Position numbers and translations under genes: made by a program. Below the pieces are notes generated by a model. It was not told the DNA's origin. It searched no databases and saw only the letters and a program-made list of their open reading frames with translations. Below, one piece after another: positions 1-64,000 of a DNA stretch of 64,000 nucleotides; position 1 is the stretch's first letter; each line of letters opens with the position of its first letter. The DNA lies in assembly GCA_014859605.1 (NCBI GenBank), contig JACUTW010000003.1:11868-75867 (forward strand), in the 5' to 3' direction. The stretch is from Desulfuromonadales bacterium (lineage in GTDB: Bacteria; Desulfobacterota; Desulfuromonadia; Desulfuromonadales; UBA2197).

Positions 1-648
1 GATGATGCTGTCATCGAATATTATGCCAATATCCTTATGCCCTTTGGCGGCCTGATCCGGCGCAAAATCGAGGAGATCGTTAAACTCGGGCTCGAGATCG
101 AGATGATCGCCCCGGATCACGGCGTGATCTGGCGCAAGGACCCCCGCCGTGTTCTGCAACTCTACAACGATATGGCGATTGGTAAAGCTGATTTAAGTGT
201 TGCCATAATCTACGACACCATGTGGCACAGCACCGAAGAGATGACGGTTCCGATTGCGGCCGGTATTCGTGATGCCGGCGTGGATGTGAACGTTATGAAA
301 CTGCGTGCCACCCCGACCAGTGTTGCCATCAAAGAGTTCTGGCGGTCGCGCGGTACCTTGATCGGTTCACCAACTCTGAATAATTTGATGTTTCCGTCGA
401 TTGCTGAATTTCTTTATCATATGCGCGGCCTGCGTCCGACCAACCGGATTGTCAGCGGGTTTGGCAGTTACGGCTGGGGGGGCGGTGCTCTCAAGGAGAT
501 TCTGGCCGAAGGACAGAAGATGGGGCTCGAAGTGGTCGAACCCGGGATCCATCTTGCCTATCGTCCGTCGCGAAGCGACGAAGAAGCCTGCTTCGAATTT
601 GGCCGGAGTTTTGCCGAGCAGGTCAAGGCCTACCACCAAAAGTTCTGA
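1..648 (+). CDS. Flavodiiron protein (FprA / rubredoxin:oxygen oxidoreductase-like), C-terminal part; 5' end lies outside the window
   Basis: Frame 1 is open from nt 1. The flavodoxin-like C-terminal domain shows IIYDTMWHSTEEM, GSPTLNN and GSYGWGGGA, typical of the FMN domain of flavodiiron proteins. Confidence 0.7.
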   Translation, partial: DDAVIEYYANILMPFGGLIRRKIEEIVKLGLEIEMIAPDHGVIWRKDPRRVLQLYNDMAIGKADLSVAIIYDTMWHSTEEMTVPIAAGIRDAGVDVNVMKLRATPTSVAIKEFWRSRGTLIGSPTLNNLMFPSIAEFLYHMRGLRPTNRIVSGFGSYGWGGGALKEILAEGQKMGLEVVEPGIHLAYRPSRSDEEACFEFGRSFAEQVKAYHQKF

Positions 649-680
649 GCGTGGAAAACGGCCCGTTTTTTGTATGATAG

Positions 681-717
681 TACGGCGGAATCATCGTGGG
701 TTCCGCCGTATTTTTTT
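681..717 (+). terminator. Rho-independent terminator
   Basis: Perfect 10-bp stem TACGGCGGAA/TTCCGCCGTA followed by T7, directly after the stop at 648. Confidence 0.85.
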
Positions 718-736
718 GTAATCATTGAGGTATTTC

Positions 737-1567
737 ATGAGATCTTCAAAAAATTGGCTTGTAAAACTTTACCAGCCCGAGGCCGACAGTGTGAAATGGC
801 GGTTTCTTTTCGATTTTCTCGGTGTTGCATCGACGCCTCTGCGTAAAGAAAAAGAGTTGGTACAGTCCCTGTTGTGCGACGAACCCGGACTGGTGGTGAT
901 TGATCGCAATCTCTTGGGGGAGGCCTTTGCAACCATCGAGGCGAGTTGCACTACATGGCTTGCACGGGGCGGGGGGATGGCGTTGACGGGGCATGCCGGA
1001 CTGTGGCCGCTTCCTGCCGCATTTCTTGCCCAAGTCCCCGATATTTCGGAACGCGACCCATTTATGATAAATGCCCTGCTGCATCGATTTGTTCCGACCT
1101 ATTCCCGTCTGCATCCGCGCTTAGGGACACGCCTGCCGGGGCTTTATACGCGTTCGAGCGGCCATTGTCAGATCTGTGAGATCATGAACCTGAGTCCGGG
1201 AGGGGCTTTTATCCGCACGACTGAGACCTTGCCGGTCTTTGGTGAAGAACTGCAGCTCAATGTGCCGTTAATTGGCATGAATAAGGAGATAGAACTCAGC
1301 AGTCGTGTGGTCTCACAATTTTTTCCGAATGAAGAGAACAATTACGCCCAGGGAGTCGGTGTCAAGTTTGTCACGGAGGAAAGTTCTCCGCTCATTGTCG
1401 AATTAAACAACTATGTCCGTTACGTCCTGGCAAATGATGAAATGCTAGTTCCTCGGATCAGTCCTTTTGTCGATGAGGGTTCGAAAAAGATCGGGCACGA
1501 TGTCAAGGCGTTGCCGTCGCGGATTGAGGTTGGCAAGGAGCGGCGGCTTGTCGCGAATTTTCGATAA
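737..1567 (+). CDS. PilZ domain protein (c-di-GMP binding), N-terminal domain of unknown function
   Basis: Both PilZ signatures are intact: RLGTR (RxxxR) and NLSPGG (D/NxSxxG). ATG at 737 has GAGG 6 nt upstream; the ORF track starts at TTG 725. Confidence 0.7.
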   Translation: MRSSKNWLVKLYQPEADSVKWRFLFDFLGVASTPLRKEKELVQSLLCDEPGLVVIDRNLLGEAFATIEASCTTWLARGGGMALTGHAGLWPLPAAFLAQVPDISERDPFMINALLHRFVPTYSRLHPRLGTRLPGLYTRSSGHCQICEIMNLSPGGAFIRTTETLPVFGEELQLNVPLIGMNKEIELSSRVVSQFFPNEENNYAQGVGVKFVTEESSPLIVELNNYVRYVLANDEMLVPRISPFVDEGSKKIGHDVKALPSRIEVGKERRLVANFR

Positions 1568-1589
1568 ATTTTATCTAAGTCATACAAAA

Positions 1590-1638
1590 ATGCCGGTTAC
1601 CGGGAGAGCCTCTCGCGGTAACCGGCATTTCGTTTTTT
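1590..1638 (+). terminator. Rho-independent terminator
   Basis: 13-bp stem ATGCCGGTTACCG/CGGTAACCGGCAT followed by TTCGTTTTTT. Confidence 0.8.
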
Positions 1639-1714
1639 CTTGCGATAATTTCCTTGAATCGATAAAATTTCGAGCTTTTTCAAGATCTTTTTCTTTTTAA
1701 GACGGGATGGTCTG

Positions 1715-2869
1715 TTGAAATCACTCATTCTTTTTATCTTGATAGCTTTTACCCTTGCGGAGTTTTCTCATGCCACGCCTGAACCGGTGCGTGCCAAATC
1801 GTCCGGGGTAGAAAAGGGGGGGGCGACAACTCCTGCCAAGAAGACCGGTGCCGCGAAAAAGACGATCAAGGTTGCTACACAGAAATACAAAGTGCGCTCC
1901 GGGGATAATCTCAGCACCATTGCTCGACGACACGGGATGAAAGTGGCTGATTTGCAACGTATGAACGGTCTGAAAGATTCCCGTTTAAAGATTGGTCAAA
2001 TCCTGCTGGTTGCTGGAAAAATACCGCAGTCGGACAAGGTTCGCGCAACGGAGCTTGTCGAAGAAACCGGCCGGCGTATCACGCAAATTGCCGTCCCTAA
2101 TGCAGAAGGGCATTTTACCGATTCTCTTGAGGCCGTTGGTGTCGAACCGATCGCCCGAACCTACCTCTCTATCCCTTACCGCTATGGTGCCCAGAGTCGT
2201 ACGTCAACGGACTGTTCCGGTTTTGTCCAGCAGGTCTTTCGTGAGTTTGATATTAAACTTCCCCGTACCGCCCGTGAACAGTTCACTGTCGGCATGAAGG
2301 TTGACCGCACCGATCTTGCCAGTGGCGACCTCCTCTTTTTCCGCATGCGTGCCAAGAAAAATTATCCCACCCACGTCGGCATTTACCTTGGTAATGGCAA
2401 GATGATCCACGCCTCCAGTCGCTCGCGCAAGGTAGTGATTTCGGATGTGAATCATCCTTATTATGTCAAACGGTATGTCGGTGCCAAAAGGACGGCGACC
2501 TTCCTCCCCGGCGAAATCGATCTGGAGATGCTGGCCCGTCAGGTGACAGGGACGGATGCTGATGCCCCCCTTGCGGCGGCAATTACTGCGGATGTGAGAG
2601 ATGAAATTGCCGCCATGTTATTCGATTCCGGGGCCGTGACAGCCGATGCTTCTGCGGTCGGGGGTTTTTTTGAGGCCGGGCACGATCTTCAGGATGAAGA
2701 TCCGAAAGAGGAAGGGGATGATTTTGACGATGATCTCGAGCCTGAGGCGGAAGAGATTATTCCTGCATCGCCGCAACTCGGGCTTTTACCCCTCCCGGCA
2801 GAAGAGCTTGCAACCGAGGCTTCAGTCCCGATGGGTTATACGGCCACAACTCTCTCCGCTCAGCGATAA
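1715..2869 (+). CDS. LysM + NlpC/P60 cell-wall peptidase with acidic C-terminal tail
   Basis: Signal peptide is present. LysM motif: YKVRSGDNLSTIARRHGM. NlpC/P60 core: TDCSGFVQQVF ... THVGIYLGNGKMIHAS (Cys/His). TTG start. Confidence 0.85.
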   Translation: MKSLILFILIAFTLAEFSHATPEPVRAKSSGVEKGGATTPAKKTGAAKKTIKVATQKYKVRSGDNLSTIARRHGMKVADLQRMNGLKDSRLKIGQILLVAGKIPQSDKVRATELVEETGRRITQIAVPNAEGHFTDSLEAVGVEPIARTYLSIPYRYGAQSRTSTDCSGFVQQVFREFDIKLPRTAREQFTVGMKVDRTDLASGDLLFFRMRAKKNYPTHVGIYLGNGKMIHASSRSRKVVISDVNHPYYVKRYVGAKRTATFLPGEIDLEMLARQVTGTDADAPLAAAITADVRDEIAAMLFDSGAVTADASAVGGFFEAGHDLQDEDPKEEGDDFDDDLEPEAEEIIPASPQLGLLPLPAEELATEASVPMGYTATTLSAQR

Positions 2870-2905
2870 TGCGCTCCGCACCTTTGTTTTTTCATTCCAG
2901 CGCAT

Positions 2906-2943
2906 AAAAAGGCCGTCCCCCGGAAAAGAGGGACGGCCTTTTT
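2906..2943. terminator. Bidirectional terminator between convergent genes
   Basis: A5-GGCCGTCCC ... GGGACGGCC-T5 hairpin between the + gene ending at 2869 and dnaB ending at 2964. Confidence 0.85.
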
Positions 2944-2963
2944 ATGTGCTGAAATTTGTCCGG

Positions 2964-4340
2964 TTACGAAGGATATTCATCGCGCTCGGAGCGATTTTCA
3001 AAACGGGTATATTCGCCGCGGAAGATGAGTTTGACGGTGCCGATCGGGCCGTTACGCTGCTTGCCGATAATGATCTCGGCGTCCTTCTCATGCCCCTTTT
3101 CGCAAACCTTTTCCCGATTTTTGCACTCTTCACAATAGACGGCATCACGATAAATGAACATGATCACGTCGGCGTCCTGTTCGATAGCGCCGGATTCGCG
3201 CAGGTCGGCCATGATCGGACGTTTATCGGTGCGGTTCTCCAGGGAACGATTCAGCTGGGAAAGGGCAATCACCGGTACGTGCAGTTCCTTCGCCAGACCT
3301 TTGAGCGACCGCGAGATTTCCGAGATCTCCTGCTGCCGGCTCTCGGGATTGGTCCCCGACATCAGCTGCAGATAGTCGACGATAATCAAATCAAGATTCT
3401 TCTCCGCCTTGAGTCGCCGCGCCTTGGCGCGCAATTCCAGGATCGAGATGGAGGGAGTATCATCGATAAAGATCTGCGATTTGGCAATACGATCGGCGGC
3501 TTCAAAAAGTTTCGGCCAATCGGAATCGCTAAACTGGCCTCGCCGCATCCGGCTGGCGTCGACATGAGAGATCGAACTCAAGAAGCGTTGGATCAGCTGT
3601 TCTTTACTCATCTCCAGAGAGAAGATCAGCGCTGATACCGGTTTTGGGCCGGAAATCGCTGAGTTTTCGACAAGGTTGAGCACAAAAGCGGTTTTCCCCA
3701 TCGACGGACGGGCTGCGATGATAATCAGGTCCCCGGACTGGAATCCGGCCGTCATGTCGTCGAGTTGGGCAAAACCGGTGGGAATCCCGGTGACCAGTTC
3801 TTTGCGTGTGTACAGGGTCTCAAGGATAGCAATGGTCGATTTGACCACTTCGCGAGCGGAAAAATACGATTGCTGGGTCTTCATCGACGTGAGTTCGAAG
3901 ATCGACTTCTCTGCCCAGTCGAGGAGCGTATCGGCCTGCCCGCCATCGTAGCCGCGGCCGGCAATCTCCGTCGCAACATTGATGATCTGGCGGTTCAGTG
4001 CCTTTTCTTTGACGATGCGGCTGTAATACAGGATGTTGGCAGCAGTCGGAACATAATCGACCAGGGTCGCCAGGTAGGAAGAGCCGCCAATCGCTTCGAG
4101 TTCGTTGCGACTTTGCAGCGCACCCGTGAGGGTGACAAGGTCGGCCGGTTCACCGCGATCTGAGAGTTCGAGGAGGGCGGAAAAGATCTTACCGTGGCTG
4201 CTGCGGTAAAAGTCGTCAGGGCGCAGGATTTCGACGGCGCGATTGAGCGCGTCATTTTCGAGGAGGATACCGCCGAGGACGGACATCTCGGCTTCGATAT
4301 TTTGCGGCGGCAGCCGGCGTGACGCATACTCTTCGGACAT
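2964..4340 (-). CDS. dnaB: Replicative DNA helicase DnaB
   Basis: N-terminus PPQNIEAEMSVLGGILL; Walker A ARPSMGKTAF; IVDYLQLM; SQLNRSLE. Start chosen at MSEEY (4340); the ORF extends to 4367. Confidence 0.95.
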   Translation of the reverse strand: MSEEYASRRLPPQNIEAEMSVLGGILLENDALNRAVEILRPDDFYRSSHGKIFSALLELSDRGEPADLVTLTGALQSRNELEAIGGSSYLATLVDYVPTAANILYYSRIVKEKALNRQIINVATEIAGRGYDGGQADTLLDWAEKSIFELTSMKTQQSYFSAREVVKSTIAILETLYTRKELVTGIPTGFAQLDDMTAGFQSGDLIIIAARPSMGKTAFVLNLVENSAISGPKPVSALIFSLEMSKEQLIQRFLSSISHVDASRMRRGQFSDSDWPKLFEAADRIAKSQIFIDDTPSISILELRAKARRLKAEKNLDLIIVDYLQLMSGTNPESRQQEISEISRSLKGLAKELHVPVIALSQLNRSLENRTDKRPIMADLRESGAIEQDADVIMFIYRDAVYCEECKNREKVCEKGHEKDAEIIIGKQRNGPIGTVKLIFRGEYTRFENRSERDEYPS

Positions 4341-4365
4341 AACAGGGAATAACCAGGATGAGAGC

Positions 4366-4403
4366 AAAGGGGACGGAGGAGCTTGTCTCCGCCGTCCCCT
4401 TTG
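4366..4403 (-). terminator. Putative terminator after rplI
   Basis: Imperfect GC-rich hairpin GGGGACGG..CCGTCCCC followed by TTTG on the minus strand. Confidence 0.55.
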
Positions 4404-4416
4404 TTATTGAAGCAGA

Positions 4417-4863
4417 TTAAGCAGCAGCATTGACCACAACATTGATTGTGGCAACAATACCCGCTGTGAGTTTGATCGAAACGGCGTGTTCGCCAAGAGT
4501 CTTGATGTGATCGTCAAGAACAATCTTCTTGCGATCAATTTCGATCCCTTGATCCGCCAGTTTTGTCGCGATGTCAAGGGACGTAACCGAACCGAAGAGT
4601 TTGCCTTCCTCACCGGCGCGCAAGGCGAAGACGAAGTTGATTTTTTCGATTTGTGCTTTGAGCAATTCAGCGTCCTGAAGCTGTTTTTGCACTTTGTGTG
4701 CGAGTTGACGCTTGTTATGCTCAAGTTCCTTGAGATTTTTCAGGTTTGCCATGACGGCAAGGCCCTGGGGTACGAGATAGTTGCGGGCATAACCGGGTTT
4801 GACCACGAGTTGGTCGCCGATTTTGCCGAGACCCTCGACGTTTTCGGTGAGAATGATGTTCAT
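4417..4863 (-). CDS. rplI: 50S ribosomal protein L9
   Basis: MNIILTENVEGLGKIGDQLVVKPGYARNYLVPQG is the canonical L9 N-terminus. Confidence 0.95.
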   Translation of the reverse strand: MNIILTENVEGLGKIGDQLVVKPGYARNYLVPQGLAVMANLKNLKELEHNKRQLAHKVQKQLQDAELLKAQIEKINFVFALRAGEEGKLFGSVTSLDIATKLADQGIEIDRKKIVLDDHIKTLGEHAVSIKLTAGIVATINVVVNAAA

Positions 4864-4888
4864 CGCTATCCTCCTGCGAGAAAGTATC

Positions 4889-5824
4889 TTAGTCTGAGTT
4901 CGGTTTGACGCGTTTTGTTCTGAAATTACCCCAGAGATCAAAGAGTCCCACCCCGGCCAGAAGGAAGGGAAGAGGATTGAAGAGGGCTAAAAACAGATAA
5001 GAAATCGCGCGCAACCACAGCGAAGTGCCGCGTTGCTGAAAATAATAAGTGACGATAGCCAGTCCCTGCAGATAATAGAGCGGAAATAAAACAACCAGCA
5101 GGTTAATGGCGATCGTCTGGAACGTTCCCGTTGCAAAAAAAGCAGCAAACCCGGCGGTTATCATTGGCCAGACAAGATAGTCCGGCAATTTCCAGTCAAT
5201 AAACGCTGGTCCGGGAACCAGGTTCCGGGTCGTCGGGAGCAAGCAAAGGAGACAGACCTGAACCAGGAGTAAAAAACCGGCTAAAAATGCCACTATCGCC
5301 GGCCAGATGATCCCCATGGTCTTTCCCAGATCATCGAGAACTGTCAGGAGTTGTTCTTTTTGTTCAGCCGGCAGATCTTCTGACTGGCTGTAGAGTTCCT
5401 TGAGTTGTCCAATCTCTTTCCCGATATAATCATTGAACATGGAATCAAGAGCGATGCCCCGTGATGCTGCTTCTGCGACTATAACAATAGCCACGGTCAG
5501 AATCATCACCGCCCAGGAGAGGGCGATTGCTTTGTCCCAGTGTCGTCCTTGCCGCAACAATAAGGGGAGCAGCAGAGACGCGATGCTGAATTGCAGCAGA
5601 TAAGCAACTGTCCCGCCGGCCGGACTGACTGCAGCAAGCAAAGCTGAAGACGCGAGCAGAGCGATGAGGCCCGGACGCAATCCTTGACGCAAGGTCAATG
5701 CTGCAATCGGTAACGGGACCAGCAGGTTGAAAAAGAACGACGTTGCTTTCAGTGCGCCGGCCGCAAAGACGAGGCCGACAGTTGCCAGTATGGCCCCCAA
5801 AAGAGGGGCGATGCCCGTTAACAT
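4889..5824 (-). CDS. DUF2232 (YybS-like) polytopic membrane protein
   Basis: Multi-TM protein lying between rpsR and rplI, the conserved position of the YybS/DUF2232 family. Confidence 0.65.
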   Translation of the reverse strand: MLTGIAPLLGAILATVGLVFAAGALKATSFFFNLLVPLPIAALTLRQGLRPGLIALLASSALLAAVSPAGGTVAYLLQFSIASLLLPLLLRQGRHWDKAIALSWAVMILTVAIVIVAEAASRGIALDSMFNDYIGKEIGQLKELYSQSEDLPAEQKEQLLTVLDDLGKTMGIIWPAIVAFLAGFLLLVQVCLLCLLPTTRNLVPGPAFIDWKLPDYLVWPMITAGFAAFFATGTFQTIAINLLVVLFPLYYLQGLAIVTYYFQQRGTSLWLRAISYLFLALFNPLPFLLAGVGLFDLWGNFRTKRVKPNSD

Positions 5825-5842
5825 AGGGGCAGATGTCTCAAT

Positions 5843-6109
5843 TTAATCGCCCTGTCCCGCAGTGAAGGGGAGCAGTGCAATGTTGCGTGCCAGTTTGATC
5901 GCTTCGTTGACTTTACGCTGGTGCTCCGCACAGTTGCCGGAAATACGCCGCGGCACGATTTTGCCCCGCTCCGAGATGAAGTAGCGGAGGGATTTCGTCT
6001 CTTTGTAATCGATCTTCAAGGCAGAGTCAGCACAGTAACGGCAGCCTTTGCGGCGGGTAAAACGTCTACGGGCACCACCCGGGGCGCTCGGTCTCTTTTC
6101 GTAAGCCAT
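5843..6109 (-). CDS. rpsR: 30S ribosomal protein S18
   Basis: RRKGCRYC ... [33 protein letters not shown]. Confidence 0.95.
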
Positions 6110-6133
6110 CTTTTATCTCCTCCGTGACAGTAA

Positions 6134-6535
6134 TCAGGCGTTTTCTTCGGTAGCTTCTTCGGCGTTTACCAACTCAACATCCTCGGTCGGCGCTTCAACG
6201 ACCGGTGCGGCAACAGCTTCGACTGCCACAGCTGGCATCACGAAGCCTTTTTCGAGGTGAATGTTGATAAACTTGATGATCGATTCGTCGAGGCGCAGAC
6301 GGCGCTCATACTCGAGAATGATCTTCGGATCGGCTTCAAAGATGACCAGGACATAACTGCCGCGGTTCTGTTTTTTGACCGTGTAGGCCAACTTGCGGAC
6401 GCCCCATTCATCGACCTTGATGATCGATGCGCCCTGATCGGTCAGGACCCCCTTGAACTTGTCGATAACAGCCGTATAGGCGTCACCGGTCAAATCCGGG
6501 CGGACGATGAAGATTGATTCGTACGTACGTGTCAT
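6134..6535 (-). CDS. rpsF: 30S ribosomal protein S6
   Basis: MTRTYESIFIVRPDL ... WGVRKLAY. AAGGAG RBS lies upstream of ATG 6535; the ORF track extends to 6604. Confidence 0.95.
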   Translation of the reverse strand: MTRTYESIFIVRPDLTGDAYTAVIDKFKGVLTDQGASIIKVDEWGVRKLAYTVKKQNRGSYVLVIFEADPKIILEYERRLRLDESIIKFINIHLEKGFVMPAVAVEAVAAPVVEAPTEDVELVNAEEATEENA

Positions 6536-6696
6536 GCTGAACTCCTTGTGGGTATTAAGCCCCGGCACCATGCCGGAGCAAGGAGAGATGGTTCGCTTGT
6601 GCAAGCGCCATCACCTTATCGAACGAAAACTTTTATCACAATGGCTTGTCTGGAGCAAGGTTTTTTCGATATACAGCTCCGAGCAGGAAGCCGGTG

Positions 6697-7791
6697 TTAA
6701 ACATTAAAGCGGAAATGCATCAGATCTCCGTCCTTGACGACATATTCTTTACCTTCCAGGCGCATGAGACCTTTTTCTTTGGCTCCGGCTTCACCGCGGC
6801 AGGCGATAAAGTCTTCATAGGCGATGACTTCGGCGCGGATAAAGCCTTTCTCAAAGTCTGTATGAATGACTCCGGCCGCCTGGGGTGCCTTGGCCCCTTT
6901 GGGGATAGTCCAGGCCCGAACCTCTTTGACTCCGGCGGTAAAGTAGGTGATCAACCCCAGGAGTTTGTAGCCGGCATGAATCATCCGGTCAAGGCCGGAC
7001 TCTTCCAGGCCGAGATCCTGCAGAAAGTCGATCTTTTCGTCCTCAGACAATTCGGCAATTTCCGACTCGATCTTGCCGCAGATAATGACAAATTCCGATC
7101 CTTCCGCCTGCGCGTAGGCGCGTACCTTTTCGACAAAGGGATGTTTGCCGTCCAGATCGTCTTCGCTGACATTGGCGACATACAGGACGGGCTTGTCGGT
7201 AATCAGGTGCAGATCGCGCAGGATCAGCCGTTCTTCGCTGCTGAGAGTACAGGACAGTGCTGTTTTGCCGTTGTTCAAGGCTTCGCGCACCTTGATCAGG
7301 ACGGCAAGCTCTTCCTGAAGCTTTTTGTCGCCGCTGCGTGCCTGTTTTTCTGACCGGGAAATGCGTTTGTCGACCGTATCAAGGTCGGAAAGGTTGAGTT
7401 CCGTCTGAATGACTTCAATATCACGCAGTGGATCGACGGTGCCATCGACATGGACGACATTTTCATCTTCGAAACAGCGGACAATATGAGCGATCGCTTC
7501 GACTTGCCGGATGTGCCCGAGAAATTGATTACCCAATCCTTCGCCTTGGCTGGCGCCTTTCACCAGACCGGCAATATCGACAAATTCCATGGCAGTCGGC
7601 AGCACCCGTTGCGGGTTGACGATTTCGGCAAGGGCTTCCAGACGTTTGTCACGCATCGAGACGACGCCAACGTTCGGTTCTATGGTGCAAAAAGGGTAGT
7701 TGGCCGCTTCGGCCCCGGCGCTGGTGATGGCATTGAAGATGGTCGATTTGCCGACGTTCGGCAGTCCGACGATGCCGCATTTGAAACCCAT
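6697..7791 (-). CDS. ychF: Ribosome-binding ATPase YchF
   Basis: [23 protein letters not shown], with a C-terminal TGS-like region. Confidence 0.95.
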
Positions 7792-7810
7792 GGAGAATCC
7801 TTCCTCAAAC

Positions 7811-7848
7811 GGAGAATAGCCGGGGCGCTGTGGCCCCGGCTATTCTCC
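7811..7848 (-). terminator. Putative terminator after hppA
   Basis: 16-bp stem GGAGAATAGCCGGGGC/GCCCCGGCTATTCTCC. Confidence 0.6.
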
Positions 7849-7878
7849 GGAAAATAACTGGAACTTTATGGCGAGCTA

Positions 7879-9927
<2,049 letters not shown>

Positions 9928-9970
9928 CTTGCGGTAATCCTCTCTTTCGTGGGCGATATTAATCTATGGG

Positions 9971-10543
9971 TCAGGAAAGAACCTGTTGATTGTTGAACTC
10001 GTTCATGGCTGCTGCGCTGCCATGTGTGGCGATAGTCTTGATGACCTGGACTGCTAGGTCGAGCAGTTCGGGGAGTTGTCGCCGTTCCGTTGCGTCAAAG
10101 TTACCGAGGACATAGTCTGCAACTTCTCCGGATTGCGGTCGACCGATTCCGATTTTGAGTCGGCAGAAGTCACCGGTGCCGAGGGTTGTAGCAATGTTGC
10201 GAATACCGTTGTGCCCGCCGTGTCCGCCGCCAACTCGTAGCCGCAAGCGACTGAAAGGGAGGTCGATGTCATCGTGGATAACAATCAAATCCCCCGGAGG
10301 GACGCCGAGGGATTTGTAGGCTGAGGAGACGCTGGCGCCGCTGACATTCATAAACGTTTGCGGTAGTAGGATCATTGTTTCGATCCCTTCTATGCGACCA
10401 ACGCCATAAATGCCCTGATGACCTTGGCGCTTAAGGGCGACCCCTAATTGTTCTGCCAGTCTTCGCGCGACCATAAACCCGATATTGTGGCGGGTTCCTT
10501 CATACTTAGAGCCGGGGTTACCCAGGCCGACGATCAGTTTCAC
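9971..10543 (-). CDS. pth: Peptidyl-tRNA hydrolase
   Basis: MKLIVGLGNPGSKYEGTRHNIGF ... GGHGGHNG. Confidence 0.95.
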   Translation of the reverse strand: MKLIVGLGNPGSKYEGTRHNIGFMVARRLAEQLGVALKRQGHQGIYGVGRIEGIETMILLPQTFMNVSGASVSSAYKSLGVPPGDLIVIHDDIDLPFSRLRLRVGGGHGGHNGIRNIATTLGTGDFCRLKIGIGRPQSGEVADYVLGNFDATERRQLPELLDLAVQVIKTIATHGSAAAMNEFNNQQVLS

Positions 10544-10555
10544 GCGTTAATGGGA

Positions 10556-11137
10556 TCAGGCCTCAGCCTGTTCCTCAGTTACCGCAGTAACGCCGGTAAC
10601 GGTGAGAATAGTAAAGTTGACATCGTGCGGTGCTTCGACCCCGACAGGGAGTTTCAGGTCGTTAACATGAAGAACGGTACCGATTTTCAGGGCGGTCACG
10701 TCGATTTCTATCGCCGCAGGAATCGCTGTCGGCAGGCAGGAGACTTCAAGCTCATGACGAATCAACTGCAGGCTGCCGCCATCTTTTTCCCCTTGGGATT
10801 TACCGATGGTGTGCAGGGGAACCATAACCTGTACCGGTTTGGTCAGGTCGATTGCCAGAAAATCAACGTGCATGATGGTGCGACGAATCGCGTGCTTCTT
10901 GATTTCCTTGACAATAACCACCTTGCCATCAAAGGGACCTTCACCCTTGAGTGTGATCAGGGTGTTGATGTCACGACCAAGGGCTTTTTTGAAGGTTTTC
11001 GGGTCGATGGTGATCGCGCAGGGTTCCATCCCTTTGCCATAGACAACGGCCGGAGCCTGCTCCTGGCTACGCAGAACACGGTTGCCTCCTTTGCCGAGGC
11101 GGGTGCGGGTAGAAACGTTTAATTCAGCTTGTGACAT
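10556..11137 (-). CDS. rplY: 50S ribosomal protein L25 / general stress protein Ctc
   Basis: RTRLGKGGNRVLR ... PAVVYG ... VDFL, and position in the pth-ctc-prs synteny. Confidence 0.9.
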   Translation of the reverse strand: MSQAELNVSTRTRLGKGGNRVLRSQEQAPAVVYGKGMEPCAITIDPKTFKKALGRDINTLITLKGEGPFDGKVVIVKEIKKHAIRRTIMHVDFLAIDLTKPVQVMVPLHTIGKSQGEKDGGSLQLIRHELEVSCLPTAIPAAIEIDVTALKIGTVLHVNDLKLPVGVEAPHDVNFTILTVTGVTAVTEEQAEA

Positions 11138-11209
11138 GATCTTCCTCCATTCACTCTTAAAAGAGACGTGCAGCGTTTATATCGTTGTTCGGTTCAATGA
11201 TTCAGTGGA

Positions 11210-12148
11210 TTAGACGAAGAGAGAACTGACTGATTCGTCGCCATGAATACGTCGGATGGCTTCGGCCAGAAGGTCGGCAACGGAAAGGACTCGAAGTTTC
11301 GGGCACTCTGTTGTCTTGTCCTGCACCGGTATTGTATTGGTTACGACCACTTCATGAAGACAACTGGCGTTGATCCGCTCAAGTGCCGGGCCGGAAAGGA
11401 CCGCGTGCGCTGCATAAGCGTAGACTTCTTTGGCGCCGCTGTCTTTGATCGCTTTTGCCGCCTGACACAGGGTGCCGGCAGTATCGATCATGTCATCGAC
11501 AATGATACAAGTCTGATCTGCGACATCGCCGATGATGTGCATAACTTCTGAGACATTCGGCCCGCTGCGACGTTTGTCGATGATGGCCAGGCCGGCATCA
11601 AGGCGCTTGGCGATCGCCCGGGCCCGTTCTACTCCTCCGGCATCGGGAGAGACGACAACCACCCGCTCTTTAAAGCGATTCCCCATGTCATGGAGCATGA
11701 CCGGATTGGTGTAAAGATGGTCGACCGGGACATTGAAAAAGCCTTGAATCTGGCCGGCATGCAAATCGATGGTCAAAACGCGGTCAGCGCCGGCGGTCTC
11801 GATAAGGTCGGCGACAAGTTTACTGGTGATCGGTGTCCGTGGGGCAACCTTGCGATCCTGGCGTGCATAACCGAAATAAGGAATAACCGCGGTGATCTTC
11901 TTGGCCGACGCACGTTTCAGTGCATCGATCATGATCAATATCTCCATGAGGTTATTGTTAGTCGGGGAGCAGGTCGACTGCAGCACATAGACTTCAGAGC
12001 CGCGGACGTTTTCGCCGATCTCCACCATGATTTCGCCGTCAGAGAAGTTTTTCACTTTGGCGTTGCCGAGATTGATATTCAGGCAATCACAGATTTCACG
12101 GGCCAGGGCAGGGTTAGAGTTTCCGCAAAAGATCTTGAGTTTATTCAT
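11210..12148 (-). CDS. prs: Ribose-phosphate pyrophosphokinase
   Basis: [19 protein letters not shown] ... [10 protein letters not shown] ... [11 protein letters not shown] ... [11 protein letters not shown]. The ORF track extension to 12331 runs through tRNA-Gln and was discarded. Confidence 0.95.
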
Positions 12149-12255
12149 TGCCGCTACCTTCTTTGGTTGCCCGGAAAAACTCAGGTCATGGCGAGCCATG
12201 ACCTGACGGCTGCTGTTATGCCGCGTTACTGCTGTCGCGACATAAACTGATTTTG

Positions 12256-12330
12256 TGGCTGGGGCGCCAGGGATCGAACCTGGGAATGCCGGAATCAAAA
12301 TCCGGTGCCTTACCGCTTGGCGACGCCCCA
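12256..12330 (-). tRNA. tRNA-Gln (anticodon UUG), CCA encoded
   Basis: Cloverleaf read by hand: acceptor TGGGGCG/CGCCCCA, anticodon arm CCGGA-TTTTGAT-TCCGG, T arm with GGTTCGAT. Confidence 0.9.
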
Positions 12331-12346
12331 ATTAATTGAAATTTCT

Positions 12347-13204
12347 TTATTTATTCCCAACGGGTAATGGTTTTGTTGTGATTATACGCCAATTGCTGCT
12401 GCTACGAAGGGTTTCTGCCGCGGCGTGCGCTTGTGTCTCTTCAGCGAAAACACCGAAGAGGGTCGAGCCGCTTCCGGACATCAACGCCCCCCTGGCGCCA
12501 AGCTCGATGAGTTTCTCTTTGATTTCAGCAAGTAATGGATAGCGTTCGATCGTTATCCGTTCCAGATCATTTTCCAGAAGCGCGACAAGATCGTCCACGG
12601 TAGTAGGAAACCGGGGAAGTTTAGTCAGAATGGGGGGCGCTGTCAACCCCAAATTTTGATAAACCCACGCTGTCGAGATGAAGATTCCCGGGTTGACCAA
12701 AACATACCAGACCGGCGGCAGGGGGGGGACGGATGCGAGTTGGTCACCAATCCCGGTCGCCCAGGCTTTGTCGGCAAAGAGGAAGAAGGGGACATCGGCG
12801 CCGAGTTTGACCCCTTCGGCCATCAATTCCTCTTTTGTGAGTCGTAGGTTGAGGAGTTTGTTCAGCCCGAGCAGGGTGGTCGCAGCATTGGAGGAGCCGC
12901 CGCCAAGACCGGCCGCCACCGGAATTTTTTTGTCGATGACAATCCGCACCCCGACTTTTTTGTCGCTCAGGGCCAGCATTCGCCGCGCCGCTTTCGCTGC
13001 GATGTTTTCATCGCCAGTCGGAAGGTCAACCCCCGCACAGTCGACAAGTACCTCACCGGGGCGATCGGTGAGTTCCATCTCCAGAGTATCGCCAAAATCG
13101 AGGCTCTGCATCAACATCGCCAGCTCGTGGTAGCCATCATGGCGTTTGCCGAGAACATGCAGGCAGAGATTGATCTTGGCCGGGGAGAAGAGGGTTAAAG
13201 TCAT
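12347..13204 (-). CDS. ispE: 4-diphosphocytidyl-2-C-methyl-D-erythritol kinase
   Basis: LFSPAKINLCLHVLGKRHDGYHEL ... PVAAGLGGGSSNAA. Start at MTLTL (13204). Confidence 0.9.
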   Translation of the reverse strand: MTLTLFSPAKINLCLHVLGKRHDGYHELAMLMQSLDFGDTLEMELTDRPGEVLVDCAGVDLPTGDENIAAKAARRMLALSDKKVGVRIVIDKKIPVAAGLGGGSSNAATTLLGLNKLLNLRLTKEELMAEGVKLGADVPFFLFADKAWATGIGDQLASVPPLPPVWYVLVNPGIFISTAWVYQNLGLTAPPILTKLPRFPTTVDDLVALLENDLERITIERYPLLAEIKEKLIELGARGALMSGSGSTLFGVFAEETQAHAAAETLRSSSNWRIITTKPLPVGNK

Positions 13205-13761
13205 GCCGCGCTCCTGTTTTCGTGATTCAACCGGAAGGGTAAAGGGAGGAGGTTGGCGCTGAAAAGGAGAGCACATCCCAGCCATTCCCTGCGGCTTAGA
13301 TCTTCATGCAGAAAAAAGAGTCCAGCGAGGAGGCTCCAGACCGGGTCGAAGGTGTAAAGGAGTCCCGCCTGGGTCGGATTAATAAATCGTTGCCAGGTAT
13401 TTTGCAAAGTAAAAGCGATAACCGTCGGAAAGATGATGCAGTAAGAAAGGGAGATCGTCGTACCACTAATACCGATGACAAACATAATGTTCGCGGCGGC
13501 CAGAGCGGTGCCGATCAGTGCCCCGCGGGTCGTCACCACGAGGTTGAGTTTCTGCAGGCGTCTGCCGCAGAGCGCCGCCATCAGCAGGGCGGCACCGATA
13601 AAGCGCAGAGTCATGAAGGTGATCGGCGGAAAATCACGCAGGCCGATCTTGGTAACGAGAAAGCTTCCGCCCCAGAGGAGTGTGCAGAAGACGAGCAAGA
13701 AGACGGCTCGGCGCTGCAGGGTCGGGTCGAAGGTTAAGGGATGCGAATCGGTGGAGGTCAT
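13201..13761 (-). CDS. Short EamA/DMT-family membrane protein (186 aa)
   Basis: EamA-like TM segments (LLWGGSFLVTK; FDPVWSLLAGLFFLHEDLS). It is only about 60% of the usual 10-TM length. Its stop overlaps the ispE start (ATGA). Confidence 0.55.
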   Translation of the reverse strand: MTSTDSHPLTFDPTLQRRAVFLLVFCTLLWGGSFLVTKIGLRDFPPITFMTLRFIGAALLMAALCGRRLQKLNLVVTTRGALIGTALAAANIMFVIGISGTTISLSYCIIFPTVIAFTLQNTWQRFINPTQAGLLYTFDPVWSLLAGLFFLHEDLSRREWLGCALLFSANLLPLPFRLNHENRSAA

Positions 13762-13794
13762 TTAGCTTCCGTGATTTTTCGAGGATATTTTTGA

Positions 13795-13835
13795 CCCATT
13801 AACACCGCATTTTCTGAAAGTGCGGTGTTAATGGG
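13795..13835 (-). terminator. Strong hairpin, putative terminator after the RhuM gene
   Basis: Perfect 15-bp stem CCCATTAACACCGCA/TGCGGTGTTAATGGG with an 11-nt loop. The flanking U-tract is poor on the minus strand. Confidence 0.5.
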
Positions 13836-13854
13836 TTGTTTGATATAGATGTTG

Positions 13855-14877
13855 TCAGGGTTTTAACAGCTTGTCGAAGTCGCTCTCGAACAGTCGATCC
13901 TGGATAATGCGGTATTTCTCGAATTCGCTTTCGGCATGGGCCTTGGCTATCTCCGCCGTCACTTTCCCCGCATCCTGCAAAATTTCACGGTCTGTGGCTT
14001 CGATGAAACGGTTCAGCCGGGTTTCCCAATCCTGCATGGTCATCGGGATCTTGCGGTGCGCCATATCTTCCGCAACATCCAGATAGGCCGAAACCAGCCG
14101 CTGCAGTTGCGCCATTTCGTCTTCGTTAAGGTAGTTTTTGGCAACGGAGACATCGAATTTCTGGATTTTCCCTTGCGGCGCGTCCTTCCAGGTGGTCAGC
14201 CCCATCTTTTCTTTTCCGGCATCGGCACGGTTATAGATGAGTTCTGCCGCCGTCTGGCTATGGATGGCCCAGTGCAGTTTGTTCTGTACGGTGGAAAAAA
14301 AACGCTTGGTGGCCTGTGCCGTCAGGTCATAATCGATGGCGGTGGCGTAGATGTCGGTGATCTTCTGGTAGAACTTGCGCTCGGAGAGGCGAATCTCCCG
14401 GATTCGCTGGAGTTGCTCTTCAAAGTACTGGTCGGTGAGGATGGAACCGCCGCTTTTGATGCGCTCGTCATCCATGACGTAGGCTTTGATGGTGTACTCC
14501 TCGATTACGCCGGTGGCCCATTTGCGGAACTGCACGGCACGTTCGGAGTTGACCTTGTAGCCGACGGCGATAATAGCCGCGAGGTTGTAGTGCTTGGTGT
14601 TGTAGCTTTTGCCGTCGGCGGCAGTTATCCGAAAATTTCGGATAACTGAATCTTCCTGTAATTCGCTGTCGCTGAAGATCTTTTTCAAGTGATAGTTGAT
14701 GGTGCGCACGTCCACATCATAGAGCGTGGCCATCATCTTCTGGGTCAGCCAGATGCTTTCATCGGCGTAAACCGTTTCGACACCGCCGCTGCCGCTGGCG
14801 GCGACAAAAGTCAGGTATTCAGCGGCCGAGGAACGGACGATAGAGACTTCCTTGCCTGTTTTGCTCTTCCTGCTCAT
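13855..14877 (-). CDS. RhuM-family protein (virulence-protein RhuM / Fic-DOC associated family)
   Basis: The N-terminal region (IWLTQKMMATLYDVDVRTINYHLKKIF ... YNLAAIIAVGYKVNSERAVQFRKWAT) is the recognisable RhuM-family signature. GGGAGG RBS. Confidence 0.75.
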   Translation of the reverse strand: MSRKSKTGKEVSIVRSSAAEYLTFVAASGSGGVETVYADESIWLTQKMMATLYDVDVRTINYHLKKIFSDSELQEDSVIRNFRITAADGKSYNTKHYNLAAIIAVGYKVNSERAVQFRKWATGVIEEYTIKAYVMDDERIKSGGSILTDQYFEEQLQRIREIRLSERKFYQKITDIYATAIDYDLTAQATKRFFSTVQNKLHWAIHSQTAAELIYNRADAGKEKMGLTTWKDAPQGKIQKFDVSVAKNYLNEDEMAQLQRLVSAYLDVAEDMAHRKIPMTMQDWETRLNRFIEATDREILQDAGKVTAEIAKAHAESEFEKYRIIQDRLFESDFDKLLKP

Positions 14878-15207
14878 GCCTTGCCTCCCATACAGGCCAT
14901 CAACTCAAACTTGAGCGCCTGCTTGCGCCTATCCCTCATACAAACGATTGCAGGCGGCGCAATCGTTCCCGAACTTAAAGCAACATGGCTTGAGCCAATC
15001 GTTCATGACCTCGAACATACTCATCTCAGCAAGCCTTCGATTCGGCGTCGGACAGGGCGCGCTTGACGACGGCGAGAGAGACGCTGCTCTCAGCTCCTTG
15101 AGGGTGGGGAGGAGGCGGGTGAAGAGGTTCACAGCGCCCTCCAGGGGAGTCCATTTATTTTGTCTGGTGCAATCAATGGTAAGAGGGTGAGGTGGAGCGC
15201 ATACGGA

Positions 15208-16140
15208 TTAAACCTGCAAACTACCGATCACCTGGCGAATATCATCCAGCCCTTCCTCGATCAAAAACCGCTCCAGTCCGTCGATCACTGCCATCATCGC
15301 CGCCGGATCGATAAAGTTGGCGGTGCCGACCTGCACGGCTGTGGCACCGGCGATGAGGAACTCCAGCGCATCCTCGGCGCACATAATCCCGCCGATACCG
15401 ATGACCGGAATCTTCACCGCCTGCACCACCTGGTGGGTCATGCGCACTGCCACTGGTCTGATGGCCGGGCCGGAGAGGCCGCCGGTGCGGTTGGCGATCT
15501 TTGGCTGGCGGGTGCGGATGTCGATGGCCATGCCGGTGATGGTATTAATGCAGCTGATGGCGTCGGCGCCGGCTTCTTCCGCGGCGCGGGCGATAACCGT
15601 GATGTCGGTGACGTTGGGGGTGAGTTTGACGATCAGCGGCTTGTTCAGGGCTTTGCGGACCAGGGAAACAACTTGGCTGGCGGCCGCCGCTTCAGTGCCG
15701 AAGACGATCCCCCCCTGCTTGACGTTGGGGCAGGAGATATTGAGTTCGACCGCCGTCACTTCCGGGACGTCGTTGAGCTTGCGCGCTACTTCGCCATATT
15801 CTTCCAGGGTGTTGCCGAAGAAGTTGGCGATGATCGGGGTGGTGATGCCGCGGTAGTAAGGAACTTTACTCTGCACAAAGGCGTCGATGCCGACATTCTG
15901 CAGGCCGATGGCGTTGAGCATGCCGCTGGTGGTCTCGGCGATGCGCGGGGTCGGGTTGCCGGCCTTGGGATTGAGGGAGAGGCCCTTGGTGACGATGGCG
16001 CCGAGGCTGTTAAGGTCGAGAAAGGGTGCGTACTCCTCGCCGTAGCCGAAGGTGCCGGACGCGGGCATGACCGGATTTTTCAGTTTGATCCCGGCAATCT
16101 CGACAGCCAGATTCGGGCGTTTGTTGTTGACGTTTGTCAT
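15208..16140 (-). CDS. pyrD: Dihydroorotate dehydrogenase 1B, catalytic subunit
   Basis: LKNPVMPASGTFGYG ... NISCPNVK ... IGIGGI. ATG 16140 overlaps the pyrK stop. Confidence 0.95.
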   Translation of the reverse strand: MTNVNNKRPNLAVEIAGIKLKNPVMPASGTFGYGEEYAPFLDLNSLGAIVTKGLSLNPKAGNPTPRIAETTSGMLNAIGLQNVGIDAFVQSKVPYYRGITTPIIANFFGNTLEEYGEVARKLNDVPEVTAVELNISCPNVKQGGIVFGTEAAAASQVVSLVRKALNKPLIVKLTPNVTDITVIARAAEEAGADAISCINTITGMAIDIRTRQPKIANRTGGLSGPAIRPVAVRMTHQVVQAVKIPVIGIGGIMCAEDALEFLIAGATAVQVGTANFIDPAAMMAVIDGLERFLIEEGLDDIRQVIGSLQV

Positions 16141-17000
16141 TATGCGCATCCTTTCGTGCAACTCTCGCTCTGACTCTCCATCCGCCCCCAGTCGAGTTCG
16201 CCGGCTGAAAAGACCGGACCGGCCTTGCAGGTGCAGAGGTAGCGGGGATTGCTGTCGCTGTGGCCGACCCCCTTGACAACACAGCCGAGGCAGGCGCCGA
16301 CACCGCAGGCCATATGCGCTTCGAGCGAGACCTGCAGGGGGACATGATCGACCGAGCAGATATGCGCCACTGCCGCCAGCATCGGCATCGGGCCGCAGGC
16401 AAAGACTTCCGCTTGCGGGTATTTATCGAGTTTGCGCTTGAGAACATTGGTAACAAATCCGGCTTCGCCGAGGCTGCCGTCATCGGTGGAGACGTAGGTC
16501 TCGACCCCGAGGCGCTCGAATTCGGTGACGCAGAGGATGTCGTCGCGGGTGCGGCCGCCGATGAGGACGCGGACCTTGCCGCCGCGCTCGATCAGGGTCT
16601 CGGCTAACAGATAAAGGGGGACAAGGCCGATGCCGCCACCGACCAGGATCTTCTCGGTTCCGATCGCTCCGAGATCGAAGCCGCGCCCCAGGGGGCCGAG
16701 GACTTCGGCGCGGTCGCCAGCGTGGAGTTCGCTCAAAAAGGTCGTCCCCTTGCCGACGACTTTGTAGAGGATCTCCAGATATTCCCGTTCCGGCAGGCCG
16801 TCACACTCGGCAGGGAGGAAGCCGCAGCGCAGGATGCCGAAGGGGCGGCGCAGCATGGTCGGTAGGCCGGTCTGCGGCCGGATCATGATGAACTGACCGG
16901 GCTGCGACTGGGCTTTGATGCCAGGAGCAAGGAGTTTCATGCGAAAATAACCGGGGGAAATCTCGTGATTGGCGAGGATGGTGGTGCTGTAATTCTTCAT
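16140..17000 (-). CDS. pyrK: Dihydroorotate dehydrogenase 1B, electron-transfer (FAD/2Fe-2S) subunit
   Basis: RRPFGI FAD motif; C-terminal cluster CGVGACLGCV ... C. Start at MKNYS (17000). Confidence 0.9.
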   Translation of the reverse strand: MKNYSTTILANHEISPGYFRMKLLAPGIKAQSQPGQFIMIRPQTGLPTMLRRPFGILRCGFLPAECDGLPEREYLEILYKVVGKGTTFLSELHAGDRAEVLGPLGRGFDLGAIGTEKILVGGGIGLVPLYLLAETLIERGGKVRVLIGGRTRDDILCVTEFERLGVETYVSTDDGSLGEAGFVTNVLKRKLDKYPQAEVFACGPMPMLAAVAHICSVDHVPLQVSLEAHMACGVGACLGCVVKGVGHSDSNPRYLCTCKAGPVFSAGELDWGRMESQSESCTKGCA

Positions 17001-17067
17001 AAGGGACTCCACGGGAAGATCAAAAAAGGTGGGGCGCACTATACGCAATTATATCGGCGCAAATCAA

Positions 17068-17517
17068 TCAGGATACGCTGCTGGCGAGGCGCAACTCCAT
17101 GAGCAGCGCATCTTCGCCATCGGGGTAGTAGCAGCGGCGGCTACCGCAATCTGTGAAGCCGAAGGCGCGGTAAAGATGAATGGCGCCGAGGTTGCCGACG
17201 CGGACTTCGAGGAGCGCTCGGCTGATCCCCTCGGCACGGGCGGTTGCAAGGACGGCGGCAAGCAGGCAGCGTCCGACTCCGTGGCGGCGATAACGCAGGG
17301 CGGTCGCGACGTTCTGGATCTCAACCTCGCCGCAGATTGTCCACCAGCACAGGAAACCGGCAATCTCTTCTTCCGCGACACAGACCCAGAGGCGAGAATG
17401 GGCGCTTGTCATTTCGTCGCGAAAGATCTCTTCCGACCAGGGATAAGCGTGACATTGGCGTTCGATCGTAAGAATGCGGGGGAGGTCATCGCGACAAAAA
17501 GGACGAATCGTTAACAT
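17068..17517 (-). CDS. rimI: GNAT acetyltransferase, RimI-like
   Basis: 149 aa with RRHGVGRCLL (acetyl-CoA loop) and AIHLYRAFGF. Confidence 0.75.
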   Translation of the reverse strand: MLTIRPFCRDDLPRILTIERQCHAYPWSEEIFRDEMTSAHSRLWVCVAEEEIAGFLCWWTICGEVEIQNVATALRYRRHGVGRCLLAAVLATARAEGISRALLEVRVGNLGAIHLYRAFGFTDCGSRRCYYPDGEDALLMELRLASSVS

Positions 17518-17642
17518 GGTTATTTATATTATCTTTCGTAACAAGGATTGTTTTGCATCATAAGGGGGCGTGCTTTTTAGAGTAAAGGAGTTTTTTCATC
17601 CTTAAGCTGCCTCTTGTCGGCTTTTTACCCTTTCCTTTGCCG

Positions 17643-17672
17643 TTGACAAGAGGAATACGCCTGATTTATTAA
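17643..17672 (+). promoter_or_regulatory. Candidate sigma70 promoter for purMN
   Basis: TTGACA (17643-17648), 18-nt spacer, TATTAA (17667-17672). Confidence 0.35.
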
Positions 17673-17705
17673 TGACAGTCTTAAATCCCTGTAAGGAGCC
17701 CCCCT

Positions 17706-18755
17706 TTGTCTCAGAAAGATTCCGTGACCTATAAAGATGCCGGCGTTGATATTGATGCCGGTAACCGCTTTGTGCAGATGATCAAACCGTTGGTCAAGGC
17801 GACCAATCGACCGGAGGTCATGGGCGACCTCGGCGGCTTTGGCGGTCTCTTCTCTTTGAACGCCGCCAAATACAAGCAGCCGGCCCTGGTCTCTTCGACC
17901 GATGGCGTCGGTACCAAGCTCAAGATTGCCTTTATGATGGACAAGCATGACACGGTCGGCATCGATCTAGTGGCGATGTGCGTCAACGATGTTATCGTCC
18001 AGGGCGCCGAACCCCTCTTCTTCCTTGACTATCTGGCGACCGGCAAACTCTCGCCGGAGAAAGCGGTGGAGATTGTCCGCGGCATCTCTGAGGGGTGTAT
18101 CCAGGCCGGCTGCGCTCTGGTCGGCGGGGAGACCGCCGAGATGCCGGGGATGTACAGCGAAGGCGAGTACGATCTCGCCGGTTTCACTGTCGGCGTTGTC
18201 GATCGGGAAAATATCATCGACGGTTCGACGGCCACGGTTGGCGACAAGATTATCGGCCTCGCCTCCACCGGCCTCCATTCCAACGGTTATTCGCTGGCGC
18301 GCAAGATCCTCTTCGAGCGCATGGGCTTGAGGATCGACAGCACGGTGAGCGGACTGGAGCGGAGCATCGGTGAAGAACTCCTCACCCCGACCCGCATCTA
18401 TGTCAAGAGCCTCCTCAATCTCCTTAAAAGCTTTTCGATCAAGGGGATGGCGCACATCACCGGCGGCGGTTTGGTCGAGAATGTTCCGCGCGTCCTGCCC
18501 CATAACTGCCGGGCGGTCTTTCACAAAGCCAGTTGGCCAAAGCTGCCGATCTTTGAGATCTTGCGGGAAGGGGGAAATATCCCCGAACTGGAGATGTATC
18601 GCACCTTCAACTACGGTATTGGCATGATCCTGATTGTTCCGGCCGTTGAAGTTGAAGATATTATGTCGCGTTTAACCGGTCTGGGTGAGCAGCCTTATCT
18701 GATCGGCGAGATCGTCAAGTGTCCCGAAGGGGGCGAGCAGGTCGAGCTCGTTTAA
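17706..18755 (+). CDS. purM: Phosphoribosylformylglycinamidine cyclo-ligase (AIR synthetase)
   Basis: [13 protein letters not shown] ... DGVGTK ... [12 protein letters not shown] start with AAGGAG 7 nt upstream. Confidence 0.95.
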
Positions 18756-18765
18756 GGAGTCGCTC

Positions 18766-19428
18766 ATGTCGGAACCACATAAGTTGCGCCTTGGCGTCCT
18801 CGCCTCGGGGAGTGGCTCGAACCTTCAGTCGATTATCGATCGCTGCGCTGATGGCAGCATCGATGCCGAGATTGTCCTGGTTCTTTCCAATGTCCCTGGC
18901 GCCGGCGCTCTTGATCGGGCGAAGAAGGCGGGGATTGCAACCGCACTCATCGACCATCGGACCTTTACCGAACGCGCCGACTTCGACCGGGCTATCGTCG
19001 CGACCTTGCAGGCTTCCGGGGTCGAGCTCGTCGTCCTGGCCGGTTTCATGCGCCTTATTACCGCTCCCTTTATAGACGCTTTTCCGGAACGGATTATTAA
19101 TATTCATCCGGCGCTGTTGCCGGCCTTTCCGGGACTGCATGTGCAGAAGAAGGCGATAGAAGCAGGTGCCCGTTTTGCCGGTTGTACGGTGCATTTTGTC
19201 GATGGCGGTGTCGATACCGGTCCGATCATTATTCAGGCGGTAGTGCCGATTCTCGACGACGATGACGAAGCCAGTCTATCGGCGCGCATTCTGGTGCAGG
19301 AACATCGTATTTATCCCCGCGCCATTCAGTTGATCGCTGCAGGCCGCTTGCGCATTGAAGGCCGGCGGGTTCGGATTGCGGCTGCCGCCGTTGTTGATGG
19401 TGTTATGGTGAATCCCCCGTTGCACTGA
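18766..19428 (+). CDS. purN: Phosphoribosylglycinamide formyltransferase
   Basis: LGVLASGSGSNLQ ... NIHPALLPAF ... GCTVHFV. Confidence 0.95.
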   Translation: MSEPHKLRLGVLASGSGSNLQSIIDRCADGSIDAEIVLVLSNVPGAGALDRAKKAGIATALIDHRTFTERADFDRAIVATLQASGVELVVLAGFMRLITAPFIDAFPERIINIHPALLPAFPGLHVQKKAIEAGARFAGCTVHFVDGGVDTGPIIIQAVVPILDDDDEASLSARILVQEHRIYPRAIQLIAAGRLRIEGRRVRIAAAAVVDGVMVNPPLH

Positions 19429-19443
19429 ATCCGATATTTTATG

Positions 19444-19495
19444 AAAAAAAGCAGCAAAAATGGCGAACCCGCGGGTTCGCCATTTTTGCTGCTTT
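19444..19495. terminator. Bidirectional terminator
   Basis: A7 - about 20-bp stem GCAGCAAAAATGGCGAACCC/GGGTTCGCCATTTTTGCTGC - TTT, between convergent genes. Confidence 0.85.
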
Positions 19496-19509
19496 GCAGA
19501 AGTGTCGAT

Positions 19510-20613
19510 TTATTGCAGGACGTAGAACTTACCGTCATCCGCGCCAAAGAGAACCTTCTTGCCGGCCACAATCGGCGATGAGCGAACCCAGCCGCCAGCC
19601 TTGAAGTCCCAGAGTTTGTTGCCGGTCTTGAGATCGACGGCATAAAGGTGGCTGTCGCGACTGCCAAAGTAGACGGTCTCTCCCCCTACAGCCGGCGATC
19701 CATTGACCATGCCGCGAGTCGGGTGCTGCCATTTGAGGGCGCCACTGGCAGCATCGAGAGCATAGACCTTCCCATCGTCACAACCAAAGATAACCAGGCC
19801 GCCGGCAAGAGCTGCCGCAGAGGCGACTTCATTGCCGGTGCGGAACTGCCACTTGAGCGTTCCGGCCTGCATGTCGACAGCATAAAATTTACGATCACGG
19901 CTGCCGATATAGACAACGCCGTCGCCGACCGTCGGACTGGCAACGATTTCGCCGCCGGTGGAAAGACTCCAGCGCGGTTTGCCACTGGCGATATCGACGG
20001 CATGGAGCACTCCGCGCACCGTCGTGATAAAGAGCGTTTTGTTGCCGACGGACGCAGCGGCGCCGATGGGGCCACTGAATTCAGCCGTCCAGATCATTGT
20101 CCCCTTTTTGGCGTCCACAGCATAGAGATTGCCGTTCATCGCGCCGATATAGGCAACGTTATCGACGATCAGCGGGGTGGCGCGCAGTTCGGCGCCAACG
20201 GAGAACTTCCACTCTTCCTTGCCGGTGGTGCTGTCGATCGAGCGCAGCATTCCACCATTGTCGGCAATCAGAAGTGATTTTTTAAAGGGGGCAGGAGTGC
20301 CGAGGATGCTGGCGCCGGCGTCAAACTCCCATTTTTTCTGCCCGCCGGCAAAGTCATAAGCGTAAAGTTTGTGATCCATACTCCCGAAATAGACGGTGCT
20401 GTTTAGGGTAATTCCTGAACCGACAATTGCATAGCCGCTCGGCGCGACCCAGGCCGGGCCTTTCAGGGTGCGGGGACCTTCACTTTTAAAGAGACCGCTA
20501 TGGGCTGTGTCACCACGAAACATGGTGTTTTCAGGCTTGTTGCGGTCGCAGCCGGACAGGTTGATGAGCAGGGAGATGAGAAGCAGGGGGAGTGCAAAAA
20601 AAGATCTATTCAT
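19510..20613 (-). CDS. PQQ-like beta-propeller repeat lipoprotein (BamB-like fold)
   Basis: Lipobox LINLSGC. Repeated units of the form G.LYA.D..TGK..W. Confidence 0.7.
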   Translation of the reverse strand: MNRSFFALPLLLISLLINLSGCDRNKPENTMFRGDTAHSGLFKSEGPRTLKGPAWVAPSGYAIVGSGITLNSTVYFGSMDHKLYAYDFAGGQKKWEFDAGASILGTPAPFKKSLLIADNGGMLRSIDSTTGKEEWKFSVGAELRATPLIVDNVAYIGAMNGNLYAVDAKKGTMIWTAEFSGPIGAAASVGNKTLFITTVRGVLHAVDIASGKPRWSLSTGGEIVASPTVGDGVVYIGSRDRKFYAVDMQAGTLKWQFRTGNEVASAAALAGGLVIFGCDDGKVYALDAASGALKWQHPTRGMVNGSPAVGGETVYFGSRDSHLYAVDLKTGNKLWDFKAGGWVRSSPIVAGKKVLFGADDGKFYVLQ

Positions 20614-20745
20614 TGCTATCGATGGCTCCTTTATAACAACATTGGCGGCCGTGGAAAATAATCCCTGATATTAATGATTTGTTTGCCGGCAGTCCAGTCC
20701 TACTTCACGTATCGATTAAAATAATTGCTTTCCACGAAAAAGATA

Positions 20746-20774
20746 TTGACAGAGAATGGCCCCTTTGGTATAAA
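20746..20774 (+). promoter_or_regulatory. Sigma70 promoter of tRNA-Ala
   Basis: TTGACA (20746-20751), 17-nt spacer, TATAAA (20769-20774). AT-rich UP-like tract upstream. The tRNA starts 18 nt downstream. Confidence 0.7.
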
Positions 20775-20791
20775 CCGCCACACCAATTAGC

Positions 20792-20867
<76 letters not shown>

Positions 20868-20868
20868 G

Positions 20869-20913
20869 TAAAAAGAAAAGGGTCAGGCATTTTTGCCTGG
20901 CCCTTTTCTTTTT
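20869..20913 (+). terminator. Rho-independent terminator after tRNA-Ala
   Basis: Long stem AAAAGAAAAGGGTCAGGCA/TGCCTGGCCCTTTTCTTTT followed by a T-run. Confidence 0.85.
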
Positions 20914-20935
20914 CGAGTGGAATCAGGGAGGATAT

Positions 20936-21910
20936 ATGGGCGAACAGATCTTGCTCGAACGTTTTTTGTGGTTCGATCAGCAGTTACGGCAGCGGCTTTA
21001 TCCGAATGCGGGTCATTTGGCCGAGCGTTTCGAATTTTCGGCCAAGACAGCGCAGCGATCGATCGAATACTTTCGCGACCGGCTGCGGGCGCCGCTCGAA
21101 TACGATGCTCTGCACCGTGGCTATTTCTATCGTGCGGATTTTGAACTGCCGGCCGCACGGATTTCCGCAGGGGAACTCGCGGCGTTGCTGATCTCGCGCC
21201 GTCTCCTTTGTGATGCTTCCGCCGGGAATCTCGAAGGGGAGCTTGCCAGCGTTGTCAACAAGCTCGGCGGTATCATTTCCAGTCATCTCCCCGGCACCCT
21301 GGCGCCGGACGAGGCCTTTTCTTTTCGCTGGAACCAGTTTGTCCCGACCAAAAATGACGACTTCCAGCGGGTCTGTCAGGCGCTGCTCGGTGCCCGCCTC
21401 CTCACCTTTGACTATCAGTCTCCCGCCCGCACCGGCATCGTGCGGCGGAGCGTTGAACCCCATCATTTGGTCAATTATCTCGGTACCTGGCATCTCATCG
21501 CTTATTGCCGGCTGCGCCACGACTGGCGGGATTTTGTCCTGCCGCGCATGGCGGCGCTGGTGGTCGAGAGGGATGAATTTAACTATCGCCCCCGCGCCGA
21601 CTGGAAGCCGCTTCTGACTGACACCTTTGGGATCTTTCAGAATCGCCACAGCTTTACGGTGGCGTTGCGCTTTACGCCGGAGCGGAGTCGATTGGTTCAC
21701 GGGCAGGTCTGGCATCCCGATCAGCAGGTCGCTTATGACGAGGCCGGCGCCCTTATCCTTACTCTGCCGGCCAGCCATCCGGCTGAGATCCTGATGAGTA
21801 TTCTCAGTCACGGCGCTGAGGTCGAAGTCTTGGCGCCGGACTGGCTGCGGTCACAGGTGGCAGGGGAGATCAAACGGATGGGGCAACGCTATGCGGTGCG
21901 GGGGAAGTGA
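20936..21910 (+). CDS. WYL-domain transcriptional regulator (HTH-WYL-WCX)
   Basis: N-terminal HTH (AGHLAERFEFSAKTAQRSIEYF); WYL region EPHHLVNYLGTWHLIAYCRLRHDWRDFVLPRM; C-terminus VEVLAPDWLR. Start at MGEQ; the ORF extension over the tRNA was discarded. Confidence 0.8.
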   Translation: MGEQILLERFLWFDQQLRQRLYPNAGHLAERFEFSAKTAQRSIEYFRDRLRAPLEYDALHRGYFYRADFELPAARISAGELAALLISRRLLCDASAGNLEGELASVVNKLGGIISSHLPGTLAPDEAFSFRWNQFVPTKNDDFQRVCQALLGARLLTFDYQSPARTGIVRRSVEPHHLVNYLGTWHLIAYCRLRHDWRDFVLPRMAALVVERDEFNYRPRADWKPLLTDTFGIFQNRHSFTVALRFTPERSRLVHGQVWHPDQQVAYDEAGALILTLPASHPAEILMSILSHGAEVEVLAPDWLRSQVAGEIKRMGQRYAVRGK

Positions 21911-21911
21911 A

Positions 21912-23303
21912 TCAGCCGACGTTGTCGTATTCGCGTTCGCGCAGGGGGACGCCGAGTTCAGCGGCGACCTGGCGGCAGGCGGCAAGATCGAGATCGGGGA
22001 AGGTGACGACGCTGGCGACGACGGTCGGAATAATGTCGCGTGCAGCGCGAATGAAGGCTTTGACCCCTTCGTAGCCGGCTTCGCCGAAACTGGAGTGACA
22101 GAGACGTTGGTAGGTGGCGGGATCGGCAGCATTGAGGGAGATGGAGAGGGTGTCAACCAGGCCGACCAATTCGGGGACGATATTGCGGCCGTGGACGAGA
22201 TTGGCTTGGCCGTCGCTGTTGACCCGTACCTGCACGCCGCGCGTTTTCAGCCAGGCGGCAATCTCCTTGACCAGATCGAGACGGAGCAGCGGTTCGCCGT
22301 AGCCGCAGAAGACGACCTCGTCGTAGCGGGTCGGATTGCCGATAGCGCGGCGCACTTCGGCCGCATCCGGTTCGTGGCTAAGGAGGAGGTGATGCCCCTT
22401 GACCATGCCGCCGGAGAATTTCGGGCAGAAGGTGCAGGTATTGGTGCAGCGGTTGGTGATGTTGAGATAAAGACTGTTGCGGATAGTGTAGGCGATCTTC
22501 GCCCCTGCCGGCGTACCGATCCGGAAGAGATCGTAGCTGTTGCGTCGCACCAGACGGGCAATATCTGCAGCGCTGATGCCGCGCAGTTCGGCAATCGCAT
22601 CAGCGGTGTAGCGGACAAAGGCCGGTTCGTTGCGTTTCCCCCGTTGCGGCACTGGGCTCAAATAAGGGCAGTCGGTTTCGATGAGGAGGCGGTCATCGGG
22701 GACGATCTTGACGATTTCGCGGGCAGCGCTATTGGCGGGGTAGGTGATGGTGCCGGGGAAGGAGAGATAAAAACCCATCTCCAGACAGCGCTTGGCCATG
22801 GCGAGATCGCCGCTGAAGCAGTGAAGGACGCCGCCAACTTCCCGGGCCGCTTCTTCTCTGAGAATGGTTTCGACTTCGGCATGGGCGTCGCGGTCATGGA
22901 TGATCAGAGGCAGGCTGACTTCGCGGGCAAGCCGGATCTGGCGGCGAAAGGTTTCCCGCTGCACGTCGCGGGGGGCGCGGTCGCGGTAGAAATCGAGACC
23001 GATCTCGCCGATCGCCACGACCTTGGGGTTCGATTTCGCCAGATGGCGCAAGGTGGTGATCCCGTCGTCGCTCCCCTCCAGGGCATCGTGGGGATGAATG
23101 CCGACGCTGGCGTAGATCTCCGGATATTCCTTCGCCAGCGCTATCGAGGCCTGCGAAGAAGCCAGGTCACAGCCGACCGTGAGGATCTGGCTGATGCCGC
23201 CCTGACGGGCACGCTCGATGACCGTGACCCGATCGCTATCGTACTGGCTGTTGTCGAGATGGGCGTGCGTGTCGACCAGATCCGGAAGCAAGGGCGATTC
23301 CAT
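21912..23303 (-). CDS. TatD-family hydrolase fused to a C-terminal radical SAM domain
   Basis: TatD motifs: LVDTHAHL, IGEIGLD, IIHDRDA, LHCFSG, ETDCPY. After about residue 270: NITNRCTNTCTFCPK (CxxxCxxC) and FCGYGEPLL. Confidence 0.85.
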   Translation of the reverse strand: MESPLLPDLVDTHAHLDNSQYDSDRVTVIERARQGGISQILTVGCDLASSQASIALAKEYPEIYASVGIHPHDALEGSDDGITTLRHLAKSNPKVVAIGEIGLDFYRDRAPRDVQRETFRRQIRLAREVSLPLIIHDRDAHAEVETILREEAAREVGGVLHCFSGDLAMAKRCLEMGFYLSFPGTITYPANSAAREIVKIVPDDRLLIETDCPYLSPVPQRGKRNEPAFVRYTADAIAELRGISAADIARLVRRNSYDLFRIGTPAGAKIAYTIRNSLYLNITNRCTNTCTFCPKFSGGMVKGHHLLLSHEPDAAEVRRAIGNPTRYDEVVFCGYGEPLLRLDLVKEIAAWLKTRGVQVRVNSDGQANLVHGRNIVPELVGLVDTLSISLNAADPATYQRLCHSSFGEAGYEGVKAFIRAARDIIPTVVASVVTFPDLDLAACRQVAAELGVPLREREYDNVG

Positions 23304-23310
23304 GTCAGAT

Positions 23311-24837
23311 TTATTCAATCTCAAGGCGGGGAAAGAGCGGGGCCGCCTTTTCAATGGGCGTCCCCGGCTGCAGACCACCCCACTGGTCGTTGGCTTCCAG
23401 GGTGCTGGCCGGATCACAACCGACGATGGTCAAGATTTTCGCTCCGGTCGTCGGCATAAAGGGGCTGACCAAAAGAGCAATGACCCGGATCGCTTCGATC
23501 AGGTTGTAGATAACGGTGGCGAGGCGTTCCTGTTGCGCCGGATCCTTGGCAAGGGCCCAAGGGGCGCAGTCGTCAATGTATTTGTTTGAAGCGCTGACCA
23601 GTTCCCAGATCGTCTGCAGGGCTTTGCTGAAGGCGAGGTCGTCCATCTGCTCGTCAAGATTGCTGACGGCGGCCGGGAAGCGCGCGACATAAGTTTGATC
23701 GGCTTCGGTGAGGGCGCCCGGCGCGGGGAGGGCGGCGCCGAAATATTTGTGAAGCATGGCGGTGGAGCGGCTGACGAGATTGCCGAGATCGTTGGCGAGG
23801 TCGGAGTTAATGCGGTGCATCAGCGCTGACTGGGAAAAATCGCCATCGAGGCCAAAGGGGACTTCGCGCAGGAGGAAATAGCGGATAGCATCGACACCGA
23901 ACTTGTCGACGAGCATATTCGGCTCGACGACGTTGAGCAGGCTCTTACTCATCTTCTGCCCTTCGACCGTCCACCAGCCGTGCGCAAAGACCTTCTTCGG
24001 CAACGGCAGGCCGGCGGCGAGGAGGAAGGTTGGCCAGTAAACGCTGTGAAAGCGCAGAATATCCTTGCCGATGACATGGACGTCGACCGGCCAGAATTTG
24101 CCAAAGTTCCCTTCTTGGTCCGGGTAGCCGAGGGCGGTGATGTAGTTGCTGAGGGCGTCGAACCAGACGTAGATAACGTGGGCGTCATCCTTGGGGACAG
24201 GGATCCCCCAGGAGAAGGTGGTGCGGGAGATGGAGAGATCGCGCAGCCCTTCCTTGACGAAGTTGACGATTTCGTTGCGCCGCGAGCGGGGCTGAATAAA
24301 GTCGGGGTTGGCTTCGATATGGTCGAGGAGCGCCTGCTGGTACTTGCTCATCCGGAAGAAGTAGGACGGCTCCGAGAGCTTCTGGGTCGGGCGGCCGCAA
24401 TCCGGGCAGTTACCGTCCAAAAGCTGGGTTTCGGTCCAGAACGATTCGCAGGGGGTGCAATACCAGTCGACATACTCGCCGAGGTAGATATCGTTTTTCG
24501 CCTGAATCGTTTCAAAGAGGGCGCATACCCCTTTTTTGTGGCGTTCCTGCGAGGTGCGGATAAAGTCGGTGTGGCTGATGTCGAGTTTGTCCCACAGAGC
24601 GGCAAAGCGCATCATCACCCGATCCGCCAGTTCCAGCGGGGTCTCGCCTTTGGCTTCGGCCGCCTTCTCCACCTTCTGCCCGTGTTCGTCGGTGCCGGTC
24701 AGGAAGAAGACCTCGTAGCCGCGTGAGCGCTTGTAGCGGGCGAGGGCGTCGCAGGCAAGGGTGGTGTAGGCATGGCCGATATGCGGAACGTCGTTGACAT
24801 AATAGATGGGGGTCGTGACGTAAAAGCGTTTAGCCAT
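23311..24837 (-). CDS. metG: Methionyl-tRNA synthetase (short form)
   Basis: PIYYVNDVPHIGHAYT (HIGH), KMSKS, and the Zn knuckle CPDCG. Confidence 0.95.
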   Translation of the reverse strand: MAKRFYVTTPIYYVNDVPHIGHAYTTLACDALARYKRSRGYEVFFLTGTDEHGQKVEKAAEAKGETPLELADRVMMRFAALWDKLDISHTDFIRTSQERHKKGVCALFETIQAKNDIYLGEYVDWYCTPCESFWTETQLLDGNCPDCGRPTQKLSEPSYFFRMSKYQQALLDHIEANPDFIQPRSRRNEIVNFVKEGLRDLSISRTTFSWGIPVPKDDAHVIYVWFDALSNYITALGYPDQEGNFGKFWPVDVHVIGKDILRFHSVYWPTFLLAAGLPLPKKVFAHGWWTVEGQKMSKSLLNVVEPNMLVDKFGVDAIRYFLLREVPFGLDGDFSQSALMHRINSDLANDLGNLVSRSTAMLHKYFGAALPAPGALTEADQTYVARFPAAVSNLDEQMDDLAFSKALQTIWELVSASNKYIDDCAPWALAKDPAQQERLATVIYNLIEAIRVIALLVSPFMPTTGAKILTIVGCDPASTLEANDQWGGLQPGTPIEKAAPLFPRLEIE

Positions 24838-24839
24838 GG

Positions 24840-26168
24840 CTATTCTCCTGATTCGCTGGTAGTGGGGGCGCCGGGTTTGCGATTCGAACGCCGGCGATTG
24901 CGTTGGCGCCGCCGACGTGCTTCCGGCTCTCCTGGTGCTGTCGTCCCCTCGGCGGGCTCGGTGACCCGTTTGATCTGATGTTGCGGCGGCTTGGCCGGCA
25001 CCTTCACGTCCGCCAGCACGGGCGGGGCTGGTCGGTTTTGCCGGGAGTTGGGCTGTTGCCGACCCGGTCCTTGCGGCCGGGCTGTCGGTTGAGGAGGCGG
25101 CGTCTTGGTCTCGGGCGGATTGGCGGGGGGAGTCCCGGGACGCGGGCGTTGCTGCCGGCTGTCACGATTCTGTCGCTCCGGTCGTTCCGGCCGTCCTGTC
25201 GCGCCCTGACCGGACGAACGTTCCGGCCGTTCCGGCGGCGGGCTGCCGGCTGCTGCCAGTTTTTGCGGCATGATCCCTTTTTCGACCTCTTCGGTCGTCA
25301 TTTCGATCCGCTGTTGCGGTCCGAAGTTGACGGTGACGGTTTGGCGGAGAATATGCTGGCTGATGACTTCCCCTTCGCGCCCTTCGACCGTCACCTTGCG
25401 GCCGCATTTCGGCAGCCCTTTTTTCATGTCGCAATAAGTTTCATACTCAAAAGCCAGGCAGCAAAGGAGCCGGCCGCACTGTCCGGAGATCTTGTTCGGA
25501 TTCAGAGCGAGTTCCTGCTCCTTCGCCATCTTGACCGAGACCGGCGCGAACTCGGTCAGGTAGGAGGAGCAGCAGAGTTCGCGGCCGCAGATGCCAATGC
25601 CGCCGATCAGTTTGGCTTCGTCGCGTACCCCGATCTGGCGCATTTCAATGCGGGTATGAAAATAATGCGCAAGGTCTTTGACCAGTTCGCGAAAGTCAAT
25701 GCGACCGTCGGCGGTGAAGTAGAAGATAATCTTCGAGCCGTCAAAGAGGTATTCCGCCCGCACCAGCTTCATCGCCATCTTCCGTTCAGCGATGCGTTCC
25801 CGGCAAAAACGGAGGGAAAACTCCTCCTTGGCGTTGAAGTTGGCACCCATCGCCAGATCGTCAGCGTTGGCCAGACGCATCACCCCCTTTAATCCTTCAG
25901 GAAGATCCTTGTCGGCCACATTGCGCGGAAAGGTCACGACCGTGCCGAGGGCGCGACCGCGATCGGTCTCGACGACGACACGGTCCCCTTTGGTCAGAGG
26001 AATCTTGCCGGCGGCAAAGTCGTAGTGCCGCCCGGCGGGACGGAATTTGATTTTAACCAGGCGCGTCGTAGCCAGGGTCGGTTCTTGCTCCTCCTCCAAG
26101 AAGGGCGCGGAGGCAGCAGGGGGAGGGCTATTTATTTCGTTTTCTATATTCTCTTCAAGATCAGGCAT
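24840..26168 (-). CDS. PSP1/YaaT (RicT)-like protein with long Pro/Arg-rich C-terminal extension
   Basis: PSP1 core has Cys-rich segments GICGRELCCSSYL and GQCGRLLCCLAFE. About 155 aa of low-complexity tail (PERPER repeats, RRRRQRNRRRSNRK). Confidence 0.8.
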   Translation of the reverse strand: MPDLEENIENEINSPPPAASAPFLEEEQEPTLATTRLVKIKFRPAGRHYDFAAGKIPLTKGDRVVVETDRGRALGTVVTFPRNVADKDLPEGLKGVMRLANADDLAMGANFNAKEEFSLRFCRERIAERKMAMKLVRAEYLFDGSKIIFYFTADGRIDFRELVKDLAHYFHTRIEMRQIGVRDEAKLIGGIGICGRELCCSSYLTEFAPVSVKMAKEQELALNPNKISGQCGRLLCCLAFEYETYCDMKKGLPKCGRKVTVEGREGEVISQHILRQTVTVNFGPQQRIEMTTEEVEKGIMPQKLAAAGSPPPERPERSSGQGATGRPERPERQNRDSRQQRPRPGTPPANPPETKTPPPQPTARPQGPGRQQPNSRQNRPAPPVLADVKVPAKPPQHQIKRVTEPAEGTTAPGEPEARRRRQRNRRRSNRKPGAPTTSESGE

Positions 26169-26221
26169 GTTGAGTCATTATCCGGGAATCGAGTTCACCA
26201 CCGCAAAAGATGACGATCTTT

Positions 26222-27205
26222 TTAGTGTTGGCTCTGGGTTGCAGTCAAGCGCATCAACAGAACCTCAAAGATGAGTTGTCCGTTGACGTTGCGCTCCAGA
26301 TAAAAATAGGCGGCATTGATCGCCTCGATCTTGCGCAGGAGCGTTTGCGGGCTCTCCTGGGCGGCGATGCGCCGCACCTTTTCGATAAGATCGCGATTGA
26401 CCAGATCGTCTTCTGGCCAACCGTGCTGGCAAAGGAGGAGATCCCGATAAAAAGCGCGGAGGATGTCGAGAATTTCATTCAGCCGCTCCTTCTCTTCGGC
26501 CAGCTCGGCGGCGAGTTCGAAGAGGGGGATATAGCTGCCGTGGCTGAGGGCGGTCACGGCTTTGAGAATCGTTTTGCGCCGCTCCAGATAAAGGTCGCGA
26601 TCCCGGCCCAGGGCTTTATGGAAGGAGCCGTCGGAAAGGGTGGCGAGGATGTGGGCGTGCGCTTCGTTCCCGGCATCAGCTTCAGCCAGGGCCCGCCGGA
26701 TTGTTGCCGTCGGCAGGTGGGAAAAGGGGAGGCGCTGACAGCGGGAGCGGATGGTCGGCAGCACCGCATCCGGCCGCGCGGTTAAAAGGATCAGGAGGGC
26801 GTGACCGGACGGTTCCTCCAGCGTCTTTAAGAGGGCATTCCCCGAGGAAGCGTTCATCTTTTCGGCAGCTTCGATAACGCAAATCTTGCGCTCTCCCTCC
26901 AGGGGCCGGAAGGACAGTTCCTTTTGCAGCGCCCGGATCTGCTCGATCTTGATGGTGTTGCCGTCGGCTTCGACGATATGCAGATCGGGATGGTTCTGGT
27001 GGTCGACCTTGCGACAGGCCGGACATTCGCCGCAACCATTTTTTGTGACACAAAAGAGCGAGCGCGCCAAGGCCAGGGCCATCAAGCGTTTGCCGACCCC
27101 TTCCGGGCCTTCAAAGAGATAGGCGTGCGCCAGGCGTCCCGAACTTTGCGCCCGTTTCAGGATCGCTTTTTGCCGTTCGTGGCCAAGGATGCCGGCGTAG
27201 GTCAT
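26222..27205 (-). CDS. holB: DNA polymerase III delta-prime subunit
   Basis: RLAHAYLFEGPEGVGK ... CGECPACRK ... TLEEP. Confidence 0.9.
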   Translation of the reverse strand: MTYAGILGHERQKAILKRAQSSGRLAHAYLFEGPEGVGKRLMALALARSLFCVTKNGCGECPACRKVDHQNHPDLHIVEADGNTIKIEQIRALQKELSFRPLEGERKICVIEAAEKMNASSGNALLKTLEEPSGHALLILLTARPDAVLPTIRSRCQRLPFSHLPTATIRRALAEADAGNEAHAHILATLSDGSFHKALGRDRDLYLERRKTILKAVTALSHGSYIPLFELAAELAEEKERLNEILDILRAFYRDLLLCQHGWPEDDLVNRDLIEKVRRIAAQESPQTLLRKIEAINAAYFYLERNVNGQLIFEVLLMRLTATQSQH

Positions 27206-27837
27206 GACGCGCCGAGAAAGGCGTCAACACGGCGAGTCATCCGTTCGCTGACCTGTTCCGGGGTTCCCGTTGCATCGATGATGCTAAAGCGTGCTGACTG
27301 GCTTGCCCCCTGCAAATAACCGTCGCGCACGCGCTGATGAAATGCCAAAGATTCAGCTTCAAAGCGTCCCTCGTTCTCCAGTGCAACGGCATTGCGGGCC
27401 AGGGCCCGACCCAGGCCGGTTTCAACCGGGAGATCGAAGAGCAGGGTGAGATCGGGAAGGAGTCCCGAGCTCGCCACTTGATTGAGCTGATCGATCAAGG
27501 CGAGATCAAGGCCGCGGCCGAAGCCTTGATAAGCGATGGTGGCGTCGATATAACGATCACAAAGGACGATGGCGCCTTTGGCCAGGGCCGGACGGATGAC
27601 TTCTTCGACATGCTGGGCGCGGGCAGCGGCATAAAGCAGGAGCTCGGCCGTCGGGCAGAGTTGCTGATTGGCCGGGTCAAGGAGGATGCGGCGGATGTCA
27701 TCGGCAATCGGACAGCCGCCCGGTTCACGGGTGACGATAACTTCGCGGCCTTGATTGCGCAGATGAGTAGCGAGGTTGAGGATCTGCGTCGACTTGCCGC
27801 TTCCTTCGATCCCTTCGCATGTGATCAGTTTCGCCAT
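27202..27837 (-). CDS. tmk: Thymidylate kinase
   Basis: ITCEGIEGSGKSTQ ... TREPGG ... DRY. Alternative ATG at 27846. Its stop overlaps the holB start. Confidence 0.9.
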   Translation of the reverse strand: MAKLITCEGIEGSGKSTQILNLATHLRNQGREVIVTREPGGCPIADDIRRILLDPANQQLCPTAELLLYAAARAQHVEEVIRPALAKGAIVLCDRYIDATIAYQGFGRGLDLALIDQLNQVASSGLLPDLTLLFDLPVETGLGRALARNAVALENEGRFEAESLAFHQRVRDGYLQGASQSARFSIIDATGTPEQVSERMTRRVDAFLGAS

Positions 27838-28064
27838 GAATTCCATCCGTATCCCGTAACTCGTCGCATTATAGGGAGCAAGTGCGGTTGAATCAAGGAA
27901 AAGATCAAGAAACAAGGGAGGATGGGGCTTGCCGGCGCGGGAAGGCGGAAACTTTTTTATCACCTGGCTGGTATTTTATGCTAAAAAACGGACAATCATA
28001 AGCCGGTCCAAACGCCATCCGGCGTCGGGACTTCGTTGTAAATCAATAAAAATAGGAGCTTGAA

Positions 28065-28715
28065 ATGATGGAAAAGATTTCAGTAGCGATTTGTTGTCTG
28101 GTGCTGTTGACGGCTTGCGCCGAACCGTTGAGCAAGACGCAGAAGGGGGCCTTGATCGGCACCGCAGGGGGTGCCGCTGCCGGAGCGTTGATTGGCCAGG
28201 CGACCGGTAAGGATACCAAGGCGACACTTCTTGGCGCCGGGATTGGAGCGACCGCCGGCGGTGCGACCGGAGCAGGAATCGGTTATTACATGGACAAGCA
28301 GGAAGCCAGGATGCGTGAAGCATTGAAGTCGGTCGAAGGGGTGAATGTTGTCCGTGACGGGAATAATCTTCATGTGTCGTTCCGTTCCGACAACCAGTTC
28401 AAGGTCGGTTCAGCGGTGCTGCAAGGGGCGGCACAAAGCGATTTGAATCGTTTTGCGGATGTGCTCAAAGAGTTTGATAAGACCAATGTTACGGTCATCG
28501 GCCATACTGATAGCGTCGGTTCGGAAAGTTCAAATCAGACGCTCTCCGAGCAGCGGGCGGGGGCGGTGCGTAATCTGGTGGTGGCACGCGGGGTTGCGGG
28601 CAATCGGGTGACAACTCTGGGGCTGGGTGAAGGGAAACCGGTGGCTGACAACAATACCGAGTATGGTCGTCAGTTGAATCGGCGCATTGAAATTCTGGTT
28701 ATCCCCAAAGGCTAA
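28065..28715 (+). CDS. OmpA-family lipoprotein with glycine-zipper region
   Basis: Lipobox LLTAC; Gly-zipper GTAGGAAAGALIG; OmpA C-like TDSVGSESSNQTLSEQRA ... NRRIEI. Confidence 0.85.
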   Translation: MMEKISVAICCLVLLTACAEPLSKTQKGALIGTAGGAAAGALIGQATGKDTKATLLGAGIGATAGGATGAGIGYYMDKQEARMREALKSVEGVNVVRDGNNLHVSFRSDNQFKVGSAVLQGAAQSDLNRFADVLKEFDKTNVTVIGHTDSVGSESSNQTLSEQRAGAVRNLVVARGVAGNRVTTLGLGEGKPVADNNTEYGRQLNRRIEILVIPKG

Positions 28716-29890
28716 TGTGACTGAGCCAGCTTCTCGTCTCTTTTTTCGGAAAGAGACGAGAGGGCGCTCTGGATATCCTCTTCGCTGATCTTGGCGTATT
28801 CGGGAGCTGTTTTATTCAGATAACGTTCGAGATTATTCAAGTGGGCATGATTAATCGGCATTTTCTCCAGGTAACTGGAGCTGAGATATTGCCAGGTCGC
28901 AACCCGTCGATTGATGAGGTCGGCAATGAAGATGCGATCGTTCATATCAATATACAAAGAGGTCGGTTTCGCCAGACCCATGGGGGCAAAGCTTTTAGTG
29001 CCGCTTCCGGTCGCGAGTAAAACTTTCCCTTCAATAGAATATGACAGCAAAGCGATCAGCCCCTGATCGATGATGTGGAGGTTTCCGGCGCTGTCCAAAG
29101 CCAGGTCGGTTGGTTCGATAAAATTGTTCACTCTGGTTCCCCGATTGCCAAACTCTCCCAGATAAAGACCGTCCTGGTCAAAGATCTGGATGCGGGCATT
29201 GCCGCTGTCAGCGACGAATAACCGTCCTTTGCGATCGAAGATCAGTCCCTGGGGACGGAGGAATTCACCGCGGTCACTCCCTTCTCCCCCGAAGGAGAAG
29301 AGTCGGTCCCCGGATAAATCGTAGACGATGATGCGGTTTAGGCTGTTGTCGCTCACATAAAGACGATTGAGGTTTTGGTTGATGGCCAGATGGGCCGGTT
29401 GTTGCAAGCTCTCGGAACTACCGATGGACCGGATCAAGGTAGCGGCGGCAGAAAAAACCAGAACTTTGCGGGCGCCGGCATCAGCAATGTAAAAGTTCCC
29501 TTCCTGGTCAGCCGTCATATCGAGGGGTTTGACAAGGACTCCCTCGTTAAACATCAATTTGGTCGAGCGCGCCACCAAGTCAAAAATGATGATATTGCGG
29601 CGCCCCTCATCCGCAATATAGATCCGCTTGCTGTCGGCAAAGACGCCGCGGGGTTGAATCAGGAGCGGCTCCTCCCCAGCTTTGCCGATCAAGGATTCAA
29701 TGAGGCGGCTAAAGCGATGGTGAGGTAAATCCCCGGCCGTTTTGTAGCTGCCGATAAATTCGAGCCGGGGCCGGTCCGGAGGGAGGGGCCAAAGCATCCG
29801 CACCTCCGATTCCCTGCTCTGAACGCACCCTGCCAATAAACTGATGACGACAAGCACGCAAATTTTGCAATAAAGTGATTGGCAGGTCAT
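28712..29890 (-). CDS. NHL-repeat (six-bladed beta-propeller) lipoprotein
   Basis: Lipobox SLLAGC. Repeated units P.G...D..G..YV.D..N.RI..F. Confidence 0.75.
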   Translation of the reverse strand: MTCQSLYCKICVLVVISLLAGCVQSRESEVRMLWPLPPDRPRLEFIGSYKTAGDLPHHRFSRLIESLIGKAGEEPLLIQPRGVFADSKRIYIADEGRRNIIIFDLVARSTKLMFNEGVLVKPLDMTADQEGNFYIADAGARKVLVFSAAATLIRSIGSSESLQQPAHLAINQNLNRLYVSDNSLNRIIVYDLSGDRLFSFGGEGSDRGEFLRPQGLIFDRKGRLFVADSGNARIQIFDQDGLYLGEFGNRGTRVNNFIEPTDLALDSAGNLHIIDQGLIALLSYSIEGKVLLATGSGTKSFAPMGLAKPTSLYIDMNDRIFIADLINRRVATWQYLSSSYLEKMPINHAHLNNLERYLNKTAPEYAKISEEDIQSALSSLSEKRDEKLAQSH

Positions 29891-29929
29891 AGCGGCCTCC
29901 TCTGGCGGGACGGCTGATGTGCGCTGTTC

Positions 29930-30517
29930 TTATTTGATGTGGCATCTCAGGCACAGGGCCGAATCGACACTGCTAACGCGTAGCAGTCCTTGTAGTTGGT
30001 TACCTTCACTCTCGACCGGATGGACTTTGTGGCAGGTGACACAGCGAATCAGGCAACCTTCCCCACCGGTAGATTCGCTTGTGACGCAGACCAATTTGGG
30101 CCCCTCCGGATTGGCAATGAGCCCCTTCGTGTCTTTACTAGGCTCATAAACGATTTCAACGGGGTGATTGATTTTTTCGATAAAGCGTGTTTCGTGACAG
30201 TCGATGCATAAATCGGCCAGACCGTTGTCTGCGGTGTTGGCGAGTAAGACATAAACATCGGCGAGAACCGTTTCACGACTATTCCACTCGGTCGGCCCGG
30301 AGAGGTCGGGATCGTCTTGCGGGGCGGGGTGGCAACTCAGGCAGATAGCCGTACAACACTCCTCGGCTTCCTTGCTGGTCAATTCGTGCGTCAAGCAGTA
30401 TTGGGCGGAGGAGTGTGGGCTGTTTAAGTCACACGTTTCAATACCTTCCTCGGCATCCACCGTCAGGCCCACAAGTCCCACCATCAATAATACGCCCCAC
30501 AGAATGAACCGGTTCAT
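29930..30517 (-). CDS. Tetraheme c-type cytochrome, secreted
   Basis: Signal peptide MNRFILWGVLLMVGLVGL. Four CxxCH motifs: CLSCH, CIDCH, CVTCH, CLRCH. GGAGG lies 7 nt upstream of ATG 30517. Confidence 0.8.
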   Translation of the reverse strand: MNRFILWGVLLMVGLVGLTVDAEEGIETCDLNSPHSSAQYCLTHELTSKEAEECCTAICLSCHPAPQDDPDLSGPTEWNSRETVLADVYVLLANTADNGLADLCIDCHETRFIEKINHPVEIVYEPSKDTKGLIANPEGPKLVCVTSESTGGEGCLIRCVTCHKVHPVESEGNQLQGLLRVSSVDSALCLRCHIK

Positions 30518-30981
30518 GAGCGCCTCCATCCGTCCCTGCGGCGGCGCGCCGAAACAAGCGCGACCGTCACCGCCAACGTGTAGAAAAGAGCGTCTTCCAG
30601 GCGGAATGATTCGACAAATAAGTTCACTAGCATCGGGAGATCTTCCGGGATGCGCCTGGCAGTGAGGACTTGCCCGTAGCTGATCCCCATATTGCTGCTG
30701 AACAGCGCCAGTCCCGCCAGCACGTTGGCCACAATCCCCCCGCACAGAGTCAGCAAAAGTGTGCTGCTATGGTGCGCCCAGCGCGGCACCGCGGCGAGCA
30801 GGTGATGGGCATTGCCGACCGCCGCTCCGATCAGGATGACCATGGCCACGCTAAAGAATCCGGAGACCAGGGCCAGCATGATCCACAAACCGTCGGCAAT
30901 GACCAGGGCTCCCACCCGCACCCCATAAATTTTCATCAGGAACCAGCCATCCTCGTGCTCCTCGTGTATGGCAGTGTGCAA
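30514..30981 (-). CDS. His-rich integral membrane protein of unknown function (start uncertain)
   Basis: 3-4 predicted TM helices; HEEHED and AHH/AHH motifs. Its stop overlaps the cytochrome start (ATGA). Only a TTG start (30981) or an internal ATG is available in frame. Confidence 0.5.
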   Translation of the reverse strand: MHTAIHEEHEDGWFLMKIYGVRVGALVIADGLWIMLALVSGFFSVAMVILIGAAVGNAHHLLAAVPRWAHHSSTLLLTLCGGIVANVLAGLALFSSNMGISYGQVLTARRIPEDLPMLVNLFVESFRLEDALFYTLAVTVALVSARRRRDGWRRS

Positions 30982-31446
30982 CCATCAACATCAGTTGATC
31001 GTAGGTTAGTTTCATGGCGTGCCCCCTTTCTTCCTCAGGGTGCATTCTTAGGCATCGTCATTTCAAAAGATGCCTTAAACGAAAAAGTCGATCAGGGCGG
31101 CGACTTCCTTTTCAAGGAAACATCCGGCAACCTGACCGACTTGACGTATAATTTATTGTTCCGGCAAAAACCGGACGATCATAGAAGCATTACACGGCCC
31201 CGTTGTCTTTCCGTCCCCTGATGACTCAAGGTTTGTCTGGTATTTCCCTTTGTTAGTTAATGGTTTATCACGACTCATGGCATTGTCAAGGGACGCGTCA
31301 CGATTGTCTTTGGCAGGCACCTTTACCTTGTTCAGCTATGACCGTTGCTGTACATTGAAGGCCTTTCAACCTCTTGGGTTGTGCGCTTTGTTCTGGTACT
31401 GGTCAGTATTTCATGATGTATCGTTTTTTTATTGAAGGAAATGAAG

Positions 31447-32229
31447 ATGTCTCGTCAGCGACTGCAGCACTCTCTGCTCCTTGTTACTTTTTTTGCCCTT
31501 GTCACCATCACCCTTTCCGGCTGTCATTCTGCCATCCCTCCAAGTGTGGTCGGTAATCCCAGTCGTTCGCCGGTCGTTACCGCCATGCTCGACGCTTACG
31601 GCGGTGCCAAGGCGCTGTCAGAAGTGCGCACGGTGGTAGCGCGGGGCCGGATCGACGATGACCTGCGCCAGGTGTCCGGCGGCTACGCTCGCATTATGCA
31701 GCGTCCCGGAAGTTTACGGATTGAAATTCGTCCGGAACAGGGGGGAGAGATCAGGGTTCTTGCTGGCGAGCAGGGCTGGCAGGGGGCCGGCGACCGTTTC
31801 TATCCGGCCAAGCCGATCTCCCTCAGTTCAATGCGCTACCAGTACAGTTATCTGGATGTTCCGATGTGTTTGGCGGATCAGAGCTGCACGGGGCAGGAGG
31901 GAGGGATAAAGGATTGGGCGGGGCGCCCCTATGATCTCCTGTTGATTACGACTGCCGGGGCACCGCAACTGCGGGTTTATGTTGATCGCGACAGTCACTT
32001 GATCCATCGGGTGGCCGCCGAGTTTTCGATGGGGACGATGGGGTCGAGCGAATTGGCCACCGAATATGCCGACTTTCGCGCTGTCAACGGCGTCCTCTTT
32101 CCCAGGCTCCTGACCAACTTTGCCGGAGGGGGAAAAATCTCCCTTCTGACCATAGAGACGCTAGAGCTCAATGTCCCGCTAGCGGCGGAGGTTTTTACTC
32201 CTCCTGTGCCGTTTTTCCGGCAGGAGTAA
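31447..32229 (+). CDS. Lipoprotein of unknown function (possibly LolA-like fold)
   Basis: Lipobox TLSGC. AAGGAA lies 7 nt before ATG 31447; the ORF track starts at TTG 31432. Confidence 0.55.
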   Translation: MSRQRLQHSLLLVTFFALVTITLSGCHSAIPPSVVGNPSRSPVVTAMLDAYGGAKALSEVRTVVARGRIDDDLRQVSGGYARIMQRPGSLRIEIRPEQGGEIRVLAGEQGWQGAGDRFYPAKPISLSSMRYQYSYLDVPMCLADQSCTGQEGGIKDWAGRPYDLLLITTAGAPQLRVYVDRDSHLIHRVAAEFSMGTMGSSELATEYADFRAVNGVLFPRLLTNFAGGGKISLLTIETLELNVPLAAEVFTPPVPFFRQE

Positions 32230-32251
32230 TTGAGGGCTGCAGATGAAGTCT

Positions 32252-32419
32252 TTTTTGAAACTGATTAGCACTCATCTTCCGCAGAACCCTAACCGTGTCA
32301 TTCCCGAAGCGATTCTGATCGGGAATCCAGCTACTCACCGAGCGAAATCATGGATCCCCGATAAAGACATTCGGGGATGACAAACTTATTGCGGAAGATT
32401 GAAAATCAGGTTTTTGAAA
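32252..32419. repeat. MITE-like palindromic element with two inverted REP-like hairpins
   Basis: TTTTTGAAA direct repeats at 32252-60 and 32411-19. Imperfect inverted termini CTGATT..ATCTTCCGCA (32261-83) and TGCGGAAGAT..AATCAG (32390-409). Hairpin copies TGGAT(T/C)CCCGA-N-TCGGG(A/G)ATGAC lie at 32297-329 (reverse orientation) and 32351-81 (forward). Confidence 0.5.
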
Positions 32420-32461
32420 GTATGTAGTGTAGCAAAGGCAACTTTTATTCTAATCGCAGTT

Positions 32462-32500
32462 CAAAGAAAAAGGGTTACAGCTTGTCGCTGTAACCCTTTG
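32462..32500 (-). terminator. Rho-independent terminator after tRNA-Thr
   Basis: Minus strand shows AGGGTTACAG/CTGTAACCCT followed by TTTTTCTTT. Confidence 0.85.
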
Positions 32501-32507
32501 ACTTAAT

Positions 32508-32582
32508 TGGAGCCGTTGGTCGGAATTGAACCGACGACCTGCTCATTACGAGTGAGCTGCTCTACCCCTGAGCCACAACGGC
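32508..32582 (-). tRNA. tRNA-Thr (anticodon CGU), CCA encoded
   Basis: Acceptor GCCGTTG/CAACGGC; anticodon arm GCTCA-CTCGTAA-TGAGC; T arm with GGTTCAATTCC. Confidence 0.9.
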
Positions 32583-32772
32583 GAACGTAAGATTTTAGCT
32601 TTTTACGGAAGACTTTGTTTCGTGAGAAAGTCGACAACGGGTCAATATGTTTACAGCAAAGATAAAAACATGTCAATCACCCTGTTGTCGGCATGGGCGA
32701 TTTTCCCAATTAGATGTTTACTCTCCCCGGTCTTTCTGTTAAATGCATGAAGGTTTAAAGGGATGAGATTGT

Positions 32773-33465
32773 ATGATAGCCGAAAATCGTGAAAAGTTGC
32801 AGGTACGGATCGGGTATCATTTTTCCGATGCCGCTCTGCTCGATGAAGCTTTGACGCACCGTTCCTATGCGAACGAACAGCGGGAAAAATGTGCCGATAA
32901 TGAGCGACTGGAATTCCTTGGGGATGCGATTCTCGGGCTGGTCATTGCTGAGGCTCTCTTTGTTGATGATCCCCCGCGTCCGGAAGGTGAACTCAGTCGT
33001 TTGCGCTCGGAGCTGGTAAATGCCGGGACCCTGGCCCGGTTGGCGCGACAGATAGAGCTTGGTTCTTCTCTTTACCTCGGGCGCGGCGAGGTTAAGGCCG
33101 GAGGAGGGGATAAAGAGAATATTCTGGCCGATGCCTTCGAAGCCCTGCTCGGCGCGATCTATCTGGAAGGGGGAATCGCAGCGGTTCGACCGGTGATCCA
33201 TACCCTCTTTGCAGCGGTGATCATTGAGAAGACCGGGGAGCAGGGGAACAGTGATTATAAATCGCAGTTGCAGGAATATTTGCAGGCGTTACAACAAACA
33301 CCGCCAGAATATGTTTTAATTGAGACGGAGGGGCCGGAACATGACCGGACCTTTGTCGTTGAAGCCCGGACTTCCGGTCGGGTGCTCGGTGTTGGTCGCG
33401 GCCGGAGTAAAAAGGAAGCGGAACAAGTCGCGGCAGGGGCTGCTTTCAAAGCGCTGCACGGATGA
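32773..33465 (+). CDS. rnc: Ribonuclease III
   Basis: LTHRSYANE ... ERLEFLGDA, plus a C-terminal dsRBD (GRGRSKKEAEQ.AA). Confidence 0.95.
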   Translation: MIAENREKLQVRIGYHFSDAALLDEALTHRSYANEQREKCADNERLEFLGDAILGLVIAEALFVDDPPRPEGELSRLRSELVNAGTLARLARQIELGSSLYLGRGEVKAGGGDKENILADAFEALLGAIYLEGGIAAVRPVIHTLFAAVIIEKTGEQGNSDYKSQLQEYLQALQQTPPEYVLIETEGPEHDRTFVVEARTSGRVLGVGRGRSKKEAEQVAAGAAFKALHG

Positions 33466-34475
33466 GACGAAGAGCGATTTACCCGATCTTCCTCCCTCAT
33501 GCCGGTTGCCTGCATCGCTGTATTTTTTGTGCGCAGGTCCTCACCAGTGCCTGCACGACACCGCCTGATCCCGCTTCAACCTTGGCGGCCATTTCAGCTT
33601 CTTTGCCGCCTGGCGGCAATGGAGAGCTGGCATTTTACGGGGGGAGTTTCACTCTGCTTGCGGAGCTTGAGCAGGAGCGCTGGCTGGAGGTCGGTGCCCG
33701 CTTGCTGGCTGCGGGACAGATTTCGGCCCTGCGGATTTCGACCCGGCCGGATGCGGTCACGCCAGCGATTGCCCGTCGGCTGGCTGCGGCCGGAGTGGCG
33801 ACTGTCGAGTTGGGTTGTCAATCATTTGACCCCGAGGTGCTGCGCCGGGCGGGGCGCGGCCATAGCGCCGCTGCGGCCGCGCAGGCGCTCCCTCTGCTGC
33901 GGGCGGAAGGGATTGCCGTCGGCCTCCATCTGATGCCCGGACTTCCCGGTGCGGATGCCGGCGAGGCGCTGCATTCACTGCAGGTGGCTCTGGCGTTGCA
34001 ACCCGATTTTTTACGGATCCATCCGACAATTGTCTTGCGCGGGACCGCTCTGGCAAAACTTTATGAATCCGGCGAGTACACGCCCCTGTCGTTGTCTGCG
34101 GCGGTACAGCTTGGTGCGACGATGCTCCGACGGGCGCGGGCCGCCAATATCCCAATCATCCGCTTTGGCTTGATGGCGAATGAGAACCTTGACCGCGGCA
34201 CCGCGGTTGTTGACGGCCCTTATCATCCCGCCTTTGGCCAGTTGATTCGTTCGCGCCTCTGGTTTGAGCGGATTTCACTCCTGGCGGAGCGCGGCGGTCG
34301 CTCATTTCGCCTCCATCCGGCTGATCTCGCGGATGTCTTTGGCCAGCGACGCAGTAATTTTATCGAGCTCAACAGTCGTTACGGCCCGTTAACCTATGAA
34401 TGCAGCGAGACTCTCCCGCGCGAAACGATCGAGAGTGCCGGCGTATTCTATTCCCTCTTTTCAGAAAAAGATTAA
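33462..34475 (+). CDS. Radical SAM protein (ELP3/HemN-like superfamily), function unknown
   Basis: N-terminal FLPHAGCLHRCIFCAQ (CxxxCxxC). ATGA overlap with rnc. Conserved position between rnc and era. Confidence 0.7.
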   Translation: MRRRAIYPIFLPHAGCLHRCIFCAQVLTSACTTPPDPASTLAAISASLPPGGNGELAFYGGSFTLLAELEQERWLEVGARLLAAGQISALRISTRPDAVTPAIARRLAAAGVATVELGCQSFDPEVLRRAGRGHSAAAAAQALPLLRAEGIAVGLHLMPGLPGADAGEALHSLQVALALQPDFLRIHPTIVLRGTALAKLYESGEYTPLSLSAAVQLGATMLRRARAANIPIIRFGLMANENLDRGTAVVDGPYHPAFGQLIRSRLWFERISLLAERGGRSFRLHPADLADVFGQRRSNFIELNSRYGPLTYECSETLPRETIESAGVFYSLFSEKD

Positions 34476-34487
34476 GGACAGCTTTTT

Positions 34488-35402
34488 ATGCAGGCAGAAA
34501 CAACAGAGAAATTTCATTCCGGCGTCGTCGCGATCATCGGCCGGCCGAACGTCGGTAAGTCGACTTTGCTCAACCGCATCCTCGGACAAAAGATTGCGAT
34601 TACTTCGCCCAAGCCCCAAACGACGCGCAATCGCATCCTCGGGGTGGCTCATCTGGAGGGGGGGCAGATCCTTTTTCTCGATACCCCGGGGATTCATCAA
34701 GCCAAGGATCGCTTGAATCAGTTTATGGTCGAACAGGCGATGAGTTCTTGCGGTGAAGTCGATATGGTCCTGTACCTGATCGATGCCACCGACCATGCGC
34801 CGCACAGTGCCACTGAAGAGAAGATCTTCACGCATCTGCGCAACTGCGGTCGTCCCGTCTATCTGGTGATCAACAAAATCGATGCTCTCAGTCGCGAGCG
34901 CCTTTTGCCGATCATGCAGACCTATGCGACGAAGTATCCCTTTGCCTCCCTTGTGCCGGTCTCGGCGGCGACGGGGGACGGGGTCGATCTTTTGGTAAAG
35001 ATGCTGCGCGACGCATTGCCGGAAGGGCCGCAATACTATTCTGAAGACATCGTCACCGATCTGCCGGAGCGCTTCATCGTCGCCGAGATGGTGCGAGAAC
35101 AGCTGTTGCGGCAGATGCGCGACGAAATCCCCTTTATGGTGGCGGTGGTCGTGGAGGAGTTTAGCGAAGAGCCTGAGCGCAATCTCGTGGTGATCAAGGC
35201 GGCGATTAATGTCGCCCGTGACAGCCACAAGGGGATCGTCATCGGCAAGCAGGGGGCGATGATCCGTGCCCTCGGCCAGTCGGCGCGGCGGGATATTGAA
35301 AAATTCCTCGGTTGCCGCGTTTATCTTGAACTCTTCGTCAAGGTGCAGAAGGATTGGACGGCGTCGGAGCGGATGTTGCGCGAATTCGGCTACCACAGCT
35401 AA
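34488..35402 (+). CDS. era: GTPase Era
   Basis: [20 protein letters not shown], and a C-terminal KH domain ([12 protein letters not shown]). Confidence 0.95.
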
Positions 35403-35431
35403 TCCCTATTAAGCAAAAGACAGGTTTAAAC

Positions 35432-36742
35432 ATGCTCCCCATTGTTGCTATCGTCGGCCGTCCGAATGTCGGAAAATCGACCCTTTTTAATAAAATCCTC
35501 GGCCAACGCAAAGCGATTGTCGATGACTTCCCCGGTGTGACCCGTGACCGTAACTATGCGGTGGTGACCCGTTACGGGGCGCCCTTTACCATGATCGATA
35601 CCGGTGGGTTTGAGCCGGTGAGTGAAGAACGTCTCCTCGTGCAGATGCGTGAGCAATCGCAGTTGGCGGTCGAGGAAGCGGATTTGATCATCTTTCTCCT
35701 GGACGGTCGGCAGGGCTTGACCCCGGCGGATCGTGAAGTGGCCGGAATTCTGCGGCGCTCGAACAAGAAAATCCTCTTTGCGGTCAACAAGATCGATGGT
35801 GCTCGCCAGGAAGAGCAGATGGTCGACTTCTTTGCTCTGGCAGCAGAGGAGCTCTATCCGGTCTCGGCAGAGCACGGCCACGGGGTCGGGGAGCTCATCG
35901 ATGCGGTCTTAAGCAAGCTCCCCCATTCCAGTACCGCGGAAAACATTGAAGATATGACCTGTCTGGCGGTGATCGGCCGGCCGAATGTCGGCAAGTCTTC
36001 GCTGATCAACAAGTTGTTGGGAGAAGAGCGGATGGTCGCAAATCCCCTGGCCGGGACGACCCGCGACAGCATCGACACCCCCTTTACCTATAACAAAAAG
36101 CGCTATCTCCTCGTCGACACCGCGGGAATCCGGCGCAAGGGGAAGGTTTCGGCGCATCTGGAGAAATTCAGTATCGTTCAGGCCCTCAAAGCCATGGATC
36201 GGGCCAGTCTCGTCCTTTTAGTCATCGATGCCCAGGAAGGGGTCACCGATCAGGATGTTACCGTCGCCGGCTATGCCTACGAGCGCGGCAAAGCGATCAT
36301 TCTCGTTGTCAATAAATGGGATCTCGTCGAAAAAGATAATTCGAGCATGGGCAAGTTTGTCGAGAAACTCCGTCTCGCCTTCAAGTTCCTGCCGCAAGTG
36401 CCGATCGTCTTCGTTTCGGCGGTGACCGGACAGCGGGTGACGAAGATCATGAAGGAAGTGGAGATCGTCGCCGAGCAGTACAGTCGCCGCGCCTCTACCC
36501 CGGATCTTAACCGCATGCTCGAAGATGCGGTGCGACTGCATCAGCCCCCCATCGTCCGCGGCCGGCGAATGAAACTCTTTTATATGACCCAGACCGGCAC
36601 CTGTCCGCCGCACTTTGTCATCTTTGCCAACTCAGCCGAAGAGGTACACTTTTCCTATGAGCGCTACCTTTTGAACCACATTCGCGAAACCTTTAAATTT
36701 GGGGGTGTGCCATTGCGCCTGAGTTTCCGTGCCCGGCAATAG
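35432..36742 (+). CDS. der: Ribosome-associated GTPase Der/EngA
   Basis: Two tandem G domains ([12 protein letters not shown]; [12 protein letters not shown]). Start at MLPIV. Confidence 0.95.
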
Positions 36743-36866
36743 TCCGGGGAAAATGCTTTACTTAGCTTCTGCGCTGGGCTATATTTTATTTTCTTTTTAA
36801 TAATAAGCCGTTACGCAATATCAACGGTCAACCCTTTCCTGCTACCACAATCGAGTCCGGTCCTTT

Positions 36867-38135
36867 ATGAGCCTTGTAGGAAATCTTGAAGATCTCGGCC
36901 TTGGCGATATTCTGCAAATAGTCAGTCTCAGCAGAAAGTCGGGAGAACTGATTCTGCGCGGTCCGAATCGCGAGGGGCGGATCGTCTTTAAGAATGGTCA
37001 GGTCAACCGTGCGGTCTCCACGGATTTCCGGGAAAATATCGGTGATCTTTTGGTGCGGCGCGGGATTGTCAGCATTGATGTCATCAAACAGGCGGCAGAG
37101 TTACAGCGCACCAGCTGTTCAACCCAGCGTCTCGGCACGATCCTTACCGAAAGACATGGTATTGACAAGGAGGTTATCGATACTCTTGTCAAGGAGCAGA
37201 TCGAAAAGATCGTGTACAGTTTTTTTACCTGGAATGAGGGGACCTTCGTCTTTGATCTTGGCGACACCGACGAAATCGCGGCTACCAGCTTCGACCCATT
37301 GCAGTTTATGCTCGATCAGGGGCTCAACCCCCAGTGGCTGGCGATGGAGGGGAGCCGGATCCTTGACGAACGGCGGCATCGCGGCGAGTCACTCGACATG
37401 GTTGGCGACGAGCCGATTCTGGATGTCGCCAGCCTCTTTGCCCCGGTCGCTGCGCCCTCTGACCCGGATGCTCCGTCGCCTGTTACGTTGCCCGAACGCG
37501 GGACTTCACGGCGCGCGGCGGATTCGGGGACTTTCAATCTCGGTGCCGAATTACGCCTGGAGTTGGGCGAAGATGCTTCTGAGCAAGGCGGAGATAAAGC
37601 TCCGGCGACACCGGGATTGCATCTTCTGCGCGGCATGTTGCAGGAGCTGAACAACCCGACGTTAGGGGGCGGGATCATCCTCCTGGTGTTACGTTTTGCC
37701 AGTGAGTTGATGAACCGGGCTGTCATCTTTCTGGTGAAGGAAGATGAAATCGTCGGTCTCGGTCAGTTTGGCATCGACGCAATCGCCGGCCTTTCCGCCG
37801 ATGAGCGGGTGCGGCGGATGCGTGTCCCCCGCAACGCCGGCTCAGTCTTCGAGCAGGTCCTGCAATCCTGGTCAGCCCTCAAGACTGTCACCGGTTCAGG
37901 GCAATGGGATCGCTATCTCGTCGAAGAATTGGGGAGTGGCGTGGCGACGGAGATCTTTCTCGGGCCGATTATCAGCGAAGGGAAGGTCGTGGCTATCCTT
38001 TACGGCGATAATGCTCCGGACAAGAGAGCGATCGGCGATACGGAATCTTTGGAGATTTTTTTGTCGCAGGCCGGGTTGGCGATGGAAAAGGCCTTGCTTG
38101 AACGCAGGCTGCGCAGCAAGGAAATGTTGGTCTAA
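36867..38135 (+). CDS. PATAN/DUF4388-domain protein with C-terminal GAF-like domain
   Basis: N-terminus GNLEDLGLGDILQIVSLSRKSGELIL is the DUF4388/PATAN signature. The C-terminal 150 aa have a GAF-like pattern (GPIISEGKVVAILYGDN). Confidence 0.65.
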   Translation: MSLVGNLEDLGLGDILQIVSLSRKSGELILRGPNREGRIVFKNGQVNRAVSTDFRENIGDLLVRRGIVSIDVIKQAAELQRTSCSTQRLGTILTERHGIDKEVIDTLVKEQIEKIVYSFFTWNEGTFVFDLGDTDEIAATSFDPLQFMLDQGLNPQWLAMEGSRILDERRHRGESLDMVGDEPILDVASLFAPVAAPSDPDAPSPVTLPERGTSRRAADSGTFNLGAELRLELGEDASEQGGDKAPATPGLHLLRGMLQELNNPTLGGGIILLVLRFASELMNRAVIFLVKEDEIVGLGQFGIDAIAGLSADERVRRMRVPRNAGSVFEQVLQSWSALKTVTGSGQWDRYLVEELGSGVATEIFLGPIISEGKVVAILYGDNAPDKRAIGDTESLEIFLSQAGLAMEKALLERRLRSKEMLV

Positions 38136-38153
38136 GTAAGGAGAACAGCTGGC

Positions 38154-38525
38154 GTGCAGAAGAAAATTCTGGTAGCGGAAGATTCTCCGACAATGCGCTA
38201 CCTGATCGCTTCGACGATCGCGGCGCTCGGAGATTATACAGTGATTGAAGCCGGCAACGGCTTTGAAGCATTGCGGATATTACCGCATGAGCAGGTCGAT
38301 CTGGTGATCACGGACATCAATATGCCCGATATCAACGGGCTGGAACTGGTCAGCTTTATCCGTCAGAGTCCGAATTACCGGACAACACCGCTCTTTATCA
38401 TCAGCACTGAAGGGAGCGCCCGGGATCGGGAAAAAGGGATGAGTCTGGGTGCCAATGCCTATCTGGTCAAACCCTTCGCCCCGGAAGAACTCCAATCCCT
38501 GATCCGTCAATATCTTGGAGAATAG
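38154..38525 (+). CDS. cheY: CheY-like single-domain response regulator
   Basis: ILVAEDSPTMR, LVITDINMPDINGLEL, YLVKPF. GTG start. Confidence 0.9.
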   Translation: MQKKILVAEDSPTMRYLIASTIAALGDYTVIEAGNGFEALRILPHEQVDLVITDINMPDINGLELVSFIRQSPNYRTTPLFIISTEGSARDREKGMSLGANAYLVKPFAPEELQSLIRQYLGE

Positions 38526-38528
38526 ACC

Positions 38529-40604
38529 TTGAGCGATTCTAATTCCTCCCGCGCGATCAAGGACTTTCTCGCTGAATCGGAAGAGATCCTTGAACAGCTC
38601 AATCTCGACCTGGTGACCCTTGGTGATGCTATTGAAACCGGCGGCGAGGTTGATCCGGGGGTGCTCAATACCATCTTCCGCGGTGCACATTCCTTTAAGG
38701 GCATCTCCGGGATGTTCGGCTTTGATGATCTGTGCGAGCTTTGTCATCACATGGAGAATCTCCTCGATAGTTTGCGCCTCGGCAAAGTGCAACTCTCCGA
38801 AAAGCTGGTTGAAACCCTCTTCTCCCTGTTGGAAGTCCTGACCCGTCTGGTGCACGGCAAGGCCGAATCCGAAGATTTTACCCTCGATATCACTCCCTGC
38901 ATCCAGCGGATCGATGCCATTCTGCACGGCGATGAGGCGTCGGCGCCGGCAATGGCCGCGCAGGGGATTGATCCGGCCATTCTCCGGGTATTGACAGAGT
39001 ACGAAGAGCATCGCCTGAACGAAAATATCAAGAACGGCAAGAATATTCTGCGGGTTGCGGTCAACTTCAGCCTGATGAGTTTTGATGTCGAGCTCGCGGC
39101 CCTGACCGATCAGCTCAAGCAGTACGGCGAAGTCCTCAGTACGTTGCCGTCGGCCGGGGATGTGCCTGGCCATATCGGTTTCCAGCTCCTGTTCGGGAGC
39201 CGCTGCAGCAGCGAAGAGCTTGCAGGTATTTTGCAGTCCGATGACTTGTCGGTCGTCTGCCTTTATTCGCCAGCTTTGGTTGTTGCCCCTCTCGGACTTC
39301 CGGCCACCCCGCTGCATTCCGCGCGCGCGGTTGCCGTCGAAGTCGAGGTCGTGGCCAATGAGGGGGAGGGGAATGAAGAAGAGCGCGCCGCTTCTTTGCG
39401 TTCTTTAAGTCGGACCGTGCGGGTTGATATCGACAAACTTGATAATTTGATGAATATTGTCGGCGAACTCGTCCTCTCCAAGAGCGCCATTACCGCCCTG
39501 GCCGTACAATTGAAGCAGCTGGCCGCAAATGATTTGACTGCAGAACTGCAAAAGGCGACGCGGGGATTGGAGCGCCGTCTCGAAGAGCTGCAGCAAGGGG
39601 TTATGGATGTGCGGATGGTGCCGATCTCGCAAATTTTCGATAAGATGGTGCGGATCATCCGGCGGGTCTCGAATGAACAGGGCAAAAGGATTGCCCTGGA
39701 TATCCGCGGCGCCGATACAGAGTTGGATAAGTTGATCGTCGAAGATTTGTCCGATCCGCTCATGCACCTGATTCGTAATGCTGTTGATCATGGTATTGAA
39801 CCAGCGGAAGAGCGTCTCGCTGTAGGAAAGCCTGAAAAAGGGACGATTACCCTCTGGGCGGCGCAAAAAGGGAATCATGTTGTCCTGGAGATCGGCGACG
39901 ACGGCCGCGGGATCGATGCGGATCGGGTGCGGAAGAAGGCGATTGAGCGGGGACTGATCGCTGCCGAGACCGAGTTGAGCCGGGAGGATGTTTACAATTT
40001 GATCTTTCTCCCCGGTTTCTCGACGCGGGATGAGGTGACCGATCTCTCGGGGCGCGGCGTCGGTATGGACGTCGTCAAGAATAATATTGCCGCCCTTTCC
40101 GGGGCGATTGAAATCGATAGCGAGTTCGGTCGCGGCACCTTGATGACGATCACCCTGCCGATTACTCTGGCCATTATCAAGGCCTTGATTGTGCGGGTCA
40201 GCGGTCGGAGTTATGCGATTCCCATCAACTCGGTGCTCGAAACACTGATGATCGATGCGACGGTAATCCGGACGATTGAGCGCCGTGAAGTGATGGAGTT
40301 GCGGCAGAAGACTTTGCCACTGCTGCGGTTGACGGATGTCTTTGCCCTCCCGGTCGAAGCGCTGCCAGGGAGTACCCGCTCCTTCGTTGTCGTCACCGGT
40401 ATGGCGGAAAAGCGCATCGGCATCATGGTCGACGAATTGATCGGTCAACAGGATGTCGTCATCAAATCGCTGGGGGCGACCCTTGCGTTTGTCCGCGGGA
40501 TTGCTGGCGCCGCTGATCTGGGCAATCAGAAAACGATCCTGGTTCTGGATGTCGGTGGCTTGATGAATGAAGCGTTGCGGGGAGAGATCGCGCTGCATGT
40601 ATGA
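38529..40604 (+). CDS. cheA: Chemotaxis histidine kinase CheA
   Basis: Hpt AHSFKGISGMFG; N-box HLIRNAVDHGIE; DDGRGID; GRGVGMDVV; C-terminal CheW-like domain. TTG start. Confidence 0.92.
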   Translation: MSDSNSSRAIKDFLAESEEILEQLNLDLVTLGDAIETGGEVDPGVLNTIFRGAHSFKGISGMFGFDDLCELCHHMENLLDSLRLGKVQLSEKLVETLFSLLEVLTRLVHGKAESEDFTLDITPCIQRIDAILHGDEASAPAMAAQGIDPAILRVLTEYEEHRLNENIKNGKNILRVAVNFSLMSFDVELAALTDQLKQYGEVLSTLPSAGDVPGHIGFQLLFGSRCSSEELAGILQSDDLSVVCLYSPALVVAPLGLPATPLHSARAVAVEVEVVANEGEGNEEERAASLRSLSRTVRVDIDKLDNLMNIVGELVLSKSAITALAVQLKQLAANDLTAELQKATRGLERRLEELQQGVMDVRMVPISQIFDKMVRIIRRVSNEQGKRIALDIRGADTELDKLIVEDLSDPLMHLIRNAVDHGIEPAEERLAVGKPEKGTITLWAAQKGNHVVLEIGDDGRGIDADRVRKKAIERGLIAAETELSREDVYNLIFLPGFSTRDEVTDLSGRGVGMDVVKNNIAALSGAIEIDSEFGRGTLMTITLPITLAIIKALIVRVSGRSYAIPINSVLETLMIDATVIRTIERREVMELRQKTLPLLRLTDVFALPVEALPGSTRSFVVVTGMAEKRIGIMVDELIGQQDVVIKSLGATLAFVRGIAGAADLGNQKTILVLDVGGLMNEALRGEIALHV

Positions 40605-41412
40605 AGCTTATTACGGCTTGCGAGACCGGCCATTCAGCAAAACTCCGGATCCGCGCTTCCTCTTTTTAAGCGGGACGCATCGGGAGGCGTTGGCGCGCCT
40701 GGTTCATGCCGTAGAAGAGCGGGATCTGATCCTTTTGACCGGCGACATCGGCTGCGGCAAGACCACCCTTTCCCGGGCGTTGATGGATGAACTCGGTGAA
40801 GAGTACAAAGTCCTTCTGCTGATCAATCCGCGCTTGACGCCGATCGAGTTTTTAAGGACCCTGGCCCTGCGCCTCGACATTGTTGCCCCTTCGCGTTTCA
40901 AGACCGATCTTCTCGAAGAGATTGGTCTGGCACTTTATACGGCTTATGAAAAGGGGGTCTGTCCGGTTCTGGTGATTGACGAAGCACAACTCGTCCCTTA
41001 CAAAGAGACTTTTGACGAAATCCGCCTTCTCACCAATTTTCAGCTGGATGACCGTAATCTCCTCAGCGTTGTTCTTATGGGGCAACCGGAGTTACGCCGT
41101 CGTTTGGCACATCATGCTTATGAACCGCTGCGCCAGCGGATTGGCATGCAATACGCACTCAAGCCGTTGTCGCTGGCCGAGACCGGGGATTATCTCGACT
41201 TTCGTTTAACGGTCGCAGGCGGTGAGCCGGGGCTATTTTTACCGCAAGCAGTGGAACTTCTGTACCGCTTCTCCGCCGGTGTCCCCCGGAGGATTAATCA
41301 CATTGCCTCTCTGGCGCTGCTGGAAGGATTTGGCCGTGAATCCCGGCGCATCGGTCCGGAGATCCTCGACGCCATTCTCAGTGAACTTAACCTTGTCGCG
41401 AAGAGCGGATGA
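40597..41412 (+). CDS. ExeA/MshM-like AAA (P-loop) ATPase
   Basis: YYGLRDRPFSKTPDPRFLF N-terminus typical of ExeA/GspA/MshM; Walker A GDIGCGKTT; Walker B VLVIDEAQ. 8-nt overlap with cheA. Confidence 0.75.
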   Translation: MYEAYYGLRDRPFSKTPDPRFLFLSGTHREALARLVHAVEERDLILLTGDIGCGKTTLSRALMDELGEEYKVLLLINPRLTPIEFLRTLALRLDIVAPSRFKTDLLEEIGLALYTAYEKGVCPVLVIDEAQLVPYKETFDEIRLLTNFQLDDRNLLSVVLMGQPELRRRLAHHAYEPLRQRIGMQYALKPLSLAETGDYLDFRLTVAGGEPGLFLPQAVELLYRFSAGVPRRINHIASLALLEGFGRESRRIGPEILDAILSELNLVAKSG

Positions 41413-41415
41413 TCG

Positions 41416-42183
41416 ATGAATATTGCCGAGATCAGAAAAAAAGCCCGGCAGGGTAAGGCTGAGCCGCAAGTTTCCGGGGAAGAAACTTTGAATGATGCCG
41501 TTTGTCCCCGGGCAGGAACAATCGTCGCCGAATCGTTGCCTAAAACAGAAAAAGAACCCTTTCCGGCGGTTGCGGTCCCGGTCCCTCCGGTTGCAGAAGT
41601 GGCGGCAGTCAATCCGGTCGGGTCGAAAGATCTTCTGACGGCCGGCGAAGATCGTCTTGACCAACTCTTCTCCTGGGTTCCGCAAGCAGAAGATCTTCTT
41701 CTGGAAGGGGGCGCAAGCGTCGCAGCTGGCGGGAAAAAGGTTGAAGCCATCTCCCGCCGTTGGCTGGCCTTTTCTCTTGGCAGCGAGGATTACGCCCTTG
41801 ACATCAGCATGATCCGCGAGATTCTTAAACCCCGGGAGATCACCGAAATTCCGCGGGTGCCGGATTTTCTCCTCGGGATTATTTCTCTGCGCGGCAACAT
41901 AATCCCGATCTTTGATCTCAAAAGGAGATTGGGGCTCGGAGAGGCGACGATTGATCAGGATTCACGGATTATCGTTTGTCAGGAAGGCGACCGTTTGGCC
42001 GGTCTGCTCATCGATCGGATCACGCAGGTAACATCCATTCAGGAAGAGGGGATTGAGCCGCCACCGGCGATCTTTTCCGGGCGCGATCGGGCATTGCTGG
42101 ACGGCGTCGGTCGCGTTCAGGGGAATGTGCTGATTTTGTTGAATGTAGCGAATGTCTTAACGATCGATTCTAATGGTTTGTGA
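41416..42183 (+). CDS. cheW: CheW-domain protein with about 100-aa N-terminal extension
   Basis: CheW core FSLGSEDYALDISMIREI ... GIISLRGNIIPIFDL, preceded by a low-complexity region. Confidence 0.85.
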   Translation: MNIAEIRKKARQGKAEPQVSGEETLNDAVCPRAGTIVAESLPKTEKEPFPAVAVPVPPVAEVAAVNPVGSKDLLTAGEDRLDQLFSWVPQAEDLLLEGGASVAAGGKKVEAISRRWLAFSLGSEDYALDISMIREILKPREITEIPRVPDFLLGIISLRGNIIPIFDLKRRLGLGEATIDQDSRIIVCQEGDRLAGLLIDRITQVTSIQEEGIEPPPAIFSGRDRALLDGVGRVQGNVLILLNVANVLTIDSNGL

Positions 42184-42202
42184 GGAGAAAGGGGAGCATA
42201 GC

Positions 42203-42574
42203 ATGGCAAAACAGAAGATCATGGTGGTTGAAGACGAGGAAAGTCTGCTCAAGCTTGAAAGTATATTGCTGACCTCTCGCGGTTATCAGGTTTGCAGCAT
42301 GCGTAACGGGAAAGAAGCCCTGGAGTGCATTGATAACGAGAAGCCGGATTTGGTCCTTCTTGATGTCATGTTGCCGGAAGTCGACGGGTTTGAAGTCTGT
42401 CGCCAGATCAAGGCAAACCCCTTGACCAGTCATATCCCTGTGGTTCTTTTGACCGCGAAAAAGGGACGGGAAGACATGGCCCGAGGAGAAGAGGTTAAAG
42501 CCGATTGGTATATTACCAAGCCTTTTAAGTCAGCGATGGTAATTGAGACAATTCAGAGGTTTTTGAACCGATGA
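42203..42574 (+). CDS. Single-domain response regulator
   Basis: IMVVEDEE, LVLLDVMLPEVDG, LLTAK, ITKPF. GAGGAG RBS upstream. Confidence 0.9.
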   Translation: MAKQKIMVVEDEESLLKLESILLTSRGYQVCSMRNGKEALECIDNEKPDLVLLDVMLPEVDGFEVCRQIKANPLTSHIPVVLLTAKKGREDMARGEEVKADWYITKPFKSAMVIETIQRFLNR

Positions 42575-43113
42575 GCAGCCCCCTTCTCGCAGGTGACCAG
42601 CCGCAATCCAGTGAAAAGGTGCTGCGTACTGAGGTCAAGGTGGCGACGTTCCGTGTCGGCAGCGATTTTTATGCCATCGATATCCTGCGCATCAAGGAGA
42701 TTATCCGTCCGATTAAGGTGACCACGGTTCCGAATTCACCGCTCGCTATTGAGGGGGTCATCAACTTACGGGGGGCGGTGATTCCTGTGATCGATCTGCG
42801 TAAGCGCTTTGCGGTTGCGACAATTGTTGACGGTCGCGCGACCCGAATTGTCATCTGCCTGGTCTTTCGTCGTCTCTTTGCTCTGGTTGTCGACGAAGTT
42901 GTCGAAGTTCGCAGCTACGGGCGGGAGGAGTTGCAACCTGCCCCTAAATTTTTTCAAGGGCAGGAGACTGATATCTTTCTTGGTGTCGCCCATCGCGCCG
43001 ACGACCTCTTGATGATCCTTGATCTCGAACGTTTTTTGTCCTTGTCACGCATGGCCGAGTTTATTCCCCCTTCCAGCGCAGCAGAGGACCGTCCTGCTAT
43101 CTCCCTGTTATAG
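42571..43113 (+). CDS. cheW: CheW coupling protein
   Basis: FRVGSDFYAIDILRIKEI ... GVINLRGAVIPVIDL. ATGA overlap with the upstream REC gene. Confidence 0.9.
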   Translation: MSSPLLAGDQPQSSEKVLRTEVKVATFRVGSDFYAIDILRIKEIIRPIKVTTVPNSPLAIEGVINLRGAVIPVIDLRKRFAVATIVDGRATRIVICLVFRRLFALVVDEVVEVRSYGREELQPAPKFFQGQETDIFLGVAHRADDLLMILDLERFLSLSRMAEFIPPSSAAEDRPAISLL

Positions 43114-43128
43114 GTCATTGAGGGTTTC

Positions 43129-44019
43129 ATGATCATCAGTTGTCAACATTGCGGAAAACGTGCTCGTATCGATGCCGGCAAGTATGCGGGAAAGCGAGTC
43201 AAGATGCGCTGCAGTCAATGCAGCGAAATTTTTGTCGTGGAGGTCCCGCTTCGGGCCGCTGCCCCTGCCGCTGCGGCATTACAGGTTCTCATTGCGCACA
43301 GTGATCCGGTTCTTTGTGATACCGTCGGGACGATTCTGAGCAGTCATGACTTCTCCTGGAAGGCGTGTCACGATGGTGAAGCCGCCCTGGAGTTGTTGGA
43401 TCGCGACGCCCCGCAAGTTGTCATTGTCGACGTTGCCCTGCCGGGATTGTTTGCCTTTGAAGTGGTTGATAAGATCCGCAATCGACCCGGTCTGGCCAGC
43501 GTCAAGATCATGCTGTTGAGTTCGGTTTATAATAAAATGGCTTATAAACGCCGGCCGACAACGCTTTATGGCGCCGATGATTATATCGAAAAGCACCACA
43601 TCCCGATCGACCTGATCACGAAAATTCATAAGTTGCTGGCGAGCAGTCAGCCTGCGCTGAACCGGGCGGCGACGGCTCCGGAAGGGATGCCGACTCTTCG
43701 CGAAATTGATGAAGTTCAAGGGCGTTTGCAGCGCGCCGAAGAATCGGAGGGGATCATCGCCCCCAGCGCACATGCAGAGTTGGAGAAGGCACGGCGCCTG
43801 GCAAGGATTATCGCCTCGGATATCGCTTTGTACGATGAAGCCAGGATAACAGAAGGGATTCGTTCCGGGACCTTCTTTGAACTCTTCGCCGCTGAGATTG
43901 CCGAGGGGCGTCAGCACTTTCTCGGACGAATCCCCGAAAGTCTTCCACATCGTAGTGCGATTCTTGATGACGCCTTTAACGAACTCATCGAGCATTTCCG
44001 CCGCGAAAATCATTTGTAA
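43129..44019 (+). CDS. Zinc-ribbon (MJ0042-type) + receiver domain protein with helical C-terminal region
   Basis: CQHCGK ... CSQCSEIF zinc ribbon, then REC-like VLIAHSD ... VVIVDVALPG ... KIMLLSS. Confidence 0.65.
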   Translation: MIISCQHCGKRARIDAGKYAGKRVKMRCSQCSEIFVVEVPLRAAAPAAAALQVLIAHSDPVLCDTVGTILSSHDFSWKACHDGEAALELLDRDAPQVVIVDVALPGLFAFEVVDKIRNRPGLASVKIMLLSSVYNKMAYKRRPTTLYGADDYIEKHHIPIDLITKIHKLLASSQPALNRAATAPEGMPTLREIDEVQGRLQRAEESEGIIAPSAHAELEKARRLARIIASDIALYDEARITEGIRSGTFFELFAAEIAEGRQHFLGRIPESLPHRSAILDDAFNELIEHFRRENHL

Positions 44020-44039
44020 TCTGAAATGTTACGGAGTCA

Positions 44040-46055
44040 TTGCTTGTGAATCGTTACCAATTGATACAGGCAGCCCTTTTGTCGACAGACGAAGAGGTTC
44101 GTTTGAACGGTCTGCAAAGCCTTTACCGTTACGACGGCGAGGAGCGCATGGATCTTGTCTGTGCAGCGCTGGGAGACAGCAGTTGGCGCATTCGCAAGGA
44201 AGCGATCAATCTCTTCCTTGCCTTGCCCGGAGCGATTGTTTCTGCAGAGCGGATTGTTGCCCTCCTGTATGATGAAGAGAATGCCGGATTGCGGAATGCT
44301 GCAGCGGAAATCCTGATAAAACTCGGCCCGTCTGTTCTTCCGGTCTTGACCCGTGCCGCCGGGACTCCCGATCATGACGTTCGTAAGTTCATTCTCGATA
44401 TTATGGGCGATATCGGTGACCGGCAGGCGACACCGTTGTTATTGCACTTGCTGCAAAACGATGGTGAAATCAATGTCCGGGCTGCGGCTGCGGAAAACCT
44501 CGGAAAAATTGGCGATGCCAGTGCTGTGCCGGAGATGGTCAGCGCCCTGTCAGTCCCCGACCTCCTCGTGCAGTTTAGCCTTCTCGATGCCCTCGGCCGC
44601 ATTGGTTGCGCGATCCCTGTGGACGGTCTGGTCGGCCTTGGTGAAAATCGTTTGTTGCGCAAGCCCCTGTTCGATGCTTTGGGGCGGATTGGTGATGAAA
44701 CCGCGGTGGTTCCGCTCGTAGCCGGACTGCATGACCCGATGCGTAATGTCCGTGAAGCGGCGATTCTGGGGCTGCAGAGATTGCTGTCCCGCTGTGGTGA
44801 CAAGATTTTAGCCGGGCAGTTAGACGCAAACGCTCTGGAAGGGGTGGTCTCCTTGCTGGCGAGTCCGTCCCTGCCGGTCAAAAAAGCGGCCTTAGCCATT
44901 CTCGGCCGGTATTGTGATCCGGCCCGCGCCGTTCTTCTGGCGACTTATCTCGATGACGACCATCTTGCCGACGATGTTGCGGCGATTCTGGCGGCAAGGG
45001 GGCACGATGTTGTTGCCGGCCTCACCGTCTGCTGGGCCGGCGCATCCGACAGGAAAAAAGCCTACCTTGCCTATCTTTTTGGCAAGGTAGGGGTGACGCA
45101 TGCCGTTAACCTCCTTGTTGAAGAATTGAAAGGGGCGGATGATTTCCTCCGGACTATTTTGCTGCGCGCCCTTGGTCAGGTGGGAAGAACCGAGGAGATC
45201 GCCCTTTTGGCCGGTTATCTTGAAGTGCCGGAAGATGACGTCCGGCAGGCGGCGGTCGATGGCCTGGTGAATATCGCCGAACGCTTTCATGCTCCGGTCA
45301 TCGATCTGGTGCGCAACGCCTTTGCCCATGCTGAACCCGCGGTGCGTCAGGCCGCCCTGCAGGTGCTGGGGCGCCTTGGCGGAGTTGCCTCCGAGACGGT
45401 GTTGCTGCTGGCGATGAAGGATGAATCTGCCTTGGTCAGGCGTTCCGCCATTTATTACCTGGACGGGCGCAATCCCCCTCATCTTCCTGCCTTGACCCTG
45501 GCATTAACCGATGAGGAGAGCGACGTCAGGCGGCAGGCGGTAGAAGCTCTCGCGATGAGTGCCGAGCGCTCCCTGCTCGAACCGCTCAGCTTGATGCTGC
45601 AGGATGAAGATCCCTGGGTGCGTGCCACGGCCATCCGCGCTCTCGGTCGGATAGGCGGCGTCGAGGCTCTGGCCGTTATCCGCCGTGGTCTGCTTGACCC
45701 GGTCGGGTTAGTGACGATTGCCGTGCTCGAAACTTTGATGGAAGAGAGTCTTCCCTTTGACCCCCGGGAGATGCTCGGCCATCTCGATCATGCCGACGAA
45801 GATGTCGTCCTGGCGCTCTTGAAGTTGTTGGCAACAGCATCTGATCCGCACTGGCTCGAAGAGTGCGGTGAGGCGTTGCTGGCCCACCCCTGTTGCCTGA
45901 TCCGGCAGCGGGTGGCAGAACTCCTTGGCCAGAGCGGAACCGTCCGGGGGCAGACCCTGCTGCAGCAGCGCTTGCAGCTTGAGGAGGAGGAGCTGGTTGT
46001 CGACGCCCTGCGCCAGGGATTGGCTTCTTGCGCCGCCGCCGGGGAGCGCAGCTAG
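44040..46055 (+). CDS. HEAT-repeat (PBS-lyase-like) protein, 671 aa
   Basis: More than 12 repeats of the form D..VR..A..ALG.IG....V..L. TTG 44040 or GTG 44046 start. Confidence 0.8.
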   Translation: MLVNRYQLIQAALLSTDEEVRLNGLQSLYRYDGEERMDLVCAALGDSSWRIRKEAINLFLALPGAIVSAERIVALLYDEENAGLRNAAAEILIKLGPSVLPVLTRAAGTPDHDVRKFILDIMGDIGDRQATPLLLHLLQNDGEINVRAAAAENLGKIGDASAVPEMVSALSVPDLLVQFSLLDALGRIGCAIPVDGLVGLGENRLLRKPLFDALGRIGDETAVVPLVAGLHDPMRNVREAAILGLQRLLSRCGDKILAGQLDANALEGVVSLLASPSLPVKKAALAILGRYCDPARAVLLATYLDDDHLADDVAAILAARGHDVVAGLTVCWAGASDRKKAYLAYLFGKVGVTHAVNLLVEELKGADDFLRTILLRALGQVGRTEEIALLAGYLEVPEDDVRQAAVDGLVNIAERFHAPVIDLVRNAFAHAEPAVRQAALQVLGRLGGVASETVLLLAMKDESALVRRSAIYYLDGRNPPHLPALTLALTDEESDVRRQAVEALAMSAERSLLEPLSLMLQDEDPWVRATAIRALGRIGGVEALAVIRRGLLDPVGLVTIAVLETLMEESLPFDPREMLGHLDHADEDVVLALLKLLATASDPHWLEECGEALLAHPCCLIRQRVAELLGQSGTVRGQTLLQQRLQLEEEELVVDALRQGLASCAAAGERS

Positions 46056-46937
46056 ATGCTCTTCTTTGCTCCGGATATTCCTCTGCCGGATGAAGAGTTC
46101 CGTTTGTTGCGGGACTTCGTCTACCAGCATTGCGGGCTATACTTCCACGAAGAGAACCGCTATCTTCTTGAGAAGCGGCTGTCCAAGCGCTTGCAGCAGC
46201 TACAGCTCAAAAATTTCAAGGATTATTATTATCTCCTTCGCTATAGTCCCCAGCGTGAAAATGAACTGACGGAAGTCGTCAATACCCTGACCACGAACGA
46301 GACCTATTTTTTTCGTGAAGACTTCCAGCTCAAAACCTTTGTCAAAGAGATCCTGCCGGAGATTCGGGCGCAAAAAGAGCGGGAAGGGGAACGGCGCCTG
46401 CGGATCTGGAGTGCGGGGTGTTCTTCCGGTGAAGAGCCTTATACCTTAGCCATGCTCATCCTCGACATGCCGGCCTTTCAGGGGTGGCAGATCGAAATCA
46501 TCGGCACGGACATCAGTCAAAGGGTTTTGAATCTGGCCCGCAAGGGGGTTTACGGGACATCCTCTTTCCGGACAACGGATGACGACTACCTGCGGCGCTT
46601 TTTTGTCGAATATGAAGGCAAATACAAGATCATCGATCGCGTTAAAAATCTGGTCACGATCAGCCATCTCAATCTCTTTGATACAACGAAAGTCTCTCTT
46701 CTCGGCAAGATGGATGTTGTCTTTTGTCGTAACGTCATTATCTATTTTGATGCGACCGGAAAAAAACGGGTGATCGATACATTTTATCAACGTCTGCGAC
46801 CGGACGGTTTTTTACTCCTCGGCCACTCTGAGTCACTGATGAATATCTCGAATCAATTTGCTTTGCGCCACTTTGCCCACGACATGGTTTACCAGCGCCC
46901 CGCTTCCGCCCCGCCATTGGCATTGGGGAACCTATGA
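46056..46937 (+). CDS. cheR: Chemotaxis protein methyltransferase CheR
   Basis: TNETYFFRE, RIWSAGCSSGEEPYTLAM, VFCRNVIIYFD. Confidence 0.92.
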   Translation: MLFFAPDIPLPDEEFRLLRDFVYQHCGLYFHEENRYLLEKRLSKRLQQLQLKNFKDYYYLLRYSPQRENELTEVVNTLTTNETYFFREDFQLKTFVKEILPEIRAQKEREGERRLRIWSAGCSSGEEPYTLAMLILDMPAFQGWQIEIIGTDISQRVLNLARKGVYGTSSFRTTDDDYLRRFFVEYEGKYKIIDRVKNLVTISHLNLFDTTKVSLLGKMDVVFCRNVIIYFDATGKKRVIDTFYQRLRPDGFLLLGHSESLMNISNQFALRHFAHDMVYQRPASAPPLALGNL

Positions 46938-48004
46938 ATCCAGTTATCCGGGTCCTGGTCGTCGATGATTCCGCCTTTAACCGGCGGACCATTATAAAAA
47001 TGCTCGAAGCCGTCCCCGGCATCGAGGTCGTCGGTTATGCCTGTGACGGAGAAGAAGGACTGCGCAAGGTCTTTGATTTGCAGCCCGATCTGATCACCCT
47101 CGATTTGGAAATGCCGCGGATGGATGGCTTCACCTTTCTGCGCATCGTCATGGCTGGACGTCCGACCCCGGTGATTGTCATCTCGGCCCGCTCTGAGGAT
47201 GAAAACGTTTTTCGTGCCCTCGATTTCGGGGCTGTCGATTTTGTCGCCAAACCATCGGCACGGATCTCGCCAGAGCTCTTTAATATCCGGGAAGATTTGG
47301 TGCGCAAGGTCCTGTCCGGCGGCCGTACCGATATGACGAAGGTTCTGCAGCGGAATCGTCAGATTGAGACCGCGGCGCTCTTACCCCCGACAAGCCGCAA
47401 AGTTGAGGAGCTATCCCTAGGCAACAAGCCGGCAAAAGCTCTGGTCGTGATTGGTGCCTCCACGGGGGGACCCCCGGCGCTACAAACGATTTTTTCAGCG
47501 ATCCGGGAGCCTCTGTCGGTGGCGTTTGCCGTTGTTCAACATATGCCGCCGGGTTTCACCCGGGCCTTTGCCGAGCGGATGAATAAACTCTCGGGCTTAA
47601 CAATCAGCGAAGCGGCCGATGGAGATCTGGTTTTGCCGGGCAAGGTCTTTATTGCGCCGGGAGGGAAAAATCTGGTCTTTGAGCAGATAAAGCAGGAGGT
47701 GCGGATCCGGGTGGTCAATCCGCTGCCGGGACAGCGCTATATTCCCTCTGTCGATATCCTGTTTAATTCCGCAGCGGAAACTTTCGCCGCTAAAACGGTT
47801 GCTGTCGTCCTTACCGGGATGGGGAATGATGGTCATCAAGGGGTTATGGCTATTAAAAAAGCGGGAGGCACCGTGATTGCTGAATCGGAAGAGAGCAGTG
47901 TGGTCTTTGGTATGCCCAAGGAAGCGATTGCAACCGGTTGTGTTGACACGGTCGCTCCTCTGTCTTTGGTTTGTGGAGAAATCATCCGGAAAATCGGTTT
48001 GTAA
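46934..48004 (+). CDS. cheB: Protein-glutamate methylesterase CheB (REC + esterase)
   Basis: VLVVDDS ... DLEMPRMDG; GASTGGPPAL; HMPPGFT; GMGNDG. Confidence 0.92.
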   Translation: MNPVIRVLVVDDSAFNRRTIIKMLEAVPGIEVVGYACDGEEGLRKVFDLQPDLITLDLEMPRMDGFTFLRIVMAGRPTPVIVISARSEDENVFRALDFGAVDFVAKPSARISPELFNIREDLVRKVLSGGRTDMTKVLQRNRQIETAALLPPTSRKVEELSLGNKPAKALVVIGASTGGPPALQTIFSAIREPLSVAFAVVQHMPPGFTRAFAERMNKLSGLTISEAADGDLVLPGKVFIAPGGKNLVFEQIKQEVRIRVVNPLPGQRYIPSVDILFNSAAETFAAKTVAVVLTGMGNDGHQGVMAIKKAGGTVIAESEESSVVFGMPKEAIATGCVDTVAPLSLVCGEIIRKIGL

Positions 48005-48064
48005 GTTTGGTTTGTAAGTAAATACGCCAAAATTTCTTAAAAAGTTAAAGAAGGAGATCGCTTT

Positions 48065-48886
48065 ATGAGTGAACAGGACGACGACAAGAGTGCCAGCCGC
48101 CGCGCTGAGGAGTTCCTGCAGGTCTTTAAGCGGGGAGCGGATTTTACCCAGGATCTGCTCAAGGAAAATGAGCGCCTGCGGTTCTCGCTCCTTCAGCTAG
48201 AAGGTCAGCTCAAGTCGAGTAGTGGCGTCGATAATGACGAAACGATGCGCATGCGCAAGCGGATTGAAGAACTCGAAAAACAAAAGGAGGAAATTCTCGG
48301 ACGCGCCCGGAGGGTCGAAGAAGAGAATGCCGACTTCGCCAATCGCTATGTTGAGATCGAAAACGAAAACAACATGTTGGCGAATTTGTACATTGCGTCC
48401 TATCAGCTGCATTCCACCCTCGATTTTCGTGAGGTCTTGCAGGTCATTACCGAAATTATCATCAACCTGATTGGCGCTGAAGAGTTTGCCATCATGCTTC
48501 TTGATGAAAAGACCAACAAGCTGCAGGCGGTGATGACTGAGGGGTTGGAAATCTCCGAACTCCCTGCGATCGCCATTGGTGACGGCCTGGTCGGACAGAT
48601 GGCCAAAACCGGTGAAAATTACTTTATCGATCAGATGGACAACTACGAGCGGGATTTTCATCACCCCCTGGTCGCTATTCCCCTCAAGATCAAAGAACGG
48701 GTGATCGGCGTCATTGTCATCTATAAACTTTTGGTGCAAAAGCCCAAGTTTGCCGAAGTTGACTATGAGCTCTTTACGCTTCTGGCCGGGCATGCGGCGA
48801 CAGCCATCTTCTCGTCCAAACTTTACTCGGAATCGGAGCGAAAGCTTTCGACAATTCAGGGTTTTATTGATCTTCTGACCAAGTAA
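48065..48886 (+). CDS. Coiled-coil + GAF domain protein
   Basis: N-terminal heptad-rich region (ENERLRFSLLQLEGQLK ... IEELEKQKEE). C-terminal GAF pattern (PLKIKERVIGVIVIYKL). Confidence 0.65.
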   Translation: MSEQDDDKSASRRAEEFLQVFKRGADFTQDLLKENERLRFSLLQLEGQLKSSSGVDNDETMRMRKRIEELEKQKEEILGRARRVEEENADFANRYVEIENENNMLANLYIASYQLHSTLDFREVLQVITEIIINLIGAEEFAIMLLDEKTNKLQAVMTEGLEISELPAIAIGDGLVGQMAKTGENYFIDQMDNYERDFHHPLVAIPLKIKERVIGVIVIYKLLVQKPKFAEVDYELFTLLAGHAATAIFSSKLYSESERKLSTIQGFIDLLTK

Positions 48887-48907
48887 TCGTAACCAGGAGC
48901 CAGGACT

Positions 48908-49288
48908 ATGTCTAACTATAATGTGTTGATCGTAGAAGATTCTCCGACCATGCGGCAATTGATCGTCTTTGCTTTGAAGCGGATCCGGGGACTCAATATT
49001 GTCGAGGCGGGGGATGGGGTTGACGGTTTGAAAAAGCTCTCCGCGACGAAGTTTGATATGATTCTCACCGACATCAATATGCCGATTATGGATGGCCTCA
49101 AGTTGGTCAGTCTGGTCCGTAGCGACCCCAACTATGCGGCGGTGCCGATCGTGATTATTACCACCGAGGGTGCTAACGAAGATAAAGAGCGGGCCATCGC
49201 TCTCGGGGCCAACGCCTATATTACCAAGCCGATCCAGACGACGCAGATTCTGGATGTCGCCCGGCGCTTGTTGAATCTGCCCGCCTGA
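48908..49288 (+). CDS. cheY: CheY-like single-domain response regulator (paralog of 38154-38525)
   Basis: VLIVEDSPTMRQL, MILTDINMPIMDGLKL, YITKPI. Confidence 0.9.
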   Translation: MSNYNVLIVEDSPTMRQLIVFALKRIRGLNIVEAGDGVDGLKKLSATKFDMILTDINMPIMDGLKLVSLVRSDPNYAAVPIVIITTEGANEDKERAIALGANAYITKPIQTTQILDVARRLLNLPA

Positions 49289-49383
49289 GCGGACGATAAA
49301 GCAAACAAGTTGAATCTATAGAAAAATCATGCTATACACTCAACCTTGTCTGGATCTACACCCTGTGTTTGACGGAGGAACGT

Positions 49384-49602
49384 TTGTCTAAAGAAGAAGC
49401 AATTGAAGTAGAAGGTTCGGTCATTGAACCCTTGCCTAATGCCATGTTCCGCGTCAAGCTCGACAACGGCCATGTTGTTCTGGCGCATATTTCCGGAAAG
49501 ATGCGCAAGTTTTATATCCGCATTCTTCCCGGTGACCGGGTCACCGTTGAACTTTCCCCTTACGATTTGACCCGTGGCCGGATTACCTACCGCGCCAAAT
49601 AG
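49384..49602 (+). CDS. infA: Translation initiation factor IF-1
   Basis: [25 protein letters not shown] ... RITYR. TTG 49384 preceded by GGAGGA; the ORF track start at 49369 is less likely. Confidence 0.9.
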
Positions 49603-49690
49603 TCCAGGTTTTGTGCTGTAAGATGCCGGGTCCTGTCATTGCACTGCGGGATGAATTGACCCTGTTTCCTTTGTACTGATTGTATCGCGA

Positions 49691-49721
49691 GAATACCGGC
49701 CTGGCCGGTATTCCTGTTTTC
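49691..49721 (+). terminator. Rho-independent terminator after infA
   Basis: GAATACCGGCC/GGCCGGTATTC stem followed by CTGTTTTCT. Confidence 0.7.
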
Positions 49722-49757
49722 TGGGGCGATTAAGTGATGATGAGTGGAGAAATGAAG

Positions 49758-52307
49758 ATGCAGGAGCGTTATACCCCGGCGGATATCGAAAAGAAGTGGC
49801 AGCAACTCTGGGACGAGCAGTCAACGTTTGTTGCCGATACGTCTTCAACCCTCCCCAAGTTTTATCTCCTGGAAATGTTTCCTTATCCCTCCGGCCGTAT
49901 CCACATGGGACATGTCCGCAACTATTCGATCGGCGATGTTGTGGCCCGCTTCAAGCGCCTGCGCGGCTTCAATGTCCTGCATCCGATGGGGTGGGATGCT
50001 TTCGGCATGCCGGCAGAGAACGCGGCGATTCAGAATAATATTCATCCGGCAAAATGGACCTTCGAAAATATTGCCAATATGCGCACCCAACTCAAGTCCA
50101 TGGGTTTTTCCTATGACTGGAGCCGGGAACTGGCGACCTGCGACCCGGACTATTACCGCTGGGAACAGTTGATCTTTTTGAAGATGTTCGAAAAAGGGCT
50201 GGCTTATAAAAAGAGCTCCTTTGTTAACTGGTGCCCTTCCTGTCAGACTGTTCTTGCCAACGAGCAGGTCGAGGATGACGGTTGCTGGCGCTGCGACAGC
50301 AAGGTTGAGCAAAAAGAGCTGGAACAATGGTTCTTCCGCATTACCGCTTATGCCGAAGAACTGCTCGAAGCGACCAACCATCTCCCGGGCTGGCCGGAGA
50401 CGGTCTTGACCATGCAGCGCAACTGGATCGGTCGCAGCACCGGTTGTGAAATCGATTTTCCGGTCGCCGGACGGTCGCAGTCGATCCGGATCTTTACCAC
50501 CCGGCAGGATACGCTCTTCGGCGCCACCTTCATGAGCCTGGCTCCCGAACATCCTCTCGCGCTGGAGTTGACGGTGCCGGAGCGCCGCGCTGAGGTCGAA
50601 GCTTTCATCGCCAAGGTGAAAACCCAGGATAAGATCAAGCGGAGCAGTGACGATTTCGAGAAGGAAGGGGTCTTTACCGGCTCTTACTGCATTAATCCCG
50701 TCACTGAGCATAAGATGCCGATCTATCTTGGCAACTTTGTGCTGATGGATTACGGCACCGGCGCGGTCATGGCGGTTCCGACCCATGATCAACGCGATTT
50801 CGAATTCGCCCGCAAGTTTGACCTGCCGATGGTGGTGGTTATTGAGCCGCAAGGGGTGCTGCTCAACCCGGAAACGATGACTGAAGCCTGGACCGGTCCC
50901 GGCCATCTGGTCAATTCCGGCGACTTTGACGGCCTGGCCAATGAGGTGGCAAAAGAAGCGATTGCTGATGCTCTGGAGCGTCGCAAGATCGGCAAGAAGA
51001 CGGTCAATTATCGCCTGCGCGATTGGGGCGTTTCCCGGCAGCGTTACTGGGGAACACCGATCCCGATCATCTACTGCGATGATTGCGGCATGGTCCCGGT
51101 TCCGGAGTCGGAACTCCCGGTCATCCTGCCGACCGATGTCCCCTTTACCGGCGAAGGCGGCAGCCCCCTGGCCAAGTCAGCCAAATTTGTCGAGGTCTCC
51201 TGCCCCAAGTGTGGTAAAGCCGCGCGTCGCGATACTGATACCTTTGACACCTTTGTCGAGAGTTCCTGGTACTTTGCCCGCTATTGTTCGCCGCAGGCAA
51301 CGGATGCGCCGGTCGATAAGGCGCAGGTCGATTACTGGATGCCGGTCGATCAGTATATCGGCGGGGTCGAGCATGCAGTCATGCATCTCCTGTATGCCCG
51401 CTTCTTCTGCAAGGTCATGCGCGATCTCGGTTTCCTGTCCGCGGATGAACCTTTCACCAACCTCCTGACCCAGGGGATGGTCTGCAAGGAGACGCAATCC
51501 TGCCCCACCCATGGCTGGCTTTATCCGGAAGAGGTCGTCGACGGTCAATGCACGAAGTGTGGAACATCTGCTTTCGCCGGGCGCACTGAAAAGATGAGCA
51601 AGTCGAAGAAGAATGTCGTCGACCCGGACAAATTGATTGCCCAGTACGGGGCTGATACCGCCCGCCTCTTCTCCCTCTTTGCCGCACCCCCGGAGAAACA
51701 TCTGGAATGGAATGATCAAAGTGTTGACGGCTGTTATCGCTTTCTGAACCGGGTCTGGCGTCTGGTCTTTGAACATCGCCATCTCGCCTCCGCGGGCGGT
51801 TTTGAGCAGGATGGACCGGCCCGCAACCTGCGACGTCTGACCCATCGGACGATCCGCAAGGTCACCGAGGATATCGATGGCCGCTTCCATTTCAATACCG
51901 CTATCGCTGCTATCATGGAACTGGTCAATGGCATCAGCTCCTTTGAAGGCAAGACCACACATCCGGCGGTCATGCGCGAAGCGGTGGAGACGGTTGTCCG
52001 TCTGCTTGCCCCCTTTGTGCCGCATCTCACCGAAGAGTTGTGGAGTCATCTCGGCCATGCCGAAGGACTGGAAGCGGCGGGTTGGCCGGTGTGGGACGCC
52101 GAGGCGATCATCGACGATGAAAAGGTCATCGTCGTGCAGGTCAACGGCAAGATGCGCGGCAAGATCACCGTTGCCGCCGATCTCGGCGAGGACGAAGTCA
52201 AAGCGCAGGCTTTGGCGGAAGCCAACGTAGCGCGGGCGTTGGCCGGACAAACCATCCGTAATGTCATCGTCGTACCGAACCGCCTCGTTAATATTGTTAT
52301 CGGTTAA
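49758..52307 (+). CDS. leuS: Leucyl-tRNA synthetase
   Basis: [17 protein letters not shown] (HIGH), KMSKSKKN. Start at MQERY with GGAGAA RBS. Confidence 0.95.
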
Positions 52308-52311
52308 GCGG

Positions 52312-52830
52312 ATGCGACCGGCTTTGCTGATCAAGTTGCTGCTTGCGGTTTTTCTCCTCCTGGGTTGCGCTGCGTGCGGCTATCACCCCGAAGGCCGGCA
52401 ATCGGTTGCGAGCGAACGTCCGCGCCTTTATATTGAACTCTTGGCCAATGATACACACCGTGCTTTTGCCAACGATGTCCTGACGGTGCAGATCATTGAA
52501 CGCTTTGCCCGCAGCCCCCTCTTTTTCATCGTCGAAAATCCTGCTCAGGCCGATCTCCTCCTGGGCGGGGCGATCACCCTTTACGAAACCGCGCCGATTG
52601 CCTACAGCCAGGCTGACGCCATCAGTGCTTACAAAGCGGATCTGGCCGTACGTTCGACCCTGCGCCGTCCCGGCGCCGCGCGTGAAATGGTCTGGCGTGG
52701 GACATTGTCGACGAGCCAGGATTATACCGGCAACAATCCCGACCTGGTGATGCAGCAGAGTGCCGAGCGCTTGGCAAACGATCTTTATGTCCAAGTCACA
52801 GATGCGCTCTTCTGGAGCGGGGGCAAGTAA
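52312..52830 (+). CDS. lptE: LPS-assembly lipoprotein LptE
   Basis: Lipobox LLLGCAACG. Conserved leuS-lptE-holA position. Confidence 0.7.
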   Translation: MRPALLIKLLLAVFLLLGCAACGYHPEGRQSVASERPRLYIELLANDTHRAFANDVLTVQIIERFARSPLFFIVENPAQADLLLGGAITLYETAPIAYSQADAISAYKADLAVRSTLRRPGAAREMVWRGTLSTSQDYTGNNPDLVMQQSAERLANDLYVQVTDALFWSGGK

Positions 52831-52835
52831 GGAGC

Positions 52836-53828
52836 ATGACTGTCGCCGAGCTTGAGCGGGTTATTGACAACGGCCAATTTCCTTCGCTCCTCTTCCTGTA
52901 CGGGGAGGAGCAGTTCCTCCTCGAACGCACCCTGCAACATCTTCTCGACAAAGCAATCCCTTTGGATGCACGGGATTTCAATCTCACCATCTTCCATCCC
53001 AAAGAATTTTCTGCCGCCAAACTCCTTGATACGGTTCGTACCTATCCGGTCTTCTTTCCGCGCCGGGTGGTGATTGTCAAAGGCGCCCACCAGATTGTTG
53101 CTGCCGAACTTGAAGGTCTGCAGAGCTATCTGCAGAATCCCCTGCCTGAGACTCTCTTGATCTTTGTCGGCGAAAAGATCGATGCCCGGAGAAAATTCTT
53201 CATCGATTTCAAGAAGTACGGCGAGTTGGTTGAGTTTAAGAAGTTGTATGACAACCAGCTGCCGGCGGCAATTCGTGATCTGGCGCGGCAAAATCATCTG
53301 ACCTTGACCGATGCCGGCCTCACCCTTTTTTGTCGTCGTGTCGGGACCAATCTCCAGGAAGTCGAGACTGAACTGATCAAGTTGGTCATCTATCTCGGCG
53401 AGAAAAGACTCGCCGATGTCGCTGATGTTGAAGCGGTGGTGACAGGGAGTCGGCAGGAGACGGTCTTTGCCCTCAATGATGCCATCGGTGAGCGGCAGAC
53501 CGCCCAGGCGGTGGCGCTGGTCGGGAGGATTCTTGATGAAGGTCTGGCGGCCCTCCTGGTTCTTAACATGCTGACGCGGCATATGCGCAACTTATGTAAA
53601 GTCGGGGAGATGGAGGCGCAGAAGCGCTCCAAGGGAGAAATCGCCAAGGGCGCAGGAGTAAATCCTTATTTCCTGGATGGTTTGATCCGGCAGTCGCGTA
53701 ATTTCAATGGCGAGCAGATGCGGCAGGCCTTTGAGCGCCTGCTGGCGACCGACCTCGCGCTCAAATCGGCGGGCGCTCATCCGGCAGCAATGCTTGAGGG
53801 CCTGGTTCTGGCTCTGTGCAGCGAATAA
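52836..53828 (+). CDS. holA: DNA polymerase III delta subunit
   Basis: 330 aa with LLFLYGEEQFLL near the N-terminus. Synteny after leuS-lptE. Confidence 0.85.
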   Translation: MTVAELERVIDNGQFPSLLFLYGEEQFLLERTLQHLLDKAIPLDARDFNLTIFHPKEFSAAKLLDTVRTYPVFFPRRVVIVKGAHQIVAAELEGLQSYLQNPLPETLLIFVGEKIDARRKFFIDFKKYGELVEFKKLYDNQLPAAIRDLARQNHLTLTDAGLTLFCRRVGTNLQEVETELIKLVIYLGEKRLADVADVEAVVTGSRQETVFALNDAIGERQTAQAVALVGRILDEGLAALLVLNMLTRHMRNLCKVGEMEAQKRSKGEIAKGAGVNPYFLDGLIRQSRNFNGEQMRQAFERLLATDLALKSAGAHPAAMLEGLVLALCSE

Positions 53829-53856
53829 AAAAAGGGCCATTCTTGCGAATGACCCT
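53827..53856 (-). terminator. Rho-independent terminator after rpsT
   Basis: Minus strand shows a GGGTCATTC/GAATGGCCC stem followed by T7. Confidence 0.75.
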
Positions 53857-53880
53857 GGAAGAACACGGATAATTTTTCGA

Positions 53881-54144
53881 TCAGGTCAAATCGTTGACCA
53901 GTTTGCTCAGGCGTGAAATTTTACGACTGGCAGTGGCGCTGTGAATCACCCCTTTAGTCGCAGCTTTGTCGATGCAGGGAATCGCTTTGGCCAGAGCAAG
54001 TTTTGCCCCGTCAATGTTCCCTTCGGCAACAGCTTCACGAACTTGTTTGACATAGGTCCGCATGGTGGAACGGATATGAGTGTTACGGGCGGTCCGTACG
54101 GCAGTCTGCCGAATCCGTTTTTCTGATGATTTGTGATTAGCCAA
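53881..54144 (-). CDS. rpsT: 30S ribosomal protein S20
   Basis: [13 protein letters not shown] ... TARN. TTG start with GGAGGT RBS. Confidence 0.95.
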
Positions 54145-54189
54145 GGTCGTTACCTCCGAATAGTAGACATGTCGTCAATCTTGTGTATG

Positions 54190-54218
54190 CATATAGCATT
54201 AGAATGGCACGCTGTCAA
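54190..54218 (-). promoter_or_regulatory. Sigma70 promoter of rpsT
   Basis: Minus strand shows TTGACA, a 17-nt spacer and TATATG, with a very AT-rich UP-like region upstream. Confidence 0.6.
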
Positions 54219-54351
54219 GTTAAAATAATTGAATTAATCTTGAATTTTATCATTTAATCGGTGAGTTACGTCGTCTTTTCAATGAATTAATCAATAATAA
54301 TCCTTCTTTTTTTGTTGTCAAGAAAATTTATTTTTTCTTAGAAAGGCCCTT

Positions 54352-54819
54352 ATGTCTCCGTGCTGCTACCTTGATACCCCGGTCGGAATGATCCGGCTGG
54401 TTGCCAGCGAACAGGGGCTTCATAGCATCGCCTGGGATGAGGGGGCGGGCATTGATCCGGAACCGGACAATCCTTGCCTTCTGCTGGCGTGGCAAGAGTT
54501 AAGGATGTACTTTGCCGGCAAGTTGCGGACTTTCACGGTCCCCATCGATATTTCCCGTTGGCAGGGCTTTACCGCGCAGGTTTATAGTGCGTTGCGCGCT
54601 GTCCCTTATGGGGAAACGATCACCTACCGAGAGCTTGCCCGGCGGGCCGGTCAGCCCGCTGCCGCCCGCGCTGTCGGCGGAATTATGGCGCGCAATCCCT
54701 TGCCGATCATCCTCCCCTGTCACCGGGTGATCGCCGCCAATGGCGCCCTGACCGGTTACTCCGGCGGCGCCGGCATCGCCGCCAAGATCTTTCTGCTCCA
54801 CCATGAAAAGGCGGCGTGA
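54352..54819 (+). CDS. ogt: Methylated-DNA-protein-cysteine methyltransferase
   Basis: Active-site PCHRVI, with YRELA ... AARAVG upstream. Confidence 0.9.
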   Translation: MSPCCYLDTPVGMIRLVASEQGLHSIAWDEGAGIDPEPDNPCLLLAWQELRMYFAGKLRTFTVPIDISRWQGFTAQVYSALRAVPYGETITYRELARRAGQPAAARAVGGIMARNPLPIILPCHRVIAANGALTGYSGGAGIAAKIFLLHHEKAA

Positions 54820-57459
54820 ATGGATCTGATTACGACCCATGTCAATGCGGATTTCGATTGTCTCGGAGCGATGGTCGCAGCGCGCCGCCTTTATCCGCAC
54901 GCCCTACTGGTCTTCCCCGGCGCGCAGGAGAAGGGGGTCGCTGCTTATCTTGCGCAGCACGACGATTGCGCTGCACTCTTCAGCAAGATCCGCGAGGTCG
55001 ATCTGGCGGCCATCGATCGTCTGATCCTCGTTGATGTCAGCCAGCTTGAGCGCATCGGTCCCTTTGCCGAAGTTGCCCGCCGCAACGGGGTGGAGTTGCA
55101 TATTTACGATCATCACCCCGGCAAGGAGAAGGAACTTTGTCCGGCGCTTGCCCGGATTGCTCCGATCGGGGCGACGGTGACGATCTTCTGCGAACTCTTT
55201 CAGGAACAGGGGATCGTCCCGACGCCGGGTGAAGCGACCGCGATGATGCTCGGTCTTTACCAAGATACCGGCAGTCTGCAGTTTACCTCGACCACCGAGC
55301 GCGATTATCTCGCCGCTGCCTTTCTCCTGCGCCACGGTGCCGAGCTCAGCGTCGTTGCTGACAATCTCGTGCAAGAGATGACAGCGGATCAGGTCGAACT
55401 CCTCCATGCCTTGATTCAATCCCGGCAGGTCCTCAACATCAACGGTATTGACGTCAGTATCGCTCATGCCAGTTCGCCGGATTTTGTCGGCGATGTTGCG
55501 ACCCTGGCCCACAAAATCAAGGATATGGAGAGTCTGGACGCGATTATTCTCGTGATCCGGATGGGGGACCGGCTGATCCTCGTCGGGCGCTCGCGGCGCA
55601 GTGAAGTGCCGATGAACGATATCCTCGCCGAGTTCGGTGGTGGCGGTCACCCTCAGGCCGCTTCGGCCACGGTCCGCAACTTCACCTTGATTCAAGTCCT
55701 GGAGATGCTGCCGATGATCTTGACCCGGCACGTCACTCCCCTCTGGCGGGCCGAGGATTTGATGAGCGTCCCGGTCAAAACCGTGCAAAGCGGCACAACG
55801 ATTCAGGCGGCGCGCGATTTTCTCACCCGTTATAACGTCAATGCCGCACCGGTCCTGGCCGGGGCAACAGTCGTCGGCGTCCTCACCCGGCAGACGGTCG
55901 ATAAGGCCGCACAACATGGACTTGCAGGAACCGCCATCGATGAATTCATGAATCGCGATTTTTTTGCAGTGGCGCCGCAAACTCCGGTCGTCGAACTCAA
56001 AGAGTTGATGACCCGCCGTGATCAACGTTTTGTCCCGGTCGTCGATAGCGGGCGACTGGTCGGCGCCCTCACCCGCACCGACCTGTTGCGTCACCTTGTC
56101 TCCGGGCAGCGCGCTTTACCGGTACAGGGAACCACGGTGCATGGCGGCGCTCTCTTCAAACGCCGTCCGATCGAACGCTTGCTGCGCGACCGCCTCCCGC
56201 CGAAAATCATCGAGCTTTTAGAAGCCGTCGCCGCTGTCGCCGATCGTTTGTCGGTGGCGGTCTATCTCGTCGGCGGTTTTGTCCGTGATCTTTTGTTGCG
56301 CAAAAAGAATTTTGATCTCGATCTCGTCGTCGAAGGGGAGGGGATCGTCTTTGCCGAGGCCTTGGCTGCGGCCTTGTCGGGGCGGGTGCGGACCCATGCC
56401 AAGTTCGGCACGGCGGTGGTTATCTGCCCCGACCACTTTAAAATCGATGTCGCATCAGCGCGGATGGAGTACTATCTGCAGCCGGGCGCACTCCCCAGTG
56501 TCGAGGAGGCCTCCCTCAAACTCGATCTTTATCGTCGCGACTTTACCATCAATACCTTGGCCATCGCCCTGAATCAGGGGCGCTTCGGGGAGTTATACGA
56601 CTTCTTTGGCGGACAGCTTGATCTCGAAAACCGGGTGATCCGCATCCTCCATAATCTCAGCTTTATCGAAGACCCGACCCGGGTCTTTCGTGCCATCCGT
56701 TTCGCACAGCGCCTCGGCTTCAATATCGGCCCCCATACCGAATCCCTGCTGCGCAGCGCGGTCCGGCTCGGTTTTGTTGCCAGGATCAGCGACGCGCGGC
56801 TGCGTAACGAGCTTATCGCCATACTGCAGGAAGAAGAACCGCTGCCGATTCTCCGCCAGCTTGCGACTTACGGTCTCCTGCCGCATGTGCAAAAGGATCT
56901 GGTCTTAACCGAAAAGATTGCCAAACTCTTTGTGGCGGCGGAACAAACGCTGAACTGGTTCCAGCTTTTGTATACCGGCGAAGTGGTCGAGCCGTGGCAG
57001 GTTTACTTCCTTTGTTTGACCTCGCATCTTGATGATGCCGCGATGGAGGAGATGACCATGCGGCTGCAGATGCCGGAAAGCCAGCGTCACGACCTTCTGG
57101 CCGGCCGCGCTGCGGCGCATGGACTCTTGACCCGTTTGACCCGCAAGAAGAAGCGCGCCCCTGCGCCGCGCGCCAGCGAAATCTATCACTGGTTCTCGCC
57201 CTGCTCGACGACCGTCCTCCTTTATCTCAGTGCCCGCGCTGACGACGAAATCCGCCGCTGGATCTCGCAGTACCTCATTCATCTGCGCGCGGTTCATCCC
57301 GAACTGACCGGCGACGACCTCCACAAGCTCGGCTTTGCTCCCGGACCGATTTATCGGGAGATTCTTGATGCCCTGCGTTTTGCCCGCCTCGATGCCGTAG
57401 TGGAGAGTCGCAGCGATGAAATATCTTTTGTGAAAAAACGCTTCGCTTCTGTGCTTTAA
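54820..57459 (+). CDS. DHH/DHHA1 + tandem CBS + class-II nucleotidyltransferase (poly(A) polymerase / tRNA CCA-adding family) fusion protein
   Basis: N-terminus HVNADFDCLGA and IYDHH (DHH); GGGH (DHHA1); two CBS motifs. NTase head GGFVRDLLL ... DLDLVVEG ... RRDFTINTLA. Confidence 0.85.
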   Translation: MDLITTHVNADFDCLGAMVAARRLYPHALLVFPGAQEKGVAAYLAQHDDCAALFSKIREVDLAAIDRLILVDVSQLERIGPFAEVARRNGVELHIYDHHPGKEKELCPALARIAPIGATVTIFCELFQEQGIVPTPGEATAMMLGLYQDTGSLQFTSTTERDYLAAAFLLRHGAELSVVADNLVQEMTADQVELLHALIQSRQVLNINGIDVSIAHASSPDFVGDVATLAHKIKDMESLDAIILVIRMGDRLILVGRSRRSEVPMNDILAEFGGGGHPQAASATVRNFTLIQVLEMLPMILTRHVTPLWRAEDLMSVPVKTVQSGTTIQAARDFLTRYNVNAAPVLAGATVVGVLTRQTVDKAAQHGLAGTAIDEFMNRDFFAVAPQTPVVELKELMTRRDQRFVPVVDSGRLVGALTRTDLLRHLVSGQRALPVQGTTVHGGALFKRRPIERLLRDRLPPKIIELLEAVAAVADRLSVAVYLVGGFVRDLLLRKKNFDLDLVVEGEGIVFAEALAAALSGRVRTHAKFGTAVVICPDHFKIDVASARMEYYLQPGALPSVEEASLKLDLYRRDFTINTLAIALNQGRFGELYDFFGGQLDLENRVIRILHNLSFIEDPTRVFRAIRFAQRLGFNIGPHTESLLRSAVRLGFVARISDARLRNELIAILQEEEPLPILRQLATYGLLPHVQKDLVLTEKIAKLFVAAEQTLNWFQLLYTGEVVEPWQVYFLCLTSHLDDAAMEEMTMRLQMPESQRHDLLAGRAAAHGLLTRLTRKKKRAPAPRASEIYHWFSPCSTTVLLYLSARADDEIRRWISQYLIHLRAVHPELTGDDLHKLGFAPGPIYREILDALRFARLDAVVESRSDEISFVKKRFASVL

Positions 57460-57511
57460 TGTTCACCGGAATTGATTTTAAAGATCTATTGCTAAAGGAT
57501 CAAAGGACCCT

Positions 57512-58174
57512 ATGGAAGACTTTTTTGCCAAACTCTCGATCATGCTCGTTCCGGCTCTGCTCGCCATCACCGCCCATGAGGTGGCGCACGGTCTGGTGGC
57601 CGACCACTTTGGCGATCCGACAGCGCGGCTGCTTGGGCGCCTGACGATCAATCCGGTGAAACATCTTGATCTGGTCGGGACGATCACTCTGCTGATCTTC
57701 GGTTTTGGCTGGGCCAAGCCGGTACCGGTGATCTTCAGTAATCTGCGCAACCCCCGCCGCGATATGATTCTGGTGGCGCTCGGCGGTCCAATCGCCAACC
57801 TGATGTTGGCGACACTCTGTGCCCTGGGGCTACATCTCCTCGGCATGCTGTCGCTGCAATCCCGCTCTCTTGAAGCGATTTCGCTGATGCTCGGTTTTGG
57901 CCTCTATATCAACCTCCTCCTCGCCCTCTTTAATCTGCTGCCGATTCCTCCCCTCGATGGCGGCCGGGTTCTGATCGGGATTCTCCCGCCCCGGCAGGCC
58001 TACGTCTTGTCGCGGATTGAACCTTTCGGTTTTTTGCTGGTCATCGTCCTGATCTACTTTACCGGCTTATGGAAAGCGGTGATTGCGCCGATGGTGAATT
58101 TCCTCCTCTTCCTTTTTGCCGGAAAGCAGGTGGTGGTCGTCGAGCAGGCGATGCGCTTTCTCTTTGGCCGTTGA
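57512..58174 (+). CDS. Site-2 protease family (peptidase M50) membrane metalloprotease
   Basis: HEVAHG zinc motif in TM1, and NLLPIPPLDGG. Confidence 0.85.
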   Translation: MEDFFAKLSIMLVPALLAITAHEVAHGLVADHFGDPTARLLGRLTINPVKHLDLVGTITLLIFGFGWAKPVPVIFSNLRNPRRDMILVALGGPIANLMLATLCALGLHLLGMLSLQSRSLEAISLMLGFGLYINLLLALFNLLPIPPLDGGRVLIGILPPRQAYVLSRIEPFGFLLVIVLIYFTGLWKAVIAPMVNFLLFLFAGKQVVVVEQAMRFLFGR

Positions 58175-58214
58175 GTTGGCGGCCGCAAAATTTCTTTGCT
58201 CGCCGCGGTAATTC

Positions 58215-58243
58215 TTGATTGCCGGCGCGGCAACAGGTATAAC
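58215..58243 (+). promoter_or_regulatory. Candidate sigma70 promoter of the ole cluster
   Basis: TTGATT, 17-nt spacer, TATAAC, 33 nt before the oleA ATG. Confidence 0.35.
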
Positions 58244-58275
58244 AGCCGAAACAATTTACCCCCCAATGGTGGTTC

Positions 58276-59319
58276 ATGAGATATTCACGAGTCTATATAG
58301 AATCAGTCGGTTATGAATTGGCGCCGATTGTTGTCACGTCGACGGAGCTGGAACAGCGCCTCAAGCCGATGTATGAAGCGCTGCACATTGCGCCGGGGCA
58401 ACTCGAAACCCTCACCGGCATCCGCGAGCGGCGCTGGTGGAAACCGAATACCCCTGTGTCAATAGGAGCGATCGCCGCTGCCCGTAAAGCCCTGCAAGGG
58501 CGGAATATTACCCCGCAGGATATTGGCGCCGTCGTTTATGCCGGAGTCTGTCGCGAGAATTTCGAACCGGCCACCGCCTGTCCGGTGGCGGCCGCCCTCG
58601 GTGTCCATGGCGGCGCGGCCATCTACGATATCTCCAATGCCTGTCTCGGGATTCTCAACGGCGTCCTGGATATTGCCAACCGCATCGAACTCGGTCAGAT
58701 TCGCGCCGGGCTGGTTGTGGCTTGCGAAAGCTCCCGCGAGATCAACGAAGTCATGATCAAGAAGATGAACGAAAATCCGAGTATGGAGCTCTTTACCACC
58801 TCGCTCGCCACCTTTACCGGCGGTTCCGGGGCAGCGGCGGTCCTTTTGACCGACGGCTCCTTTACCCCGGCCAGGCGCCCCAAGCTCCTTGGCGGCGTCA
58901 ATCTCGCCGAGCCGCAGCACCACAAGCTCTGCCGCTGGGGGATCAAGTCCAACTCCGTCGAGAATCACGTCCCCTACATGCAGACCGATGCAGTGGCGGT
59001 GATGAAGCATGGCGTCGAACTCGGCAAGCGCACCTGGGATGCCCTGTTGAAGGAGCTCGACCTGAGCACCGAGCAGATCGACAAGGTCATCTGTCATCAG
59101 GTCGGTAATGCCCATCAGAAGCTGATTTTGCAGACGATCGGCGTGCCGCTGGAGAAGGACTTCACCACCTACGAATTCCTCGGCAATATGGGGACAGTCT
59201 CCCTGCCGGTGACCGCCGCCCTCGCCAAGGAGCGTGATGTCCTCCTCCCTGGCGATATCGTCGGTTTTCTCGGCATCGGTAGTGGACTTAACTGTTTAAT
59301 GCTGGGGATCCAATGGTAA
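58276..59319 (+). CDS. oleA: OleA-type thiolase (FabH-like condensing enzyme)
   Basis: Thiolase-fold active-site Cys in YDISNACLG; C-terminus GIGSGLN. First gene of the four-gene ole order. Confidence 0.7.
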   Translation: MRYSRVYIESVGYELAPIVVTSTELEQRLKPMYEALHIAPGQLETLTGIRERRWWKPNTPVSIGAIAAARKALQGRNITPQDIGAVVYAGVCRENFEPATACPVAAALGVHGGAAIYDISNACLGILNGVLDIANRIELGQIRAGLVVACESSREINEVMIKKMNENPSMELFTTSLATFTGGSGAAAVLLTDGSFTPARRPKLLGGVNLAEPQHHKLCRWGIKSNSVENHVPYMQTDAVAVMKHGVELGKRTWDALLKELDLSTEQIDKVICHQVGNAHQKLILQTIGVPLEKDFTTYEFLGNMGTVSLPVTAALAKERDVLLPGDIVGFLGIGSGLNCLMLGIQW

Positions 59320-60197
59320 AGAAATCGCTCTATCCCTTTACCGGCCATTTTCACGATCTGAATGGTTTGAAGTACCACTACCTCGATGAAGGTCAGGGCG
59401 AAACCGTGGTCATGGTTCATGGCAACCCGACCTGGTCCTTCTACTACCGCAATCTCGTCCTCGCCCTGCGCGACCAGTATCGGGTGATCGTCCCTGATCA
59501 TATCGGCTGCGGCCTCTCCGATAAACCGGTCGATTCCGGCTATTCCTTCACTCTCAAGCAGCGCGTCGACGATCTCGAAGCCCTCCTCGAAGCTCTTGGC
59601 CTGCGCGAGAAGATCACCCTGGTCGTGCACGACTGGGGGGGGATGATCGGTATGGCTTATGCCTCGCGTCATCCCGAGCGCATTGCCCGGCTGGTGATTC
59701 TCAATACCGGCGCTTTTCTGCTCCCCGCGGCCAAACCGTTTCCCCTCGCCCTGAAGATCTGCCGCGACACCCAGTTCGGCGTCTTCCTCGTGCAGGGTCT
59801 TAATGTCTTTGCCCGCCTGGCTGCCCGCGTCGGCTGCAAACGCCATCCGCTGAGCAAAGAGCTGCGCGACGCTTATTGCAGCCCTTACGACACCTGGCAC
59901 CATCGCATCGCCACCCTCCGATTTGTCCAGGATATCCCCCTTCAGCCGGAAGACCCCGGTTTTGCCTTGATCCAGGAAGTGGCGGACGGCCTCCATCGTT
60001 TTGCGGCGTTGCCGATGCTGATCTGCTGGGGGGAGCGCGACTTTGTCTTTGATCACCACTTCCGCGACGAATGGCAGCGCCGCTTTCCGGCGGCGGAAGT
60101 CCATTCCTACCCCGATTGTGGCCATTACATCCTCGAAGACGCCCAGGAAGAGGTCATCCCGCTGATCAGTGATTTTTTAAGCAGGCATCCGCTGTAA
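59313..60197 (+). CDS. oleB: OleB-type alpha/beta hydrolase (haloalkane-dehalogenase-like, beta-lactone decarboxylase)
   Basis: VMVHGNPTWSFYYR; nucleophile elbow VVHDWGG; C-terminal His in CGHYILED. 7-nt overlap with oleA. Confidence 0.7.
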   Translation: MVKKSLYPFTGHFHDLNGLKYHYLDEGQGETVVMVHGNPTWSFYYRNLVLALRDQYRVIVPDHIGCGLSDKPVDSGYSFTLKQRVDDLEALLEALGLREKITLVVHDWGGMIGMAYASRHPERIARLVILNTGAFLLPAAKPFPLALKICRDTQFGVFLVQGLNVFARLAARVGCKRHPLSKELRDAYCSPYDTWHHRIATLRFVQDIPLQPEDPGFALIQEVADGLHRFAALPMLICWGERDFVFDHHFRDEWQRRFPAAEVHSYPDCGHYILEDAQEEVIPLISDFLSRHPL

Positions 60198-60213
60198 GGG
60201 GAGGTCGCCACTC

Positions 60214-60546
60214 ATGGGTAAACGACTGCCCAAAAACATTCAACAGGCACTGACAGAGACGCAGTCTCGTTTAAGAGATCTCTACGCCCAGCGGCTTAAG
60301 GAGATTATTCTCTTTGGTTCGTATGCTCGGGGCGATTATGCGTCGGGCTCGGATATTGACCTGTTGGTCTTGCTGGATCAGATGAGTGATTCTTGTGCCG
60401 AGCGTGAAGGGTACCTCCCCCTGGTTTGCGAACTTTCACTCAAATACGATACGGTCCTGTCGGTTGTGCCGATGGATTTTGACGTCTGGATGACTCAAAA
60501 GACGCCATTGATCCTGAATGCCAAACGGGAAGGGGTGAGACTGTGA
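60214..60546 (+). CDS. MNT-type nucleotidyltransferase (antitoxin of HEPN/MNT pair)
   Basis: GSYARGDYASGSDIDLLVL (GS-x-RG ... DxD minimal NTase motif). Confidence 0.8.
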   Translation: MGKRLPKNIQQALTETQSRLRDLYAQRLKEIILFGSYARGDYASGSDIDLLVLLDQMSDSCAEREGYLPLVCELSLKYDTVLSVVPMDFDVWMTQKTPLILNAKREGVRL

Positions 60547-60923
60547 CTGATGGTATAAAAGAGTTGCTGGCCAAGGCGGCACAGAGTATCGATGCTGCCG
60601 AACTCTTATTGCGGGACGGGTATGTCGATTTCTCGGCAGGTCGGGCGTATTATGCCATGTTCTATGCCATCGAAGCGGTCTTGCTAAGCCGTGATTTGTC
60701 TTATTCCAAACACTCGGCGGTGATTGCCGCTTTTGGTAAGGAATTCGTTAAGACAGGAGACCTTGATAGTCGTTTCCACCGTTATCTCCTCGATGCTTTT
60801 GATCTGCGCAATGCTGGTGATTATGGCCTGATGAATACCGTAAGTGAGGAGCAGGCGGGGCGAGTCATCGCGGAAGCGCGTGAACTGCTTGTTGCCGTCA
60901 ATATTTTCTTGCTTGGGGTATGA
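60543..60923 (+). CDS. HEPN-domain protein (toxin of HEPN/MNT pair)
   Basis: Helical 126-aa protein with LRNAGDY HEPN-type motif. GTGA overlap with the MNT gene. Confidence 0.75.
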   Translation: MTDGIKELLAKAAQSIDAAELLLRDGYVDFSAGRAYYAMFYAIEAVLLSRDLSYSKHSAVIAAFGKEFVKTGDLDSRFHRYLLDAFDLRNAGDYGLMNTVSEEQAGRVIAEARELLVAVNIFLLGV

Positions 60924-60939
60924 TTTGACTGCGGAACCG

Positions 60940-62598
60940 ATGTCTTTCACCAACATCGCCGCCCATCTGCCGGAGATGGCCCGGCTCCAGCCCGAGACCG
61001 CCGCGATCTATTGCCCGGCTGGCCGCAATTCCGACGGCACTCCCCGCTACACCTGCACCAGCTATTCCCAACTCGATCAGGAAAGTGATCGCATCGCTCA
61101 CGCGCTCGAAGCCCTCGGCATCGTTCGCGGCGTCCGCACGATCCTCATGGTCCCGCCGAGCGCGGAATTCTTTGCCCTGACCTTTGCCCTCTTCAAGGTC
61201 GGAGCGATTCCGATCCTCATCGATCCGGGGATGGGGATCAAGAATCTCAAGGTCTGCATCGCCGAGGCCGAGCCGACTGCCTTTGTCGGCATCCCCAAGG
61301 CGCACCTCGCCCGCGTCCTCCTTGGCTGGGGGAAGCCGACGATCAAGATCCTCCTCACCATCGGCGCGCTCCGCTTTTGGGGCGGGGCGACCCTTTCCTC
61401 TACCCTTGCGACCATACCAACTCCGCGCCCCTATACCATGGCCACTACTGCCGCCGATGAGACCGCGGCGATCCTCTTTACCAGCGGCAGCACCGGCGTC
61501 CCCAAGGGGGCAATCTACAGTCACGGTAACTTCAGCGCCCAGGTTTCAGCGCTGCGCGACCTTTACAATATTCAGCCCGGCGAAATCGATCTGCCGACCT
61601 TCCCCCTCTTTGCCCTCTTTGCCCCCGCTCTGGGGATGACCTCGGTCCTGCCGGAGATGGACTTCACCCGCCCGGCGCTGGTTGATCCGCACAAAATCAT
61701 TACCGCCATCCACTCCTTCCAGATCACCAGCATGTTCGGCTCGCCGGCCCTGATCAATCGCGTCAGCCTTTACGGCCGCGAGCACGGGATCAAGCTGCCG
61801 AGCTTGCAGCGGGTCATCTCCGCCGGCGCGCCGGTGCCGGCGACAGTGCTGGAGCGCTTTGCAACCATGCTCGCCGCCCCGGCGCAGATCTTCACCCCCT
61901 ACGGCGCCACCGAAGCGTTGCCGGTCTGCTCCATCGGTAGTACCGAGATTCTCGGCGAGACCCGCACGCGCACCGAGCAGGGGCGGGGGGTCTGTGTCGG
62001 CCGACCGGTGGCGGGGATTGAGCTGGAGATCATTACCATCAGTGACCAGCCGATCCCTTGCTGGGATGATGCGCTACAGGTGGCCCCCGGTGCCATCGGC
62101 GAGATTGCCGTCAAAGGGGCGCAGGTGACGCGTGGCTACCATAATCGCCCGGCTTCGACGGCCCTCGCCAAGATCGCTGATCCGCAGGGCGGCTTCTGGC
62201 ACCGCATGGGCGATCTCGGTTATCGCGACGCAAGCGGACGGATCTGGTTCTGCGGCCGCAAGTCGCACCGTGTGCAGAGTAGCGCCGGAGACCTCTTCAC
62301 CATCCCCTGCGAAGGGATCTTTAATACCCACCCGGCGGTCTACCGCACCGCCCTGGTCGGCATCGGTCCGGTTGGCAATCAGCGCCCGGTCCTTTGTGTC
62401 GAGCTGGAAAAAGGGGTCGATCCGGCGCAACAGGCTGCGATCCGCGCGGAACTTTGCGTCCTCGGACAACAGCAGAGCCAGACGCAGTCGATCGCAACCA
62501 TCCTCTTTCATCCCGCCTTCCCCGTCGATATTCGTCATAATGCCAAGATCTTTCGTGAGAAGCTGGCGCTGTGGGCCGCGACGCAGGTGACGCCATGA
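60940..62598 (+). CDS. oleC: OleC-type AMP-dependent synthetase (beta-lactone synthetase)
   Basis: ANL motifs ILFTSGSTGVPKG, YGATE, and GDLGYRDASGRIWFCGRK. Start at MSFTN (60940). Confidence 0.7.
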   Translation: MSFTNIAAHLPEMARLQPETAAIYCPAGRNSDGTPRYTCTSYSQLDQESDRIAHALEALGIVRGVRTILMVPPSAEFFALTFALFKVGAIPILIDPGMGIKNLKVCIAEAEPTAFVGIPKAHLARVLLGWGKPTIKILLTIGALRFWGGATLSSTLATIPTPRPYTMATTAADETAAILFTSGSTGVPKGAIYSHGNFSAQVSALRDLYNIQPGEIDLPTFPLFALFAPALGMTSVLPEMDFTRPALVDPHKIITAIHSFQITSMFGSPALINRVSLYGREHGIKLPSLQRVISAGAPVPATVLERFATMLAAPAQIFTPYGATEALPVCSIGSTEILGETRTRTEQGRGVCVGRPVAGIELEIITISDQPIPCWDDALQVAPGAIGEIAVKGAQVTRGYHNRPASTALAKIADPQGGFWHRMGDLGYRDASGRIWFCGRKSHRVQSSAGDLFTIPCEGIFNTHPAVYRTALVGIGPVGNQRPVLCVELEKGVDPAQQAAIRAELCVLGQQQSQTQSIATILFHPAFPVDIRHNAKIFREKLALWAATQVTP

Positions 62599-63581
62599 AG
62601 GCCCTGGTCACCGGCGGTGGCGGATTTCTCGGCAAAGCGATTGTCCGTTTGCTGCTGGCCCGCGGTGATGCCGTCCGCTCCTTTTCGCGCACCCCCCATC
62701 CGGAGCTGGCGACTCTTGGCGTCGAACATTGCTGCGGCGAGCTCCACGACCCGGTGGCGGTCGATGCGGCGGTGGCCGGCTGCGACATCGTTTATCACGT
62801 CGCCGCCAAGGCTGGGATCTGGGGTTCCTTTGCCGACTTTTATCAGGCCAACGTCGTCGGCACGCAAAATGTTATCACTGCCTGCCGTCGCCACGGCGTC
62901 CGTCGCCTCGTCTATACCAGCTCGCCGAGTGTGGTCTTCGACGGCAGCGACATGGAAGGGGTTGATGAGTCGGCCCCGTATCCGCTCCATTTTCATGCTC
63001 CCTATCCGGAGACCAAGGCCGCAGCGGAAATTTTTGTCCGGTGCAGCAACAGTCCAGAGCTGGCGACCGTGGCTCTACGGCCGCATCTGATCTGGGGGCC
63101 GGAGGATAATCACCTGGTGCCGCGCATCCTCGCCCGTGGGCGTCAGGGGGCGCTGCGGCGCATCGGCAGTCGCCCCTGTCTGGTCGATACCATCTATATC
63201 GACAATGCCGCTGCTGCCCATCTCCTTGCTGCCGATGCTCTGACGATCGGTTCACCCGTTGCCGGCAAAGCTTACTTCCTTTCGCAGGGAGAACCGATCC
63301 CCCTTTGGGAGATGGTCAATCGTATCCTCGCTGCCGGTGGTCTGCCGCCGGTGACCCGCACCATCTCCCCGCGCCTTGCCTACGCCATCGGCTGGACGCT
63401 GGAGAAGAGTTACGCGGCGCTGCGGATCAAAAGCGAGCCGCGCATGACCCGTTTTGTCGCCCGCGAACTCTCGACCGCGCACTGGTTCGATATCAGCGCT
63501 GCGCGTCGGGATTTCGGTTACCAGCCGACGGTCTCCATCGATGAAGGGATGGAGAGACTGCAAGCGTGGCTGACGCGATGA
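62595..63581 (+). CDS. oleD: OleD-type NAD(P)H-dependent reductase (3-beta-HSD / SDR family)
   Basis: VTGGGGFLG Rossmann motif; YPETK (YxxxK). ATGA overlap with oleC. Confidence 0.7.
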   Translation: MKALVTGGGGFLGKAIVRLLLARGDAVRSFSRTPHPELATLGVEHCCGELHDPVAVDAAVAGCDIVYHVAAKAGIWGSFADFYQANVVGTQNVITACRRHGVRRLVYTSSPSVVFDGSDMEGVDESAPYPLHFHAPYPETKAAAEIFVRCSNSPELATVALRPHLIWGPEDNHLVPRILARGRQGALRRIGSRPCLVDTIYIDNAAAAHLLAADALTIGSPVAGKAYFLSQGEPIPLWEMVNRILAAGGLPPVTRTISPRLAYAIGWTLEKSYAALRIKSEPRMTRFVARELSTAHWFDISAARRDFGYQPTVSIDEGMERLQAWLTR

Positions 63582-64000
63582 CCCTTTGGCCTGCGCCGCC
63601 CATTACGCGCTCTTTGCCGCCGGGGGAGGTTCACCTTTGGCGCATCCCCCTCACGACTTTACCTGAAGAAATTTCCCGCCTCCACACTTGTCTTGCCGCC
63701 GACGAATTGCAACGCGCTGGCCGCCTCCTTGATCGCCGCAAAGCACAGGATTTCATCGTCGGCCGCGGCCGTCTGCGCCAGATTCTCGCTTCTTATCTGC
63801 ATGTGAATCCGGCAGCCATAGCCTTGACCTGCGGCAAGTACGGCAAGCCAGCGCTGACTGGCAATGCTCTGCAATTCAACCTGTCCCACTCCGGCGCCTG
63901 GGCACTCCTTGCGCTTGGTGCCGATGCGGCCATCGGCGTCGATGTGGAAAAGATTGAGCCGGCTCTCGATTATTCGGCCCTGGCGGTCCGGTTCTTTACC
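63578..64000 (+). CDS. Sfp-type 4'-phosphopantetheinyl transferase, 3' end outside the window
   Basis: Own translation of an open frame with no stop to nt 64000: MTLWPAPP ... QFNLSHSG ... IGVDVEKI (FNxSHS and GxD PPTase motifs). ATGA overlap with oleD. Confidence 0.65.
   Translation, partial: MTLWPAPPITRSLPPGEVHLWRIPLTTLPEEISRLHTCLAADELQRAGRLLDRRKAQDFIVGRGRLRQILASYLHVNPAAIALTCGKYGKPALTGNALQFNLSHSGAWALLALGADAAIGVDVEKIEPALDYSALAVRFFT

Follow-up and report, generated by a model that had tools for sequence, protein, structure and literature searches.

A Class II-type HEPN/MNT gene pair between oleB and oleC in a narrow Desulfuromonadales lineage

We consider it probable that a mobile Class II HEPN/MNT cassette, a selfish or defence-type addiction module, was inserted once between oleB and oleC in the stretch of Desulfuromonadales DNA analyzed here (64,000 nt, hereafter the window). 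The cassette would comprise a minimal nucleotidyltransferase (MNT) gene followed by a UPF0332/AF0298-type HEPN gene with a 4-nt overlap, and it would have entered an oleABCD operon at the oleB|oleC junction, where the two genes normally overlap; the event would trace back to an ancestor common to the members of one narrow Desulfuromonadales lineage, in which the cassette appears to have been kept intact since. The pair is present in only three (L001, L002, and L003; the window lineage and its closest relative) of the 70 loci that have both oleB and oleC, and copies that are 66–87% identical occur in many unrelated contexts; the insertion is thus specific to one narrow clade, in agreement with the sequence-only reading.

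Layout of the locus and expression of the pair

The features of the locus, all on the forward strand, are as follows.

58276–59319 (+): oleA, thiolase-type condensing enzyme, first gene of the host operon (NCBIfam PRK09258, Pfam, synteny)
59313–60197 (+): oleB, alpha/beta hydrolase, intact, directly 5' of the insert (Pfam Abhydrolase_1, 2.7e-34)
60198–60213 (+): upstream spacer of 16 nt, GGGGAGGTCGCCACTC, with a Shine-Dalgarno-like GGAGG 9 nt before the MNT start
60208–60935 (+): block homologous to non-ole copies of the cassette (blastn against L091, L088, and L090)
60214–60546 (+): MNT, predicted minimal nucleotidyltransferase of 110 aa, ATG start (PF01909, PF18765)
60543–60923 (+): predicted HEPN protein of 126 aa, GTG start, UPF0332/AF0298-like (Class II; PF05168)
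60924–60939 (+): downstream spacer of 16 nt, TTTGACTGCGGAACCG, with an in-frame TTG at 60925–60927
60940–62598 (+): oleC, olefin beta-lactone synthetase-like AMP ligase, intact, directly 3' of the insert (NCBIfam PRK09274)
62571–63581 (+): oleD, 2-alkyl-3-oxoalkanoate reductase-like SDR, overlapping the end of oleC (NF042423, Pfam 3Beta_HSD)

Two overlapping open reading frames (ORFs) on the ole strand had been described between oleB and oleC, and their coordinates, their GTGA overlap, and the 742-nt space that holds them (from the oleB stop at 60197 to the oleC ATG at 60940) are all borne out; a 16-nt spacer lies on either side of the pair. The host cluster is of the oleABCD type, in which a thiolase, an alpha/beta hydrolase, an AMP ligase, and an SDR are encoded co-oriented and in that order, and the same synteny is found in about 57–74 related loci, with oleA as the conserved first gene (57+ loci). 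OleA exceeds the PRK09258 cut-off (474.7 vs. 285 bits) and contains the Pfam domains ACP_syn_III_C and Thiolase_N, OleB aligns over its full length to OleB of relatives, and OleC exceeds the PRK09274 cut-off (778.5 vs. 478 bits). Matches to the more specific models NF045786 (olefin beta-lactone synthetase; OleC, 698.9 vs. 900 bits) and NF042423 (OleD, 433.6 vs. 580 bits) are both strong and full-length but do not reach the cut-offs, for which Xanthomonas and Shewanella served as training sets; OleD additionally matches Pfam 3Beta_HSD (4.3e-53). Counted from the ATG at 60940, the N-terminus of OleC is equal in length to that of the homologue in L005.

The upstream spacer differs at 1 of its 16 positions in the closest relative (L003), and at 16 nt it is too short to house a promoter or a terminator. 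A scan of positions 57400–64000 for promoter-like and terminator-like sites gave numbers near those of shuffled sequence (3 vs. 1.7 expected and 10 vs. 6.7 expected, respectively), with none at either junction, and a separate scan of the 150 nt upstream of MNT found neither kind of site. Because no promoter or terminator is visible and only 16 nt separate the pair from each neighbour, the pair is most probably transcribed within the ole mRNA; from the geometry of the locus, co-transcription with the ole genes is likely, and stabilization of the locus and regulatory coupling by the pair are plausible. A search of Rfam (E ≤ 0.1; positions 57000–64000) returned no credible match; a sub-threshold match to a group II intron, antisense in oleA, was taken as chance.

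The geometry also bears on translation. The in-frame TTG in the downstream spacer, 1 nt past the HEPN stop, is a possible start for OleC, and the TGATTTG tail of this spacer is common to the non-ole cassette copies L088, L090, and L091. In L003, where ACG replaces the oleC ATG, no start codon other than this TTG lies between the HEPN stop and the conserved N-terminus of OleC. Translation of OleC would probably follow directly on that of HEPN.

Family assignment of the MNT and HEPN proteins

Pfam and PDB matches place the predicted folds of both proteins beyond doubt, and the HEPN/MNT domain assignment made previously is upheld by Pfam hidden Markov models. MNT matches PF01909 (NTP_transf_2; E 5.9e-12), PF18765 (E 1.5e-8), and PADLOC PDC-S09 (E 8.2e-30); the segment quoted earlier as GSYARGD...DIDLLVL corresponds, as read from the translation, to the GSX10DXD motif (G35-S36...D47-I-D49; nt 60316–60360). 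The partner matches PF05168 (E 1.2e-17; 64.6 bits vs. a cut-off of 22) over residues 6–120 and 114 of the 117 profile positions; this was the only Pfam family at E ≤ 0.01, and there was no match to PF01934. Three residues are conserved among 120 family representatives: His57 (nt 60711–60713; 97%), Arg89 (nt 60807–60809; 97%), and Tyr94 (nt 60822–60824; 94%). The motif reads R89-N-A-G-D-Y94 (R89-x4-Y94), with His absent at +5/+6, such that the Rx4-6H or RX4HXY motif lacks its His.

Retention of the motif Arg, loss of the His, and a second conserved His in the N-terminal part characterize the AF0298-like HEPN-T proteins (Anantharaman et al., 2013; PMC3710099), and the HEPN protein of the window shows all three, as expected of an AF0298-like HEPN-T/UPF0332 protein; close homologues are labelled "UPF0332 family" by JGI. 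The closest solved relatives of both proteins are PDB 9xbd, a complex of HEPN and nucleotidyltransferase, and 9xbc. HEPN matches 9xbd chain A (E 2.5e-24; residues 5–114) and MNT matches chain E (E 1.9e-12; residues 21–109), so that the pair corresponds to both chain types of the complex; HEPN also matches 2hsb (AF0298; E 3.7e-7). The DLRNxxDY motif and the SxHSAVI His are common to these structures and the window HEPN, with Phe in 9xbc at the position aligned to Tyr94. A literature search by PDB codes returned irrelevant matches only and no publication behind these two structures.

HEPN/MNT modules composed of PF05168 and PF01909 proteins constitute Class II, whose role as toxins was unvalidated as of 2020 (Yao et al., 2020; PMC7641770). 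The window encodes a PF05168 protein with the conserved Tyr and without RX4HXY, adjoining a PF01909 MNT with GSX10DXD; judged by these features, the pair is a Class II (UPF0332-type) module and not a type VII HepT/MntA system, and with the same Pfam pair and motif as other Class II modules it appears to be an ordinary member of the class, with no structural difference. It likewise has the general features of toxin–antitoxin (TA) modules, namely small, adjacent, co-oriented genes with a patchy distribution and varied genomic contexts. Class II is reported to be commoner than Class I among archaea and to occur widely in hyperthermophiles, both bacterial and archaeal (Yao et al., 2020; PMC7641770), whereas the pair described here is from Desulfuromonadales. 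Type VII HepT/MntA systems resemble it in having MNT upstream of HEPN, the GSX10DXD motif, and a Tyr by the motif Arg as a possible AMP acceptor; however, their HEPN proteins belong to PF01934 or PF08780 and carry RX4HXY, unlike the window HEPN. Moreover, the score of MNT against NF047752, the MntA equivalog of NCBIfam, is 32 bits, short of the cut-off of 60, and the match is limited to residues 28–63. The earlier description of the pair as "type VII-like" was correct as to a HEPN/MNT pair and needs qualification as to the class; because the literature found does not validate Class II HEPN proteins as toxins, the label can stand only as an analogy. The papers found likewise do not show RNase activity or AMPylation for a Class II HEPN protein.

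Origin, composition, and age of the insertion

At loci other than those of the pair-bearing clade, the modal oleB|oleC junction is a 4-nt overlap (gap −4 nt); for these distances ORF-based values were trusted, gaps estimated from projected ends being only approximate. The junctions of relatives do not all carry the pair, so an old, fixed arrangement is not what their comparison revealed. The closest non-ole copies (86–87% nucleotide identity) lie between mnmA-like and MiaB-like genes; in blastn with positions 60208–60935 of the window, identities were 85.9% (L091), 86.3% (L088), and 87.2% (L090). Homology to these copies ends at 60208 and 60935, a few nt outside the two ORFs, and this interval seems to approximate the inserted DNA; thus the cassette would have brought the two ORFs and a few flanking bases, with no visible promoter or terminator. 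Among metagenome loci with relatives of the HEPN gene, ole genes are present in 0 of 80, and MNT is directly upstream of HEPN in 72 of 73. Contexts of the cassette family vary (L083, L085, L087, L088–L091, L112, L118) and include nuo-like, type I restriction–modification (R-M), tRNA-modification, and TA-island surroundings; in Geomobilimonas luticola, the homologue adjoins BrnT/BrnA and Gp49/HTH pairs, and the ole junction of this organism is empty.

No vehicle is apparent. The search for flanking short direct repeats proposed by the sequence-only reading found none around the insert: within 59700–61400, direct and inverted repeats (seed 7) gave chance-level short matches only, none of which brackets 60198–60939. 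The marks of a transposon, insertion sequence, or integron cassette as the vehicle (terminal inverted repeats, a target-site duplication, an attC-like site, or an adjoining transposase or integrase) were sought, and neither bracketing repeats nor a recombinase was found, both neighbours being ole genes; no relative of HEPN was found on viral contigs.

The G+C contents counted by hand in the sequence-only reading, 0.47 for 60214–60313 and 0.71 for 61801–61900, are exact; the foreign composition deduced from them is real, and its size is about 8–13 percentage points rather than 24, the two samples being unrepresentative extremes. The pair has 50.4% G+C, compared to 58.6% in oleB and 63.8% in oleC (59–64% in the ole genes), and lies only at the 7th percentile of 710-nt windows across the whole stretch (mean 56.1%, sd 4.0). 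Third codon positions set the pair apart more clearly: GC3 is 0.57 in MNT and 0.51 in HEPN vs. 0.71–0.79 in the ole genes, the HEPN value being the lowest of about 59 ORF-called genes in the window (mean 0.639, sd 0.059). The cassette clade is typically ~50% G+C in hosts of 51–61% G+C, and composition therefore cannot date the insertion.

The insertion had been called recent. That it is derived holds, and its recency needs qualification: genomes that have diverged by about 11% across 9 kb already share it with identical junctions, and the genes are under purifying selection (dN/dS, window vs. L003: MNT 0.05, HEPN 0.14, oleB 0.06; oleC and oleD likewise). OleC of L003 is 89% identical to that of the window. 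Between the same two loci, third positions differ at 27 of 238 sites in the cassette and at 618 of 2593 in the flanking genes (Fisher p 3.5e-6), so that synonymous divergence of the cassette is about half that of the flanks. Every 235-codon block of the flanks differs by at least 19% at third positions, the cassette is the best-conserved 700 nt in the 9-kb alignment, and comparisons with L002 show the same tendency. A strictly vertical, neutral history after one insertion does not predict this low divergence. Recent import by homologous recombination was rejected as its simple cause, since divergence right beside the cassette equals that found elsewhere (6 differences in the 46 nt of the oleB end and spacer, 60168–60213; 27 in the 159 nt after the cassette); import is also disfavoured by the same bias in a second context, L088 vs. 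L090, where third positions differ by 21% in HEPN and 36% in its neighbour (p 0.007).

The low divergence would fit a younger arrangement than the flanks suggest, in which the cassette entered after the window and L003 had split and then spread, or was repeatedly homogenized by exchange. Such a history is unlikely: no imported tract with flanks is visible, conservation of both junction spacers fits a single event, and the bias between L088 and L090, in an independent context, suggests something inherent in the cassette and not a single late transfer. That the arrangement was already present in the ancestral ole operon of this order and was lost in the other lineages is extremely improbable. 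Nothing speaks for it beyond the sharing of the pair by three closely related sequences, and it would need many independent, precise deletions in dozens of lineages, each restoring the 4-nt overlap or a short gap; further, the nearest relatives of the cassette are outside ole loci, and its GC3 falls well short of the values in ole genes.

Possible function and related cases

As an addiction module, the pair would have no enzymatic role in olefin synthesis. Homology suggests that MNT most likely binds and neutralizes its HEPN partner; as in type VII HepT/MntA, it may do so in part by nucleotidylating the conserved Tyr94. Of such neutralization, the 9xbd complex and the Phe variant 9xbc are only indirect hints. 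The HEPN protein, if active, would use an alternative His57/Arg89 site and not the canonical Rx4-6H, again by homology.

An unlikely alternative is that the two genes encode a split, two-subunit nucleotidyltransferase instead of a TA pair, with MNT as the catalytic and HEPN as the substrate-binding subunit, on the model of kanamycin nucleotidyltransferase. Its substrate would be a small molecule or some other macromolecule, and the pair would be mobile by virtue of a role in resistance or stress. In its favour, PF05168 is part of the KNTase_C clan, the RNase motif is missing from Class II, and this option was explicitly left open by Makarova et al. (2009; PMC2701414). MNT also weakly matches the aminoglycoside nucleotidyltransferases ANT(4'), ANT(9), and ANT(3'') (E 1e-5 to 1e-3; 4ebj, 2e-4), but all these matches are far below cut-offs and confined to the N-terminal nucleotidyltransferase core. 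In addition, His57, Arg89, and Tyr94 are near-invariant, in a pattern proposed as an alternative HEPN active site; the Tyr-to-Phe change in 9xbc was presumably made to test whether the Tyr is an acceptor or catalytic residue; and in L090 and L091 the HEPN gene is frameshifted while MNT is intact. Domestication of the pair as a regulator of olefin synthesis, controlling OleC/OleD output by translational coupling or cleavage of ole mRNA, for instance, would be in keeping with the tight, promoterless embedding, the loss of the ancestral oleC ATG in L003, where a cassette-derived TTG is the sole start codon after the HEPN stop, and purifying selection on both genes. It is nonetheless very unlikely, as 66 of the 69 other oleB + oleC loci do without the pair, the cassette family also occupies the non-ole contexts described above, and purifying selection is expected of any addictive module; the unrelated YefM/YoeB, TumE, and DUF559 genes at ole junctions elsewhere favour opportunistic nesting.

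More speculatively, Class II HEPN/MNT cassettes in general could be promoterless "operon-nesting" elements that settle in tightly coupled junctions, live off host transcription, and are later wired into translation, a generalization that we regard as unlikely. Examples may be the oleB|oleC junction, a nuoL|nuoM-like junction in L112, and hsdM|hsdS in L118. An ORF-based survey of tight embedding among relatives, noisy because of spurious ORFs in GC-rich DNA, was used only to pick L112, L115, L118, and L124, which were then checked by Pfam, and gives no frequencies. If the generalization were true, L003, with its oleC ATG lost and a cassette-derived TTG as the sole start after the HEPN stop, would exemplify such wiring; OleC/OleD expression would then suffer from loss of the cassette, a form of addiction acting on the operon and not on the replicon. 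The repeated entry of three unrelated TA types into ole operons and the low synonymous divergence of the cassette would be parts of one phenomenon.

Nesting of an MNT-HEPN module inside a biosynthetic operon has been known since 2009, and the window provides one more case. Makarova, Wolf and Koonin (2009; PMC2701414) described such a module in the lysine biosynthesis operon of Thermus thermophilus HB8 that is absent from HB27, a presence/absence pattern that they read as recent mobility, and also cited DR0679-DR0680 of Deinococcus radiodurans. The Thermus module and the window pair both lie inside a biosynthetic cluster of one lineage and are missing from the syntenic locus of relatives; here, in contrast, the host is an oleABCD operon of Desulfuromonadales, and the insert splits a junction with a 4-nt overlap, lacks an upstream region of its own, and is common to genomes about 11% diverged. 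By itself the case carries little weight beyond correcting the label to Class II (UPF0332 type). With no room for its own promoter, a split in a normally coupled junction, and relatives that retain the empty site, however, the locus is a natural experiment on the tolerance of a selfish pair in an operon. It could help to show whether Class II HEPN proteins are toxins, and in engineering of the ole pathway from Geobacter-type bacteria the pair is cargo to be removed or accounted for.

Other selfish genes occur in ole operons: YefM/YoeB between oleA and oleB in Geomesophilobacter sediminis Red875 (L032), TumE with an HVO_A0114-like gene adjoining oleC in a metagenome-assembled genome (L057), and DUF559 between oleB and oleC in L065. 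Like the window pair, these are small, AT-richer, same-strand genes in single lineages; they belong to unrelated families, represent independent events, and have spacers of 55–90 nt, compared to 16 nt here.

The MNT/HEPN pair and its class

The four ole genes for olefin (hydrocarbon) biosynthesis occupy window 58276-63581 on the + strand, all in one orientation, and the space between oleB and oleC contains two overlapping ORFs (GTGA overlap), each separated from the neighboring ole gene by a 16-nt spacer. The ORF coordinates and overlap are exactly those given in an earlier sequence-only reading, and Pfam backs its assignment of both genes.

58276-59319, + strand: oleA (NCBIfam PRK09258, 475 bits, above cut-off)
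59313-60197, + strand: oleB, alpha/beta hydrolase
60214-60546, + strand: MNT, minimal nucleotidyltransferase, 110 aa (NTP_transf_2, PF01909, 5.9e-12)
60543-60923, + strand: HEPN, 126 aa (PF05168, 1.2e-17)
60940-62598, + strand: oleC, AMP-binding enzyme (olefin beta-lactone synthetase equivalog, 699 bits, below the model cut-off of 900)
62571-63581, + strand: oleD (2-alkyl-3-oxoalkanoate reductase, 434 bits, below the cut-off of 580)

Just 5' of an M50 peptidase gene and the ole operon, window 54820-57459 encodes an 879-aa protein that fuses DHH/DHHA1 and a pair of CBS domains to the head domain and RNA-binding region of a poly(A) polymerase/CCA-adding enzyme; this protein is also conserved in L003, a Desulfuromonadales MAG.

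The MNT carries a GSX10DXD motif (G35-S36...D47-I-D49). The HEPN motif, R89-N-A-G-D-Y94, has Arg and Tyr and lacks His at the Rx4-6H position; there is also a conserved His57. Conservation of H57, R89, and Y94 reaches 94-97% in a set of 120 representatives drawn from 50%-identity clusters, and R34, Y36, and Y37 are also conserved. [quoted passage not shown] The type VII mechanism, by which MntA AMPylates the Tyr of RX4HXY, has been demonstrated for Class I systems only (Yao et al., 2020, among other sources). The window HEPN lacks RX4HXY, the pair has no match to PF01934, and the MNT scores 32 bits against the MntA equivalog (cut-off 60). The pair had been called type VII-like; lacking these three Class I features, it is instead a Class II (UPF0332-type) HEPN/MNT pair with a putative toxin.

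Two entries are the closest solved structures: 9xbd, in which a HEPN protein is in complex with a nucleotidyltransferase (E 2.5e-24 and 1.9e-12, respectively), and 9xbc, with Phe at the position aligned to Tyr94; a literature search for 9xbd/9xbc found no paper. By analogy with these structures, the HEPN and MNT proteins are predicted to bind each other, and Tyr94 would be functionally important. In PADLOC, the MNT belongs to PDC-S09, a candidate family for phage defence (8.2e-30).

Insertion at the oleB-oleC junction

Scanning a single genome for each species gave 80 loci with an OleC relative; together with L001 and L002, oleB and oleC are both seen in 70 loci. The commonest junction among these 70 is a 4-nt overlap, most gaps being -22 to +30 nt, and the pair is present at only three: L001 (identical to the window), L002 (97.7% identity over 927 nt), and L003 (OleC 89%, MNT 97%, and HEPN 95% identical). 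In the next relatives (OleC ~70% identical) the junction is empty. The parsimonious reading is that the clade of the window, L002, and L003 gained the pair once, in its ancestor; this narrow distribution, and the unrelated contexts of other cassette copies, support the insertion proposed from the sequence. No repeats, recombinase, or other insertion vehicle were found at the cassette, including the flanking short direct repeats suggested as a check on that proposal.

Elsewhere, the MNT->HEPN unit occurs at 86-87% nt identity with an mnmA-like gene on one side and a MiaB-like radical-SAM gene on the other (L088, L090, L091). Copies of 77-80% identity occupy two more contexts (L087, L089), the copy in Geomobilimonas luticola (L083; 69%) adjoins BrnT/BrnA and Gp49/HTH pairs, and the neighbors of a 66% copy (L085) include an HTH gene and a MeaB-like gene. 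The oleB-oleC junction of G. luticola (L030) is empty. Other relatives of the cassette (HEPN 51-59% identical) are packed closely into further operons: L112:941-1647 is flanked by two Proton_antipo_M (nuoL/nuoM-like) genes at distances of 6 and 1 nt, L115:1442-1822 lies 3' of a YhcG PDDEXK nuclease gene and 5' of a nuoM-like gene, and L118:3505-4217, within a type I R-M operon, separates hsdM from hsdS next to a Class I MntA/HepT pair. Not one of the 80 metagenome loci that encode a HEPN relative has ole genes, and in 72 of the 73 with sufficient upstream sequence the MNT lies directly upstream of the HEPN, usually with the same 4-nt overlap; no HEPN relatives were found on viral contigs. In L090:41-420 and L091:1422-1801, the closest copies outside ole loci, the HEPN gene has a 1-nt deletion (a frameshift, with an 88-aa product called) and the MNT is intact, which may reflect decay of the HEPN partner. 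Window homology to the non-ole copies spans ~60208 to 60935, limits that indicate an insert hardly larger than the two ORFs, with only a few bases added.

The nesting of MNT-HEPN modules in operons is already known, since they occur within a lysine biosynthesis operon of Thermus and a gene cluster of Deinococcus, in each case in one strain or species and not in its relative (Makarova et al., 2009; PMC2701414). Expansions of at least 300 nt occur at low frequency at all three ole junctions, and ole operons also harbor other small selfish genes. In Geomesophilobacter sediminis Red875 (NZ_JAEMHM010000013), a toxin-antitoxin pair of Phd/YefM (PF02604, 1e-17) and YoeB (PF06769, 3.4e-9) separates oleA from oleB (L032:4475-4977), in the same orientation as the ole genes and in an inter-gene region of 49.5% GC (locus 62.3%); this TA pair entered an ole operon independently. 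At the oleB-oleC junction, MAG JAJYBH010000109 has a 3.2-kb insert (L057:2785-5989) encoding PilZ, Beta_elim_lyase (threonine-aldolase-like), DUF4124, and a TumE toxin (PF20126, 2.2e-15), the last with an HVO_A0114/MarR-like partner immediately 5' of oleC; Desulfuromonadaceae bacterium GWB2_53_15 has a gene for a 137-aa DUF559 endonuclease-like protein (3.2e-33; L065:5462-5875) in a gap of 46% GC vs. 63% for the locus.

Age, composition, and divergence

L003 aligns colinearly with the window over 9 kb (89.3% nt identity), and the junction spacers of the two show 1/16 and 0/16 differences; the insertion therefore predates the divergence of two genomes well past strain level. The insertion had been called recent; it is lineage-specific, but is already fixed across these diverged sister genomes. 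Its foreign composition had been judged from two hand counts (0.47 and 0.71 GC), which are exact, but both samples are extremes. The pair has 50.4% GC (oleA and oleB ~59%; oleC and oleD ~64%), only at the 7th percentile of the window (mean 56.1%, sd 4.0, 710-nt windows). The contrast is sharper in GC3, at 0.57 (MNT) and 0.51 (HEPN) vs. 0.71-0.79 (ole genes), HEPN being the lowest of the ~59 ORF-called window genes (mean 0.639, sd 0.059). Cassette relatives elsewhere have ~49-51% GC irrespective of host GC (51-61%); thus, low GC is a trait of the cassette clade and provides no clock for the insertion.

Neither cassette gene is disrupted, and purifying selection acts on both (dN/dS 0.05 and 0.14), as it does on the ole genes (0.03-0.17). 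Unexpectedly, no other part of the window/L003 alignment is as well conserved as the cassette (94-96% in 300-nt windows vs. 83-93% elsewhere), which has a dS of 0.15-0.24 compared with 0.39-0.56 for the ole genes. Third positions differ at 27/238 (11%) between window 60214-60923 and L003:5272-5981, and at 618/2593 (24%) in flanking genes (Fisher p 3.5e-6), none of the flank blocks of similar size falling below 19%. The sequence bordering the cassette is no more similar than the rest, so no tract imported by recombination can be seen. The same bias appears in an independent context, L088 vs. L090 (HEPN 21%, MiaB-like neighbor 36%; p 0.007), and we therefore lean toward an intrinsic difference in rate or constraint, or recurrent cassette exchange, as what may underlie the low divergence.

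Predicted expression within the operon

Possible effects of the insert put forward in the sequence-only reading are co-transcription with oleCD, stabilization of the locus, and regulatory coupling. The 16-nt spacers are too short for a promoter or terminator, and promoter and terminator scans gave nothing above chance. Rfam found nothing above threshold around the ole operon; a sub-threshold match to group II intron D1-D4-2, antisense in oleA (window 58763-58888, - strand; 28.3 bits, gathering score 36; E 0.009), is probably due to chance. The upstream spacer contains GGAGG 9 nt 5' of the MNT ATG. Translated from ATG 60940, OleC has an N-terminus equal in length to that of L005, another retrieved locus. 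In the equivalent stretch of L003 (L003:5983-6003, corresponding to window 60925-60942), the codon matching this ATG is ACG, and the sole start codon downstream of the HEPN gene is a TTG located 1 nt beyond its stop (corresponding to window 60925-60927), within a TGATTTG tail common to the non-ole cassette copies. This geometry suggests that the cassette is co-transcribed with the ole genes, and that OleC initiation, at least in L003, relies on sequence derived from the cassette and probably also on translation of the HEPN gene.
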